Of a stretch of DNA of 64,000 nt, positions 1-64,000 are shown in pieces. Under the pieces are notes generated by a model, which did not search any database, was not told where the DNA came from, and was given only the letters and a program-made list of their open reading frames with translations. The stretch lies in contig JALMLS010000466.1 in assembly GCA_038496445.1 (NCBI GenBank), positions 620,001 to 684,000 on the forward strand, in the 5' to 3' direction. Source of the stretch: Trichosphaerium sp. ATCC 40318 (taxonomy: Eukaryota > Protista > Tubulinea). Positions within the stretch are counted from its first letter, which is position 1; each line of letters starts with the position of its first letter. Position numbers and translations under genes: made by a program.

Positions 1-1007
1 AAATTCTTTTATACAGTTTTATAAAATTTTGTTGCTGCACCATGTTCGTGGTATTTTGTTGACTTGGTTTCTTTTAGTCGCTAGAAGAGCAAAATGCAAA
101 GTTATTAAGAGAAAAAAAACAAAAGAAAAAAAGTCAAGATATAAGTCAATTCGTTCTTGAAAATCATACTCTCACAGAGCGACTACGGGTGCGTTTATAT
201 AAATACCAACCCGATAGGGTCTTGCTTGATATTAATAGTATCTATGTCAAGTACATAGGCAAAGACCCAAAGCCCTAGTTGTTCGAATTGTGGTTTTACG
301 TTTTTTACTTACTGTTGCTTTCTTTAGAGTGCTTATACACATATACGACAGCTGGAGAAGACTCAATTACAGTTTGAAAAGGAGAAGCGTATGTATAATG
401 TACAACGTAATTCTTTAAGTAAATACGAAATGCAATATACACGAGAGCTTAAAAAACGCGAAGAATTACAAAATCTTGTTGCTAAGCTTGCCATACGTCC
501 TCATCGTCAAGTACGTCTCAGAAACAAACAACTACTTTTTTTGTATATTTTCATTACGGCATGCTTTGTTTTTACATGAATTGCAAGAGTTGTATCTGCC
601 AAGTCATCCAAGAAAGTTTTTTTTTTTCCAAGTTTTTTTTTGACATGGTTTTTTTTTCAGAGACGACCTGAAGAGTTTGGGGAATTAGAAATTTCAATGT
701 TTCAACTTGAACTTGAAGCAAAACGTGTTTTAGCTGCAGCTAAAAAGAATATGTATAAGAATGAGGATTCGTACGTGGTTGCAAGGAGCATCTTTGTCAA
801 AAAAACCAAACTTTTCGTGCACATGTTTTTGTTTTAAATTATCACGTGATACTCACGTGATTTTAATTTAGATGGTATGGTATGGCACCAGCTATTTTCG
901 GTGGTTTCGCTTCTGGTTGTATTCTTGTTATGACACTGACATACAGTAACCTTCTTCTTGCACTTTTTCTTGCACTTGGATTTTTGGTTGCTGCGTTCGC
1001 TCTGTAA
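1..1007 (+). CDS. Partial spliced gene: coiled-coil protein with C-terminal hydrophobic (tail-anchor-like) segments
   Basis: Exons ~330-510, 661-770 and 872-1007 are joined by GT-AG introns. The charged helical sequence ends WYGMAPAIFGGFASGCILVMTLTYSNLLLALFLALGFLVAAFAL*. The 5' end is unresolved or outside the window. Confidence 0.55.
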
Positions 1008-1451
1008 AAATAGTTAAAGGAGGAATTTTTCACTTTTTTCTTTTTTCGTCACTTGGAAAGAAGTATTTTGGTTAAGATGTACAGCAAATTGTAACATAAA
1101 TTAATAAAAAAATTATAGTTAAAAGTCATTGGCGGCCATTCTCACTGCAAACGTTTGCCAAACCTCAACCGGATTTAGCCTTTTGTAGGTTATAAAATGT
1201 GATGTTAGCTACCACATTATTGCAGGCTAAATATACAGCTAGCGAAAGTTGTTTTACAAAGGAGAAATTGTTAAGCTTTGGATGAAAGTGTCAAACGTCG
1301 TTTTGGATTAAAAGTCAAGCGAGTTCACAACCAATTATACATTCTTCATTAATACATAGCACTGTTACGTTCTGTACTAGTTGCTGTCGATTTGCTGCGC
1401 ATACAAACGCGTCTGGAAGAGCAAAACCTTATTATACCATTCTCTGGTATA

Positions 1452-2265
1452 ATGGAAACTAGGCAAGCCCATAAACGGTACGGTGATTAAGGCAGGTGTA
1501 CTGTTGATATTCTAAAGCCTCTGTAGTATTGAGAAACCAAATCTAGCTTGCTTGCTCCTCTCATTGCCTCTAGAGATACAACACTTTATTTTTCAATCAT
1601 CTCCGGCAGTTTTTAGAGTTTGGCCTTGTTTAAACCGTCAAGCAGCAACTACTTCTCGCTTTGACTCTAATCTCAATAGAAATGGACTATTCAAGTTATG
1701 GTATAAGAATAACAAAATAAAAGAGCAAGTGAGATACACCCATGGTATTAAAGATGGTAAATATGAACAATGGTATAGAAATGGAAACCCAAAGTTATTG
1801 GCTTTCTACAAGGACGGATTACTTGAAGGAGACTACAAGGAATGGCAAAAGAGTCCAAGAAATCAACTTAGTAAAGAGTGGTGTTATACAAGAGGTAAAA
1901 GAGAAGGAATACAAAGAACATGGAGACCAAGACTTGATATGGTAACAATTACTATGTATATAAATGACATAAAATTTGGGAAAGAAGAGTGTTTTATTGA
2001 TGACAAGTTAAGCTATTCTTGCTTTTATATTGATGGTAAGTTATCTGGATGTTATGAAGAGTACTCAAATGGTATAAAAGTTAATAGTATACGATACAGT
2101 CATGGTAAACTTAATGGACATTTTAATTCTTATCATGAAAATGGTGTACTAGCTGAAGCTTGTATGTATGTTAATGACTTGAAAGAAGGAGAATATAAAA
2201 AATGGAGTGATACAGGGGACTTGATAGACCACTGTTTTTATCACCTAGATGAACGTCTTAATTAA
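1452..2265 (+). CDS. F-box + MORN-variant (YwqK-like) repeat protein
   Basis: ATG 1452, phase-2 intron 1478-1526 (GTACGG..TGTAG), F-box-like LLSLPLEIQHFIF, then repeats of the type Y-x-x-G-x-K-x-G-x-Y-x-x-W-Y-x-N-G. Confidence 0.8.
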
Positions 2266-2560
2266 GTTAAAAGGTGCACTGGAAGAAGATTTTTGTTGAC
2301 AGATGTATTGAAGCTTCCAGACAAGTCTACAAGTCCGTATGTACCTAATACTGTAGTAGGCAAACTACAAAACAAGTGTCCAAGTGGCCTAATGAAAACC
2401 ACGCGACCGACTTTGAATTGTAAACAAATGACATGAATTTTTTCTGAAATGTTGTTTGATTCCCGCTCTTTCTGCGACAAGTCATATCATTTGTTGTCAT
2501 CGCTGCAACAGGTTTAATAGTGCGATAAGCCGCTAGAGAAGAAATAGTTTAAACGTTACA

Positions 2561-3489
2561 ATGGAGTCTAATAGAAATCAAAGGTACCAATAGCTACGCG
2601 TATCTAAGTCACTCTTAACGCCTCCAATAGAGCCAAAGTTAGCATTACAGAGTTTCCAGCGGAGATTTTAGCGCATATTTTACTGTATACAACAAAATCG
2701 CGTTATGCGGCTTGTCAGACATGTCATTGCTTCGCTTCTATTGTACATGATATTATAGGATACAAAAATAGCGTTGTAACAGTTAAAACACTTTCTCAAG
2801 CTGAAGCGCTTGTAAAACATTCGGCTTTTCTGAGAAACACAAAGTTTGTTTTAGGTCATACTTTTCCTGCAAGCTCCTTGAAACTATTTGCTGGCGTTCA
2901 CACAATTTATATTTTTGGCATCCCAATAACAGATGAAGGGCTCAAAGCACTTGCAGGCGTTCATACTATAAGCCTTAGAAATACTCCTGTGACAGATGAA
3001 GGAATCAAAGAATTAGCTGGTGTTCATACTATCAATCTTGTTGGCACCTTTGTTAAAGATGAAGGTATTATGGCGCTTGCTGGTGTTCATACTATTGACC
3101 TTAGAGGTACTGAAGTAACAGATGAAGGCATTAAGTCTCTTGCTGGTGTGTATGATATAGACCTTGGTATGACTGCAATCACAGATGAGGGGATAAAGGC
3201 ACTTGCTGGCGTTCACTGTATTAATCTTGATGACACTTCAGTAACAGATGAAGGTCTTAAATCTCTTGCAGGAGTTCATACCATCGGCCTTAAAAATTGT
3301 GAAGAAATAACTGATGAAGGAGTTAAGGCACTTGCTGGTGTTCATACTATCAGTGTTAGTTGCACTGAAATTACAGATGAAGGAATCAAGGCACTTGTTG
3401 GTGTTCATACCATTGACATTACATGTACTGGTGTTACGGATGAAGGAATACAAGCTCTTGTTGATGTATACTCTGTTACATTTGATTGA
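2561..3489 (+). CDS. F-box + leucine-rich repeat protein (LAGVHTIxL..TDEGIK repeats)
   Basis: ATG 2561, phase-2 intron 2584-2630, F-box SITEFPAEILAHILLY..ACQTCHCF in frame with the 2878 ORF, and ~10 repeats of ~21-22 aa. Confidence 0.85.
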
Positions 3490-3802
3490 ACTGAAATTAC
3501 AGAAGATGCACTCAAAATGCTTGGCGTGACTCTATATTAATTACAATGCGCAATAGTAGGCAAGAGATATCTTGTCATAATAAACTAACAACATTTTATT
3601 TTGTTATTTTCTTGTAGAGTTATTGCTCTTGCCTTTCTCCGAAAGCAAATTGCTAGCAAGGTACTTCTTTTGTGCTCCCATTTCAATTTGGTGACGTGAC
3701 AGGGATGTTTTTAGCGTCTCAGCAGAAAGCTAGACCAGATGCTTCTTGTACAGTACACATGGTTGGAACTGAAACGTATGGTACATGGTAAATGTATATA
3801 TT

Positions 3803-4628
3803 TTACATTGTAGCACAAGTGCGTGATGCTACAGGTTTCTCCTTTTTTACTAATCCCATTCTTCTTGTCTCATCTACAAGTGATAGAAAAACGTTGTCAA
3901 CATTATCTCCTGTTTTTGAGGAAGCTTCAAAGAATGGACAATTCAGTTGCTCTGCAAGAGCTTCACCTTCTTCTTTAGATACTTCTCGATCATCACTTTC
4001 ATCTGTTTTAGTACCTACCAATACTAAAGCAAACTCTGAAGTCCCTCTTGTGCTAAAGCAAGTAAACATAAACTTTCTAGCCAACCAAGCTTTCTACGTA
4101 CTCTTGTAGTTGTTTCTGTATAGTTAATACTTCTTCTAAAGACTCTTTATCAGTCACTGAATATACTAAAACGAAGCCATGTGCACGTGTAATCATCTAC
4201 GTTTGGTTAACATTGTAAGTTGGTCATGTTTTTTAAAATGGTATTTATGGTTTATCACGTGTAGATCTTTGCGTAAAATGGTGTTTTAGTCGTACTCACG
4301 TCTAGTTTAAGTTCTTCATTGTACTGAGGGCGAATATCAATAACATCAATTAGGCACACTTCGTTTTTGTGCGTAAGTTGTTTTCGGACACGGCCTTCTA
4401 TTGTAGGATCTATGGTTTACGTAAAATACGCATAAAAAGTACTATTGCGATGGTTTGCGTTAGCGCTTGTTCATGAAATTGTAAAATTAGAAAATGAAAC
4501 GCGCAATGCGAGTGTAAGAACGCTGACGTACCGAATTCGTCAACAAAAATGTATTGAGTGTATCTTATTACTAAAGCCGATTTACCTGCGCCTTTTGCTC
4601 CAAGAACAACGAAATCATAACTTGTCAT
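3803..4628 (-). CDS. Divergent Ras/Rap-family small GTPase (4 exons)
   Basis: G1 GAKGAGKS, effector loop F-DPTIE, G3 position DIRPQ, GFVLVYSVTD, G4 TKTD, G5 EASSK, CAAX CATM. Confidence 0.85.
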
Positions 4629-4939
4629 AAGTTTAGTACAAGAACAGCGCTTCTAGATTCCGTTAAAGTCTGTTTCGAGGTCAGCCGTGGTCTTATTTGA
4701 AGTTTTATTGCAGCATCTTTGTAGACGCTCGTGCTGGCGTACTATGCTCTAGCATCATTGTCAATCTCATTTGCGGGTTATCACGTGCATTAACCATAAG
4801 ATTCGTGATGATAGCATCAACCTTTACCCTGGTAATTAGTGCCCTGGTAGAAAAACATCACAAACACTTTCACATAACCGTTGCGCTAGTAACAACTCCT
4901 TTGATTTTAAACCAACAATAACCACACAACATCAACAGT

Positions 4940-5656
4940 ATGTCTGTATTTTCCTACAACACAACGCAAGCTTTACCATGCCGGGCATGTGGCAACGGAT
5001 TCAGGTATTGTATTTTTTTGGTTTATCGGATCGAAGTATAAGCTAAATCGTCGCTCTCTTTACAGAGATCTAGATCATATAGTACTGTTTGAAAACTTCC
5101 GATTCCATCTTCGCTGTTTTAAATGCCAAGGATGCGGAAAACAGTTTAATGACCCAAGTGAACCAAAGGTACGCTATTATGATCGCATTTAAAACAAAGA
5201 AACAAACGCTTTTCGCACGTGATTTTTTTTGATTATAATTGGGCTATTTTAATCACTTTTTAGGGCGTCAGAAACCTTCCGTATTGGTACACGCTTACAG
5301 CGACTTGTTTTTTGTTAAAAATTAGCTAACGATTTAAATAGTGAGGGTGCTTGTTTTGACAAGGCTTCAGAGATACTCTGTGAGGGATGCAAGAAACCGT
5401 TTGTACCTGGAGATCAAATAATGTCAGTGAGGCAGCTAGGTAGCAAGAAGTTTCACGTGGGATGTTTTAATTGTAGCAAATGCGGAGCAGCTATAACACA
5501 ATCATACAGGCACGCACTAACCATCTGTTGAAGAAAAAAATCGCAAGAATTGATTGAGTTGACATTAACTTTTTTTGTAGAATAAACAAAGACAAACAAG
5601 TATTGTGCACGTCCTGCGCTGGTGTTAGACGCCATAATTTCAAGAAGACATGGTAA
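4940..5656 (+). CDS. Two LIM zinc-finger domains (stand-alone gene or N-terminus of the downstream RasGAP-RGS gene)
   Basis: Spliced reading gives CRAC..FHLRCFKCQGC..YCEGAC and CEGC..FHVGCFNCSKC..LCTSC, with a GC-AG intron at 5510-5580. It ends either at TGG-TAA 5651-5656 or at a GT donor there. Confidence 0.75.
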
Positions 5657-6049
5657 TAGAGTCTACTTTAGCGTTAGGAGGCGCCTTGTACAAAAAGATT
5701 AAAAAAATATTTAAAATGTTTGTGTTATCGGTGACTTGGTGTTTTTACACGTTGACTACGCGTAGAGGTATAATTTCAGTACAGTAGCCAAGAACGAATT
5801 TGGAAATAACGAACGAATATAAAAATCAAGTTTCTTTTTTAGTGTTTTTATTTAAACACGCAGTGGCTCTTACTAGCTACAAACGTGGTTGCCTTTGTGA
5901 ATTGTGTCGCCAATAAAAAAATGATGGTTGTAGACCTGGCAATCGCTGTAATAGACCTGTACATGCGTAAGTATTGCTAGCGCAGTTGACAAGGAACATG
6001 TGCGACTATTTGCAGAAAATGGTCGTTAACATTTTTGTACCCTACAATA

Positions 6050-9000
6050 GTGTTCACACGTTAGTACAAACCCTACTTATGGTAGTTATTCAGCAATGAG
6101 GTACGTGTCCGTTTTGCGTTTCAATCGCGTAATAAAAACGCCATTGCGTTAAAACTGTAATAGTAGTGGTCCACAGGCTGGTAAAACCGATGAGGTGGAC
6201 CTGTTGATACAATATCATCAAAACCGCCTCGCACAATTACAAGCGAAAAAGCGATCATTGGAGATTGCTCTGGGCGCAGATACTAATTTGGGTACGCTTT
6301 TTTGCGCTCGATAAAAAGCCAAAACATTTTAGGAACAGATTCAAGCGAGAAGAGTAAAACCATTCAATTCCAAAATGCCATAGGATTCATCAGCACAGAA
6401 ACAAAGCTCGCAGCGCTCGAAGAGGTAAAATCTATAACGCAAAAACCTATGTTATACGTTTACACACGTTAAACGGACGTTCGTAACGTATATGCGAATT
6501 TCTAGAAACCAAAATCGTCAACCTGTGCACGCCTTTCTTACTTGTGTTTCAGTTTATGGTTTCACACGAAGGCATGGGGTTTCTAGATATTTTAGACTCT
6601 GTCATAGGTACAGGGCAAGATGCCGAAAAAATGACAGCGGGTATATTGGGTATTTACCATCGGTACGTATTATTCAATCTTTTGCGTGCATTCTAACCTC
6701 GCCTTTGGCTTTTGCTGAAAACAATAATTCGCCCAACCTTTTAAATCACTACGCGTGTTGTATATTGGCACAAAAGCGTTGAGGGTTGAACTGAAAAGCT
6801 TTTCGCGGCGTCATTTGGTTTTTTTCAAAAACACCTAAACCATTCAACGAAAGTTGCATCAACTCTTTATGCGTTGATAGTTGCGCGAAGAAAAAATTTT
6901 GACTTTTTACAACGAGGAGAGTTCTTTAAGTTTTAACTTTTTGTGTTTTTAATAGGCGTGGACGTTCTATGGAATTGATAAAGCATGTTGTTGCAATTGA
7001 AGTTGATAGGAATAAAAATCTGGCTACAATGTTTCGAGCTGAGCAACTACCTACGCGCATTCTACGTTGCTATACGCGTACGATAGGCAAAAAATATTGT
7101 ATACAAACACTGGGACCACTTATAAACAAGGTTTGTAATGATAACGTCACATTAGAGGTACGAACAATAGATTCATTCTTTTTTTTGTAAACTTTTGAAA
7201 AGAAAAAAGTTCGAGCGTGTGGTGGCAGGTCCTAGTAATATTTTTTTGCCGATTATCTATTGTAATAGATGCTCATGAATTAAAAATATGGGATAAAGCA
7301 AGTTTCATTAAAAACATCGCATCTTGTTCTCCGCCACCGCCTGTTTTGTTTTGTGCTTTTTTTTTTAACTTTTTTTTTGTTGCTTTTAGGTCAATCCAAG
7401 TTTGCACGATCTTACTGAAACACAACTCAAAACAAATTTATTGAGTCTTCAACACTGGACACAAAAATTCTTGAACAGGATTCTGGGTTCAATAGATGAA
7501 CTCCCTTGGGAGTTTCACAGTATTTCTGCTTACATTGCTGATAAAGTTGCTGAAAAATGGGGAGAACAAAATAAGAGGCTAGCTGTGGCATCATTTATAT
7601 TTTTACGATTTATTTGTACGTACATCAACGCCACCAATGTTGAGTTTTAAGAAAAAATAAGGAAAGAGTTTCAATTAACTTTTTTTTTCTTCGAAAATAG
7701 GTCCTTGTATCACTTCGCCTGCAAAATTTGGTTTACAACAAGGTTCTATGGCTGTTCGTAGGACTTTATTACTTATTGGAAAGATTCTACAAAATTTGGC
7801 GAATGGAACGCCTTTCAAAGAGCTCTATCTCCTTGATTTACAGAAGTATGTAATTTTTTTTGGCATTTCTTTGCTTTCGGTGTTGACAGTTGCCTAGGTT
7901 TTTAAAGCAAAATGAAGAACCAGTTACCGAATTTGTACAAAAACTGTGTTTGTTTCCTTCTGTGCCTAATGGAAAGAGCCCACACGTTATAAAATTGGTA
8001 CTGTTGCAACGTCTTTGATAAGATTTTCCAAAAAAAAAAAACCATTGACTTAAGTTGATGGCATTCATTAGGCAACAGAGTTGTACAAGCGAAAAGAAAA
8101 ACTGAAGAAAACTATATCAAAGACAAAATACGAAAAACTCAAGCTGTACAAGTCAGTAGCACCAGCACTAACGAATGATTTGGTAGCTTCTATAGAGAAC
8201 TTACAAGGTACAATTTTAAACTATAAAAATAGTTTGACCTTGCTTCTACTTGCTCCATCTCTAATCATGACCTTTAGTTCTTGTTGGTGAGAATGCACCA
8301 AAGAAACATGATCCTCAGATTCAGAGACTTATTCGTATGCTTACTATGAACCGTGGACTTATTGATGTGATTGTGACAACTAGTTTTAAGAGAAACAGGA
8401 ACCTACTTTCAGTAAGCAAAAAAACCCCAACCATTTCTATTTTCTTTGTTACCTTTGTACTTTACCATAACCATGTCAACATAGTAGAATTAGTTTTTAT
8501 ATCCACTATGTATCTAACGCATTACTAGTCGTCGTATTTGGCCGATTCAATGGCAGTTTTGTTTCATGCTAATGACAAGTTACCTGAAATCATATCTGCT
8601 GTTTTATCACTTAGAAAAGAAAAACCAGATGCAGCAAACAATGTAGTTAATGCATTACTTACAGCGTTTTGTTCACGATACTGTAAATCATGGATAAAAA
8701 AAGTAGTTGGTGATTTGGCTACAGTTGATATTGAGGTTCGTTTTAACCAAAGGCTTTATCTTTAATCATCCGTTATCTTGTACAAATACAATCGGATTTT
8801 TATTTATTTTAGCTCAATCCACTACATGTTGATCCGCATGATAAAGCATGGACAAAGCAAAAGGCTTATGCTAAGCTAAAGATGGTTTCAATGACTTTTG
8901 TTGATAATATTTGTACCAACCTTAGCAGTACGTTGGTTTTTTTTTACCTGCAGTTCCATTTGTTCAAATCCTACTTTTTTCTTCTCCCTACCATAGACAC

Positions 9001-12000
9001 CTCGCTGAATAAAAACCAGCATGTTCATCATAAAGGTGGTGAAAAAAAGCGTAGAATTAGAACAATTTGAACTGTACTGTGACTTTATGTTTGTTCTTAT
9101 CATTTTTGTTATAAAAGGCATGCCAGACGGATTATGGAAGATTTGTAATGTCTTAGCTAAAGACGGACAGTCTATTTTCCGGATACTTTTTTTGAATTTT
9201 TTCTCTGTAGCTATTGCAGATCCTGACATTTATGATATTGTAAAACGTGCGTTTGGGTTATTTATAGATTCTATAGATCGAATTCTTTTTCGATGTATTA
9301 ATACCCTACTTACTTGATTGTAGCGGAAGAGTTAACACCAAAAGCGAGAAGATCTCTTATTCATGTTGCATCTGTATTTAAAAACTTTGCAAGCAAATCA
9401 GGATTCTTTATTGATGAAGAAGTAGTCAACGAAGAATGGTTAGACAAACTATATCTTTCAGCGAACCCACCAATTACTGATAAATACAATAGGCTTTCTA
9501 GTGCTCATGATATTCTTCAAAACTGGTCTCTAGAGGATATGGTAAGTGTCTTACGTGTAATACATGAAACTGACTACAAAAATAAGATGGTGTTACCTCA
9601 CGCTATAGTGTCTTGGTCGTCTGAACTAAAATCAATTGTATTGTACGTTCACAACATTTTGTTTGAAACCTAAATAATTTATAGTTTGAGTAAATGGATA
9701 CTCCAAAACCGTACTGTTTTAACAGACCATTTATCGAAACTACGCGCTAGAAAGGTACCAATATAACCCAAGCGTTGACAACGCAAGATATCAATATTTT
9801 TCCTAGAATGTGGAGTTTACAATCTTTGAATTGGTTTCTTCTTTGTATCCTGCTGAGGTTGAAAAACCAATACCTACCTCGATATCAAATTTATCATTAG
9901 GTAGTGATGTACGTGTAAAAAAACAAGATTAAATGCTATGAGGTAATAGTACTGACATGTTTTATTTAGTCAAATTCTGACAGACCAGCTAAAAGACCTG
10001 ATGGTTCTCTTTCTGCAAGGTTGGTTACACGAAAAGGTTTATTCCTCGGTTATGACTCAATTAATTTTTAGGGCAAAGGCACCTAATAGCTATGGTTCCA
10101 TGCCTACGAAGATTAAGACACCTGTGCGTGATTGGAGTTTAAAGAAACAGTCGTTTATATTGTTCATTAGATTTCTGCCAGAGAGCTTATTCGGCGACCA
10201 CCAAGGCGTTCTACTACGTATGCTGCTGGAAGCCTTAGTGAGGCATTAAAAACAATGGCCGCATCAGAGATACCAGAGGGGCTTAAAAAAAGTCGGAGAT
10301 CGTATGGACTCTATAAATTTAGGGCTTGATATTAAACATGTTTTGACGCTCTTATTCTAGATCTCATTTTGATTTTTCGAAGCTCAGAGTGGCTGCAAGC
10401 AGCGAGAGTCTATCCAAGATAAGTACAGTCGATAATCCAATGGATGTTATTATTTGCAGAGAGTCTGAAGTACAAAAGTTCAGAGTACACCTTCGGAATG
10501 CAGAGGTATAAAAAATAGAAATTCTTTAGTAAGCTTTCTTAACTTATCTTCTTTAATTCAAGGCTGAGTGCTTGTTGGACTTTATTGTAGCGGTTGATGC
10601 GTTTGCAAAAACTTCTTCTACGGCTTCAAAGACACCTGAGAGCAAGGCTTGTGCAGAAGAGATATTCGAAACATATTGTTCATCTAAAAGTGATAAATCT
10701 GTTGGGCTAAAAGGATTTGTGTTGAATGTAAGTTTTGTCTTACATTTTTTAAGTTACTAAGCAACTATTGTTGTAGAGATTAGAGTACATTATAGGAAAT
10801 AACCCATTCCCTTCTCCTAAAGCCTTTAAAGATGCAAGAAATTTTGTATTGAGCCGCTTGGAGAATGAGTTCTTTCCATCATTTAAAGAATCATTAACAC
10901 CTGGTATGTTCATCCTTTTATCTTAATTTCTAATAATGTTGTGGTTTTAGAAACTCTACGTGCTGTGAGAGAGTCTAAAGATGCTAGAGATGCACACAAG
11001 ACATCATCAAGTTCACCTGTGAACAAGCGAAGTCTTTCAATAAGTGGCAAACCGTGCGCTTAATAACTTTTTTTTTGCCCTTTGGTTAATAAGGCTTGGT
11101 AGAGCCACAATTATTGTTAATGAACCAAAATTTGGTATTACACTAAGTAACCCACATTGGTGTCATGCTTTTGCAGAATATCTTAAAGAGCAGCATGCCG
11201 GAGATGGGTTCCAATTCTTGCTTGAACTAGGTATGTTTTTTTTGTTGATTGGTTTCCTTACGCTTGATAGAAACATTCAAACGCATTACAACGGATAGTC
11301 TGCGTGAAACTAGAAGTAAAGAACTCTTTGACACGTACGTGTCCGCTGAATCACCACGTGCGATCAGTTTAGTCTATAGCACAGTTGAGGTACGTGAAAA
11401 TAATGAATGCTGTTTCCCCTCCTTTTTTTTTTCATTTAAACGCTTTTAACATGTTTCAGGCCATTACGGCATCTATTGCTGCCGGAGATGATAATCCATT
11501 TTCAATTGCTGAAAATACAGTTAAATCAATGTTACATCGGTTCTTTCAGACGTTCTTGAAATCACCTATATGCCCAAACAATAAGTACATTAAAAAAATC
11601 CTGATATTCATTCTTTCCCCATTTTTCTGTTATTGTCGTTTACTTTCGATGTTAATTGTTTTTTTAGAGCATACAGGGATCAAGAGCGAAGACTCACACT
11701 TGAGTCATTTGCTAGTTGTACGAAAAACCGCCTCTTGGGTGGCCAAGTAACTAACGATGATTTTTAGTGCAGAAATACAAGCAACAAGGCATGCAGCCTG
11801 TACAAGAATTACCCAAGTTTGATGTACCATTCTTTGGTTTATTATTCCGGAGATCAAGCTTAGTTGTCGATTTTTCAAAGTTTCTTGTACAGCACGGTAA
11901 AGAGTACTATCTACAATTTATCTTCGAAGAAGGTACCACCCTTTGAACTTTGAATGATCTTCCAGTGACATCATACATTATTAACTTTTTTTCTGTCTAG

Positions 12001-12998
12001 ATGTCTACAGACACCTCCAATATACCAAGCAGTTTGACAAACAATCAAATATTTTATATTCAAAGTATCTATCAAACAAAGCTTCTAAAAGAATTGACTT
12101 GACACCAGATGTTGCAGAGGTATTTGAATGCTTTGCTTTTTGTCCACTTGGCGGTTTAACAATTTACCTCTCTTTAGAAACTTGCTAAAAAGAGAATGGC
12201 TGTAAAGATTGATGGATCATTCTTTGATGAGGTCAAAGAAATGGTTCTTGGTAGATTACATAAACTATGGGCTCAGTTTTTGCAAACTTATAGGTTTGCT
12301 GGTCTTAGCAAGAAGGATAAGAGTACGTACTTATTTCAAGATGTGAATATGCATTTGTATTTCTTTGAATGTGTTAATCGTGTTGTTGCTTACTTCTTCT
12401 TAGCATTGACAAAGAAACAAGTCAAAAAGTGGGAATCTATTGCTTCTTATGAAATAATGAGGAAAAAACGTTTGGAGAATCAGCTATCACGTGAATCTTT
12501 TAATGATGTTTTTGATAATACTGTATTACTTGAGTCATTCCATAATTATCTATTTGAAAGGGAGAAACAACATAAATTATTATTCCTTCTAGAAGCACGT
12601 ACGTCAACTCCCTTTCTATTTTTTGATACATACTTGAAGATTTTGTTTGTATTTTTTTGACTTTCATTTCTAGGTCGTTTTGCACTTATGGATGATGCAA
12701 ATGATCAAGTTGCTACACATTTGTATTATGAATTCATTGCTGGTGAAGCAAAGAAACCAGTTAAAATAAGTACTGCAACAGCTAAGGTGAGTTTAATGAA
12801 ATTTTTGTTTGTTACTTTTTTTTTTTAAATTTTTTCTGACTAAGTTCTTTCTTTTAGACCGTTCAGAGAGCCCTAGTATCTCCTACAAATAGTATGTTTG
12901 TTTCAGCTGCATATGAAGTTCAGACTAACCTTGAGTGGTTCGAATTTACAGATTTTATAAACATGCCATCCAAAGCACGTCGCTCAGCTACAATGTAG
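6050..12998 (+). CDS. RasGAP + degenerate second RasGAP-like domain + four RGS domains (multi-exon)
   Basis: GAP1 has arginine finger TMFRAE, FIFLRFICPCITSP and KILQNLAN. GAP2 (~8530-9420) has LFLNFFSVAIADP. RGS motifs: LDFIVAVDAF..EIFETY; FAEYLKEQHAGDGFQFLLE; FSKFLVQHGKEYYLQF; FHNYLFEREKQHKLLFLLE. Stop TAG 12996-12998; start unresolved. Confidence 0.8.
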
Positions 12999-13226
12999 AA
13001 TGAACGTACTATGAAAAAAAAAAAAAAAACCATTGAATAAAAACTTAACTTGTAAACTGTATTGTTCAACTTTGTACACACGAAATGCAATATATATTCC
13101 CGTTGATCAATGCAGTGCTCATCATATGCTATCAGTTCTCTTGACGAAGGTGTACGCTAAAAAAGCGGTGTTAAGCAGGTCAATGTTGTTCTAACTCTTC
13201 CCAACTTGGCAGTTTGCAGTGTTACC

Positions 13227-14859
13227 ATGAAACGTGTTAGTACTCTACCAAGTACAATACAAGAAGTTAGGAGCCAAATCAAGCGTGTAAGGTCATGTTT
13301 TAAAGATGTACGGCTTCATATCGTTATTTCACAACCAATTTGCGTTGTAAACGCTTTGTACTAGTTTTCTTAATGTTCACGTAGACAAACGATAAATACG
13401 GTGTGTTTATTTCAGAAAGTGATGAAGTTCGTTTTAGTAGAGTCGAAAAAAGCGTGAACGGCTGTGACTCATTTCCTGAGAATCAAAAACTATTTGGAGT
13501 ATTGGTAGGTGTTAAAGATATTTTTCACATTAATAACTTTGAAACACGTGCTGGTAGTAATCTAGGTAAGCACCCCTTCGCATCACGTGCCTTATAAAGA
13601 AAACTCTATCATGCTCATAGTTACAATGTAGACCCATCAATTATTAAAGGAGAAGAAGGTTATCTTGTAAAGACAATCAAGAAACAAGGTTGCATCATTA
13701 TTGGTAAAACGCACACTGCTGAATTCGCTCACATGAAACCTCCTATTACTTTGAACCCTAACAATACATTGTACTCGCCTGGAGGATCTTCTTCAGGATC
13801 TGCTGCTGCTGTATCTTTAGGATTATGCAACATTGCTTTGGGAACTCAAACAATTGGATCTATCATTCGTCCAGCTGCTTATTGTGGATGTGTAGGTTTT
13901 AAACCTACTGCTCACCGTATACCACCTGATGGCATTGTTAATTTCTCTCCTACAATGGACACTCTTGGTTTCTTTGCTTCTAATGTATCTACAGCAATTC
14001 AATTTGCTCAAGTTGTTGTGCCTGATTGGAAGAATGAAGTCCAACCTAAAAAAGACATAGTTTGTTGTAAGTACTATGACTCAATGCGACTGAGTGTTCT
14101 TATATTGTTATAGGTGTACCTACAGGTCCTTACCTTGATAATACTGATGAAGATGCACTTGTTGTTTTTAACAAAGTGGTTGATGGGTTGATTTCTTCTG
14201 GTGAGCTCACAGCACATAAACAAGACCCATTTATTGATGACAACGGAAAATCAATTTTTGATGAAATGGTTAAGCATCACAAGACGATTATTAATGGTGA
14301 AGCAGCACAGGTGAAAATTCAACATTGCACAGTTTCTCACTCTAATATTTAGCAACATGATGAATGGTTTAGGAAGCATGAAGAATTGTACAGTCCAGAT
14401 CTACAAAAAGCACTAAAAGAAGGTCAAAAAATCTCACAAGAACAGATTGAATCATCATTGGTTTTTAGAAATGAAATGCAATCAAAGATTTCAAAAGAGA
14501 TGACAAAAGACGGCATAGACGTTTGGATATGTCCTTCAGCTCCTGGACTTGCTCCTCTTTTTAGTGCCCAAACTACAGGTAACCCATGTTGTTAACCTTT
14601 TCCACACAAGTGCCAATGCATTAGCATGCCCACCTGTTCAAGTATCCGACTGTGACATAATTGTTAACGTTGATTAGGTAATTCTATAATGAATTTGCCA
14701 TGGACACATTTAGGATTTCCTGCTATCTCTATACCTTGTGGTTTAGATAAAAACACACGCCTTTCATATGGTCTACAGATAATAGGAAATACTGGCTGCG
14801 ATGAAGAGTTGTTACAGTTTGCTTCCCGTATTGAAGATACGCTCAAACACTTAATGTAA
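13227..14859 (+). CDS. Amidase signature family protein (GatA-like amidase)
   Basis: VGVKDIF, GKTHTAEFA, PGGSSSGSAAAVS, GTQTIGSIIRPAAYCG (Ser-cisSer-Lys triad motifs), WTHLGFPAISIP. Confidence 0.9.
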
Positions 14860-15112
14860 AATGCTGATCCACGTGCGATGTGTATATCTCAAACGCGCTG
14901 AATGGTTGCCCAGCATTAGTTCAATAACAACAAGTTGTCCTTTGCATTATTTTAATTGCATTCAATTGTCGAAAGTTTGGATGGCTTTAAGGCCGACTAA
15001 AAATATGCAGTTAAGCCAGTGCCTACGCTTCTCAACCCAAATTCACCTCAAGCTGTCTTTACTGTCTAAATTATAGATTACTGCGCCCTTTATTTTATCG
15101 TAAGCTTACATA

Positions 15113-15955
15113 ATGTTTACGGTACGCAAAAATTAGTGTATTATTGCTCATGGTACGTGTTAGAGAGCATTCAGAAGTGTGCGCGAAGGTCTAGTAAATG
15201 CATACAATGGTACGTAAACAACACGCTTACATCCGTGTATTCTCCTTTCCTACGCCTACAAACGCGTCTGCAGAAGCCAAACCCAAGTTTGATGAAGATG
15301 TAAGACGGTTGCGAGCAGGCGAGCTGCCAAACGATACCACAAGCGTTAAAATACAAGAACAACCAGTACATGATGTTAAGCCTCTAAGAGGACCTGATAT
15401 GGATATTAAAACAGCAAGAGAAATACTTGGGTTAGAAAATGCCGAAATGACTAGTGAAAACCTTAAAAAGGTTCACCAATACAACGGACTATCTTTATTT
15501 GATTGCTGACTCTTGCTGTAGAAATACGAATACTTGATTACTGTTAATAACGTTGCAGGGTCAAGTTATCTTCAGCAAAAGGTTTCAAGAGCACGTGAGT
15601 GTCCTTTTGGCGGTTTGTTTTTGCGTTTTTTTGGATTAGGTGCAATTATGTTTGTACTAAATAATTTGTAGACTTGGTTTTAGATAAAGTGGTGAGAGAA
15701 ATGGAGGAAGCTGACCTTCAAAAACGTTCAAAGGCAGTACAGAAAGATGTAACAGCAATACTTACAGATTATTTCGAAGATGAAAAGCAAACAAAAGGTA
15801 TTGACTCATTGCAAAGTCATGATGGGCACCCAACAGAAAGCGTTGAACCACCACAAAGCGACAATAAAGAAGAACAACAAGATACGGAAAACTTTAAAGA
15901 GGTAGTAGAAGACGAGGAGCAAAACAAAAAGGATAAACAAGCGGGTACCTCCTGA
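15113..15955 (+). CDS. PAM16: Pam16/Tim16-like J-like mitochondrial import motor protein with acidic C-terminal extension
   Basis: Spliced MFTRAFRSVREGLVNAYNEA..MDIKTAREILGL..KKYEYLITVNNVAGSSYLQQKVSRA matches the Pam16 J-like pattern (GSxYLQxKVxRA, no HPD). Confidence 0.7.
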
Positions 15956-16144
15956 CCACGCAAAAAAAAAAAAACCTGAAGAAATTATCCTTGTCCTCCT
16001 TTGCCACAGTGACTTCAAAACAAATGAATAAATAAATTGTATTTTAATGACAACCGTAGAACAATCAACATAAAATAATGGTTGGATACTTTGTTTGACT
16101 AAAAGTTCCGTTCTCATTGCCAATTCTATTATCATTGTACTGTA

Positions 16145-19100
16145 ATGGAGCTCATAGCTTCTAATGCAGAGTGTGTATTCGATTTAACGTCTTTTCGTTA
16201 CAATTGTAGCGTTTACGAGTTTCTTGCAGGTATGCCTTTTCTACGTCGCTTTTTGGCCGTTTTTATCTATACAGTCGCGTCACAGACACTAAATACACGT
16301 CTAGAAATAACAGTTGAAGCACAATTTTCAAATAACGCTAACAGCATCGTAAGAGAGGCAACAGCCACTTTCCCATTGACACAAGGTACGTTGATCGCAA
16401 ACAAACCATGTGAAATAACGAGAAAAAAAGGTGCAATTCTTTACTCTTATGAAATTGATCTCGATGGCTGTATGGTTCCTGCTATTGTCGTTCCTAAAGA
16501 AGATGCCAAAAAAGCTTTTGATATAGGCACGTGTTTTTTTTTTATAATCGAGTATTAGGAGCGGTTTCCTGCTGTTTTTTTCTAACGTTATTTTCATAGA
16601 AACTCATCGAAATACAAGACGTCAGTTGTCAACGCTTGAGTCTGTTCAAGGAAACTTATTCAAGATTAAACTTAATTGGACGAAACCTGGTACAATACGA
16701 ACAGTAAGGCTTCATTGGATAGAAAAGCTTGTCAGGTTAGTACTGTCAACCATAATTCTCCGTACAAACAATATGCTAACAGTTTTGTTTAGAAAGGGAA
16801 ACAATTACGTACTTGACTTGATAGGCAATGATAAAGGCAACTGTGAGATAGACGCAAAAGTGACGAAGTATCATCAAACTATGGATGATTTGGCATTGCC
16901 AATATTGATGACGGGAGACGATGATATGGTTTTTAACTTTGTACCACAGGTACACATACTAATACCCTTACGTTTCCAAGAAGACTATTAACCTGTGTTC
17001 GTACTTAGAATAATTCGTGGATTGGGATTCAAGAATCAACGTTCTGTTTAACAAAGAACGACATGTTGAACGTTCCTTTGTTTCGGTTAGCATTACCATC
17101 AATGACAACATCGATATCAGCACAGAGCGAGAATCTACAAGATAAAACAACTTACTTTTGTGCCTACAACACAATACCAACATCAAAATTTGAGATTCAA
17201 AAGAACGACAAGAAAGAGGGTAAGCCCTATATGTTTATCCTTGTTAATTATTTGTTGTTAGGATTTATTGGTATATCCTGGCCTATCGGTAAGTCATATA
17301 AACAGTATCAAGATGAAGATTTGAGAGTACTACGAACTGTTCTGCATTCAATAAGAGATCAAGCAAAAGGATTCGATTTATTCCTTTATCACGTGCAAGT
17401 TGGAGTAATTCAATCGTTTTCAGCTCATCGCATTAGTGGTATTATCTCGGTACTTACCCTTTTTATCTTATACACCTTTTAATTAACTGTTCAACTACAG
17501 GCGATAAAGAAAAGTCGATGTGATGGTGGTATTGATTTATCAAAGTTAGAGTTTCGAAAAGATCGTTGTGTTGGTTCTTTGAAGACACAGTACTCCTTTC
17601 ATGTACTGTTTAGTGATGGTATATCTACTTTTGGTAATAAGAAAGCTATGTCTGAAGTGATTGAAGCACCAGTGCTTGTTATTACAAACAGGTCAACGAG
17701 CAACATTGTCACTTTGAAGAAGATTGCAACTAAAAGCAGAGGTTTCTTTCTTGATGCAACAAAACTAAGCTTTCAATCTGACTGTGCGTAATGAACTCCT
17801 TTTTCTTCAACATATTTTCGTGTCTTAACCTCTTTTTTATAGTGAGCACTACAATAAACCGATTAAATAGCGATCAAGAAATCTTATTGACAAGGATTGA
17901 TCCTTCAACTTCAAACTCTACAATTAAACGTACGTTTGTTTGTTGTGAGCTTGTACGACCTCTATTGATTAACTTATAGTTTACCCTCAAAAAAGAGCTA
18001 CAGTTTATCCTGAGATGTGGTACGTTGGAAAGATAAAGAATAAAATCAACAGCCAGACAGATAAGATGAATCTAGATGAAGAACAATCAGAACTTACAAT
18101 ACAACTACAGTTTGGTTCTAATGGAGAAAACCTACATAAATCAGAATTTGTGATTAACATTTCACGCTGCAAACAGCTGTTCGATTGCTTACAACGGTAT
18201 TGGATGTATGAGCGCGTTCAAGATATCTTACAGCAACCAGACGTTGATTCAAGAAAGGTACACATAAGAGTTGCTTCGTGATTGAGACCTCGCTTACTTA
18301 CTTTTTTTAAGGATACACTTGTTAGTATTGGTAAAGAGTTTGGTATTCTTTCTCCGTTTACATCATTCATTGTTATGAACTCTCTTGATTTATTCGTCAA
18401 GCATGATATAAGACCTCCTGAGAGTATGGCGGATATTAGAAAAAAGTATGATGATATTATAGAGTCGAAAAAGTTATCAGAGCAAGATGTACTTAGAAGG
18501 AAAATGGAACCACTTCAAGGCTTCTACCAAAGGTACTTTGTGTTTGCATGTTTCGGCTTTTTTTCTTACTTTTGTTCAGGTTGCAAGTACTTTCAACTTC
18601 CGGACCAAGGCAATCCACAACGCAAGAATTGACGTTTATGCCTTATGATGAATCTATCAAAGATACTTATAATAGAAGTTTCTTCAATGCACATGGTCAA
18701 AACTGGAAAAAGTCTAAAAAAAGGAAACAAACATTTGCTATTGAAGACCAACCACATAAGCAAAGACGCTTACTTAGACCTGATGAAGCAGTACCTTTCC
18801 AAAGTATTGGATCCAGATTAATGATGGCGATGGGATGGTCACCAGGAAAAGGCCTTGGAAAGAAAGAACAGGGTGTAACAAAACCATTAGAAGTTAAGCA
18901 CAATCGAAACCTTGGACTTAGTGTTGTAAGAAATGATAAACCAGATGTTGACCCCGTCCCTATGGATATCGAAACAGGTTTATTTACAGAAAAGATACTT
19001 GTCAGTAAGAAGGCTAAAAGAGTAAACTACGTTGGATGTCTATTGGGACCAAGGTAAACTTAACAGCGTAATTTTTTATCCACTTTACTTAACACTTTTT

Positions 19101-21798
19101 AGAGGGTTTACCAAAAAACAAATAGAAGCAGAAACTGGCGCCAAGTTTATCATTAAGGGCACTAGTATGACTAAAGGTTATGGTGATACATGTGACGAAG
19201 CGTATGTCACTGTTACTGGAAAGAGCGAAAATGAGGTTAAAGCTGCTACTCTAAAAATAAAGCAAATATTAGAATCATGTGCTAATGAGGACGCTTCAAT
19301 GAACCTTCACAAACGCCATCAATTAAGACAGCTTGCAGAAATAAATGGAACATTACGACTTGAAAAGCTTCCAGAGCCCAATCATGAGGACTTCGCGCCT
19401 TATATACCACCGCCTCTTATATTAACAAGAGAAGAAAGGAAGAAACTTAGAAAGAAATGCAGAATTGAACAAAGCAAGGAAAGTAGTGATAAAATGGAAC
19501 CAAGAAAGCGCTGTCGTAGAGGAGGTCGTAGATCTAGAAAATTGAAAGAGCGATATTCAAAAACGGAACTAGTACGTTATAAAATAACTAGTAAAGCACT
19601 ATCTTCTCAACAATTTAATTTCCACCTTTAGGAAGCGTTAAAAGGCCAAAGAATTCCTTTTGGGTTAATTGGTTCTACCAATATCACCACCAAAACCACA
19701 AATCAGCATGCCGAAGAAATTGTTGTCACTACTACCAGCCCGTGGGAACAAAAACATGCTGCTTTCGACACCAACACAAATTATTTACATCTTGAACCAA
19801 AACAAATAGACAAAATAATGTACGTACCAATACACCCACGTGATATAAAGAAACTGATATTTCTATTTTAGGAATACTCCACACCAAGGTAAAGACCACA
19901 TTTCAATCAGTGCGTCAGAGTTACGTTTACCATCAAACATACTTGAACACTACATAAAGTACATCAGTGAAGATACAGGCGTTTGTATACTGTATGGGAG
20001 AGTTGAGTACAATACACTTGTAAGGTATATTTGTATACCCAAAATTGATGGCGAGAACCTCGTTATGCCGAGCAACGTAAGAACTGAGACTACTATGAGT
20101 TATTTTCTAATTATTTACTTTATTCTAGGTACCAAAAGAGATGGAGTTTATCGGCCTACTTACAAACGACATGTCTCTTGAAATTGATAGTATCAATAGC
20201 ATTCTTAAACGTACGTTTGGTTACATCTCTACGTTTTTTTAACAGTACAAAAGGAATGGATGTTGAAAATGATATACCCCTTGTTGTTATAAATAACAGT
20301 GCTTACTCGCAATCCATCAAAACATACCTTTTACCAAAGGAGTACGTAATTTTGTTTTCAGAAACTATTTCTTTTTTTAACAAAACTTGTAGTGGTATTG
20401 TAGATGATTCATGGAGGGATTGTGTGAAAAGTGCGATGTCGCAGGTAGTCAATAATGAAAGGGGTTATTTCTTGTACCCTGCAATTACGAAATGGAACGT
20501 ATATGGCGCTCAAGGTGAAGAAGAATATCGCATAGGTACTTTCTACACATTCTCTTTTTTTTCACACGTCATACTAGGTTTCCCAATGCCTGTTGTCAAT
20601 TGTACCGCATGTGCGCCTTTGTCCAAAAATATGAATTTAATGACTAGGAGGTAAAGTTTAAACAAATTTATTGCATTTTATGACACTCTCTTTAGCTTCA
20701 AGTATTGTGTATCGTATCCAACAGCTTGTGGTGCAATTTGCTTTAACAAACAAACCCTCACTCCATATTATGACTATGTTAATGTACAAAACGAAGAAAA
20801 GTCCTTAGATCTATACTACGAAATCTCAAGGCCACTCAACACACCAGACAACGCTTTTTACTTAGTACGTACTACCTGATTAAACGTTTGACTTACTGTA
20901 TTAGGACACGCTTACTTTACTTTCTCAACACCTTTCTCTTGATGAGCAAGTTTGCATCTTATCTAATGTCAGTGCTCAAATAGATAACGTATCCAACATT
21001 GAAGATCAAATTCAGATTGTTGCATGGAAGCTTGAAGAACTAGGACTTTTTGAAGAAGCTATAAAACAATACAAACGACTTAATATGAAAGACCCTTTGG
21101 TTGCATGGGGTTTACTTCATGTACTTCAATCGTCAGATGTTGATCATAGTTATGATATAGTAGCTCTATTGAAAGGTATTATTGAACAAAATCTAGATGA
21201 GAGATTCGCATACAAGGTACACACGTGTTAGCAACAATTATTTTAACCATGGTATGCCTTTAGATTGACGTTTTTTCAATACTGGAGCTTGCAAATATCT
21301 TATGGCACTTGAACACCATGAATGTTGATACAAGAGATTTATATCAATCTATTACTTGTACAAATCCTTTTTTAAGAGATTGTGTATGTTTCCCAATACA
21401 AGTAGACTTGAGGTACTCTATTACACTTTTGCAAAAAAAACTAATAATTTTTTAGGATATCTATCACGTGGAGTTCACCTGCTGACTTGGATTTGATTGT
21501 AACTGAACCAAATGGAGAAAAGTGTTACTCAATGCATAACCAAACATCTAGTGGTGGCCTTCTTGCTGGTACATCAAATTACAAGGGTCCTGAAGAGTAT
21601 GTTATAGGCACAGCACAGAAGGGAATTTATGAGATTCATATTAAATGCGCAAGTGCTATTTCAAAATCGTCAATAGTAGCCTGTCTCAGAGTGTGGAACA
21701 AATATGGCTATGAAAATCAATCAACTTGGACACATGTTCTATGTGTTTCTTCCAAAACCAAAGATACTGTACATGTAGCAAACATATTAATTGATTAA
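16145..21798 (+). CDS. Chimeric VIT-vWA-[G-patch, SF1-type KH-QUA2, Prp3-like helix, Prp8 Jab1/PROCT-like]-TPR-like-DUF2135(YfaP) protein
   Basis: VIT: EATATFPLTQGAILYSYEIDLDGCMVPAIVVPKEDAKKAF. vWA: CDGGIDL, VLFSDGISTFG. Family motif GILSPFTSFIVM..KHDIRPP. G-patch ~18800-18925. KH-QUA2 ~18980-19362. DUF2135: DLRISITWSSPADLDLIVTEPNGEKC..GGLL..GPEEY. The exon junctions I checked are in frame with GT-AG. Confidence 0.8.
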
Positions 21799-22093
21799 TT
21801 AGGCCATGACATTCATCAATTCAAGTACAAGGTTTTAACCTTTTTTAAAATAGAAACCCGTTTGCTTGTTGAGCATGACAATAATGCATTGATCTTTTTA
21901 CAGCTAATAAATTATGTGGTTCAAAATGAAACCTTGCTGGGCAATCAGAAACTATTGGCAAAGAAAGTTTTTTTGATGGAATTTTTGGAAAACAAAAGGG
22001 GTTGTTCAATGATTATTGCAGGTAATATGAGGTTGTCTTTTAAAGTCCATAATGAAGTGGATTGGTTGCATTCTGTTTTATTAACAACAATAA

Positions 22094-22150
22094 GCATGTT
22101 TGGCCGAGTGGTTAAGGCGTACGGTTAAGGTCCGTATGGGATTCGTCCCG
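22094..22150 (+). pseudogene. 3'-truncated copy of tRNA-Leu(AAG)
   Basis: GCATGTTTGGCCGAGTGGTTAAGGCGTACGGTTAAGGTCCGTATGGGATTCGTCCCG is identical to the intact gene, then diverges. The T-arm and 3' acceptor strand are missing. Confidence 0.9.
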
Positions 22151-22805
22151 TGTTCAGGAATGGGTGCAAAATTACCCAAAACAAAAGCTGCATTAACATT
22201 TGAAGCAAAGGTAATTGGAACTTAACGTTGACAGTTCAAGCCACTGTCTTTTAAAACCTCTTAAATTGGCAATATGTTGGAGCTTCCAGCAATTTTGAAA
22301 GATAGAAGTAATAGTGGCAACAATAACTGGTGTTGTATAGCATGAAAGCCACTTACAAAGTGTTAAACCATAAAGGCAAACCCATTCAAGTTTCACTAGC
22401 AGCTATCTTTACTTGAATTTCACTTTAGTGGTTCATTAACATGTGTAATACTATCAATACTTCATTGGTAGAGAACAACAAACCACGATTGAGATTGCAC
22501 TCCATGCACTGTTGAAAAGTAAGCATTGGCATTGTGCACATGTGACCTTGAATAAGTATAAATGCAGAAAAACCTTAATGGTTTTCACATGTTGCCATGC
22601 AGGTTCGACCCCTGTGTTTGGACACATGGCACTAGCCAGGTTCTCTTTGGGGTAATTGGAGTCCTGTGGTGCTAAAACATAGACTAATAAGATCAAAAAT
22701 CAAAACCATACCTTAAACTGTCATGTGAAAATCAAATAGACGCTTGATGTTGATAGTCGCTAATATTCTGGCCACGAAAACTAGCCTATGTAATGCAAAA
22801 AGTAG

Positions 22806-22888
22806 TGCATGCTGCAGGACTTGAACCTGCGCGGGACGAATCCCATACGGACCTTAACCGTACGCCTTAACCACTCGGCCAAACATGC
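22806..22888 (-). tRNA. tRNA-Leu (anticodon AAG)
   Basis: Full cloverleaf: acceptor GCATGTT/AGCATGC+A, D-arm GCCGAGTGGTTAAGGC, anticodon arm TACGG-TTAAGGT-CCGTA, long variable arm GGGATTCGTCCC, T-arm GCAGG-TTCAAGT-CCTGC. Confidence 0.95.
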
Positions 22889-23080
22889 TTATTGTTGTTA
22901 ATAAAACAGAATGCAACCAATCCGCTTCATTATGGACTTTAAAAGACAACCTCATATTACCTGCAATAATCATTGAACAACCCCTTTTGTTTTCCAAAAA
23001 ATTCCATCAAAAAAACTTTCTACCTTTTTGTAAAATGTAACAGCAAGTTTTTGTTTGTTCAAAAAACAATTCTATGTACA

Positions 23081-25268
23081 CTATTGTTTTATCGGATAAA
23101 AATATAATTTGATACCATGCTTTGCCTTCAGTGTCACAGCAAGTGAGTCGGTAATATCTTGACCAGGAACAAGCTTGATGCAGTTGTTACCATAAACTTG
23201 CAGATTAAATTGTACCTTGAAATCAAGCTTCTGTATTACTATTGAAAGCACAATCAATGCTTCTGTCATAGCCAAATGTTCACCAATACACTTTCGAGGA
23301 CCTAAATAGGCATACTTTGTTTAGAAGAAAATTATGAATAAAACGACTTGCCTCCACCAAAAGGTATGTAACTATAAAAGTGTCGCTTCTTTCCATTTAA
23401 AAACCTCTCAGGATTAAATGTCTCAGGATCAGACCAGTGAAGTGGATGCCGATGCACAGCATATGGCGAAAACGTTAATATAGTGCCTAAGCGTAAATCA
23501 GTAACAATGCCTCGTGCTTGTTTCTTCTGATAGCAATAAAAGAGACAAACCTTTGCGTATCCTCAGTTTACCACACACAAAGTCTTCTGTACATACTCTA
23601 CCCCCTTGGGAATCTGTTAGTATACTCTAATGGGAAAGATAAAGCGTACTTAATGGTGTGCTTGGTTTAAGACGCAATGTTTCCTTGATTATGGCTTTGA
23701 GATATAATAGATTCCTTATATTGGTATCACTTGGTTCGTTGCCTTCAAGCACTTGCTGAACCTCCTTGGAGAAGAAATCATTTGCTTTCCAAATAGTTTA
23801 TTTTTCTTACCTCTTGTGCACGTGACAATACTTTAGGGTTGTTTGCGAGATAGTACAGTGCCCAAGTAAGCAGATTAGTTGTTGTGTCATGACCTCATAA
23901 CCGAGTAAACAGTTTGAATACTTAGACAAAATACATACCAGCAAACAACATTGTAACAAGCTCGTCTCTTATTTGTGTGTCAGATATTGGTTGATTTTCT
24001 CTTTGTTGTAATACCACGTCAAGTATACTACCTTTATTATAAGATTTTGTCTTTATCAAGTCGTATATTGTGTCATCAATCAACTACAAAGAATATAAAT
24101 AAATTCCCAAAAAAAACATCAATGGAGGTACCTTCATAGCACGTTCACATTTGCGGATCCACGGTGTCTTGTATATCTTCCAGTAAGGTAAAGTAGGCTT
24201 TAAGACAATATTTTGCTGCTGTTTTACAAGTATAAGGTCCCAAGCATTACTATACTCGGAGGTAGAAGCTGTTTGTGACTTAAAATCGAAACCCAAAGCA
24301 ATAAGTCCAATTGTATCAAATGTTAGTTTCTGAAAATGGTGCTGAGCGTCAGCACCACTATCACCATTCTTTAACACGTTCTCAATGAATATTTTAGCTT
24401 TACTGATAATGGTCGGTACGAATCTTCTAACATTCTTTTGTGTAAACACTGGAGTCACTACAAAACGTCAACAAGCCAAAAAAAAATTACTTACTGAGCA
24501 ATCTCATTTTTTTCCATTCTGGACCGTTATTGATAAGAACAAGCCCGCCATTCAATAAATCACCAAACAAATATTGCTAAATCATGTCATTTTACAGAAA
24601 TTACAGGTAAACAACAAAGTGATAAAGGAGGAACAACAAAAACAATTTTTTTTTTGATTTAATTTTTTTTTCTTCATACCTCGAGCGGAGACCGATCAAA
24701 AGTTGCTAAATCGGTAGTCAACATTTTTTGGATTATCTCTGGGTCATTTATCTTGGTTACTTAGCGTCAGTAATCAAAAATCTGGTTATTTTTTTTCGTT
24801 TTAAATCTTGCTGTTTACCTTCAGCAAAGGCGATGAAAAGTACATGGAGCCACTGACAAAACCATACTTGACACACTACAACGAAAGTGTCATTAAATAC
24901 TTCAGTCATTTCAGTTGCAGAAGAGTCCTCTTTTGCTTAAAACTCCACTGCTGGCGCTCTAATTGTTATAATAGTACTCTATGCGCGTAGTAGTAGTGTA
25001 TAAAGCATAGAGTCATTCTCGTGAAACATTTCAAATTACCTCCTCATAGTATAATACATGAAGCTTATCTATCTGTGAGAAAGCCTTCCGCGTAAACCCG
25101 ATAATTGGCGTCGGTAACGGCCCTAATTTTGATAATTAAGTATGAAACGCTCAAACACGCATAATTCTCTGTACCGTTTAATCCAGTTTGTTTTAACTGC
25201 CAATATTTGTACAGCCAATCTATCACTACAAATGCCAAAAAAGCAAGCGCAACAGCACTAAGTAACAT
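23081..25268 (-). CDS. Cytochrome P450 (multi-exon)
   Basis: N-terminal TM anchor, I-helix LFAGHDTT, KETLR, FNPERF, heme motif PFGGGPRKCIG. Confidence 0.93.
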
Positions 25269-25466
25269 CACAGCAACGCTACCAGGCCCCGCTTTCTGTC
25301 TTGCGAATTACTGAAACAAACTGACTTTTGTGGAACGAAAAGGCTAAAAGTTAAACCTGTTGAGCCTCAGGATAAATAAAGAACAACGCTTCATTCTTCG
25401 GTTCTGGTCTATATGTATTTACATTTTATTTGACACTTTTGGTCTCCCTGCCTTGCAACGATTGTG

Positions 25467-27276
25467 CTACTGTAGATTTTTAAGCTCTTTATCTACTATT
25501 GAAATCCTTTCTTCGTATGTTTTAGCATTACTTCCATCAACAGTAACAGCAAATTTGTAATAACGTAAAAGAGTAATTAAATCAGATCTAGATTTTTCTT
25601 TAACTTCTTCTGCCTCTGGAAGTACTTTCTGCAATGCTAGATAACATAAGGTTTTAGAAAAGGTGTCATTTATAAATGATAAATATGTTTACCTTCAAAC
25701 CAAGCAGCATTAGGCTTTGTTGGAATATCAACAGCATTAAGATAAGTTGCAATGTTTGACTTGATTTTTTTGACATCTAAAGTTATTTTATTCGCTTTAG
25801 TACGGTGGAATATCCACTCAATCTCCTTAGTAGCCATATCATGTCTATCAAAACTAAAACCTAATAAATCCAATCAACAACACCCGAATAATAATAGAAC
25901 ATCTACGCCATAGCACAAGATACATGAGGCAATTTAAGAAAAGAGAACTTGACATATAAACGTTCGCAAATCATAGGTTATCCAAAACGTACTATGAAAA
26001 AAACAAGCACAAGCAGTCTCCCATTGTTCCTTGATATTACTATTAACAAGAGCTAAATAAATATAGTGGTAACATACCTGCTCAATAAAGTAATAGCCAA
26101 AATTCCGATAACATTTTGCTAGTTCAGGTAATGTATAACATAAAGACAGAATGATTCTCGTCGTTACCAACAAATGATCCCACTAGTACATAGAAAATTA
26201 ACTAAAAATCAACAATATGAAAGAAACACGTGATGCAAACTGAAAAAAAACAAACAAAATTATTTGTACCATCTTCAACTTCTTATAAGCTTCGCACTGC
26301 TCAAATCTTGCATTAAGGAACATTGGATTAAACTTCAAAGCTTCTTGTATTACACTATCATAGTTAGCAATAATATTAAGATAAGAGAAGTCTTCTAAAA
26401 CAAACATACAGTAACGCATCATTAAACTCTTCCTTGTCAATTAGAATATAAATTAAAACATTAAACTCTTTTGTAAATGTCGTCCCAGTTCGGAACTCAA
26501 CTTTGACGTCCTTCATAACTAGTAGCAAGTAAATTTAAAATAATATATACTCACAAAAATACGTCATTCCCACGTGGGAGAACAAAAACATATTGCAAAC
26601 ACGTCACACGTACAAGGATTATGTCTAAGTATTTGAGTAGTGTAAAACTCACGCTCAAGCTCGTTTTGGAGTTCAGCGTAGATAACGCCCTCAGGCGCCT
26701 CTGCAACAGGTTCATATGTGCCCACTGGTTTAGGAAGCATTGTCTAGTAGATATAACGTCAAATGACGCTAAAATAATGAAGCTTACCCTCAATAGCTTG
26801 ACAGCACGTGAGTAATACTTTTTCTTTGTATGTTGGATTGCTATCGTGTATTTTTCTTCTCTTGTATTTGCCTCGCTTCTTCAATGGTGAGAAGAAGTAC
26901 TTTATCGAGATTTCAGCAACGTACCTTCCTTGCTCTGTGTCATCAGCTGAAGGCTTGTTTCCGCCTATAATTGAGTGTAAGGGTACAATAAATGCGTAGA
27001 AGATGTGTTTTACGTTGTTTTGCTCTCATTGCGGGAATACTAAAGCGAGTTCGTATTATTTCTAGTATTATATCGCCCAGTGGTTGTTCTTGAAGGTTGT
27101 TTTCCCATTGGGAAAGAATATACAAATTTTCTTCTATATTAGAACCAAGAGACGCTCCAACACTCGCAACCTGTACAAGATGTTATATTACATTCAATAC
27201 TGACTTTTACCATTTCATTTACAAACTGACGCTGTTCCTCTGTTAAATTAGCGTTACGTGGCGTTGTAGTAGTCAT
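25467..27276 (-). CDS. TPR-containing hypothetical protein
   Basis: Multi-exon. TPR-like helices EALKFNPMFLNARFEQCEAY and LAKCYRNFGYYFIEQEQWETACACF. Confidence 0.6.
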
Positions 27277-27595
27277 TTTGGGAAGCAAAATAGGTAATTG
27301 TTTCAAGCTATTTACGAAGCAGCCAGGAATAGGCACTTCCTACTCTGTTGGTTACCACTAGCTCCAAAACTTACTTTAGTAGGTTCGGACTGACTTTTGA
27401 AACTGTTTTACTGATTTTCTGTTGTTCACCGAACAAAAAATTGCTTTTGGAATAAACGCCTCGTTACCATTGTTATATCATGTAATTACATTTTATTTCA
27501 TTAATTTGGTGTTTTTGCACCCTGTGGCGATGTTCAAGGCAGCATGAATAATCGCTATCATAGTGTATTTGAGTGATTGGGAAAGTCATTTTTTT

Positions 27596-30395
27596 TTAGA
27601 TTATAACTTCTTCATCTAGTTCTGCAGCTGCTTCACCTGGTTTAAATACTTCTAATGCATCCGATGGTATATGCAAGAAAGGTATAATGAGCCTCTAGAT
27701 TAATGGGAGTGAGGAATAACTTGTCAAAGCACAAAAATGTTCATGCAACTTACTTGTTTATGTTTTTTGAACATTGCAGCTTTTGTCCATTTTAATTCGA
27801 TGTAGTGACTCAATCTAATAAACTTACCACCCTGTTGAGAAAAGATATTAGCAAAACAGTCAGTATGAGCGCCAAACGCCACTACAAATCAAAGTCTTCG
27901 TCATTGAAAAAAATTCAGAAGAAAATGTCACGTGCCATACGAGACGTAATTGTCTGATGCGTATATCCTCTTGGTAGCCTCACATTGAAAGTTTTGGACC
28001 AACTAAAAGACGAAACAAAGTAAGGAAACAATGCACACAAGGTGATATAAACAAAAATTGCGTACACTTTGCCAGCAGGTGCGGGATTTGTAACATTTCT
28101 TTGAACCAATACATGTGTCTGTACACCAGGGTTGGTATGATGATCATCAGAGAATATATAACGTTCTTTAACAATTATCTTTAGTTTATGTAGGTTATGC
28201 TGAGAGCGATTTGTAATTTTCTACAGGAGTAGTAAGTAAGTACAGCTTTGCACAATTTTTTTTTTGGTAAAATATCTTGTTTGATAACGTACAAGACCGA
28301 GTTCAACGTGATGACCAACAGGCATTATCCATGTGTTTAGTTTTGCATTCAAAGACACGTGATGAGCAGTGACAGTTTTAGTTGTTCGTTCAGAATCCTG
28401 TGGATCAGTATTCTTTGGAGGTGGAGCAAGTATTTTAATAGGTGTACTGAAACAATATTGCGAGCCATCATCAAGTGCAGCATATAAAAGGTATCTAATA
28501 TATCCATATGTAGAACTAGAGAAACTTGGCGGTATATTCTTTGGTAAATCTACAGAAAATTTCCACGTGTACTCTCCAGGTTGATAAGTCTAAAAAGTAA
28601 AAATGGTTAAGATTTAAGTACTTTTTTTGGTTTGGAATACCTTTGTCTTTTCTGCTTCTGGTTTTGTTAGTACTATCATTTTTGTGATAATATCACGCTT
28701 GGCTTTTAAGAGCTTTGTTGTGGATATAGCATCCGGCCCTTCTTTAGGCGCTGAAACGTATTCCTAAATGTATTGGAATAAAGAATATTTAGATACGACA
28801 ATACCTGTCCATGGAATTTGGCAAATACTCCCTTCGTGAAAGACGCAGCCTCCGCAACACTAAAGTGGACAGTTCCCTTAATAGTAGACCCAGCAATAGC
28901 CACTGATGATGGCACTTTGATGGAGAGTCGAGGCAATAACCTTATGAAATCAGCACAACTCCACCAAACAATGGCTTACCTCACTCGCGTTTTTGCTTCC
29001 ATTGGATCGGACACCTTTGCTAATACAGCTCCAGGAACCCAATCTGCTCTTATTTCAATACTTAACCCTTTAGGGCCCAATTCTAGCCATAGTGTCTTGG
29101 GGGTGTTGGGAAGTAACTTCTTCGGAGATACAGCAAGTGCACCAATACGAGTACCGTCGAGAATCTTTTTGAAGCAAGTTAGAAATATGAATTATAGTTC
29201 ATCTATCAAGTCCCCACGTACTTCGGCTTCTAATTTGACTTTTTCAGTTTGCTTGTCATCTATACCAATAGCAAATTGTCTACTTATTAGTGGAGCCTCG
29301 CCTGAGAAGAACTCTGTTTCTTTCTTTCCAGCCCTTGGCTTGCCGTGAACTGATACCTTAATTTTATAAGCACGCGATATAACTTCGAAACAAGGAGCTC
29401 TTTCACTACGCCTTACCATTACACGCATCTTATCACTTTCCTTGAACCCTTTAGCCTGTATCAAGAACACATTGAGGACGCCTATGCCAATATTTGTCAA
29501 GGTCTACTTTGGGCCCGCTAAAAAAAGTACCTTGCAAAGAATCTTCAATGGATTCTTCTGAAGTTGTACTTTCATCTTCAGAGTTCGTTTCAGGGTCAGA
29601 AGCAGTAGATTTTGTTGATACAACCCTCTTAGACGCTATTTTCCTTATTTTACCTGATTTTTTTTCAATCCCGTCCTTGCCAAGAAAGAAGTCCCATTCT
29701 TCAGCTCGCGTCGGTTGATACGCCTAAACGAGAAAAAGTCACGTGATCACAAAAAAAAAAGATTCTTTCGAGTTGATTTTTTGACCAAAAGAAAAAAATG
29801 TGTTTACCTCAATTAGTAAACAAATTAATCAAGTTGGGATGCGTTTATAACACTAATACTTACCTCAGTAGGGACAAATGAGTCCATAAAAGGATTAAAA
29901 TTTTGAACAGATCCTTCACTAGGTTGAGGTTCCGAAACATCAATAATACTTCCTCCTTTCTTAAAAGGCGGTTTAACAAAGTCAGTTTCGCCACCTTCTT
30001 CATTTGCTTCATCATCGTTCTCATCTTCGTCCTCTACATCTTGTGGTTTATCATAGACGTCTTCTCTACTCTTAGACACTCTTAAAGGAGCTGGTTTCTA
30101 TAAAAATCATTAAAATCACGTTTCGTTATAATCCGATGCTTCTAAAGACTTATATAAAGCGTACAAATGCGATAAACATGAGAAACGTGGTGTTTGTTAA
30201 AATAAAAGTTTATAAAAGGTGTACCCCAAGTAATATCACCGGATTAGATCTCTTTAGAACTGTATCAGATGTTTGAGGTTCGTGGTAGTAGTCCGGAGAT
30301 GAAACAACAGTGCCATCACCGTCTCTGTATATGTCGAATGCGTCAAAGCCTAGCTGGCCCACTTCTTCAAAGGGGTTATACTGTTTTGAAGCCAT
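27596..30395 (-). CDS. Arrestin-fold protein with acidic NPF-containing N-terminus and possible C2-like middle region
   Basis: AGSTIKGTVHF..VFAKFHGQ and PGEYTWNFSVDLPKNIPPSFSSSTYGYIRYLLYA (arrestin-N pattern); YNPF and FNPF motifs. Confidence 0.72.
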
Positions 30396-30608
30396 TAATA
30401 AACCGCCTTCTCAATAAACCGTTGAAGTAGTAACAACAAAAAACTAGCACATTTTCCGGGTGAAAAAACGTGATTGATTTTGTTGAATACTTTATAATCT
30501 TAACACCTAATATCTCGTGACATGATGTCTCCTACTTGTGAGAAGCGGAGTTTCTCAATGACGAAAAAAGCACAAAAGATTTTTTTGTACAAAGGTGCTT
30601 TATTTTTT

Positions 30609-33600
30609 TCAAACCTCTTCGAAATCTGAGAGGAATCGTTGAATTACGGGATACACAGAAGGAAACTCCGTGTCTCCCCTCTTATTAACAAGGCTCTTAT
30701 AATCATCTAATGAATCTCTCATTGTTTTTATAAAATCAGATAGAGTATGTTGACGCAACCATGCACTGTATTCTTTGGTTTTAAGGCCGAGATGTTCATT
30801 GGGTAGTTTGAGATCCTTTAATAAAAAGTCAAAAAAAAACAAGTTGAGAAACAGCCATGACGCAGTTACATGGTGTTTAAATGCTTTACTACGTACAGAA
30901 GGTGCTAGTCTAACCAGGTGGTGTATTGCTAGTTGAGGTGGAAGACCTTTAATATGAATATCATTGATTGTAAGGTCAGTTACGTCCTTGAACAAAAGAG
31001 GTCGGAAAGCCCTTTGGTTTTATTAGTAAGATAAAAAGTTGGCTGATTCGTACCTAAGTGCTGTGTACGCTTCTCCTAGAGCCTTCAAGTTGACGCACAA
31101 AGGAGCTAACGAAAATTCGAGTTGCGCCATATCAGCTGCCATTTGAAGCTTACCATCCTCGCTTAGAGGCCGTACAAGACTGACTTGGAGAGTGTAGTAA
31201 TCTACTATGCTATTGAATGTTAATCTCAAACTAAATAATCAAAGGTAAAATTAAGTACTTTTTTGTTGCTTCTGTAACATTTTGTTGAAGGATAGTAGAA
31301 GGTACAAACAGCGATAGAATATGTGCTTTAAAGTGTGACATTTGTAATTGAAGTGTTTTGATAAATCTAGAACAGTTCTGATTTGCACTACCACCACTAG
31401 AAAGAAATATATTAGCACAACATCATTGTACACAAAAAAAACAGTCAACTAACTCACGTGTTATTAAAGTTTGTAGTGTGGATTTGCTGGAGTGTACGGT
31501 GAGCCACTGTCTCAAAACGTCTTGTTATTGGTGAAAGGACAAGCTTGAGTAATTTTTGTAGTGTATCCAAGATGTTCTTGAACGGAGAATTGATATCTTG
31601 GTTAACAATAATCCGGATTGTGCTTTCTACACTATTTTCCAAAAGTTGTAGTGTATTAAAAATTGATGCATTGTGTTTTTGGGATGCTGTAGGTTTATCA
31701 ACAACTTGTGAAGAATCAAAGTCTCGGATAATCTAACAGCAAAGACTGAGCACAAGGAAATAATAATAAAAAATTATCTTTGTTTTTTAAGCAGTCTTTT
31801 TAGTACCTCTTGTTCTGCCTTAACACAAACAAGGCCAAGTGCTTTTTTTATTATATTAGCGAGTCTTGGCAACAACCAAGACCGTGTGAGAAGATTTGTT
31901 TGAGTCTGTTCGAGTTCCTTCCTAAGTAAACAAAACGTTAGTACAACCAACTTGAATCACACAAAATAGTGTAGAAAGCACAATACAGTTCCATTTTCAT
32001 ACCTAAGAATCCAACTAAACGTCTTAATGGCTTCTTTAGTATTTTGAGCAGTATCAGAAAACAATATATCAATGCACTCTAAAGACATAAGGGCGAACAA
32101 TAACAAAAAGAAAAAAAATGGAATAGTTTCGGATGTACGTACCTTGTAATCTAAGTAATACACGATTAAGGTATTCTTTCTCTAGGAAAGCAAAAGCACT
32201 TGTAATTTTATGACTTTGTTCCATCCTAAAACAAATATAAGATCCAACAGCGTTCGGATAAAATAATGTTTACCCAATCTGTTCTTTTGGTTGTTTGAGG
32301 TCTTGATGTGCTTGAAGCCTACTTACAAAGGCACTGACGTGTCTTAGAAGGCGTGGATACTCTGAAACGAATATATCGTGAGCAGTAGGAGACGCTAACA
32401 TACAAATAAATACTTGTAATAAAAAAGAAATGACCAGTACATCTTGTGACACCTTTCATTCTCTGAGAGATGATTGTCGCCATTTTATGCATCTGTGCAG
32501 AACCATCAGCGTAATCTATAGTCTGGAATAAACTCTGATGACTCTTATGAGGGTTTGGAATCTAAATACACGGTCATCAAAAAAGTTGTACATATAGAAA
32601 CTTACCTTTTTTAATACGCGCTCCAAGTGAACCAACTAGCAAACTCGTTAAGAGAAACCAACGTACATCATTATTTGTTACTTACCTGTACAGCTGCAGT
32701 GTGTAGTTCTTGAAATACCTTATCTACGCAATCCCATAGTCCTTTACGATCCCTATAAACCGAACTCAGATTTTGAGTCTCCAACAAAACAAACAAGTTT
32801 CAAAGAGTCCATACCTCAAACCACCAGTAAAACACGAGTGTACGTTTTGACGCAATTTGCTTATTATGTTATTAGTAACGGCTGTCACTTTTGGTTGTAG
32901 AATGTCCAAGTTGAAAAAAACCTTCAGATAGAAGCGTTAAAGGTGGTGCGTTACATCAAAACTCGATTTGTGTAAATTGTTTTTGATACGTACGCGTAGT
33001 GCTTGAGCGACTTGGGCTTGATTTTGTGTTTCCATGCCTTGTACAAGCTTGCTAGACGCTGTGCTTATGATTTGCTCCTTGGCAATCATGACACGTTCCA
33101 CTTCCCTATCAATTATCGCGATACCCGCTAAATCGTCTTCTTTGCGTATAAACTCTTTGTAAAGTGTTAGTACAATCGTTTGCGTATTTTTTTAATTCTT
33201 CACAAACGTGTTATGTACCTAATTGCCTTAAGCAGTGCGCAGCGTTTACTGCATCGCCATTCTTGTGTTTGTTGAGCTCGTTGGCACTTGTAAGGAAACG
33301 AAGAATACGTTGTAACAATTGCGTTGCGGCTTGTATATTAGCGAGTTGTTCGCTACGCGACTGCGTTGGTGAGGTTAAGAAGAATTATAGGACCAACGTG
33401 CCTCAAGTAATAAAAAAGGTTCTGTTAGCTGCGCGCTAACCACGTCTATTCTATCCTCAAGCGATTTTACACCCTTTTTAACGACATCTAACAAACCAGC
33501 AACTTCACGTATTTGTTGAGCGTGTAAAATGAGGTCACCCTTATGATCAGACACTTCCTTGCGTATTTTAAGGTCAATTTGTTGTATCTGTTTTGCTAAT

Positions 33601-33728
33601 TTGTCCACGTCGGTACTAGCAGGATCATTTAGCGCTTGAGCAGCGAACTTCTTGACATCATAGTCGTCTTCAAAAGCCATCCACTTGTCATATTTCTCAA
33701 CATCACCTTTGACGTTGACAGGCTCCAT
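30609..33728 (-). CDS. COG5: Conserved oligomeric Golgi complex subunit 5
   Basis: N-terminal DYDVKKFAAQAL followed by a coiled coil, DIFVSEYPRLLR, SLVRPLSEDGKLQMAADMAQLEFSL, and C-terminal VNKRGDTEFPSVYP. Confidence 0.9.
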
Positions 33729-33914
33729 GATGAATTTCACAAATGAGTATTTTTTTTTTTTTTTGGTTTACAACCAGTCTACACACGCAATAGAATCATA
33801 TAAAAGCAGAGAGGGGCGTATGTGATGACGACATTGTCAAGAAACGTCTCGGCCGAAATATTTTTAGAGCAGTATGTTCTCGTTTCGTTAGTCAGTCGCC
33901 ACTGTAATAAAAAC

Positions 33915-36502
33915 ATGGGTAATGGACTCACTAAAAAGGGTGCTTCTGGTCCGACACCTGTGGTGGACCTTACAAACGGGAAAAGCTTAGACAAACTAAT
34001 CCAAGAGGCAAAGAAGAACGGCACTCTAAAAAATATAGAACGATTGGATTTATCACGTCAAGAGCTAAATGAGTTGCCTCCGCAAATAGGCAAACTAGTG
34101 AACCTGCAGATCCTCAACATCTACGACAATAACCTCAAAAGCCTTCCCCCAGAATTAGGTACGTCAAAATAGCGTCTTTGTGTTAAACCATGTTATTTTT
34201 TGCACCCTATTTTGCAATACAGCCTCGTAATAACAGCGAGGGTTAAATACTCCAAAATTTGCCGCCTTTTCACGAATTTGACCGCTACCGTGCTAATCGG
34301 TTGAAGATCGGCAAAGTACCGTTTTTTCACTTGCTAGTTAACGGAAATACACTTTTAAAAATAAATTTACGCTTACGAGCGTACAATCAACCAATTGTAA
34401 AAATCTAAATTTGTTTATGGCTTCCTTTTTGTGAAAGGCTCTGTTCTTTGTGACTGCTGGCCTTCACAATTTCACCTCAAAAGAATTGAACGCAAAAAAA
34501 AAGCCCCAAAAGCAACAGAAAAACAATACACGTTTTATCGATCTATCGATCGCTATAAGTATAATTTTCGCGCGCTAAACAATAACTTACAGGTAAATTG
34601 ACTGGATTGCTCGCACTCGGTCTCAATGAAAACTCAATTGCGGAGTTACCTGCAGCTGTTGGGAAGCTAAAGTCATTGACACTGCTCGACTGCCGTTTTA
34701 ACAAGTTGATGGAAGTGCCTAAAGAACTGGGGCAATTGACAAACCTACAAAAGCTGTTTTTACGCTTTAACAAAATTGGTGCGAACCCGAGAATTGCAAA
34801 AAAAACTCCTCAAAAAAACCTCTTAGCAATTCCTATTTCGGTTTTTTGGTTGTTTTGTTTTTGACCTCTTTTTATTGGTTTCTGTTTCTTACACCTTTTT
34901 AAGAGGAAGTTGATGACGTAATTGGAGAACTCTCATCTCTAGAGATTCTCTCAATGCGCAACAATAAAGTACGAAAAGTAACTGAGTACGTATTTTCCTA
35001 ATAACTCACGTTATTTAAAACCCCGCGCCCTTGTTGGCTTTATTTTCGCTTGATTCGAAAAAGAGAAAAAAAAAACGCTTTGGACGCCGCAAAAAAATTC
35101 TTGAAAGCACTGAATCAGTTTACCTAACGTTTTAACTTAGCGCGCTGGGCAAATTATCTAAACTGTTGGTATTGGATTTTCAACATAATTCTATTGTTGA
35201 TTTTCCTTCTGTTAAAACGCTTGTCAACCTCACAACTTTGGATCTACAGTATAATACTATGACAGAAATGCCTGATGGTGTCTGTTCTTTGGTCAATTTG
35301 AAACACCTTCATCTTAAGTTCAACCAAATTGCAGTTGTACCAAAGGATCTTGGAAACCTTACTTGCCTTGAGGAATTTGATATGGAGGGTAATCGCTTGA
35401 CTGACTTACCAGACAGTCTCACTAAACTAAAAAATTTGAAAAAACTATACGTAAACCGTAACCACTTTAAGGTACGTTCTTCATAAATTTTACGATGGGA
35501 TTTTTGTCAAGCAGAAACGAGTAGGGGTTTTTTTTAGAAAACTCGTGTATAATTTTTATTTATTTTTATGTTTGTTGTTTACGTATTGATTTGTTTTATT
35601 TAGACATTACCGTCGTGTATACCGTCCATAATGTCAATAGAAGAGCTTTTCTTACACGACAACCAAATTGCAGATTGTAGGTCTGTTGGCAAATTAACTA
35701 AATTGAGGTACGTCTTTAGGCGTCTAATATGTAGTGGTGGTTTTTATTTACAACTTTTAGGACGTTAAATTTGTCTGGTAATAGTATAACAGATATTCCT
35801 TCAGAAATAGCACAATTGAAATTATTACGTGACCTAGATATTGGATCAAATAGTCTATCGTCGCTAGAGCCTTTACATCCATTTGAGGTGCGCGTTAAAG
35901 TGATCTTTTTTAGTTTGTCCGTTTTCGCTGTATTCTTGATATTTTGTTTTCTAATGTTGTCTAGGATCTCGGTGCCTTACAAGTGCTTAATGCTAGCGGT
36001 AATTATTTGAAGCAAGTGCCAGGTACAGTGACCACAAAATTTTTCGATTTGTTTTTTTTCCTTTATAGCGCCAACAAACCCAAAATCGCTGTTTTACTTG
36101 AGTTTCTCGTGTTTACTAACTTTACAAGATTCTATTGGAAATCTACCGCACTTGGAAAAGTTGTTCTTGTCCGAGAATGAGCTTGAGAGATTAAACCCTG
36201 CTATTGGACGTCTTACAGCGCTTATGGAGCTTAACCTTGATGAAAATGTTCTTACAGAGTTACCACCAGAGATTGGGCAATTGTGCAGCTTAGAAGTGCT
36301 GAATTTCAACCAAAACGAACTTAACGACTTGCCTAACGAAATTTATTTGCTTCCTTTGAAGATGTTTGGTATTGATGACAATCCACTTGAAGGTATACCT
36401 TCGCATGTTACTGAGGCTGGATCGCAAGAAGTGTTTGATCTTTTGGGCCAACGCCTTCGAGATCAGCAAGAACAGAACAGGAAAAAGAAGAAAAAGAACT
36501 AA
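33915..36502 (+). CDS. Leucine-rich repeat protein (SHOC2/RSU1-like), probably N-myristoylated, basic C-terminus
   Basis: Starts MGNGLT; many LxxLxLxxNxLxxLPxxIG repeats across the exons. Confidence 0.88.
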
Positions 36503-36959
36503 AGATATTGTTTATATCTCTTTATTAAAAAAAAGTCAGTCAATGTCAATACAAGAAACAAAAGAAAAAAAAATGCAAAAAAATCGACAAAAAAAAAACC
36601 AATTAACAATTCAAACACTTGGAGGATGGAGACTGCTTTTTTTTTTTCTTACTTACTTCAAAAAAACAACCCCTGTGCTAATTTATGTCGCACTTTTTAC
36701 GACTCTGTGTAAAATAGATGTCTATAAGATTGTCAGTGTATCTGGTTTTTTGTATCATGTATGATGACACTACAAAAAAAAATTTGTCACCAACGCGTTA
36801 AATAAAAAAACACGTGTTTATTAATATGTATTTTTGTTCTCGAACAACATTTGAAAGCTTATTTTTTTTTAGTCAAAGTTGGTGTATCACTGCTTTTTTT
36901 TTAATTTGTTTGCGACGTTGGACTTTTTGGTCATGGTGCTTGGATTGTAGGAAGGTATT

Positions 36960-38346
36960 ATGGCATTTGGCCGTCAAGTATGGATTATTACAGTGTTATG
37001 TATTGTGACTACTGTGATACTTTGTGTTGGTTATCTTTCACGTGATAAAAGGCGTATGTATGGTTAAAAAAAAATAATATTGTTTATTCACGTTGTTGAA
37101 GCTGTCGTCTTGGCTGCAGCTAGTGGTGACTATATTGAGCGTAGACTACTTGTTGGCATTAAGAGTAATGTTGGTAGTGAGATTTATCTCGTAAACATAG
37201 CTTAAATACGACGTAGGCAATATAGAACGGCGTAAAAACGTTCGTAACACGTGGGTAAACTTGGTACAAAAGTCTTCTAATTTTCCAGAAGTGAAGTAGT
37301 ACGCGTTCATCTCGTGTTCAATCGTGCTGACTGGCACATGAAGCTTTTTTATACTCGGCAACACTCCTCAGCATACGGATAATGAAACGGATATTATTAC
37401 AGTTGATATAGAAGACAACACTCATGCCAACGGACACAAAGTGTTAAAGTTCTTGCAAGTGAGTATTATAGAAATATTTTGACTGTCCTTTGTTTTACAA
37501 CATTGACTTAGCATGTATACGAGACCTTTGACTTCACACATGTTCTAATATGCGATGACGATTCATTTATCAGAATAGATAGATATCAGGATGAGCTTGA
37601 ATTCTTTGGAGGTGCATTGATTTAATTCAGTAAAATGCTTCACATTCTTTTGGAATAATATTTAACACAATTATTAGACAACAGATTATATGCTGGTAGG
37701 CTTGGAAGTGAGTTACTGTGTTTAAAAATATTTGATACCGTGTTATTGACATATGAATGGTGTAGTATACAAAGGTGACCAAGGGTACTTGATACCAGAT
37801 GAGCCTGAACAGATTCCTGTCAATTTTTTAAGTGGAACAAGTTATTTGATGTCTCGTGATGTTGTTGCTTATCTTGCAAAGCGGTAATATATGCAATGCT
37901 TGAAAATCACTTATTTACCCTGTTTAGATACGCATCTAAAGTACCAGGAACAATACTAAGGTATGACATTGTCAAATTTTCTTTCGAAGTAAAAAACTAA
38001 ACAATCTCGTAAGATCTGATGATCTCTGTATTGGATGGTGGCTGAGAGACGTTGGTACGAGTACATCCGTATTTTGATATCCACAATGTGAATGTAACTT
38101 ATATAGGTATTGTTCCTACCAATCTCATACATCGTGTTTGTCACAGAGGTGAATTTATGAGCTGTTTCTGATTTTTGATCAGGATGGTTTTTAACTTTAT
38201 TTGTAGAGTGCGCTGAGAACTTTTTGTCGTTACACCCAGTGCGGACAACAAAGAAGTTTCAAACAATTTATAAACGTGTTGTCAATAAGGACTGGCCCTT
38301 TTGTAATAAAGATGTGACACCAGACTATGAGGAAGAAAAGTGGTGA
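36960..38346 (+). CDS. GT31 family galactosyltransferase-like type II membrane protein
   Basis: Signal anchor MAFGRQVWIITVLCIVTTVILCVGYL, ERRKNVRNTW, VLICDDDSFI (DxD), FLSGTSYLMSRDVV, DDLCIGWW. Confidence 0.85.
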
Positions 38347-38550
38347 AAAAGAGAAAGACGTTAATGTGACATTTAACATCCTGCCAACTCAAATTGTTTG
38401 AGGGATAAGATATGGCATTAAAATACTCAAGCCATGCCTCTTTGAAAACACGAACATATGTACTAGTAAATAATAACAACGTGGTATAGATAAAGGCATT
38501 TCATTTTACGCAAACTGATAAAGATTTATAAAACCTTTTTTTTTTATTAT

Positions 38551-38820
38551 GTAACGCTCCGTATCGATGAAAGTGTGGCAGTGTCGTAAGTTGTAGTTCA
38601 TGGAATAGTAAGAGAGCACAAATCATTTGCAATCAAGTGTGGAAGGATATGCACAAAGCTGAAATAGCGGTAGGGCTAACTAGTAAGCTAACAGGTGCGA
38701 GCTTGATGCATATCTTCCACCGTTGGCGGCATTCAACCTGATACCATCATGCCATCCAACGGCGCGAACAAACAAACCAAGCGACGCAATGGAAGTCTTT
38801 GAACCCATTCGGAAGCCCAA
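38551..38820. ncRNA. Candidate structured non-coding RNA (class unassigned)
   Basis: GC-elevated intergenic island with nested stems 38639-38660/38700-38720, 38720-38732/38749-38762 and 38581-38587/38781-38787. Confidence 0.4.
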
Positions 38821-39068
38821 ATATGTAGAATTTTGTCAAAAAAAAGTCAAAAAATCACGTGATTAATTCGTTGAAGAACCAAAACTGTTTTTTTAACCAG
38901 TTTAGCCTGGCAAATCCCAAAGACCACAAAACTAGTCGTGTAAACTTACAACATAACACGCAACAACTCTCGAAACAAATGACTAGACTATTCGACTTTT
39001 TCGACATTTTAGTATAACCCGTTCTCGTTGCACAATTACCCGTGCCTTAATCGGACCAAAACAAAACA

Positions 39069-40530
39069 ATGTCACTCACGAAAGTCGTTTGGGGCGGCCA
39101 AATAACGAAAACGATCCAAGATTTGCCAGAAGTATGCGTTGAGACTAACTATGTTTCTTTTTATTTTACAACTAGGACATTTTGGTTGTAATAAGCGAAA
39201 TATTGCCTATTAGGTCAGTTGTTTCATTTCTATGTACTTGTTCAGCTTATTCCCAAGTACCACAAACCGTAACACTACTAACGCATTAAACGGTCTTTAG
39301 ATAGCAAAACGAGAATGGTTATGGCAAATACTTACTAAACGCGATTATAAACACGTTTTGCCGTTCTTTTCTTCGAGACTCACTTGGAGAGCGTTATACG
39401 TCACTCTACGTACGTTGTCAGTACATTTTTGTAACCCAATACTAACACGGTTTGTCAGGCAGGCTGTTTCCTTCCTCCATAAGTACAGTTTCCAATTTTG
39501 TTATGGATTTGAACGACAAGTACAGAATGCCAATAAAGTATTTCGACGGTAGTGATAAAATACATTTGGGTATTGTACTTGATGAAGGGCACCCAGGTTT
39601 TACTTTTGGTGCGTTGAACAAGAGCATATTTGTACGTACAAAAAGAGGATAGAACGTTTCTTCTTTCTACTTGTTTTTTCTTGTTGCAATACTTGCTTTT
39701 TCTTGTTGTTTACTTTATGATTAGACAATACAGTCCAACCGACATTGGCCATTTCATAATGGATCATTGGGTTTAAAAGTGGGTTATTTTGAAATAGAGG
39801 TCGGCATCAACGTGACTGATGATTCCAGGCCAAGGTTATAATTTATAACAATATATTTTCCTTTTATAATTACTAACTCTTTTTTTTCTTATTCAGTTGC
39901 AATGCTATTGGTCTAGCACCGCGTCTACACGAGCTTAGAAAGTGTGTTGGTTGGGAAAAGGATGGTATAGGATTCCATAGCGATGATTCGTGCACGTTAT
40001 ATGGTGATTTTTTTCCCTCTTTTTTGATAAGCAGCAGGTAAGTTCGTTTGTGACGCAGAACATGATTTCAGAGATATGGAAAGTATAAAACGGCTTCCGC
40101 CTGGCACAATAATGGGTAAAAATTATAGTGCTGTAACTCGTTAACATTGATTGACATGCTGAAGGTGTGGGATTGTTGCGAAACGGTGTTGTTTTCTTCA
40201 CAATTAATGGCGTCTTATGGGAGATTGGAGCCTATAAGTATTCTCAATATTTATTAAAAAACCTAGTACCTACAATATCACTTGTTGGTGAAGTAGAAAT
40301 GAAGGTGAACTTTGGATCAGTGCGTATATTGAAGAACATATTCGGATTTTTTTCTTACTGTATATTGCTAGGTACCTTTTGCGTTTGACGTTGGGACTTT
40401 TCTTAAAACACATGAATGGGTTATAGAAAAACTAGGGCAACTCGAAGATAATTGTATCAACTGTATAAAAGCTTTCAAATACGATTTATCAAAACCTTTA
40501 AACTTGATAGATGAGCTAATAAATACTTAA
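39069..40530 (+). CDS. F-box + SPRY domain protein
   Basis: F-box IQDLPEDILVVISEILPIRSVVSFLCTC; SPRY motifs GYFEIE, AIGL, GWEKDGIGFHSDD, VFFTING, LVPTISL, VNFG..PFAFD. Confidence 0.85.
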
Positions 40531-40895
40531 TTATTTTCACATCACTGTGCTGGTGGCTATGTTGATTTTCTTCACTAATGTATTTCTTATTGTCTTCATG
40601 TGGATCTGGGTTAAGTGTTGACACTTAGCAGAAGCTCATAAAAGAATAACACGTGCTAAAAAGGGAGAAAAGAGTTTATAATAAAGAAGCGTAAATTCTG
40701 ATCAATTCCTGACATAAAAGGCATAACTTGTTTGGTATTAGGTTGTTTACAAAATAAAGGAGCAAGGAGTGGCAATAAAGAAGTTGATGATTAATCGAGA
40801 TAAACTGTGGCTTTTGTTTCTGTTCACTGCTTTGTAGAAATTTCACACTTTTTCAAACTCCCAAAACCAATCACAACAACACCAGAGACCCTTTC

Positions 40896-42930
<2,035 letters not shown>

Positions 42931-43274
42931 TAATCATCTGAATAATCTCAGTGGAGCTTAAACATGTGACTCTTTCAATAAATATTTAACTTGATAAAAA
43001 AACCTTCGGAATTTCAGTTTTCTCTTGTAAACGTCGTTCACTTTACACCTACCCGTGTTCCACTATAACACGTTGTGGGAGTACGGGTGTTAACTATATT
43101 GTCTTCGGCGTACTGTATGAATGCTGTAGCTTAATCACACTGACAAAGCTTACCTATCTCTAAGAGACTTTTTGGTTTGGTCGTTTGAAAAAATGTTATT
43201 GTATTCATCGTGCAAGCTTGTTGATATTCGTTTTTTGTTTGCTCCCACAATTGTTTTAGTTTATGCACAACTTA

Positions 43275-43817
43275 AGGGGGCACACTGAGATGTGTAGAAA
43301 TTGTTCAAATCGGCTCAAATTTTCGGGCCTATATCTTTGACATGAGGGCTTTTGAAAAACCCAACTTTTAGCGTGTGCCTTTTTGTGACGTTTTTTTGTT
43401 GCAACAGTTTTTTTTTTTCAAAAAACGACTGCATTTTTTCAATCTTTCTGTTTAAAAGCACATTTATTCAAAACTACGTTACCCATAGCATCTACACACG
43501 CAGTACATGCTATGGGTACACTTTCAAAAAGAAGTCTCAATTTGAAAGCAAAAAAAAATAACGAATTTGCTCTACACCACCTAAAATGCGTCTCCAAGTG
43601 GGGAAAAAGCGGATGAATAGCTTTAAAAGTTGTTTCAAATCTGTGTAATTAAGGTCAAAACGTTGAGAAAAAAAATGACATTTCGGGCTTTGAACTCAAG
43701 TAATCAATCTACACAGTTCGCTATCGTATTTTTTCAGCGTTTTACGCGATTCTAGATGGGTTTAAAGCCTGAAGATGCCTGTAGGGCTAAGGTCATTCCA
43801 TTCTCAGCGTGCCCCCT
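43275..43817. mobile_element. Non-autonomous DNA transposon (MITE-like), ~540 bp
   Basis: Terminal inverted repeats AGGGGGCACACTGAGA / TCTCAGCGTGCCCCCT (1 mismatch), flanked by TA on both sides (or TTAA/TTAC if the termini are GG..CC). No coding capacity. Confidence 0.75.
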
Positions 43818-44413
43818 TACTTAATACACCTACCACCCCATTAGTAAAACTTAATAAAAAAATGTACTACAATAAGTTAAGTACCATTACTTACACACAT
43901 AATAACACTAATAGCAGAAAACTAAAAATAGAAATAAAAACCAGCTTGTTTATTTAAGTGAGAATACAATCACGCATTTGTACTTTAATACCAGCAATAA
44001 TACAAGAATGTCCACGGCATTGGCCATTTCTCTTACACCATCTTCTTGAACAGTTAACTTTACCAGGCTCCAAGACAATAAAACTGTAATGTATATTAAA
44101 GAACCAGTTTTGTGTAGTCACAAGGTGGAAATCTTTGATACCAGCTCAAAGATTTGGAGAAAACTCAAGTTATTTGCTAACTCGCATGGGCTTCGCTGAG
44201 CCATTAAAGCAACTGGTAAACTATTAATCTTATTGTTCAATAACCTTGCGATAGTCATCTTAACATAAAACGCCTCAATAAGAGTTAGTGATTATTGACC
44301 TACAACACGTTGTAAATAGATGAAGGTACACGTTGTAATTTGTTTTAACTTCACAATTCTAACTCCAAAACAAGCAACAAATACAATCTGTCATTTGTGG
44401 TAAGTAACGGAAC

Positions 44414-47400
44414 TTAGGATTTTTTTGCAGGTGTGAGAATAAACGAAAAAGTACCTTGCATCACCATTTGCATCAAATTAATTGAGTTCAACGTTGTCCA
44501 AAGCCATCCATTATCGGCAGAAATATCAACCATGGCTTGTAGGATACGTACAGATTGATCAAGTACTGACTTTGTATCAGTGTAGTAATCAGAGATTGGT
44601 AACTGTTCGCTTGCAAAATGTGCTTGGAGCAGCAAAGCAGCTTTAGTATGAGGGCTTTCAAGAGTAAGCATATCAACATCCCAAGGAACTGCATTAGCTA
44701 GAATCTCATTGAGCTTCTCTTCATTATGACGAACAGGAAGTTCAGCATATTCTGGAGCATCTGAAAGCGTCCTCAATAGATCCTAGTAGTAGCGTTCAAT
44801 TAGTCGTTTTTTTTTCTGATTTGTTTTTTTTTGTCTTTTTCGTACCTCTACAGTAGAGTCTTCATCAATCTCGTTATCGAATAACTGTACAGTGGTATAT
44901 TGTAGATAATAATAAGCAGCAATTCGGCCAATTGTAGTGGGCTCAACATCAAAATCATTTTCTATTTCAATACATCCTGCCATCTCCAAGTCTTGGAAAG
45001 TATCATCGATTAGGTCGGATAAGAATTGATTAATAGCTTCTAATTTGACATCTTCAAGTTCATAGTATGTAGGATTCTTTAATAGACGTCTGAAAAAGAA
45101 CGTCCATGTAGCATAATCTATACCATCTTGTTTACTCTTGATTGTACCAGATACAACCTCAGCATTAACGTGATCATGTAAGCATTCACGTAAGCTTGAT
45201 TCAACAGGGAAAGGTTCATAGAGGAACTTTTTGTAAAAGCTCTTCTTCTCGTCTTGTACCATAATCACGGCGAGACCTAAAAATTGGATTAAAGTTTAAC
45301 CTTTGTTGACTTTGAACGCCTTTTTGTTGGTGTTTGGGGTTGTAGAGAACCACATTTATTACTTTTATAGAAGGTACCTTGGTGATCGAATTGAGGACGA
45401 CCTGCACGACCCATCATTTGAAGAATATCAGTGATAGGCATATCAGTATATCTCTTCATCTTTGGATCAAAAAATTCTGTTCCTTTGATGATAACAAGAT
45501 GCGCAGGTAGATTCACACCCCAAGCAAGAGTCGATGTAGATACAAGAAGTTGTATCCATCCTTTAGCAAAAGCGTCTTCAACATGACTCTAAAAGACGAA
45601 GAAAGTAAGCAACCAAACACAAGCTATTGAACAAAAAAAAGAAAAAAACAAAACTCGTACTCTGTCTCCTTTATCAAGACCGGCGTGATGGAGTCCGATA
45701 CCGAACGACAATGAATGTCTTAAGCTCGAGTCTTTGATTTTATCCAACATGAGCTCAAAGTATGGCACTTCGTCATCTTCAACGTGAAGGAACTGTCGAG
45801 GCATTTCGTCAGCGGCTGCAAGACTAATAATATCAACAGCTGTCAAACGTGTTTGCCTTCTTGAAGAAACGAATATGAGGACTGGTTTTCTTGCACTCAT
45901 TGTTCTAATCGCAGCATATGCAGGTTTGTTCATCGTAGCCATTCTCGGGCAATAGAATTTGCCAGCGTAGCCTTGGATGTGTACTTCAAGTGGTACAGGA
46001 CGGACAGATGGTCTGAAGTTGAATAAACCGACTGTGTAGTCAATGCCAAGCCAGTCTGCAAGATCTACAGCGTTCGCTAGAGCTGTTGATAGACCAACAA
46101 TACGTATAGGTGTATTTGTTTGAGAAGAAATGTATCTCATACGAGAAACAATCTAATTAGAGTAAATACAACAATCACGTGCTTGGAAAAAAAAAAAAGA
46201 GTTTTTTGCTTAGCGTACAACTTCAAGAATAGGTCCTCTGTCTTCTCCAAGGAGATGTATCTCATCAATAACTAGTAAAGCGACGTCTTTAACATAACTA
46301 GAATACAATTCAATATTTTACTTGAGCAATTTGTAGTACTGGGTTGTACCTTCTGTTTTGCCAACTACGTGAGATACCATCCCATTTTTCAGGTGTTGTA
46401 ATTACAATATCAGCAGCCTTTAAAGCGCGAATATCAGGCGTGTAATCTCCAGTCAGCTCGAGAGTACTCTTGCCGATCTTGGTAAACTTTTTCCACTCTT
46501 TAACACGCTCTCTGACAATAGCCTTCATAGGAGCAATGTATATTACCTTCACAAACAAAGTAAGTAACAACAGAAACAACCAAAGTCTTGACTCACTTTC
46601 TTGCCTGGCTGGTCTCGGAATAATCTTAGCATAGCAATTTCTGCTACAATAGTCTTTCCTGAACCAGTAGGGGCTCCCATTAGAACATTTTCTGATGTAT
46701 GATACAAAGTGTGGAATGTCTAAGCAAAAATAAGCTCACTTTGTTAACGCAAGCTAGAAGTGCTGAGGAGAGTATTTTCCTCTGCTGGTTTACTGTGCGA
46801 CGTGCCTGTGTTTGGATAGGATTAAAGTGTGAGAAAGGGTAGATGGCTTCAAACTTTGGGTTATGCAACGACTTGATTGGTAGAGGTTGCAAGTTGAGAA
46901 GAGGTGTATGAGGTGGATATTTTTCAGGTAAGATGAGATGTTGAAATGACAAAGGAATCATCTCTTCACAACCAAGCCAACGATCAGAAATAGCGTGGAT
47001 ATAATAATTAGAAGGCATAGGATCAGTGAATATTGGAATAACAAATGTAAGTTTCTGAGGTTCATTAACTTGTTTCTGATGAAGCAAAAAGTATTCGCTG
47101 TGGTATATATGTTCGTTATCAGCATCCTCTACCCAAATCCAGAATGGTTGTCCAGTACCTTTAAAACAGAAGTCAGTACAAAAGACACGATTACAATGAG
47201 GCTATAATATGAAGGCTTACCGTGAACGCGTTCATCCCACTCAAATAGAGCCTCAATAGTAAGTTGTACACGTAATACAGTACGTGTAATAGGTTGTACA
47301 GTAGCTGTCAATTCCAATGTTGGAAACTTACGTACAGCACTAACAACACGTTGACCAGATGTTTTATTATGGTGGATAAGAGCGCTTATATCTGAAGCTG

Positions 47401-50400
47401 TCATATCACGTAACTTATCTAAACCCACCTTAAAGAAAAAGTCAGAAAAAAATAGGATTATGTAAGTTTACCTTTTTCTCTTCTAGTCGCTTAAGAACTG
47501 CTTCCGGAAGTGAATGCATTTGCCTTAGTGGATGATGGTATGTCCATAGTTGATGATCAACCATTTTACAGAAATTAAGAAGCTTAGAGCCAAGGATAGT
47601 AAAATTTTGCTTAATAGCAATCTCGAACATTGCTCTGAATATCCTACCAGCATTTTGTGCAACGTAGTTACAATCAGAAACCAGGGAGAATGTTTTAATA
47701 GACCACCGAGAAATAAACGCCTGAATAAGAACGTCTAAAACATCATTAGAGTCGAGCATGTAGCGTGGGAAAGTAGGTAGGTACTTGTTTTGCCAGTTTT
47801 ATCTTCAGAGCCTCCTTTTACACTTAAAGGACAACAATAAGGTGAATCAGCTTCTATCATTTCATCAAGCTCTTTCAGTTCGTCATCTCTCAGATTTACA
47901 TTATCAAACTCTGAGCACTAAAGAAGAAAGCTTGTTAGTTTTTGGAGAAGGTAAAGGAGGGTTATAATGCGTACTCTTGATACTGCTGTGATGACATCAA
48001 CATCTGACATTGTACCCTTTATTGATTCATTAAACATTCTCATTGTTTCATGCTTAATGTAGTAATGAGAGGCAATACGACCCAAATCAGTGGAGTAAAG
48101 ATTTCCTGATTTTTCATCAAATCGAATCATTTTGCATTCATCCAGAGTCTTACAGGCTCTGACAACGTCCTCTGATCTTCTGTTTATTAAAGCAGGATCA
48201 TTCGTCTACATAAAATACTTAGCCACAACACACAAAAGGCAACAGCTGAGCTAGAAAAGAAATAAAAGGGTTGATGTGACTTACCTTTTCATTGAATGAG
48301 ATACCATACGCAAGCGCATTCTTCTTCATCCGTGTGTACAAGTAAGTGTATGATAACCACTGTACTGCTTCACGAACGCTCGATACTGTACCCAAAACAA
48401 TCTCTGCATTGAGTTGATCTTCAACACGTTTGATAAATTGACTTTCAATCGGTAACTGGTGATTAAGAAGTCTTAGATAATGTTTGAGCTTATCATGTTC
48501 TGTTATAATAACAGCGTCACCAGACGTATCATACTGTGGACGACCAGCACGACCAAAAATCTGCATGACATCAAGCATACCAAGGTCTACAAACTGACCA
48601 GCCTCAGAGTTATACAACTGAGTTCCTTTGATTATTACTGTATGAGCTGGAAGATTCACACCCCAAGCAAGAGTTGCAGTACAGCATAGCACTTTAATCA
48701 TACCCTCGCGGAACAATTTCTCGACTTGAGTACGATCCTTCCTTAGCATACCAGCGTGATGGCAACCGAATCCTCCTCTGAAGAGTTCCTTCAAAGCCCT
48801 ATCTCTTGATTTGTCTACAGACTTCGCAGCAAGTCTGTAACGTTGTGTAGCTTCAGGCATGAACGCCTTTCCGTCTCCTGATTCTTTAGCCATCTCGATC
48901 ATAGTTTTCGCTGTTCCTGCAGTATCTTTTCTTGAGTGAACGAAGATAAGCACTTGGTTTCCTTTTTTAACAGACTCCAGTGCTTTTTCATAAGCGACTT
49001 CAACTTGTCTGCTCTTAATGTCTAGAATATTCTTTCCTTTTACACCAATGTACGTTTGATCAAGAGGTACAGGTCTGTATGATGAATCAAAGTAGAAACA
49101 TCCCTTAACTGGGTTTACACGCAAGAACTCTGCAACATCTTGGTAATTTGGTAAAGTAGCAGAAAGACCAACAATACGAATCATTGTTTGTGTTTGCTCA
49201 ACCTGTAAACAAAGAATAAGTACAGCTCAGAATAAAACTCGTGTGTGTTAGTCTAATTGACGTACAAGCCTTAGAGTTCTTGCTACGATACTCTCAATAA
49301 CAGGTCCTCTGTCTTCATGCAAAAGATGGACTTCATCAATAATAAGAAGCTTAACAACTGATGTTAAAGCAATATCAGTGCTTTTTCTTGTTATAACATC
49401 CCATTTTTCTGGTGTTGTAACAATGACTTGTGTTGCCGTTAATTCTTTCTTTGTAAGCTGCATATCACCAGTACATTCCTTAACAACTATACCCAAAGGT
49501 CCTAAACGCTTAGAAAAACTACGTGTCATCTCAGCAGCGAGAGCTTTCATTGGAGCAACGTATATTATTTTGAAAGCTTCTTTATGAAGTATACCACCTC
49601 GAATGTTCTTGCCAATTTCATGAAGCATAGTCATAACTGCTACGTTTGTTTTACCAGCACCAGTAGGCGCACAAATAAGCAAGTTCTCATTTGTCTTATA
49701 AGCTGAGTGATAGACTTTGGATTGAATTCTGTTAAGTCGCTCATATCCTTGAAAAGCAAGTTGAGCGAACTCTTCAAATTCTGATATTGGTATCAAGTCT
49801 TCTTTTTTAAGAGGTGGTGGTTGTTTTGCTGGAATATAAACGGATTCGTATTCCTTGAGGTTCGTGCGTATAGCGCCTTAATTAAAGTTAATAAAAATCA
49901 CAAAAAGAAAAAGTAATATTAAACTGATGAACGAATATATTCCGCTTACCATCAGGTGTACCACCATTTTCTGCTAGTCTAGGAGCAGCGGCAAGGTGAT
50001 AAAATGGGAGCGGTTCTTTTGGTGCAACCATATAATTATCCCCAGCAAGATTTCTAAAAAACAATGGGTTACAACAATTAAAACCAAAGGAAACTTTTTG
50101 ACACAAAAAAAAAAGACGAACCCTTGTGCTTGTCCGTAGGAATTTTTACCCTTTCTACGTCGCTGGTTTTTCTTTTCTAGTTTTGATAGGAGCTTATCTG
50201 TCTTTGTTACAATAGTGACCTACACTCATTGTCAAAAATCAACCCATAAAACTGCTTCGTACACCTGGGCCAAAATCTGGACCTCTTGTTGGTGCGCCAC
50301 GCAAATTCAAGCTGACAAGCTCATATCTATGTGAAATCATTGTACGTATAAACCCAATATGTTGAGGCCCAAGCAGATCCATTAAATTCTCGCTTACTTG

Positions 50401-51563
50401 ACGATCAGTTTGTGAACTTTGTATGAGCTAATATAAAGATAAGAACGATCTAATAAATAATCTACAAAAATGTTACCTGGTTAATAGCAGAGGCAAGCAT
50501 GACTGGATCTTCTAGAGGAGACTTCATACCGTTACTTTCTAAAATACTAATGAAGCGCATGCACTGCATACGCAACCAATCAGAGTCCACAACAGAACCA
50601 TCGTCATCAAAAGTCAAGTATGTGTCTTCTTCTTGTTCAGGTTCTATTCCAGCTGCAATGATAGCTTGAGCATCTCCATATGACAATGTAGGTGTTATAT
50701 TACTGAATAAACATGAGTACACCAATCAAACAAAGAAATAGAGACAAAGTGGAAAAAAACCGTATTTTCTGAAAAGTGGAATTTAACGTACAAAGATGTG
50801 TCCCATGAGAAAGCTAGATTATCTCCATACAGCTTTCCACGCTTTTTAGGAAGTACACTAGATGCCTCAACACCTTGGGAAGTGACCCAATCAGCAAGAT
50901 TCTGAGCGTCTTGTTTTAGCGCTTTTACTGTTTGTTGTTTTATTATATTCGTCAAATAACGTGGTAGAGAAGTTCTAAGAGACGATGACGTGTAAGATTT
51001 CTTGTTTTGTAGACAAACTCGTTAAGAGAATTGTGCGAATTTGTTTGGATTTTGCAGTGATTGTTGTAAGGTGTAAAGAGAAAAAAATGAGCTAAAACGT
51101 ACTCCTTCGAACCGCTTACAACGTCGTTGTATAGAAAATAAGCTAAGGACTGTATTTCTTCAATAGAAATATCTGTATCTCCCAAGGCTGTTCTTATAGC
51201 GTTGGCGTACTGTCCCCATAGATCTTTTGCTGTTTTGAGCTCTTTACGCTTGGACTGATTGCCTATAGAATAATTACGCAATTTTTAATTTTAAACCACT
51301 CACCTTCTACTATATTAGTGAAGGACTTCAAACTGAGCGTCTTTTTGCTCGTTCCAGCTGCTCTAAAAAAATAATCAGTTTAATTATCAAAACTATGCTA
51401 GTACTTGTTTATACGCAGTTTTTCAAGCGCTTCGCTCTGTGTTTTAAATAACACCTCTTCACTTTCTGTTTTAACATCTTTGCTAAGACAAACGCGCAAT
51501 AGCTCTGTTAACTGCGTACTCTATGCACTGTTATACTGTAGAATAAAAATTATAGCTTACCAT
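44414..51563 (-). CDS. ASCC3: ASCC3/Slh1 Ski2-like double-cassette helicase (3' end apparently incomplete)
   Basis: Two cassettes: [21 protein letters not shown] and [21 protein letters not shown]; [27 protein letters not shown]; Sec63 domains. The first exon is probably a lone ATG at 51563. Confidence 0.92.
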
Positions 51564-51680
51564 GTTTGTAGACCCTTGACGGGACGCAAGCAGAGATTTT
51601 TGTTGAAGCTGATTGACTTTTCGGTTTTTTCGTTGTTTTACATCACACTTTTGACATTTTGTGGTACACAGGTGTCTCCA

Positions 51681-53427
51681 ATGGCTAATATGCGTAATCG
51701 CAAGGTACATAGACTTATTTCGAGAAATACACGCTAAACTATGCAAAAGGGAGGCAACGACGAAGAGCTAGCGCAAACTACTTCAGCGTTGAGACTTGTT
51801 TCCGCTCCTACACGGCTCACTGGTACATTTTTACGAATTTTTTTGTACAGGATCCGTTAAATTGAAGAATAGATGCCAATTGCCTCAAAAGAGAGCCTGT
51901 CGTTTATATCAATGACAAAGAATTAAAACCAGATGATGACGGCTTTGATTTTAAGTCATATCTTGACACGGCACTGTTTATCGCCTTGGTACGCGTCCAC
52001 TACGCTAAACAAGCTATAAAAACCGTGTACTAAATTCTCGACTACTAAAACTGCAGATATTCTCTGGCGTTTACTGCATGTGGCTAGCACACAAGGATGC
52101 AGACGAGTCCTTCAAGTTTGACGAATTCTCAGGCGGTTTACTTTTCAATGCAGGATTTACTCCTTGGGTTTTATCCATTTGGGCAGTTCTTACTGGTGCT
52201 AGAGCGTTTGTAAAGCTAAACTTGATAAAGGTAAGCATCAAATCACAATTTTATTGTTTTTTTGAAAACTTCAAGTTTCGGTTGAGCAAGACGTTAACTT
52301 TGTATTTCAAGGTCGCTACTTCATCTATTCTTATAGCAGGAGGTGTTTATTTTCTAACTGTAGATTGGGAGAACACAGATTTGCTTGAACTAGTTGGTAC
52401 GCATTACAAACACAAAAACCAGCCAAGTTTTGTTGACATTTTTTAGGACCTGCTTTGTTTGAGATTGGTGCACTTTTCTTCGTTTCCAAGTTCTTCTTCT
52501 TGGTACGTTAAGAGTCTCTTTAATATAGTAGTAAACAAACTCACCTAAAATAGGTTGAAGATGATGAGATTAGGCTTGAGAGATTGGAAGAACAACTAGA
52601 AATTGCCTTGCAATCACCAGGTATAGTTAATCTGCTTGATTTTGTTTAACCAAATACCACTAGGGATGGGTATGGCTATGAGCTATTACTTTAACTTTGT
52701 ACTACCTACAGCCGCCAATCTGAGGTAACTCTTTGACTTCGAACATAAAAATCATTTACACTTTTCCAAGGAAACCAAATGAAGAAAATGGTGTTACTCC
52801 GATTGAGTTCGAAGTATCTCGATCAAATTACGAGGACTACACGTGCCAAAATGCAAAACTATACGTATTCATACCACGTGATCTAGATGGTTCTGATATG
52901 AAACAAACACTACGAAAGATTTCTAGTAGTGGTCTTGTCTCTCAAGGTACCAAAAAAAAAAGAAATACCTGACTTTGCATCTGAATGACGTTTTAGGCCG
53001 TCCTAAGCCAAAGAAAGGACAAGAAACACATCGTCCAATGTTTACGTACTTTCTGCATTCTGATAGTAATGCAAAGACTGTCAGCGGTATTTTCGATTTA
53101 CCTACAATAATATCAAGTTGTTGGGATAGACAACAAGCACAAACTGAAGAACTTCCTGTTGACATTTCACAAGAGATAAGAGACTTTCAAAATACACTTC
53201 TTCGTCTTGTAAAAGCGAATCCACTCACAGCTGATGTCGTACAGGTAAACACAAAAAACTTCAAAAAGAATCACGTGATTTATTTCTATGTTTTCGAAAA
53301 AAAAAAAAGACTGACTTTTATCTCGTAGCTTGTAAGCATTCCACCTACTCCATTTAATGTCAAATCAGTTCAAGATATTTATTTCGAAGTAAACAAATCT
53401 TCAGTATTGGTTGTAGGCAAACAATAA
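51681..53427 (+). CDS. STING: Four-transmembrane STING with bacterial-type cyclic dinucleotide-binding domain (blSTING-like)
   Basis: The spliced protein has 4 hydrophobic segments, then SPGMGMAMSYYFNFVLP, KLYVFIPRDL, HRPMFTY, IFDLPTIISS and EIRDFQNTLLRLV. Alternative start at 51741. Confidence 0.8.
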
Positions 53428-53495
53428 AAATGACAGTAAGATACAGTGATAAAAAGAAGCCTAATAGTTTTCCAATTTCTTTTTTTTCTTCCTTT

Positions 53496-55484
53496 TTAAT
53501 CATCAATGTCAGCAAGTTTGAATACTTGTTTTAGTAGTTCACTAGCAATATGTGCTTTCTTTGGGTCCGATATTCCAAACTCTGTTGTAACGCCATTGTA
53601 ATCAAGTCTTACAGAAAGACCAGGCCTAAAAGGTGCAAACTTTACACGTCTATCGACAAATGTTGATGTTCTTGATTCTTCTTCCTGGCTCACTGTTTCA
53701 AGAACTTCTTTTTGTCTAAACCTAACCCTCCTATCGGCTATCATCACCTTTTCTGATTGAGCCAAATTTTTCTTAGGAGCTCCTTTTCTAAATGCAGGAG
53801 GCTCTGGGCCAGCACCATATTGTGCGCTTGATCTAGGTGATCTCGCTTCTCTGCCACGATTTGGCGGTTCATTAGATTCGCTCTTGCTCTTAACATGTTC
53901 GCGTGACTAATACGTTAGATGAACTGTTAGCAAGGTACATGATGGCAATGACGCACTCTTTTGGCTCTACTGCCTAGACCATGTTCTGTAGATACGCCAT
54001 TAACGTCTGGTGGCGACCATGGTTTCAAAGAGATACCTATAGTTGTGTTTAAACTAGACCAAAAAAAAGAAAATAGCGCTTAACTTTTATCAAGCTTGAA
54101 AAAACGTCTCGGCCTTCTTTAAGGAGGATAGCATGTGACTCATGTGATACCCAATTAGAGCATGCTAGGTGGTAGTGATTCGGGAATCCTAGTTTATTAG
54201 CATGAAGAGCTAGAACGATGTCAGAATGCAGATCAAATCTATTGTCAAATACCTAACTCCAAATCTCCTTTAGAAAGAGGATCTTTGTCACCAGCTTGTG
54301 TAGTAAGTATAGGTATATCTGGAAACACTTCGTATAATTCACTTATAAAGTGGTAACAATTTAAATCGCCAGATCCTGATTTGGCAATATTTCCTTGCCA
54401 TCCAGAACTCCCTTGCAACTTTGTTAACATTAAAAAGTCGAAAAAATCTGTCTTACCATGTGCCTTTGCTGCTTGCTTTACTTTCGTCATGGCGCGATCA
54501 ACAACAACGCCTCTTATTTTGGCGTTATATTCTACAGCTACTTTCCTAGCAACATAAGCAGCAACACCAGCGCCCATTGAGTATCCATGCAAGATTATAT
54601 CGCATGGACGAAAGTACTAAATACTTTTCCTTAGTTCGCCATCGAACGAATTTTGTGTACCTTTCCTTCATGGTTTGTTATCGTTAACAACCCACACCGA
54701 TAGAATTCGATGGCATCTTCAAGAAGCATTGACGTATGAAGATCTAGACAAGTCAGTACTGAGTTTATAAATAAGCATACCTTTTGTTTTGACTTGAGTG
54801 CTTGCTCCAAACCCACGGTAATCAAGTGCTAGTACCTTGCATCTAAATGAGACTTGGCCACGTTTTAAAACGTCTAACGCACGTGGCAACCATGCTGAAC
54901 GTAAAAATACGCAATATCCGTCATAAACTGAACAGAAGAACCACAAGAACCTGACATTGTAATTACCAGCACGCCAACACTCTCTACCACAAAAGTCACA
55001 ACTCCTGTTTCTCGATTTCATTTACAATTCGATACCTTTGGTGTTTTTTGGCGAATAAATACGTCCCCTGAGCATACTGCTACCTCGTGAATACCTCCTC
55101 CTCGGAAAGTGCTCCACAACCTTTAAAACAAAAAAAACAATAAATAAACGAGGAATATTTGCTGTTAGTGATCACTTGCACTGCAAAAAGCGTACATTAA
55201 TACAAGCGTGTTTGGCCTAAACGGTGTGGTCAATTAATAATTTTACTACAACTTTACAACGATCACGCTACCACGTGACATTATTACAAATCACGTGCCG
55301 CAGTATGAATCTTCTCACCGTCGCTTCCAACGTAAAAGTCCCAATACAAATCATCTTTATTGTCTCTACGCTCTTTACTACTCCCAAAGAGTGCTGCACT
55401 AGCCTTTGGTACAATTTTATGCAACTTTGGCGCTTTTAATGTCACTGTAAGTGCGTGAAGCTCTTCATCACCAGAAAAAGACAT
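53496..55484 (-). CDS. Alpha/beta hydrolase (GYSMG nucleophile elbow), MARTX ABH-effector-like
   Basis: VLALDYRGFGAS, LLEDAIEFY, DIILHGYSMGAGVAA, GVVVDRAM, DKDPL, SHES; low-complexity C-terminal extension. Confidence 0.8.
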
Positions 55485-55692
55485 TAATGTGCGTTTATTG
55501 TTGATCACGAGTTACAGAACAAGAGCCATAAGAAAGAATAGTTTTTGCTTGTCAAAAACGTTTAATCAGGTACACCGACTTCCATGTATCAGTTGACGAC
55601 ACCACACATGTTGAATGGTTTACAGTACTCCATACAGCTTGTAACGATGTATTATTGGTAACGGGTATGTGCGTTCCACATTGTGGAATGGG

Positions 55693-57120
55693 TTAGTAAT
55701 ATGATTTTAGTTTCTTGGCCATGTTCCACCACCTTTTTGCGTGATAAGTCGAAATAAGGAATCATTGTAAAATCACTTTGACTTTTACGTACTCTGGTTC
55801 AATACATTGAAATTCTTTTGGGGCTCTACAATAACTGTTACCTTTCAGTTGACCTCCCCTACGAGAATTAGACGTTTGGAGTAGGTAAAAAAAACATTCT
55901 TTTGTTACGTACAGAAGTCTTTCTGGACTTGCGTCTGGTCCGTATCTACACCAATTGTAAACTACCACAAGGAAGGGCCAGACTTCTTCTCTTTCAAGTC
56001 CAAGACCTGTCATTAATCTTACAATACTTGTAGGATCCACAGAATCCATTTGTGTGCCATGGCTTGTCTTGAATATATCTACACCTTCAAGCCTCCGAAC
56101 CTCACCAGCAAGGATTGGATTGGCTTGCGGTACAGGGTACAACATCATATAACCTTGGTCATCCATACGAACGCAAATATCCTGAGGTTTTCCCATATCA
56201 AAGGTAACTACACCGTCGACTATAATAGCACCAGTGCCGTAGTCCTCGCGACGTTTATATCCATGTAAAAAATCAACACGGATATCTTTACCTTGATTGA
56301 AAGGAATAGATGATTTTTCAAGCATCCTTACTACAGACCACATGCGAGAACGTGCTTTTTTGTTTGGAATAAGATCTAGAAAACTCCACCTTACTTCGCT
56401 ATCCCTACTTAGATATGCTTTAACATCATCAGGTAGTCCATAGATAGTGTCAAAATCTTGCGAAGCCAGGAGTGCATCAACAGCTAACCTTGACAAAGAA
56501 GGGACATGTGCTTGATATGAAGGACGCTTTCTTGTTAACAAACACAACACCCTAGGCGTAGCCTTGGAGGTACAAACGTTAGTTCAAAAACATAACATGA
56601 TATGTGTATAACGTACACCGCTTAGAAATGAAGGATCTTTCCATGCAGCAAGGTTTTCTCCAGATGCTTTATGAAACGTAATGAATGTCTCAATACTACA
56701 TTGTATGCACATCTTCGCTAGAGGCGCAATCTCTGCTTTTGGCATGAGCTGTACTAAGCCTTCAATGAACGCTGTTTCACGTTTCATACTAAAATGTCGG
56801 AATATCGCTCTAGAAGAGAGGAGAGGTGCGGCATTGTTTTTTACTACAGTTTGTTTATGATAGTGTTTGTAGATTTTAAGGTGTTGCTCTAGAGGTGGCC
56901 AAAAGTTTTCTCTATGCTGTAAATTGTATAAACCAGCGCTGAGGGAATTTGCAGTGGCTTTGTTTTGCTTAATTCTGGTTAACACGAATTTAAGAGCTGC
57001 TTCGTTGTCCTTCGGAATTGCCTCTGCTTGCTTGGTTACTGTTTTGTTCATTCTGTTGCTCTGTTTATGCTCTGTGGTTGATTTTTCGTCCTTGGACTGT
57101 TTTGATTCCTTCTGGCCCAT
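55693..57120 (-). CDS. Hypothetical protein, probably N-myristoylated, with internal SOCS/BC-box-like motif
   Basis: Starts MGQKES; motif VPSLSRLAVDAL..IYGLPDDVKAYL; last exon EWWNMAKKLKSYY*. Confidence 0.6.
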
Positions 57121-57236
57121 CAATTTGTTTCTCACGCGCGTTAAGGGCGGTTACATAAACGATTATTGTTTTGGTGAACTGTTGTACCACTTCTGACCAC
57201 TTTGACACGTTTTACAATTTTCGGCTTTCTACAGAC

Positions 57237-58522
57237 ATGGGCGGCCTGTGCTGTTGTGGATCTAAAAAGGAGAAGCATGGCCTTCTTGATCCAAGGCTTA
57301 TAGAGACAGCAGATAGGCCAGCGTCTCCATACAAAAGAAATAATCGTGGACCTGCTGTAAAGTTTGTCGAGCGCGATTCTGGAGCGTATTCATACGTAGT
57401 ACCCGAGAATATTGAAAGCATGTGGAAACAAGATGTTAGAGCTATTTGGAAGCGACCATATGAGCAACTACCTATCCACGTAGACCTACCACGGCTTATT
57501 CGTAAAATTCGTGTTTATGAAGACGATTGTTTATTATTTGGTAATCCCAAAGGAGAGCTAGACATAGATTCGATGATATATCAATTCTTGGGTACGTTTA
57601 GGTAATTGATTCAAAATAGAAGTATTTTCTTTTAGCGTTACTATACTTACAATACGCTTAAGAGCTCATGAGTAAGCGTCTTGAAGATGTAGAAGCGCTT
57701 TCATTCGTTCAAAACGAATTTAAACAATACGTTAAAGAACAAGGACCAATCGGTACGAGTTAGCATACATAAAGAAACCTACGTAGCGTAGCAAAAACGG
57801 AGGTAGAACCAAAAAAGAGTAAATAACATTCCTCTTTCTCCAGATTGCTCTAGCACCACCTCTACAATTTTCTACGCGTATTTTAATATTAATTTAAGGT
57901 TCGGACGTTGCTGGGCAGTTTAAAGTGTTTTTGAGCGCTCTTAATGACCATTGTGGTAAAGAAACTAAGCTTATACGCATGTTAAAGGTATTTAAAAGCT
58001 TTGTTATAGTTTTCGTAAGAGTTGGGCGAAAAATCAAAATGTCATTTTTGTTTGACACTTTGTTTCTAACTGTTTTTTTCGCCCTTAGTTTTGCCATCAA
58101 AAAGTCATTTTTTCGCCGTTCTATATGCTTAAGGCTGTTCTTTGTCCAACTGTTGGACGTTTCAAGGATAAGAGAGGATCTTGGTTCATAGATATTCACC
58201 TTGACAAGCGTATAAAGTGCGTTATTTAACAAACAATTTTGATTCTTCATTTTGACATTTACGACTTTGCGCACGCATGAGTTTCTAAAGTACTCCATTT
58301 AGGATTTCCCACAGTAAAATACAAGAATCAAGTCCCTATGAAGATATAACAAGAAGAGACTATGAATTTAAATGGACACTTGCACTAGAAATTTCAAGAA
58401 AAAAATTTAACGTCAAATCAATCGCTGTACATATTTCTGATACTGTTATAAGTGATAAGTTATCGCCTTCTAGACGCATAGAACTTGAAGATACATTTGA
58501 AGCAAACAGAATAATAGTATAA
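57237..58522 (+). CDS. Acylated membrane protein with probable GlfB C-terminal-like domain
   Basis: Starts MGGLCCCGS (myristoyl + palmitoyl signal); QLPIHVDLPR, FKDKRGSWFIDI, YEFKWTL. The domain assignment is from recalled similarity to amoebozoan GlfB-like proteins. Confidence 0.55.
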
Positions 58523-58916
58523 AAGGTGTTTTGTAAAATATAAATGAAAGAAAAAAAAACCCATAAAAAAAAACTGTATTCTACAAAGACTTGTTTAGTG
58601 CAATGTAACTTTCTACTACTTTCTTCATTACTACACTTACCATAACGTAGAAACAACCTTTGATAGTGTTGCCATACTTATTAATAATTTTGAATTTGGT
58701 ATTCGTCACCAAGACTAGCACCAACAAAAACGTGATTGTTTGTTCAAGCAGGGAATTATAAGCTTGATTTCTTTCTCTGCCTTATATTCACAAAGCATTT
58801 GTACTATGCAATTACTATACAATAGCTGTAGTCAACGGTTTACAAAATTTACACGTCAGTCAAAGGTATTATTTGAATCAGTTTCCAACAATTTTATATA
58901 AAATTGGCAGTGTTCA

Positions 58917-61900
58917 ATGACAGACGTTAAAGCTGACGAAGATTTCGTTCCAAAGACATTTCTACCGCATAAAGTATCGAATTCAGACCCCTCCGTTGTG
59001 AAACGTGTTGATGTAGGCGAAAAAGTTCAAAACTCTCGTATATTCATATTAGATGACTTTCTTACGCGTGAAGAATGCCTGTACGTTGTTTAGAACTGTG
59101 TTTGAATCACTTATAGTTAAAAATAGGTATTATCGCGAATTGTCTGACAAACTAGGCTACGACGACTTACAGTCATGTTTCCTACCAGAACAGCGTAACA
59201 GTCAACGGTAAACAGAAAAACACAAAAAATAACGCCTGTAGTTTTTTCAACTAACTTACATTCTACATAGGCTCTCATGCATAAGCGTAGAAACAGCATC
59301 AGTATTCTGGAACAGAGTAAAGTAAGCCAAAAAAAAAAAAAGTTCATGTCTTTGTCTTGAACATCACCTTTTTCTTTGTTTTACTGTTTCGTATGTTCTT
59401 CACTAAGTTAACGCTCTAGGCCTCATCTTACACATAAAGATGTAGCACAAGTAAGACCTTTTGGTTTTGGTACTGATGGCACGTGGAAGCCGTACGGTCT
59501 TGACAAATGGTTCAAGTTTTCAAAGTATGTCAAGGGCACTTACTTCAAGGTACGGTTTTTGTTGGCTTTCTTTTTTTGAACATCACAAACTAACTTGTAT
59601 TAGATACACATGGACAATGCTTTCGTTATCAACGATGACGATAGATCCATATACACTATAATGGTGTACCTTAATGACGACTTTGAAGGAGGTGAAACTG
59701 TGTTTTATCCAAGAGAACTTGACCTTGATCCTAAAGGTATACTTCATTATTGTTACTTGAACTCATCATGTTAGACGACAATTCATCTAAAGTCCTTGAA
59801 TCAATAAAGCCGAAAATGGGAAGAGCTCTTGTGTTTAATCATGATACAAGACATGAAGGATTGGAAGTAACAAACGGAACAAAGTATATTATGAGATCAG
59901 AGATAATGTTCAAGAGAACAAGTCCTGTCACTTCAGAAGCGTGGAAGGAAGATGAGAACTTCAAGAAAGTCGGAGAATTGTATAATCAATCAGAGGAGCT
60001 TGAGAAGGAAGGAAAGGTTGCTGAGTTGTCTGATGCGTTTAAAGAAGCTATTGAAATTCAAGCTTCTCAGAATTGCTCTATTCCTGATGCTGTTGTTGAT
60101 AGCTCTTTTCTTCCACCAGAAACACTTGCCAACGTCTTTTCGTAAGTTGATAATTGTATTCCTTTTTTTTTCTTCCTTTTTACTTTGTTGGTTTAATTTG
60201 TTTCGATAGGTTCTTGTCCACTCGAAACATATGTGATATTGCCAGTGTATCTATAGAATGGGCACAAGTTGCAAAAGAATCATCACTGTGGCTTAAAAAA
60301 TATGCTTTACAGTAAGACTCTATGATTCTTCTTTGTGTAACTTTTTTTATAGCTATCCTCAGAGCACTAAGCTTCAGCAAGATTTATGCTCTTTCAATCA
60401 AGCGCATCTAAAGGACTGGTATAATATATACAGATCTCGGTTTATTCTAGAAAAGTACTTTGCAAGTGTTATTGTCCACTTTGATAACCCATACTTTAAC
60501 GTGCGTTACACTAAGTGTTTTCAAAATAAAAAACCTCGTTGCTAACTATTTTCTTGTACAGTATGGACTCGTGAGTACTGAAAATGTCAGGAAAAATATG
60601 ATTGCTGCTACAGGAGTTGTTTATCGTGTCCATCAAATATCTGCAGCAGGAAGCGAAGATGGCATGCTCAGAGTCGGTACAGGGTTTTATAGTTTAAAAA
60701 AAACAATTTAGAACCAACTTGGTTCTAGGCGATGAACTTGGACATGGCTACTACGGCAACCTCAAGAAAGTATGGGATAATTTAGGAAACGTAAATGAAG
60801 ATACCATGTACCGCGTCATGAAGTGGATATACTCAGTGGGGTAGAAATTCTCATTTGTTTGTCACTCCCTTTTTTTTTTTTTTGATTTCTTTTTTTAGGC
60901 TTCTACAGAGTAAAAGCGGATTCAAAGATTGCCATGCTAAGTCTACTAGAAGGCCACTTAGATATAATTTTATGAAACCTGAAGAACACCCTTTAGTTGT
61001 TGTACATTCCAGAGGACTCACTAATAAGAAAAAAATGGTTGTTCAGAGACAAGCAGTACGTTGAATCGTCTTCACAACTTTTTTTCTTCTCAAAGCTTAC
61101 TCTCCAAAGGCTTCTATGGGTGTGCCATATATTTGCCATATTGATGCTGCCCATGCAGCTCTATTATCATGTGATAGGTGAGTAGAATAGTGGGTTGTCA
61201 TCGCTTGCTTACTTCGTTTTTCTAGATCTTCAGGTGTTGTAATACGCTCAACTTTTGACGACATCAAAGTATCTGTAGTATGGAAAAACGAGGTAAGAAA
61301 ACCTTTAGTTGCTTTTCTTTTTTGTAGCACGTGATTAAAGTTGGTTTTTTTCAAGATAATCATGGCTGCAGAATACAGGATGATTAATGACTTTACACCA
61401 AGTTCTCCTGTTTACGATATGGGCCTTTTGACAAAGAACGAAGTCAAGACTCAGCCTGCCAGATTTACAGAGTTTTGCTCTTTTTACACAAACAGTGTTG
61501 TCTCTCTTGACCCTGAAAAAAGCAAGGGTGGTAATATGTATGTACCAAATGTTTACTTTTTGTACCACTTCAAGTTATTTCTTTTTACAGTACTGTCTTT
61601 ATCGTACTTATGCTGATTTTCTATCTAGGCTACTCCAAGTCATGTTTTATGAATCTGAAAATGATAAACTTAAGAATCATGTTCCTATCCATGAATTCAC
61701 TTTCAATATGATTAAAGCAGCATCAGCCACTGACCAAATGTCAAAGAAGTTATTGGAGAATGTTATTCTTTCTGGTATACCACTTAATCAAATTGGTACG
61801 GAGGGGAAGGATATTGTATTTTCTATCTTTAAAATTTGTGCTTTCTTGTTTTCTTATTTGATTTTTAGGCGTGGATGAATTGTTTGAGAAAAAAATGAGA

Positions 61901-62140
61901 ACACTTCAGAAGGATTTCAAAATGTGTCACAATGCCAATAAGGAGAATGACGTCATTATTGGTGCAAGGAAGTATGCTATGATGAGTAACTTTAAATCAA
62001 AGTGCGTTCCACTTGAGTCAACCAAGAAGAAGGAAGAACCTGTAAAGGAGGATGATGAACAAAGAGAGCGCGAACGAATCCCTTGGGAAATGCCTGACAA
62101 AGAGGAGCAAAGAACTTTTTTGGAGTGGCTTATGTCATAA
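58917..62140 (+). CDS. Fusion: 2OG-Fe(II) prolyl-4-hydroxylase-like + F-box + degenerate actin-like domain
   Basis: ILDDFLTREEC, HMD..YTIMVYLNDDFEGGET..HEG..KYIMRSE. F-box LPPETLANVFSFLSTRNICDIASVSIEW..LW. Actin-like KPEEHPLVVV, GVPYICHIDAAHAALL..RSSGVVI, ENVILSG. Confidence 0.72.
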
Positions 62141-62533
62141 AATGGGTTCTTTTGATAAATGCTAGCATAACTTGGTGCGAACAAGTGAAGAATTATTTAC
62201 TTAGAATGTATTTGGCTAGTATTTAAATTAATTGTGTAAAAATAAACTACATGGATATCCATGTTTTGTCTTTGGTCTGTTGCGGATAGTATGTTTAGGA
62301 ATTCAAAGGTATTCGAATATGCCATTTTTGTGTGAATATGGTACGCCAAAACAGTTTGTAACTTCAGAGCAGCTTTTTTATTATAATAACATCACTCTAC
62401 ACACATTTTAAAATGTGTACAATTTTTCTAATTTACAAATTTTTATCTTCTTTTTTTCTGTTCCCAAAACAAAAAAACAAGATGCGTGACTTGTTTAACT
62501 TTTTTCTCTTCAAAAAAATTAACCATTAAACAT

Positions 62534-64000
62534 CTACGATGTTATATCATCAAGAAGTTTATCTAACTCTGCGTCAGTGACACTTCCTAAAGCAAAAAAT
62601 TAGAGACAAAGGAACAGGATGTGAGAAAAAAAAATACGTACTTAAATCAGACATAGTTGATTTGGATAGCTGTCTACTATGTAATGCTGGTGCACGTTGA
62701 TTACCACCAGTAGTTCTTGGTGGTTGCTGTGCTTGCTTTGGCTTATTTCCATCAGCACCTACGTGCACATACTTGATAGGTAAATCTAAACAAAAAAGCA
62801 GCCGTTAATGCTCAACTCTGAAAAAACTCTGTTTTTTGAGTTTTCTAACGTACTAGGATCGATGTGAGCTTTTGGGACAATATAACGTTGTCTTCCTGAT
62901 GGTCTAAACCCAGTTCCCAGATCTTTCATAAGTCTGTTTACGTAGTCACCAGATACATCAGAAGATGATTTCTCCCAGTCGTTTAATGGCTGTAAAGAAG
63001 TCAACAACAGTTTCAAGAGAAAATATACTTACCCGGCCTGGATTTTGTTGTTGTCGTGTAGGCTGACTTACAGTTCTTGGAGCTACAGGCACCGATACAG
63101 GTTCAGGATCCCGTTTCTCTTGAGTTGGCTACAACAAGGTCAAAAATCGACTTTCAAGAGTGAAAATGAAGCTTACTGGTGTCCATGCTGCAGTTGCCCA
63201 AGCTCCGCCTTTTGAAGATGTACGTGATTGAGGAGGTCCCTCAGTGCGTTGTGGTTGTTTTGTACCCGCATTTGCATATACAGAACCTTGACCACCTCCA
63301 ACATGCGCTGTACTTTGTTGACGAAACCTAGAACTCTCTTGTCGCCTTTTCTGTACCATTGCTTGGGCAGCGCTTACACTCACTTGTCGTGGTTGTACTT
63401 GCGATATTCTTTGAACCTGTGGCGCTGATGCTTGACGCATATGTGAGCTACGGTTGGTATTGGCACTTGGTCTGGAACCACCCAAAGAGCGTTGTGAAAT
63501 ATGACTTTGTGGCTTAATATAAGCTGCTTTTTGTCCTGTTGGTCTTCGTGATACTCTGGACATTCTTGTATTTGGTGCTGCTACACCCATATTGACAGAC
63601 GGATTTCTTTGATTTCGTACAACTGGCTGTGATGGCTCTAACGGCATAAAACCGTTTCCTGCTTTACCCGTGTTCACAGAAACGCCAAACTGTCCTTCAT
63701 TGTTTGTTTGTGCAGGAACATTAGTTTCTGTGTGATTATTATTGGCGCCTGAAGGTGAACCAAGGTCCATCATTAACTCGGCAAGCTCTAGTAAAAAGAG
63801 TGAGTAACGCCACGCCGTTATTGAAGTGTACATACCATCATTGAATGCGCTGACACCTGTCATTCCTGATCCAATACTACATGTAGAAAGTGGTGGTGAT
63901 TCTGGAACGAGTTCATCAATAAGCTCATCTATCTTATTAGTTGAAATACTTGCACGTGGATCAAGCGTGTTGAAATCCTGCGGAAGGAGTAAGCGTGCGA
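62534..64000 (-). CDS. Partial low-complexity protein with paxillin-like LD motifs
   Basis: IDELIDEL, LAELMMDL, VNRLMKDL and terminal ELDKLLDDI* lie within Q/S/P/R-rich sequence. The 5' part is outside the window. Confidence 0.55.

Follow-up and report, generated by a model that had tools for sequence, protein, structure and literature searches.

What kind of protein joins a bacterial-type scaffold to pieces of the splicing machinery, and what such a protein could do, is the question raised by a locus in the 64,000-nt stretch of Trichosphaerium sp. ATCC 40318 DNA analyzed here (the window). The gene is very probably one intron-rich amoebozoan member of an otherwise bacterial VIT-vWA-TPR-DUF2135 family, with a connector made of abutting spliceosome-protein pieces. 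It was delimited by exon chaining and by BLAST comparison with two relatives, P0084 (Rhizamoeba saxonica EP01130 P004599, a Trinity transcript) and P0087 (a eukaryotic protein from ERZ21831265).

16145-21798, + strand: whole predicted gene
16145-16229, 16275-16526, 16600-16735, 16793-16949, 17009-17219, 17262-17449, 17501-17783, 17843-17929, + strand: exons 1-8
17980-18257, 18312-18532, 18580-19053, 19103-19571, 19632-19819, 19872-20076, 20129-20210, + strand: exons 9-15
20254-20341, 20393-20535, 20578-20650, 20696-20864, 20905-21216, 21264-21412, 21456-21798, + strand: exons 16-22

The predicted gene runs from a start codon at 16145 to a stop codon at 21796-98 and is joined by 21 introns, giving a frame of 1530 aa that is open over 22 exons without an in-frame stop; an additional in-frame intron is likely at 16386-16430, which would give 23 exons and 1515 aa. 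The introns are 40-73 nt long, the splice donors are all of the GTA type, with one intron being GC-AG, and every intron contains a branch-like motif (TTAAC, CTAAC, or CTTAC) 8-15 nt ahead of the AG. The open frame, the exon chaining, and the uniform splice signals agree with the sequence-only reading made before this analysis, which had proposed one in-frame spliced gene. Pieces of different proteins also lie within single exons, as exon 11 holds the first KH half as well as the G-patch, exon 12 the second KH half, the QUA2 helix, and the Prp3 and Prp31 pieces, and exon 13 the Prp31 tail together with the Prp8 linker. The mosaic is therefore independent of the splice prediction.

The two ends of the protein form the scaffold, which consists of the following parts.

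16202-16733, + strand: VIT domain, approximately aa 20-157 (Pfam PF08487; alignment with the VIT of P0084 and P0087)
17219-17782, + strand: vWA-like domain whose MIDAS is degenerate (from an alignment that included P0084, P0087, and bacterial relatives)
18312-18530, + strand: end of the N-terminal scaffold module, a strand completing the VIT sandwich (SPFTSFIV motif) and a helix (alignment; domain naming after PMC10539598)
20905-21456, + strand: TPR-like helical module, aa 1264-1417 (homology to P0087 and P0084)
21457-21795, + strand: DUF2135-fold beta-sandwich, aa 1418-1530 (AF2 model, structure match, Atlas features)

The VIT domain was matched by Pfam on exon 2 alone with 28.7 bits (cut-off 26.5), while no Pfam vWA match was obtained on single exons. 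In the alignment the MIDAS reads PxGxS where DxSxS is expected and has I for the MIDAS T, with the later D retained; all canonical MIDAS residues are retained in P0087. The N-terminal module is collinear with those of P0084 and P0087, and the GG.D motif, the F(S/T)DG motif, and the SPFTSFIV strand all fall within this alignment. BLAST matched aa 64-618 to P0087, and P0095, a bacterial relative, could be aligned as far as aa 590. The cargo begins at the exon after the one that contains this strand. At the other end, BLAST matches to P0084 and P0087 begin at aa 1299. Exons 20-21 gave no Pfam TPR match; the homologous stretch of P0087 gave weak ones, and P0095 has TPR matches at the equivalent position. 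The AF2 model of exon 22 (pLDDT 79.6) matched DUF2135 (PF09906) clusters with TM values of 0.83-0.86 over 110-112 residues, and the Atlas features assigned DUF2135 at 0.95; Pfam, whose DUF2135 model has just 48 positions, gave no match. As read from the sequence, a signal-peptide-like N-terminus is absent. The earlier suggestion that the ends follow the VIT-vWA...TPR-DUF2135 order is thus upheld, with the VIT recognized by Pfam, the vWA by alignment, a probable TPR suggested by homology, and the DUF2135 recognized by its modeled fold.

The 744 aa that separate the aligned module ends, about 630 of which are cargo, contain pieces resembling parts of at least five splicing proteins: a G-patch, an SF1-type KH-QUA2, Prp3- and Prp31-like basic peptides, and a Prp8 linker with an apparently eroded Jab1/MPN domain.

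18791-18928, + strand: G-patch with complete glycine pattern, aa 704-749 (PF01585)
18977-19364, + strand: SF1/BBP-type KH-QUA2, aa 766-878 (PDB, protein library, KH tree)
19389-19493, + strand: Prp3-like basic peptide, aa 887-921 (PF08572 positions 128-163)
19503-19676, + strand: Prp31 C-terminal-like peptide, aa 925-962, spanning the intron 19572-19631 (PF09785, weak)
19677-20001, + strand: Prp8-derived segment, aa 963-1053, the linker preceding Jab1/MPN and the first elements of the domain (PDB, custom profile, hhalign)
20002-20579, + strand: possible eroded rest of Jab1/MPN, aa 1054-1183 (hhalign order with Prp8)
20580-20864, + strand: cysteine-rich stretch, aa 1184-1263 (no Pfam or PDB match)

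The G-patch scored 51.7 bits in Pfam (E 8e-14), and its PDB matches were all G-patch proteins, including RBM5, NKRF, TFIP11, SUGP1, Spp382, and GPKOW. The KH-QUA2, which intron 19054-19102 interrupts within the GPRG loop, had SF1 (1k1g, E 3e-4) as its top PDB match, aligned through the NGTLR motif, and in a library of 1.8 billion proteins it gave 83 matches at E up to 0.001 (best 3e-8); those inspected among them were SF1-like proteins or VIT-vWA relatives bearing a KH domain. The KH shares the GPRG loop and the QUA2 helix with SF1/BBP, with a top identity of 42% to SF1-like proteins, but its variable loop is shortened, and neither zinc knuckles nor the U2AF-binding N-terminus accompany it. 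In the KH tree it groups as sister to the P0084 domain (aLRT 92), on a branch of length 2.79 where the median is 0.32. An SF1/BBP orthologue was rejected on account of this branch and because the KH-QUA2 stands alone inside a VIT-vWA protein.

For Prp8, PDB matches of exon 13 alone were only to Prp8 chains (best E 4.7e-5), a custom profile derived from the C-termini of 49 real Prp8 proteins matched aa 963-1046 with 23.3 bits (E 1.2e-9), and hhalign aligned 227 collinear columns at a probability of 96.2%. The putative remainder of Jab1/MPN is collinear with Prp8 at 24% identity over 148 columns, with an E of 0.067 in hhalign when taken alone, and a weak Atlas lead pointed to JAB/UPF0172 (0.90). 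No Pfam or PDB match was found for it, and in HMMER the MPN core alone was not significant, scoring 1.0 bits where shuffled sequences reached up to 6.3. The similarity to Prp8 is high in the linker, but the MPN core by itself escapes detection. The Prp3 match (Pfam, 22.4 bits, E 1e-4) lies below the cut-off of 31.4 and covers 36 of 220 profile positions, and the peptide had no PDB match. Thus, of the four modules first proposed, the G-patch, the SF1 KH-QUA2, and the Prp8 piece passed objective tests, while Prp3 is borderline and sub-threshold. The Prp31 C-terminal-like peptide is an extra, weakly matched piece, absent from that list; its Pfam match (17 bits, E 0.011, with the cut-off at 25.2) is truncated by the exon end, and its leading PDB match was to residues 350-371 of human Prp31 (E 0.32).

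The module order is the same as in bacterial VIT-vWA-TPR-DUF2135 proteins, for example P0095 ("DUF2135 domain-containing protein," Pirellulales), P0103 (Kiritimatiellia), and P0110 (Tamlana), with which the DUF2135 fold is also shared, and the N-terminal module of P0087 is 24%-31% identical to this family over about 95% of its length (E down to 1e-51). The bacterial members, however, are 943-1150 aa long, with connectors of 118-244 aa in the 21 measured, whereas those of the amoebozoan proteins are 481, 507, 744, and 1118 aa long; the protein described here further differs from them in its eukaryotic cargo, its spliceosomal introns, and its lost MIDAS. The same scaffold with an enlarged connector is found in P0084, P0087, and P0097 (Arcella intermedia EP01124 P021407), of which P0084 and P0097 derive from transcriptome assemblies. 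BLAST showed the order N-terminal module, KH-QUA2, C-terminal module in both P0084 and P0087, with the SF1-type KH-QUA2 at the same place as in the Trichosphaerium protein. P0084 also bears a Cdc5/Cef1 fragment (E 2e-7; 12 of 12 matches were Cdc5) and, as read from its sequence, an RS-rich stretch; the cargo of P0087 includes RGG, and P0097 has ubiquitin at the connector site. No G-patch, Prp3, Prp31, or Prp8 pieces were found in these three proteins. As to the question, raised by the sequence-only reading, whether the linker cargo differs among relatives, it does so in the Cdc5/RS, RGG, and ubiquitin pieces, beside which the KH-QUA2 is common to P0084 and P0087. That reading had also known of no described protein with such an architecture, and none was found in the searchable literature.

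As to function, we tentatively propose that the scaffold and its cargo could act as a bait or decoy. The scaffold would serve as a display frame on which docking surfaces and peptides imitate parts of the real spliceosome, and the usual binders or modifiers of those parts would engage this protein instead. The G-patch might attract a DEAH helicase and the KH-QUA2 branch-point RNA; further candidates would be tri-snRNP partners or a foreign effector that targets those parts. We favor this role over that of an adaptor or working splicing factor, while inferring both, because the pieces are fragments, because short surface motifs have survived in them although the fold cores are eroded, and because the corresponding site in relatives is occupied by pieces from other proteins. 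Plant NLR immune receptors contain integrated decoys, in which part of a host target has been incorporated into a different protein. The principle is alike, but the Trichosphaerium protein lacks NB-ARC and TIR and carries several fragments in series, and any effector that it would intercept is hypothetical. Several observations count against such a display of mimics. The Pfam scan of the exons detected no signaling or executioner domain, including NB-ARC, TIR, or similar, and the protein would therefore be a sensor without visible output, and neither P0084, P0087, nor two exons of the protein itself had a PADLOC defense-family match. A conserved cellular role would account equally well for the retention of the KH-QUA2 in three distant amoebae, and the Prp3 and Prp31 matches, which are short, basic, and NLS-like, could be convergent. 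With the MIDAS lost, the sole documented VIT-vWA bait mechanism is inapplicable as such.

That mechanism is known from ITIH4, in which a bait region follows the VIT-vWA module, and which the sequence-only reading had taken as an analogy (PMC7793589). Applied here, the cargo would be a protease-susceptible bait, and the cleaved protein would clamp the protease through its vWA. Protease trapping by ITIH4 requires an intact MIDAS, mutations of which abolish complex formation (PMC7793589), while the protein described here has lost the D and the first S of DxSxS as well as the MIDAS T, which weakens the analogy. ITIH4 is also secreted and its bait is a susceptible stretch rather than copies of other proteins; together with the N-terminus, which does not resemble a signal peptide, and the lack of a PADLOC match, this makes such a trap very improbable. 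An artefact, in which predicted introns had carried the reading across two or three adjacent genes or a mis-assembly, is likewise very improbable. The scaffold-cargo joins do depend on predicted introns 18533-18579 and 20865-20904, but without them just 8 nt would separate the end of one gene from the earliest start of the next, compared with an upstream spacer of about 190 nt in the window. The same part order occurs in a single Rhizamoeba transcript, GC3 is equal in scaffold and cargo (0.315 and 0.32), and no internal repeats were found in the gene, including at the joins; mis-assembly at the junctions, which had been named as a possible refutation, is thus argued against.

The cargo could also be debris, with a connector that tolerates insertions, exon shuffling that left non-functional pieces of host genes, and selection acting on the scaffold alone. 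The very long KH branch, the eroded MPN, and the unassignable stretches would fit this view, as would the wide variation of cargo length and content between relatives. On the other hand, some 630 cargo codons are stop-free over nine exons with intact splice sites, the G-patch scores highly, the Prp8 linker is near-consensus, and the spliceosome theme returns in the Rhizamoeba relative with another fragment, Cdc5, so that we regard a neutral mosaic as improbable. An adaptor or hub is also rather unlikely, though better placed. Here the VIT-vWA scaffold would be a protein-binding platform, and the cargo would recruit real spliceosome partners to it, so that these are regulated or sequestered, or so that subunits left unassembled are removed in a ubiquitin-dependent way. 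Possible partners would be a DEAH helicase for the G-patch, Brr2 for Jab1/MPN, and RNA for the KH-QUA2. Such a role is consistent with the intact glycine pattern of the G-patch and the intact GPRG loop and QUA2 of the KH, with the shared position of the KH-QUA2 in three divergent proteins of amoebozoan type, and with the ubiquitin in the Arcella relative. It is also consistent with Dictyostelium Vwa1, which binds the SCF F-box protein FbxwD and was proposed to be a binding platform (PMC10539598). Dictyostelium Vwa1-7 and human VWA5A share with our protein a cytoplasmic VIT-vWA, in which the VIT sandwich is completed by a post-vWA strand, and also a C-terminal region that varies; compared by description, they differ in that a TPR-DUF2135 end or captured host fragments are not described for them (PMC10539598). 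Against an adaptor, the MPN core, which would be the Brr2 binder, is eroded, the Prp3 and Prp31 pieces are just about 35 aa long, the cargo apart from the KH-QUA2 is wholly different among the three relatives, and an F-box or ligase link of the protein is conjecture.

In the scaffold tree the Trichosphaerium protein and P0084 were sisters (aLRT 93), as were their domains in the KH tree, and the groupings on both trees unite long branches and may be artefactual. Taken as they stand, these placements suggest an old, retained spliceosome-themed member of the family.

The gene studied here encodes a bacterial-type VIT-vWA...TPR-DUF2135 scaffold whose connector took up fragments of spliceosome proteins. 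The gene model was predicted from the DNA, using stop-to-stop frames and exon chaining followed by curation, and its surroundings are eukaryotic-type DNA with short introns. The gene and the introns discussed below are:

16145–21798, forward strand: predicted gene with start codon at 16145, stop codon at 21796–21798, 22 exons and 21 introns (40–73 nt), encoding 1530 aa
16386–16430, forward strand: candidate further in-frame intron
16527–16599, forward strand: the sole GC-AG intron
16736–16792, 20211–20253 and 20342–20392, forward strand: introns with a branch-like motif of the type (T)nAAC or CTAAC

The intron donors are of the GTA type, while the GC-AG intron (GCACGT donor) is required, because otherwise the VIT domain would be out of frame. 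Most introns contain a TTAAC, CTAAC or CTTAC motif 8–15 nt upstream of the AG. In the introns 16736–16792 and 20211–20253 a CAG placed directly on the branch-like motif is apparently passed over and splicing proceeds to the following AG, about 10 nt further downstream; in the intron 20342–20392 the same TTTTTTTAAC motif occurs about 11 nt ahead of an AG. The skipping of this CAG solved the single frame problem in the model, at 20211, and the rule helps gene modelling in the Trichosphaerium genome. Alignment with relatives suggests that the segment 16386–16430, which has a perfect GTACGT donor, is probably also an intron, in which case the protein would have 1515 aa. The GC3 is equal in the scaffold (0.315) and the cargo (0.32), and no internal repeats were found in the gene.

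Pfam and PDB searches and structure prediction were run on this gene exon by exon rather than on the spliced protein. The VIT domain was recognized above the Pfam cut-off by exon 2 on its own, and the N-terminal 600 aa could be aligned with two relatives, P0084 and P0087, across the vWA motifs and the strand completing the VIT sandwich (domain naming as in PMC10539598). The last exon had no match in Pfam, where the DUF2135 model is only 48 positions long. Its AF2 model (pLDDT 79.6) had TM scores of 0.83–0.86 to DUF2135 clusters, including bacterial VIT+DUF2135 proteins of 866–1015 aa, and the Atlas features for DUF2135 reached 0.95, while Foldseek of this model against the PDB returned only generic Ig-like sandwiches (E ≥ 0.1). 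Pfam gave no JAB, PROCT or TPR match in exons 13–21 and no signaling domain in any exon, NCBIfam gave only far sub-threshold matches, mainly to the VIT domain, and PADLOC gave no defense-family match in P0084, P0087 and two exons of the gene.

The cargo corresponds to aa 633–1263, encoded by exons 11–19. Two modules named in the sequence-only reading were confirmed: the G-patch scored 51.7 bits with PF01585 and all its PDB matches were G-patch proteins, while the top PDB match of the KH-QUA2 module was SF1 (1k1g), in an alignment reaching the NGTLR motif of QUA2. The KH-QUA2 module also had 83 matches at E ≤ 0.001 in a representative library of 1.8 billion proteins (best 3e-8). The Prp3-like helix proposed in the same reading matched PF08572 with 22.4 bits and E 1e-4, although this score is under the Pfam cut-off. 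An additional peptide, absent from that reading, resembles the C-terminal part of Prp31 (Pfam E 0.011); its top PDB match was human Prp31 350–371 (E 0.32), in an alignment cut by the exon end. PDB searches with the stretch before the G-patch and with the cysteine-rich stretch gave no matches. The G-patch lies together with the first half of KH in exon 11; exon 12 holds the second half of KH, QUA2 and the Prp3 and Prp31 pieces, and exon 13 combines the tail of the Prp31 piece with the Prp8 linker. The presence of pieces from different parents within single exons means that the mosaic lies in uninterrupted open reading frames and does not arise from the splice prediction.

Since Pfam and PDB searches with exons 14–18 gave no match, a custom Prp8 profile was built from 49 C-termini of real Prp8 genes, taken from metagenome contigs by a conserved motif. 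In a one-sequence search this profile matched aa 963–1046 with 23.3 bits (E 1.2e-9). Independently of the profile, the PDB search with exon 13 alone returned four Prp8 chains only (best E 4.7e-5), and hhalign gave an in-order Prp8 alignment across 227 columns with a probability of 96%. Neither exon 14 nor the stretch of exons 16–18, searched with its in-frame introns, retrieved Prp8 from the PDB. The hmmalign alignment of the Prp8 segment ends past the first elements of the Jab1/MPN domain, and the MPN core alone was not significant (1.0 bits versus a shuffle maximum of 6.3; hhalign E 0.067). The Prp8 C-terminal-like region proposed earlier holds for the linker and the start of the domain, and an eroded remainder of the domain may follow.

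The protein itself or a close orthologue was not present in the 1.8-billion representative library, where the best match of exon 12 had E 3e-8. Among the library matches to KH-QUA2 were two VIT-vWA proteins carrying the SF1 KH-QUA2. The full-length members of their clusters are P0084 (1319 aa), a Trinity transcript from Rhizamoeba saxonica, and P0087 (1353 aa), which is encoded on a 497-kb contig of ERZ21831265. Both match the predicted protein in the same order of N-module, KH-QUA2 and TPR-DUF2135 end, and KH-QUA2 is the only cargo part common to the three. In P0084 the KH-QUA2 is directly followed by a Cdc5/Cef1 fragment (residues ~745–790, E 2e-7; 12 of the 12 matches were Cdc5 from spliceosome structures), so P0084 is likewise spliceosome-themed. 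This basic stretch had been considered Prp31-like, which was rejected when the PDB search identified Cdc5. By eye, P0084 cargo also has an RS-rich stretch; P0087 cargo has an RGG stretch. In P0097 from Arcella intermedia (2000 aa) a ubiquitin domain (residues 1512–1585, 82–86 bits) is located at the same connector site, and the remaining ~1000 aa of its 1118-aa connector had no Pfam match. Thus, the spliceosome theme recurs with a different fragment in another amoeba, while a third has other cargo, and cargo at the connector is a general pattern among the amoebozoan relatives.

The N-module of P0087, used as a query, matched about 20 bacterial VIT+DUF2135 proteins of 943–1150 aa, with E down to 1e-51, while a profile search with the P0084 and P0087 alignment returned only P0033. 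The distance between the aligned module ends was 118–244 aa in 21 bacterial proteins, and 481, 507, 744 (the gene studied here) and 1118 aa in the amoebozoan-type ones. P0104 from the bdelloid rotifers Rotaria magnacalcarata/R. socialis (20 cluster members) is built on the same bacterial-type scaffold; its connector is normal, and its ZZ zinc fingers are near the C-terminus, past the DUF2135 module. The predicted protein and P0084 were sisters in both the scaffold tree (aLRT 93) and the KH tree (aLRT 92), a grouping which joins long branches in both trees and may be an artefact. The KH-tree branch of the predicted protein was 2.79 versus a median of 0.32, which shows that its KH changes far faster than true SF1. 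No description of a scaffold with such cargo was found in the literature searched (DUF2135, VIT/vWA/YfaP and integrated-decoy topics), in agreement with the earlier claim of novelty, and the gene and its relatives with other cargo represent a hitherto undescribed architecture among amoeba proteins.

The protein may display its spliceosome-derived surfaces as mimics, in a bait or decoy role. This explanation, which we put forward tentatively but prefer to the others, is based on the fragmentary character of the cargo, in which fold cores are eroded and surface motifs kept, and on its variation at one site across the family. In nature, amoebae host Legionella-like bacteria as well as giant viruses. 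In a wider and unlikely version of the decoy explanation, the bacterial VIT-vWA-TPR-DUF2135 protein would have become, in Amoebozoa, a family of display frames, each loaded with parts of a single essential machinery of the host (the spliceosome in this gene and in Rhizamoeba, ubiquitin in Arcella). These parts would be integrated decoys by which effectors of intracellular bacteria or of giant viruses are intercepted or reported. Alternatively, the protein could be an adaptor for spliceosome control or subunit quality control, which is doubtful but possible, given the intact signatures of the G-patch and of KH, the long retention of KH-QUA2, and the link of Dictyostelium Vwa1 to an SCF ligase (PMC10539598). 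The analogy to an ITIH4-type trap drawn in the sequence-only reading, with the cargo as a protease bait, is very improbable, because the trapping mechanism of ITIH4 depends on the MIDAS (PMC7793589), whereas this metal-binding site of vWA is degenerate in the predicted protein (PxGxS, I, D); it is intact in P0087.

Whether it encodes a decoy or an adaptor, the gene clearly exemplifies the acquisition of eukaryotic exons by a bacterial-type scaffold at a single defined position. A functional cargo would be a compact natural set of spliceosome docking surfaces (a helicase-activating G-patch, a branch-point reader and tri-snRNP peptides) important enough for copying and retention. Were the decoys real, the family would list the host targets of pathogens, with the cargo of each member pointing to an effector target, and the integrated-decoy principle would have been invented independently outside plant NLRs, as a second example in eukaryotic immunity. 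With an adaptor role, the protein would instead represent a previously unseen level of regulation, either of the spliceosome itself or of the quality of its subunits.

Other features were observed elsewhere in the window:

21968–22150 and 22832–23014: the two arms of an inverted repeat, each of 183 nt, with 96% complementarity and a spacing of 681 nt; the repeat begins 170 nt past the stop codon of the gene
45589–49796, reverse strand: long exons of a dual-cassette Ski2-like RNA helicase
1552–2265 and 2878–3489, forward strand: long open frames which, by eye, resemble one protein with MORN-type repeats and one with leucine-rich repeats

The inverted repeat is possibly a foldback element or one with terminal inverted repeats. 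The helicase, considered as a possible Brr2 partner of the predicted protein, was dropped from this role, as it is presumably closer to ASCC3/Slh1 than to Brr2, and it is unrelated to the gene studied here. The leucine-rich-repeat-like frame has, by eye, a regular repeat of ~23 aa.

Follow-up and report, generated by a model that had tools for sequence, protein, structure and literature searches.

Prp8 is among the most conserved proteins of eukaryotes, and the VIT-vWA proteins include the ITIH heavy chains, PARP4, and VWA5A. A 2024 cryo-EM study of the human B complex described a β-hairpin (residues 2038-2067) in the linker between the RNase H and Jab1 domains of PRP8, which binds a loop of SNU23 and those nucleotides of U6 snRNA that lie in the U6/5'ss helix (PMC10943123). 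Integrated-decoy receptors of plants comprise NLR-IDs and, in wheat, tandem-kinase-vWA resistance proteins, of which Pm57 is one (PMC11153570).

Here we describe a predicted gene in a 64,000-nucleotide stretch of DNA from Trichosphaerium sp. ATCC 40318 (the whole stretch is hereafter called the window), in which exons resembling Prp8 appear to form not a stand-alone gene but one of five spliceosome-derived modules arrayed within a VIT-vWA scaffold gene. We are highly confident of the identity and architecture of this module in the scaffold gene. Its best-kept part matches the hairpin of human PRP8 in position, whereas here it is carried on a VIT-vWA scaffold beside islands derived from PRP31, PRP3, and SF1. 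Compared with the Prp8 C-terminal region (JAB, PF01398, and PROCT, PF08084), the order of segments is alike, a modest profile match covers the beginning of Jab1, and a remnant of FLGYFMVP..WN is possible, whereas the copy lies outside PRP8, its Jab1 body falls below Pfam detection, and a C-terminal tail was not detected. As in the ITIH heavy chains, PARP4, and VWA5A, an N-terminal VIT domain is followed by a region, which here resembles the vWA part of the paralogs; unlike them, the predicted protein has a long variable middle with fragments of host proteins and a distinct C-terminal exon found only in this family. To our knowledge, neither such a middle nor such an exon is known in proteins of the ITIH, PARP4, or VWA5A type.

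The window (GC, ~36%) is AT-rich eukaryotic DNA with very short GT-AG introns; the published Trichosphaerium draft comprises 70.87 Mb in 710 scaffolds, with 37.7% GC and a mean intron of 75 bp (PMC10521059). Positions of the features are given in Table 1. When codons were walked across the proposed junctions, the predicted exon chain from 19103 to 21225 contained 609 codons and no stop codon, which at this base composition excludes a decayed pseudogene. The introns of the Prp8-like exon chain are all of the GT-AG type and 31 to 60 nt long, those between and after exons E1 to E4 measuring 52, 52, 31, and 42 nt. For the third of these, the two possible forms differ in donor strength, the GTACGT donor of the alternative form being the stronger, and with it E3 would end at 20210. 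All peptide groups quoted in an earlier note on this DNA, which had proposed a hidden, eroded copy of the Prp8 C terminus, were found on the + strand and in the order given there, within E1 to E4 (19632-20535). The idea that they belong to a separate hidden gene had to be given up, as the exons lie in one open chain with the VIT domain, the G-patch, and the other islands; the predicted open, spliceable reading frame of the Prp8-like exons appears to be continuous with the scaffold.

Table 1. Predicted features of the VIT-vWA scaffold gene, with positions in the window
Feature	Position	Strand	Remarks
VIT domain of scaffold	16253-16555	+	Pfam, 1.1e-6
Intron from scaffold to G-patch exon	18533-18579	+	47 nt, in-frame join
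Exon with G-patch and first half of SF1-type KH domain	18580-19053	+	G-patch, Pfam, 3.2e-14
Exon with rest of KH-QUA2 (SF1-like island), PRP3-like island, and PRP31-like island	19103-19571	+	
E1	19632-19819	+	Carries TTKTTNQHAEEIVVTTTSPWEQ
E1, first ~12 codons		+	End of PRP31-like island (..EALKGQRIPFG)
E1, codons 16-41	19677-19754	+	26-residue island, Prp8 RNase H-Jab1 linker hairpin
E1, remainder after island		+	Weak alignment to Prp8 TN-LHL..I
Intron after E1	19820-19871	+	52 nt, GTACGT..TTTTAG, phase 2; host PRP8 has no intron here
E2	19872-20076	+	Probable degenerate start of Prp8 Jab1/MPN domain; LPSNILEHYIKY..ILYG..VRYICIPK; HISISASE..LPSNILEHYI..ILYG..VRYICIP
Intron after E2	20077-20128	+	52 nt, GTAAGA..TTCTAG, phase 0
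E3	20129-20214	+	VPKEMEFIGLLTND..; carries PKEMEFIGLL; Prp8 homology not demonstrable
Intron after E3	20215-20245	+	31 nt, GTTTGG..AACAG; one of two possible forms
Alternative in-frame intron after E3	20211-20253	+	43 nt, GTACGT..AAAAG; equally possible; read directly from the sequence
E4	20246-20535	+	Possible worn distal half of Jab1/PROCT; ..IPLVVINNS..IKTYLLP..ERGYFLYPAITKWN; marginal match only
Two small Cys-rich exons	20578-20650, 20696-20864	+	No detectable source; last part of variable insert
Scaffold resumes	20905-21798	+	Helical region, then conserved C-terminal exon (21448-21795) and stop codon

Similarity to Prp8 was assessed against the host's own PRP8, whose C-terminal exons were read from the DNA of contig C63, and, by hhalign, against a profile built from 32 C-terminal fragments of Prp8; Pfam, NCBIfam, phmmer, and fold runs were made exon by exon. 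The island in E1 was identical to TAVTTKSINKHGDEIVVTTTSPLEQQ of host PRP8 at 17 of 26 residues (65%), and none of 1,000 shuffles reached the alignment score of E1 against host PRP8. Across the 70-Mb genome the sole nonself match of E1 was PRP8 (E = 9.8e-5), phmmer against the PDB returned four Prp8 chains (best E, 4.7e-5), and hhalign against the Prp8 profile gave a P value of 1.3e-9. Homology to the Prp8 linker is, on these comparisons, certain. A crystallized Jab1 chain of Caenorhabditis elegans Prp8 (P0054) begins immediately after the end of the island, and an offset estimate from this places the island at about residues 2038 to 2064 of human PRP8. The best-kept part of the copy thus appears to be the RNase H-Jab1 linker hairpin, upstream of the Brr2-binding domain, and not that domain, which the earlier note had taken to be the duplicate.

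Downstream of the hairpin the similarity fades. E2 matched the Prp8 profile with P values of 0.0016 to 0.0018 (hhalign), and its score was reached by 0 of 200 shuffles; with a HMMER profile, 3 of 1,000 shuffles did so, and in Smith-Waterman alignment to host PRP8, 19 of 1,000. The alignments of E2 always fell at the collinear place in Prp8 (HIYVSSDD..LPKNILKKFI..LYG). E3 gave no match to Prp8 above chance in host alignment, hhalign, HMMER profile, or shuffles. In E4, ERGYFLYPAITKWN aligned with FLGYFMVP..WN of Prp8 at the expected distal position (hhalign, P = 0.06), and the score was reached by 15 of 200 and 56 of 1,000 shuffles with profile methods and by 17 of 1,000 against the host sequence; a hand-computed Fisher combination of E2 and E4 came to ~0.001. 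With MAFFT --addfragments, E1 and E2 fell at their expected places, whereas E4 was broken up and E3 landed at another site; these placements of E3 and E4 were inconsistent and were not relied on. No similarity to the C-terminal tail of Prp8 was seen after the WN motif, either in host alignment or with MAFFT.

Family models and public databases added little for the exons after E1. Pfam JAB had no match at E ≤ 1 in any exon, Pfam PROCT none in E4 or any other exon, and NCBIfam none on the scaffold and Prp8-like exons, and the PROCT model run over the genome (70.3-Mb, 642-contig assembly) had a single match, the true PRP8 on C63 (2e-46). Against the PDB, phmmer found no Prp8 for E2 (a chance match to Mdm2 only) and nothing for E4. 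A phmmer search of 1.84 billion representative sequences with E4 returned neither a Prp8-like relative nor a self match, and the absence of the latter implies that no public protein model of the gene was available; the four matches it did return were artefacts, namely, highly repetitive proteins in which many weak repeats were summed. ESM Atlas features gave no usable match for E4, and the AlphaFold2 model of E4 folded alone was unusable (pLDDT, 47.5). Besides, a genome search for copies of E2 and E4 found none, apart from one chance-level match on C7. Homology to the first part of Jab1 is accordingly graded as probable and that to the rest of the Jab1 region as suggestive, and the derivation of the module from Prp8 is established by these comparisons.

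The claim of a collinear, strongly diverged Prp8 copy outside PRP8 holds. A lack of any significant profile match, by which the earlier note would have had it refuted, was not observed, since both the linker and the beginning of Jab1 match by profile. Of the four exons, E1 exceeds chance clearly, E2 moderately, and E4 marginally, and E3 does not. The label Jab1/MPN-PROCT survives as a modest profile match over some 45 residues (~45) at the start of the domain and a marginal match close to its end, with no support from either Pfam model. We considered whether the module could nonetheless be a Jab1/MPN paralogue that evolves fast but remains functional and continues to bind and regulate Brr2. 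The weak matches are collinear across the Jab1 region, and the named language-model neighbours of E2 all fall within the JAB/MPN clan (scores, 0.82 to 0.90; they include UPF0172, JAB, and Prok-JAB), which is a lead and no proof. Against such a paralogue, the conserved part is the linker hairpin and not the Jab1 body, the body escapes both Pfam and phmmer and lacks visible similarity to the C-terminal tail, and the module sits with four other spliceosome fragments in a scaffold whose paralogs carry unrelated ones. A role as a Brr2 regulator is unlikely, and a paralogue of this kind seems to us very improbable.

The neighbouring islands also have recognizable sources in the host genome. The island of the SF1/BBP-type KH-QUA2 region is identical at 16 of 19 residues to a host gene on C27 (Pfam KH-I_KHDC4-BBP in the host gene, 2.7e-15), and the PRP3 island at 16 of 29 residues to a host gene on C126 (Pfam PRP3, 8e-57). 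The PRP31 island (RRGGRR.RK.KERY..TEL) has its host source on C11 (Pfam Prp31_C, 3.7e-15), and the Prp31_C model matched only this host PRP31 and the island in the window gene. The order of the array is G-patch, SF1 KH-QUA2, PRP3 island, PRP31 island, and Prp8 C-terminal region. The Prp8 module is the last recognizable unit of this array, which has the spliceosome as its theme and occupies the variable middle of the scaffold. For the Cys-rich exons that follow, a genome search found no further copy or source.

The islands keep 55 to 84% identity, and their flanks are near noise level. At the DNA level, the hairpin island and host PRP8 are identical at 54 of 78 positions, and codons for identical residues share the third base in 8 of 17 cases in the Prp8 island, 4 of 16 in the SF1 island, 8 of 16 in the PRP3 island, and 5 of 9 in the PRP31 island, an argument for selection that rests on 58 codons and compares copy with source within one genome. 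The scrambled synonymous sites point to old copies maintained by selection at the protein level. Recent gene conversion as the source of the hairpin island was rejected, because the third codon positions differ.

As to how the array arose, the Prp8 homology starts exactly at an exon start of host PRP8 (Q|TAVTTK, phase 0), whereas in the copy the same start lies in midexon and abuts the end of the PRP31-like island (..RIPFGLIGS|TNITTK). Over this stretch the copy has three or four introns, against a single one in host PRP8, located after ALSDNK; the comparison of intron positions with host PRP8 that the earlier note had suggested demonstrated no position common to both. The intron of the KH module at GPR|G corresponds to that of the host SF1-type gene, in the same phase. 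Because this position and phase are kept, at least the KH module appears to descend from a genomic rather than a cDNA copy, which also makes a retrocopy origin of the whole array unlikely.

These data bear on the possibility that the array is neutral filler, i.e., that a tolerant linker caught fragments of host genes and the islands are functionless leftovers. Most of the Prp8-like body is indeed eroded to ~20% identity, and module borders ignore exon borders, as the PRP31 and Prp8 islands, which abut in midexon, illustrate. Such filler would not be expected to retain well-conserved islands with scrambled synonymous sites within near-noise flanks, nor a 609-codon open frame at 36% GC, and the arrays are themed rather than random. 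We consider neutral filler distinctly unlikely.

The scaffold itself is not unique in the genome. Its C-terminal exon has 16 matches, 12 of them at E < 0.03, implying at least 12 paralogs, and the scaffold parts at 17483-17788 and 18282-18530, which represent the vWA and post-vWA region, detected five to six paralog loci by tblastn (1e-5 to 1e-10). On single exons, neither Pfam nor NCBIfam confirmed vWA in the scaffold or the label DUF2135 for the C-terminal exon. In each of six paralogs, the region after the vWA part and the C-terminal exon lie 1.9 to 4.8 kb apart on the same strand, and none of the six shows similarity to the insert of the window gene. The inserts differ widely: that of C224 contains a Histone fold (1.4e-9), a repeat like the H4 tail, and an H3-like peptide; that of C10, a near-complete H4-like fold; that of C29, PH and protein kinase (Pkinase) domains with an AGC C-terminal region (Pkinase_C) and four F-x-G-F-T-Y motifs; that of C87, heptads of the Rpb1 C-terminal domain (CTD) of RNA polymerase II (9.4e-18) with RS, RGG, and GFG runs; and that of C5, a SKIP/SNW domain (1.6e-14) with SRWD motifs. 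That each insert is transcribed together with its scaffold is inferred solely from where it lies and on which strand. The window gene is a member of a paralogous family in which one and the same site is occupied by pieces of different core proteins of the nucleus or of signalling.

A host-side explanation would take the array for an adaptor or sponge that binds the partners of the source proteins and sequesters, transports, or buffers splicing factors with no pathogen involved. Candidate partners can be named, namely, a DEAH helicase for the G-patch, branch-site RNA for KH-QUA2, and SNU23/U6 for the hairpin; every island that has been kept corresponds to a segment through which its source protein is known or likely to interact, and the constraint on the islands acts at the protein level. 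The cargo of the paralogs at the same site is, however, very different (histone folds, CTD heptads, an AGC kinase with repeated hydrophobic motifs, and SNW), so that a general display or bait logic fits better than a dedicated role in splicing. On balance, we judge the adaptor or sponge unlikely.

Under the display reading that we prefer, the Prp8 module would be presented on the scaffold protein and would mimic the PRP8 hairpin. Such a mimic might serve as bait or decoy for any factor by which the hairpin is bound or modified, be it a pathogen effector or a host partner such as SNU23/U6, and the scaffold might then sequester the captured factor or report the capture event. Pathogen effectors are proposed as targets because heavy giant-virus gene traffic has been reported for Trichosphaerium (PMC10521059). 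In a literature search, neither a fragment of Prp8 outside PRP8 nor a VIT-vWA display family was found described; the nearest published idea is the integrated decoy of plant immune receptors (PMC11153570). As in those receptors, a piece resembling a host target is fused into a scaffold and the repertoire of the paralogs is variable, and vWA occurs in some of the plant examples. In contrast to them, the host is an amoeba, the gene lacks a signalling module of the NLR or kinase type, and several short fragments are carried instead of one domain; an immune role would be an analogy. For the statement as a whole, i.e., a Prp8-derived module in a scaffold family that works as displayed bait or mimic, our confidence lies somewhat above even. 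The bait mechanism taken by itself is tentative and falls a little short of an even chance. More doubtful is the bolder proposal that the VIT-vWA family consists of traps displaying mimics of essential nuclear machines, with the kept hairpin marking the SNU23/U6 site as an effector target.

The retention of the SNU23/U6-contacting hairpin, and not of the Brr2-binding domain, marks a 26-residue peptide as functionally important outside its normal context. Taken with the sister genes, which carry pieces of histones, the Pol II CTD, a kinase, and SNW, it speaks for a hitherto undescribed family of "display" proteins, which could act as a decoy-type defence or as a buffering system for nuclear factors, and the module yields concrete peptides for tests of binding partners. 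If the trap reading were true, the family would represent a form of decoy immunity new to eukaryotes and would point to a site of attack on the spliceosome that had gone unrecognized.

The paralogs of the scaffold gene (the VIT-vWA gene with a variable insert), which share its post-vWA region and C-terminal exon, carry pieces of diverse host proteins as inserts (see the table). Besides its histone fold, the insert of the C224 paralog contains the H3-like peptide RKPHRFRPGT and a run, (GKGLG)n..AKRHRR, that looks like an H4 tail in several copies, and a second paralog (C10) encodes a near-complete H4-like sequence. Four copies of F-x-G-F-T-Y, which are hydrophobic-motif-like, follow the AGC C-terminal region in the C29 paralog. 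In the C87 paralog, RS-dipeptide, RGG, and GFG repeat runs accompany the CTD heptads, and three SRWD motifs, similar to the SF3B1 ULM, occur with SKIP/SNW in the C5 paralog. Both the C142 and C416 matches of the C-terminal scaffold exon, which scored equally, contain in-frame stops; these could be haplotigs of a single broken family member.

Features in the window and in paralogs (G000:Cn, contig n of the Trichosphaerium assembly; L0nn, contig piece, coordinates counted within it)
Feature	Location	Strand	Support
PRP31-like island	window 19503-19667		RRGGRR.RK.KERY..TEL/EALKGQRIPFG (slash, intron)
Two small Cys-rich exons	window 20578-20864		..NCTACAPL.., ..YCVSYPTACGAICFN..
Histone fold	L028 (G000:C224:23500-33499) 2608-4607	-	Pfam Histone 1.4e-9
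Histone H4-like sequence	L029 (G000:C10:732000-741999) 2480-3121	-	
PH, protein kinase, and AGC C-terminal region	L026 (G000:C29:270000-279999) 5518-7882	+	
RNA polymerase II CTD heptads (~14)	L030 (G000:C87:131500-141499) 2351-4870	-	Pfam 9.4e-18
SKIP/SNW domain	L031 (G000:C5:291500-301499) 2223-3233	-	1.6e-14
C-terminal scaffold exon	G000:C142:137988-138104		
C-terminal scaffold exon	G000:C416:8049-8165		

The KH module in the window has a phase-2 intron between GPR and G (19053/19103), identical in position and phase to one in the host SF1/BBP-type gene (L010, G000:C27, about 1397/1500), and the next intron of that host gene, before NEHKR, is missing from the copy. The PRP31-like island spans an intron and adjoins the Prp8 island mid-exon; the intron of host PRP31 lies six codons earlier and in a different phase. 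The Cys-rich exons had no Pfam match, and the genome showed no gene from which they might derive; they could represent another, unrecognized module. Upstream, on the plus strand, a candidate amidase-signature-like enzyme (window 13500-14900) was read by eye from a GGSSGGSAAAV motif.

At 19677-19700, the Prp8 copy reads TTKTTN.H, whereas host PRP8 has TTKSINKH. The form in the copy resembles Prp8 from other species (e.g., PDB 8xi2_A), and the copy may retain an older state than the host PRP8 gene itself.

Follow-up and report, generated by a model that had tools for sequence, protein, structure and literature searches.

An expressed, intron-rich bacteria-like STING gene of the amoebozoan Trichosphaerium sp. 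and its probable role as a sensor of bacterial c-di-GMP

The genomic stretch analysed here (64 kb, hereafter the window) carries a nuclear gene of the marine amoeba Trichosphaerium sp. Am-I-7 wt (ATCC 40318) coding for a bacteria-like STING (blSTING), which probably detects bacterial c-di-GMP as a stand-alone receptor. The gene is real, intact and expressed, since assembled contigs show all ten of its splice joints and the variants among them are synonymous. The finding is correct without being new, as the exact protein was published in 2023 by Culbertson and Levin in PLoS Biology, who searched EukProt and named the blSTING class (PMC10732462). With respect to that transcriptome-based study, the genome adds ten confirmed intron positions, the full N-terminus (first 11 residues) and the gene neighbours, which include no synthase.

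The gene, its transcripts and the published protein

Reading of the three forward frames and joining of the coding blocks at GT..AG boundaries gave a complete CDS of 11 exons (1179 nt, 392 codons plus stop). Its start and stop codons fall exactly at the limits, 51681-53427, that a sequence-only reading of the same DNA had proposed. The gene and the two domains of its product are laid out as follows (window coordinates, strand, feature, basis).

51681..53427, +, complete blSTING CDS; gene model, splice joints in contigs of three studies, collinearity with homologues
51681..51704, +, exon 1, aa 1-8 with the start codon; joint 51701>51747 in two runs (X1, X4), MANMRNRK absent from the published FASTA
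51750..51822, +, exon 2; gene model and spliced contigs
51873..51988, +, exon 3, N-terminal cytosolic segment with the beginning of TM1; gene model and spliced contigs
52057..52230, +, exon 4, remainder of TM1, TM2 and start of TM3; gene model and spliced contigs
52312..52396, +, exon 5, TM3 and start of TM4; gene model and spliced contigs
52447..52502, +, exon 6, TM4, which ends in the conserved SKFFFL; gene model, spliced contigs, family conservation
52554..52620, +, exon 7, predicted connector helix, EDDE..LERLE..L..A..SPG; gene model, spliced contigs, AlphaFold model of a relative
52664..52724, +, exon 8, helix 1 of the ligand-binding domain, GMAMSYYFNFVLPT; gene model, spliced contigs, profile alignment
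52771..52946, +, exon 9, strands and helix of the domain, LYVFIPRDLDGSD; gene model and spliced contigs
52997..53244, +, exon 10, beta-strand lid, D-x-P-T and long helix EIRDFQNTL; gene model, alignments, spliced contigs
53329..53427, +, exon 11, last strand VSIP, terminal helix and stop; gene model, spliced contigs, fold alignment
51962..52556, +, predicted four-helix transmembrane domain, aa ~63-177, split by introns 3-6; hydropathy, AlphaFold models, 49%-identical relative
52611..53427, +, STING ligand-binding domain, aa ~196-392, split by introns 7-10; PF20300, PDB profile, fold

The ten GT-AG introns measure 45, 50, 68, 81, 50, 51, 43, 46, 50 and 84 nt, all of them start with GTA, and their GC content is 31%, as compared to 40% in the exons. 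A hydropathy scan of the spliced protein recovered the four transmembrane segments previously claimed, as hydrophobic stretches at aa ~63-83, 98-117, 126-146 and 157-177. Likewise, every STING motif listed in the sequence-only reading is present in the translation: GMAMSYYFNFVLP (N209-F210), LYVFIP (249), HRPMF (289), FDLPT (310) and EIRDFQNTL (337). The C-terminus lies around 30 aa beyond the last strand of the domain, and the protein therefore has no long tail, which was also part of that description.

Assembled contigs of four public runs, belonging to three independent studies, were aligned to positions 51500-53600. In these contigs, all ten introns are skipped exactly at the predicted GT..AG positions; nine of the ten joints occur in at least three runs and the joint of intron 1 in two. 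The contigs lack the introns that the genomic copy contains and therefore represent spliced transcripts, the records of the runs themselves not stating RNA. A cDNA that fails to join these exons had been named beforehand as evidence against the gene; the contigs of the three studies, taken together, show all ten joints. Only two differences distinguish the runs, both at synonymous third positions (52170 T>A in a Val codon and 53046 G>A in a Thr codon).

These data bear on the possibility that the locus is an artefact, i.e., bacterial contamination, a pseudogene or a chance ORF. Such a reading could draw on the prokaryotic type of the domain and on the bacterial contamination that had to be removed from the assembly (PMC10521059). 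Against it stand ten spliceosomal introns of the same short GT-AG style as in the neighbouring genes, spliced transcripts in three studies, a frame that is intact and varies only synonymously, and strong conservation with eukaryotic relatives. Moreover, the flanking genes are intron-rich and eukaryotic, and the GC content is uniform along the window (35-40%), in agreement with the 37.69% reported for the 70.9-Mb draft genome of Trichosphaerium by Tekle et al. in 2023 (PMC10521059), a paper in which STING is not mentioned. Contamination or pseudogenization is refuted by the introns, the spliced contigs and the intact frame, and the artefact reading keeps a negligible probability. The introns had also been taken as a sign of long residence in the genome, which is reasonable for ten transcript-confirmed introns as an interpretation, although it does not date the event.

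The correspondence with the published protein is exact from residue 12 onward. Three strings of 9 to 15 residues from motifs of the window protein match exactly in the supplementary files of Culbertson and Levin, and this protein, from residue 12 to its end, is the EP00028_Trichosphaerium_sp_Am-I-7-wt entry P007899/P009999 of the full-length FASTA of their Fig 3C; a further entry from Trichosphaerium sp. Am-I-7 wt, P014227, is present in their alignments (PMC10732462). The first eight residues, MANMRNRK, are missing in the transcriptome-derived sequence of that FASTA, and it is therefore the genome that completes the N-terminus, the joint of exons 1 and 2 being present in two runs. The published hmmscan assigns the Trichosphaerium protein to PF20300 (30 bits, E 4.4e-7, residues 189-307), and the published trees (Newick) hold it among amoebozoan blSTINGs, a set that also includes Filamoeba, Cavostelium and Stenamoeba (PMC10732462). 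It is thus a regular member of the class, with four N-terminal helices and a PF20300-type STING domain, and we see no difference at the protein level. The statement of the sequence-only reading that such STINGs have been reported in microbial eukaryotes was right and understated, given that this very protein is among those reported. In addition, c-di-GMP binding has now been measured for two members of the class (PMC12424679).

Sequence relationships and predicted fold

When 1.84 billion representative proteins were searched exhaustively with exon 10 (phmmer), no more than 30 relatives were retrieved, indicating that the family is rare. The window's own protein is absent from these large protein collections, where the best match to exon 10 is 60% identical. 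The spliced protein is collinear with the relatives from TM helix 1 to the C-terminus, with zero gaps at the exon junctions. In BLASTP comparisons with them, E-values go down to 2e-108, the best identities being 50% (P0037) and 49% (P0031, E 1.5e-107), and the choanoflagellate-type relatives P0004 and P0011 share around 35-42% identity with the window protein.

Prokaryotic STING and TMEM173 models had been suggested for a search, which was run here on the relatives. PF20300 (prok_STING) is matched by every one of the ten full-length relatives examined, with E-values from 5e-9 to 7.5e-4; a single one touches the animal family PF15009, below threshold (E 0.054). No TIR match and no match to a STING transmembrane family was obtained with Pfam for these ten proteins. 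The single exons of the Trichosphaerium gene have no Pfam match, as expected of fragments, and this says nothing on the whole protein. When exon 10 alone was compared with PDB sequences, the bacterial Cap12 STING 8hwj ranked first, with D-x-P-T and E-x-R-x-F-x-x-T-L aligned, although the E-value (0.68) was not significant. A family profile built from the relatives plus the exon pieces of the window matched bacterial STING structures first, with E-values of 2.3e-8 (8hwj), 8e-8 (9lmq) and 1.6e-6 (8hwi), followed by 7ebd, 7ebl and 6wt4 at around 1e-4. The sole animal STING that it reached is that of the oyster (8ydn), with an E-value of 0.11 with one alignment and 0.0056 with a larger one. Sequence similarity to animal STING is thus marginal, whereas the NF, D-x-P-T and E-x-x-D-F-x-N-x-L motifs fall in the same alignment columns as their counterparts in bacterial Cap12 STINGs, in line with the earlier impression that they are nearer to bacterial than to animal STING. 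Together with the published PF20300 assignment of this very protein, these results support the proposal that a STING ligand-binding domain of prokaryotic sequence type lies behind four transmembrane helices.

The fold was modelled with AlphaFold on P0031 (362 aa), the closest complete relative (49% identical), rather than on the spliced protein of the window, with a family alignment of 34 rows, the exon pieces of the window among them. In the model (mean pLDDT 84.3, pTM 0.75), four long helices and a connector helix precede an alpha/beta domain that is mostly above pLDDT 90. A fold unlike that of STING would have spoken against the initial assignment; in a Foldseek search of the PDB with this model, the best 50 matches are all STING (probability 1.00), and the blSTING family is thus predicted to have the STING fold. 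VIA-align superposed the model on the eight best bacterial STINGs with Z 12.9-14.2 and rmsd 2.9-3.5 A over 141-163 residues, on further bacterial entries with Z 12.0-12.4, and on animal STING ligand-binding domains with Z 11.5-12.8. On this model, the lead of bacterial over animal STINGs is real yet small, of ~1.5-2 Z units. In the same alignments, animal STINGs extend through the last helix (residue 362), whereas bacterial ones mostly end near 342-344. With its bacterial-type sequence and a last helix that aligns to animal STINGs, the domain appears to be bacterial-like with one animal-like structural feature.

Bacterial CBASS STINGs (8hwj, 7un8/7un9, 7ebd, 6wt4) are therefore the closest solved structures both by sequence (E 2e-8) and by predicted fold. 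The differences from them are nevertheless several: the window protein has no TIR domain and four transmembrane helices, compared to two in bacterial TM-STINGs; its gene has ten introns and no operon partner in the window; and the P0031 model has an extra C-terminal helix aligned only with animal STINGs. With animal STING (TMEM173, PF15009), the blSTING shares the succession of four transmembrane helices, connector and ligand-binding domain, and, as judged from the model, the fold and the terminal helix of that domain, but it lacks the C-terminal tail for TBK1/IRF3. In the membrane domain, no specific similarity to animal STING was detected by Pfam on the relatives or with a model restricted to the four-helix part (pLDDT 75.6), whose best PDB match has an E-value of 2 and which ranks human STING 35th (E 3.9), neither being significant; such a result does not speak for a difference between the two membrane domains.

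Bdelloid rotifers (Rotaria spp. and Didymodactylos) also have four-TM STINGs of the PF20300 type, around 40% identical to the window protein; rotifers are mentioned in neither of the two papers on eukaryotic STINGs (PMC10732462, PMC12424679).

The predicted ligand pocket

As shown by Ko et al. in 2022, class I bacterial STINGs recognise c-di-GMP through stacking in four layers, made up of Phe, guanine, Tyr and Arg (PMC8748872). In PcSTING, the lid arginine R233, part of the lid motif R-X-(Y/F), reads guanine O6 and N7, and the aspartate D252 reads N2 (PMC8748872). The pocket of the Trichosphaerium protein was mapped through a profile alignment to PcSTING (7ebd), with residue roles taken from that study, and its main elements are predicted to be the following.

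52693..52698, +, N209-F210; F210 falls on the base-stacking Phe F171 of PcSTING in the alignment to 7ebd
53029..53043, +, lid motif H289-R290-P291-M292-F293; R290 falls on the guanine-reading R233 of PcSTING
53092..53106, +, F310-D311-L312-P313-T314; D311 falls on the guanine-N2-reading Asp (D252 in PcSTING, D169 in FsSTING)
53173..53193, +, E337-I-R-D-F-Q-N343 of the long helix; aligned to E-x-R-N-F-K-T of bacterial Cap12 STING

By alignment, F210 as the stacking Phe, R290 as the lid Arg and D311 as the guanine-N2-reading Asp are thus all conserved, as in bacterial CBASS STINGs. Each of H289, R290, P291, F293, N209, F210, D311, P313 and T314 is the family residue in at least 90% of 29 relatives, and Y295 aligns with H238 of PcSTING. 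The lid, however, departs from the R-X-(Y/F) motif of class I c-di-GMP-specific bacterial STINGs, since it reads R-P-M-F in the window protein: two residues past the lid Arg, the position that Tyr or Phe occupies in class I bacterial STINGs (Y235 in PcSTING) is taken by a methionine (M292), with F293 one residue on. A Met at this stacking position suggests that the geometry of binding may differ from that of class I bacterial STING.

The closest experimental precedent comes from choanoflagellates. Two STINGs of the bacteria-like group, from Diaphanoeca grandis and Stephanoeca diplocostata, were purified by Li et al. (2025, preprint), and both species lack a cGLR (PMC12424679). DgSTING and SdSTING bind 3'3'-c-di-GMP with Kd of 0.59 and 1.75 uM, respectively, and do not bind 2'3'-cGAMP (PMC12424679). 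The blSTINGs of the two species in the 2023 alignment, which we take to be the proteins of Li et al. (the text of the preprint gives no accession), share NF, HRPMF, D-x-PT and DF-x-N with the Trichosphaerium protein. R-P-M-F is thus also found in the blSTINGs of both species with c-di-GMP binding, and the bacterial lid rule is not transferable unchanged. The resemblance extends to the synthase, no gene for one being seen in the window and no cGLR being present in the two choanoflagellates; the lineages differ, Opisthokonta for these proteins and Amoebozoa for that of the window. Because the blSTINGs of these two species in the 2023 alignment carry the same pocket motifs, our best inference by analogy is that the Trichosphaerium blSTING binds and senses 3'3'-c-di-GMP; in contrast to animal STING, its expected ligand would not be 2'3'-cGAMP.

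Genomic neighbourhood and origin of the signal

blSTINGs pose the question of what role a STING plays in a cell with no cyclic-dinucleotide synthase. We scanned with Pfam 98 open frames of at least 90 aa from both strands of the whole window. The scan gave 34 family entries, 19 in one half of the window and 15 in the other, some of them repeated between the halves. No CD-NTase, Mab-21, OAS, SMODS, NTP_transf_2 or GGDEF domain was found among the 98 frames, which agrees, over this set, with the earlier remark that the window holds no CD-NTase. Upstream, a gene on the minus strand, pointing away from the blSTING gene, codes for a two-cassette Brr2/Ski2-like helicase (DEAD, Helicase_C, Sec63, SNRNP200_wHTH). 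The downstream neighbour is convergent (tail-to-tail) and displays a GYSMG alpha/beta-hydrolase elbow. A functional link to this hydrolase-like neighbour was considered and none was seen; it has no Pfam match at E 0.01 and is not repeated at the rotifer locus.

The most likely role is that of a stand-alone sensor of bacterial c-di-GMP arriving in the cytosol, because no CD-NTase or diguanylate cyclase is found nearby and the amoeba eats bacteria, which are its sole food in culture (PMC10521059). The protein combines four transmembrane helices and a connector helix with a PF20300-type STING domain predicted to bind cyclic dinucleotides, and it has no C-terminal signalling tail. It would form a dimer and bind 3'3'-c-di-GMP in the cleft below the beta-strand lid, like the tested choanoflagellate blSTINGs. 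With no tail for the recruitment of kinases and no TIR or other enzyme domain, the signal would have to exit through oligomerization and the membrane domain. More speculatively, closure of the lid could drive oligomerization, and the output could be exerted by the membrane domain, as membrane remodelling of the autophagy type, for instance, or as an ion leak.

A different origin of the signal can be envisaged, in which the blSTING is the receptor of an endogenous cyclic di- or oligonucleotide made by a CD-NTase/OAS-family enzyme encoded elsewhere in the genome and triggered by infection, for example by giant viruses, on the model of CBASS and of the animal and choanoflagellate cGLR-STING pathways. 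Bacterial STINGs are always partnered by a cognate CD-NTase (PMC8748872), and the exchange of genes with giant viruses has been exceptional in Trichosphaerium (PMC10521059), both of which would fit. Nevertheless, no such enzyme is present in the 64-kb window, whereas choanoflagellate cGLR-STING pairs adjoin. OAS-type enzymes make linear 2'-5' oligoadenylates, which are not known to be ligands of STING. Moreover, species with blSTINGs are typically devoid of CD-NTases according to Culbertson and Levin, and Trichosphaerium occurs only in their supplements tied to STING (trees, alignments, domain table and FASTA), being absent from the CD-NTase files examined (PMC10732462). Finally, both tested blSTINGs come from species with no cGLR and bind the bacterial signal (PMC12424679). 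We consider an endogenous ligand unlikely on balance, while giving it some weight. The complete home-made axis, with an OAS/CD-NTase-like enzyme elsewhere in the genome feeding the membrane STING in a defence against giant viruses, is more doubtful; if true, it would extend synthase-STING pathways for the first time beyond animals, choanoflagellates and bacteria.

The receptor might also have no immune role at all, and perceive c-di-GMP as a cue for food or habitat, or an endogenous signal controlling the life cycle. Dictyostelium employs c-di-GMP as a developmental signal. Trichosphaerium is, in addition, a bacterivore with a complicated, polymorphic life cycle (PMC10521059). On the other hand, there is no GGDEF cyclase among the open frames scanned in the window, and every characterised STING, whether bacterial, choanoflagellate or animal, acts in defence, so that we regard a role of this kind as rather improbable. 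To the question of what a STING does in a cell with no synthase, the locus itself adds little beyond establishing the Trichosphaerium member as a genuine nuclear gene, rich in introns and expressed, rather than a bacterial contaminant, and as one that no synthase adjoins. As Trichosphaerium can be cultured on bacteria and has a draft genome, it represents a usable amoebozoan system for tests of binding and of the cell response.

The organization of the gene can also be compared with that in two relatives. The copy of the P0031 gene found in Logan is an uninterrupted ORF, on a contig that may be genomic or transcript. The STING gene of the bdelloid rotifer Rotaria sp. Silwood2 is a single uninterrupted ORF of 374 codons in a 2.49-Mb contig of the genome assembly, where it adjoins an ankyrin-ART gene.

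Genes flanking the STING gene

Two neighbours lie close to the STING gene, one on either side:

44400-51560, minus strand: two-cassette Brr2/Ski2-like helicase gene, identified by its Pfam domains
53496-55500, minus strand: convergent neighbour of the STING gene, with a GYSMG motif

The helicase gene, upstream of the STING gene and on the opposite strand so that the two diverge, matches the Pfam families DEAD, Helicase_C, Sec63 (six frames) and SNRNP200_wHTH (two). No more than a few hundred bases separate its 5' end from the STING start, and therefore a promoter region may be common to both genes. Among the assembled contigs placed on the STING region, the depth over 51500-51641 is zero.

On the downstream side, a contig of 2091 nt from X1, one of four public runs whose assembled contigs cover the STING gene, extends from the STING coding sequence across the 3' end of that gene, past 53600 and into the convergent neighbour. 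That one contig spans two genes does not imply a single transcript. Since this contig crosses from one gene into the other, their 3' ends overlap or sit very close (53427-53600 and beyond). The GYSMG motif of the neighbour, a nucleophile elbow typical of alpha/beta-hydrolases, lies in ORF 54245-54592; none of the three largest ORFs of this gene has a Pfam match at E 0.01.

Bacteria-like STINGs in bdelloid rotifers

Bacteria-like STINGs (blSTINGs) with four transmembrane helices and a PF20300-type domain are present in bdelloid rotifers, namely Rotaria spp. and Didymodactylos carnosus, at about 40% identity to the Trichosphaerium protein:

P0005, P0033, P0035, P0038, P0048 and P0049: rotifer blSTING proteins
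L001:6001-7125: blSTING gene of Rotaria sp. Silwood2 (GCA_905329745.1, contig CAJNSZ010000009.1)

The Silwood2 gene is a single uninterrupted ORF of 374 codons on a contig of 2.49 Mb, adjoined by an ankyrin-ADP-ribosyltransferase gene. The intronless state of this copy, together with gene uptake being a known trait of these animals, suggests that it was acquired horizontally. Rotifers are mentioned neither by Culbertson & Levin 2023 (PMC10732462) nor in the preprint of Li et al. 2025 (PMC12424679).

Other features of the window

Within one stretch of 800 bases (42145-42950), both strands have open frames of 200-250 aa, spread over several reading frames. GC skew (0.175) and AT skew (0.189) peak in this part of the window, and the stretch appears to be of low complexity or to encode repeats. 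Two further features were found:

57171-57605, plus strand: ORF with a short match (41 residues, E 1e-7) to PF24929, the GlfB-like C-terminal domain
34586-36761, plus strand: leucine-rich-repeat exon cluster of four open frames (LRR_8, E 1.7e-20)
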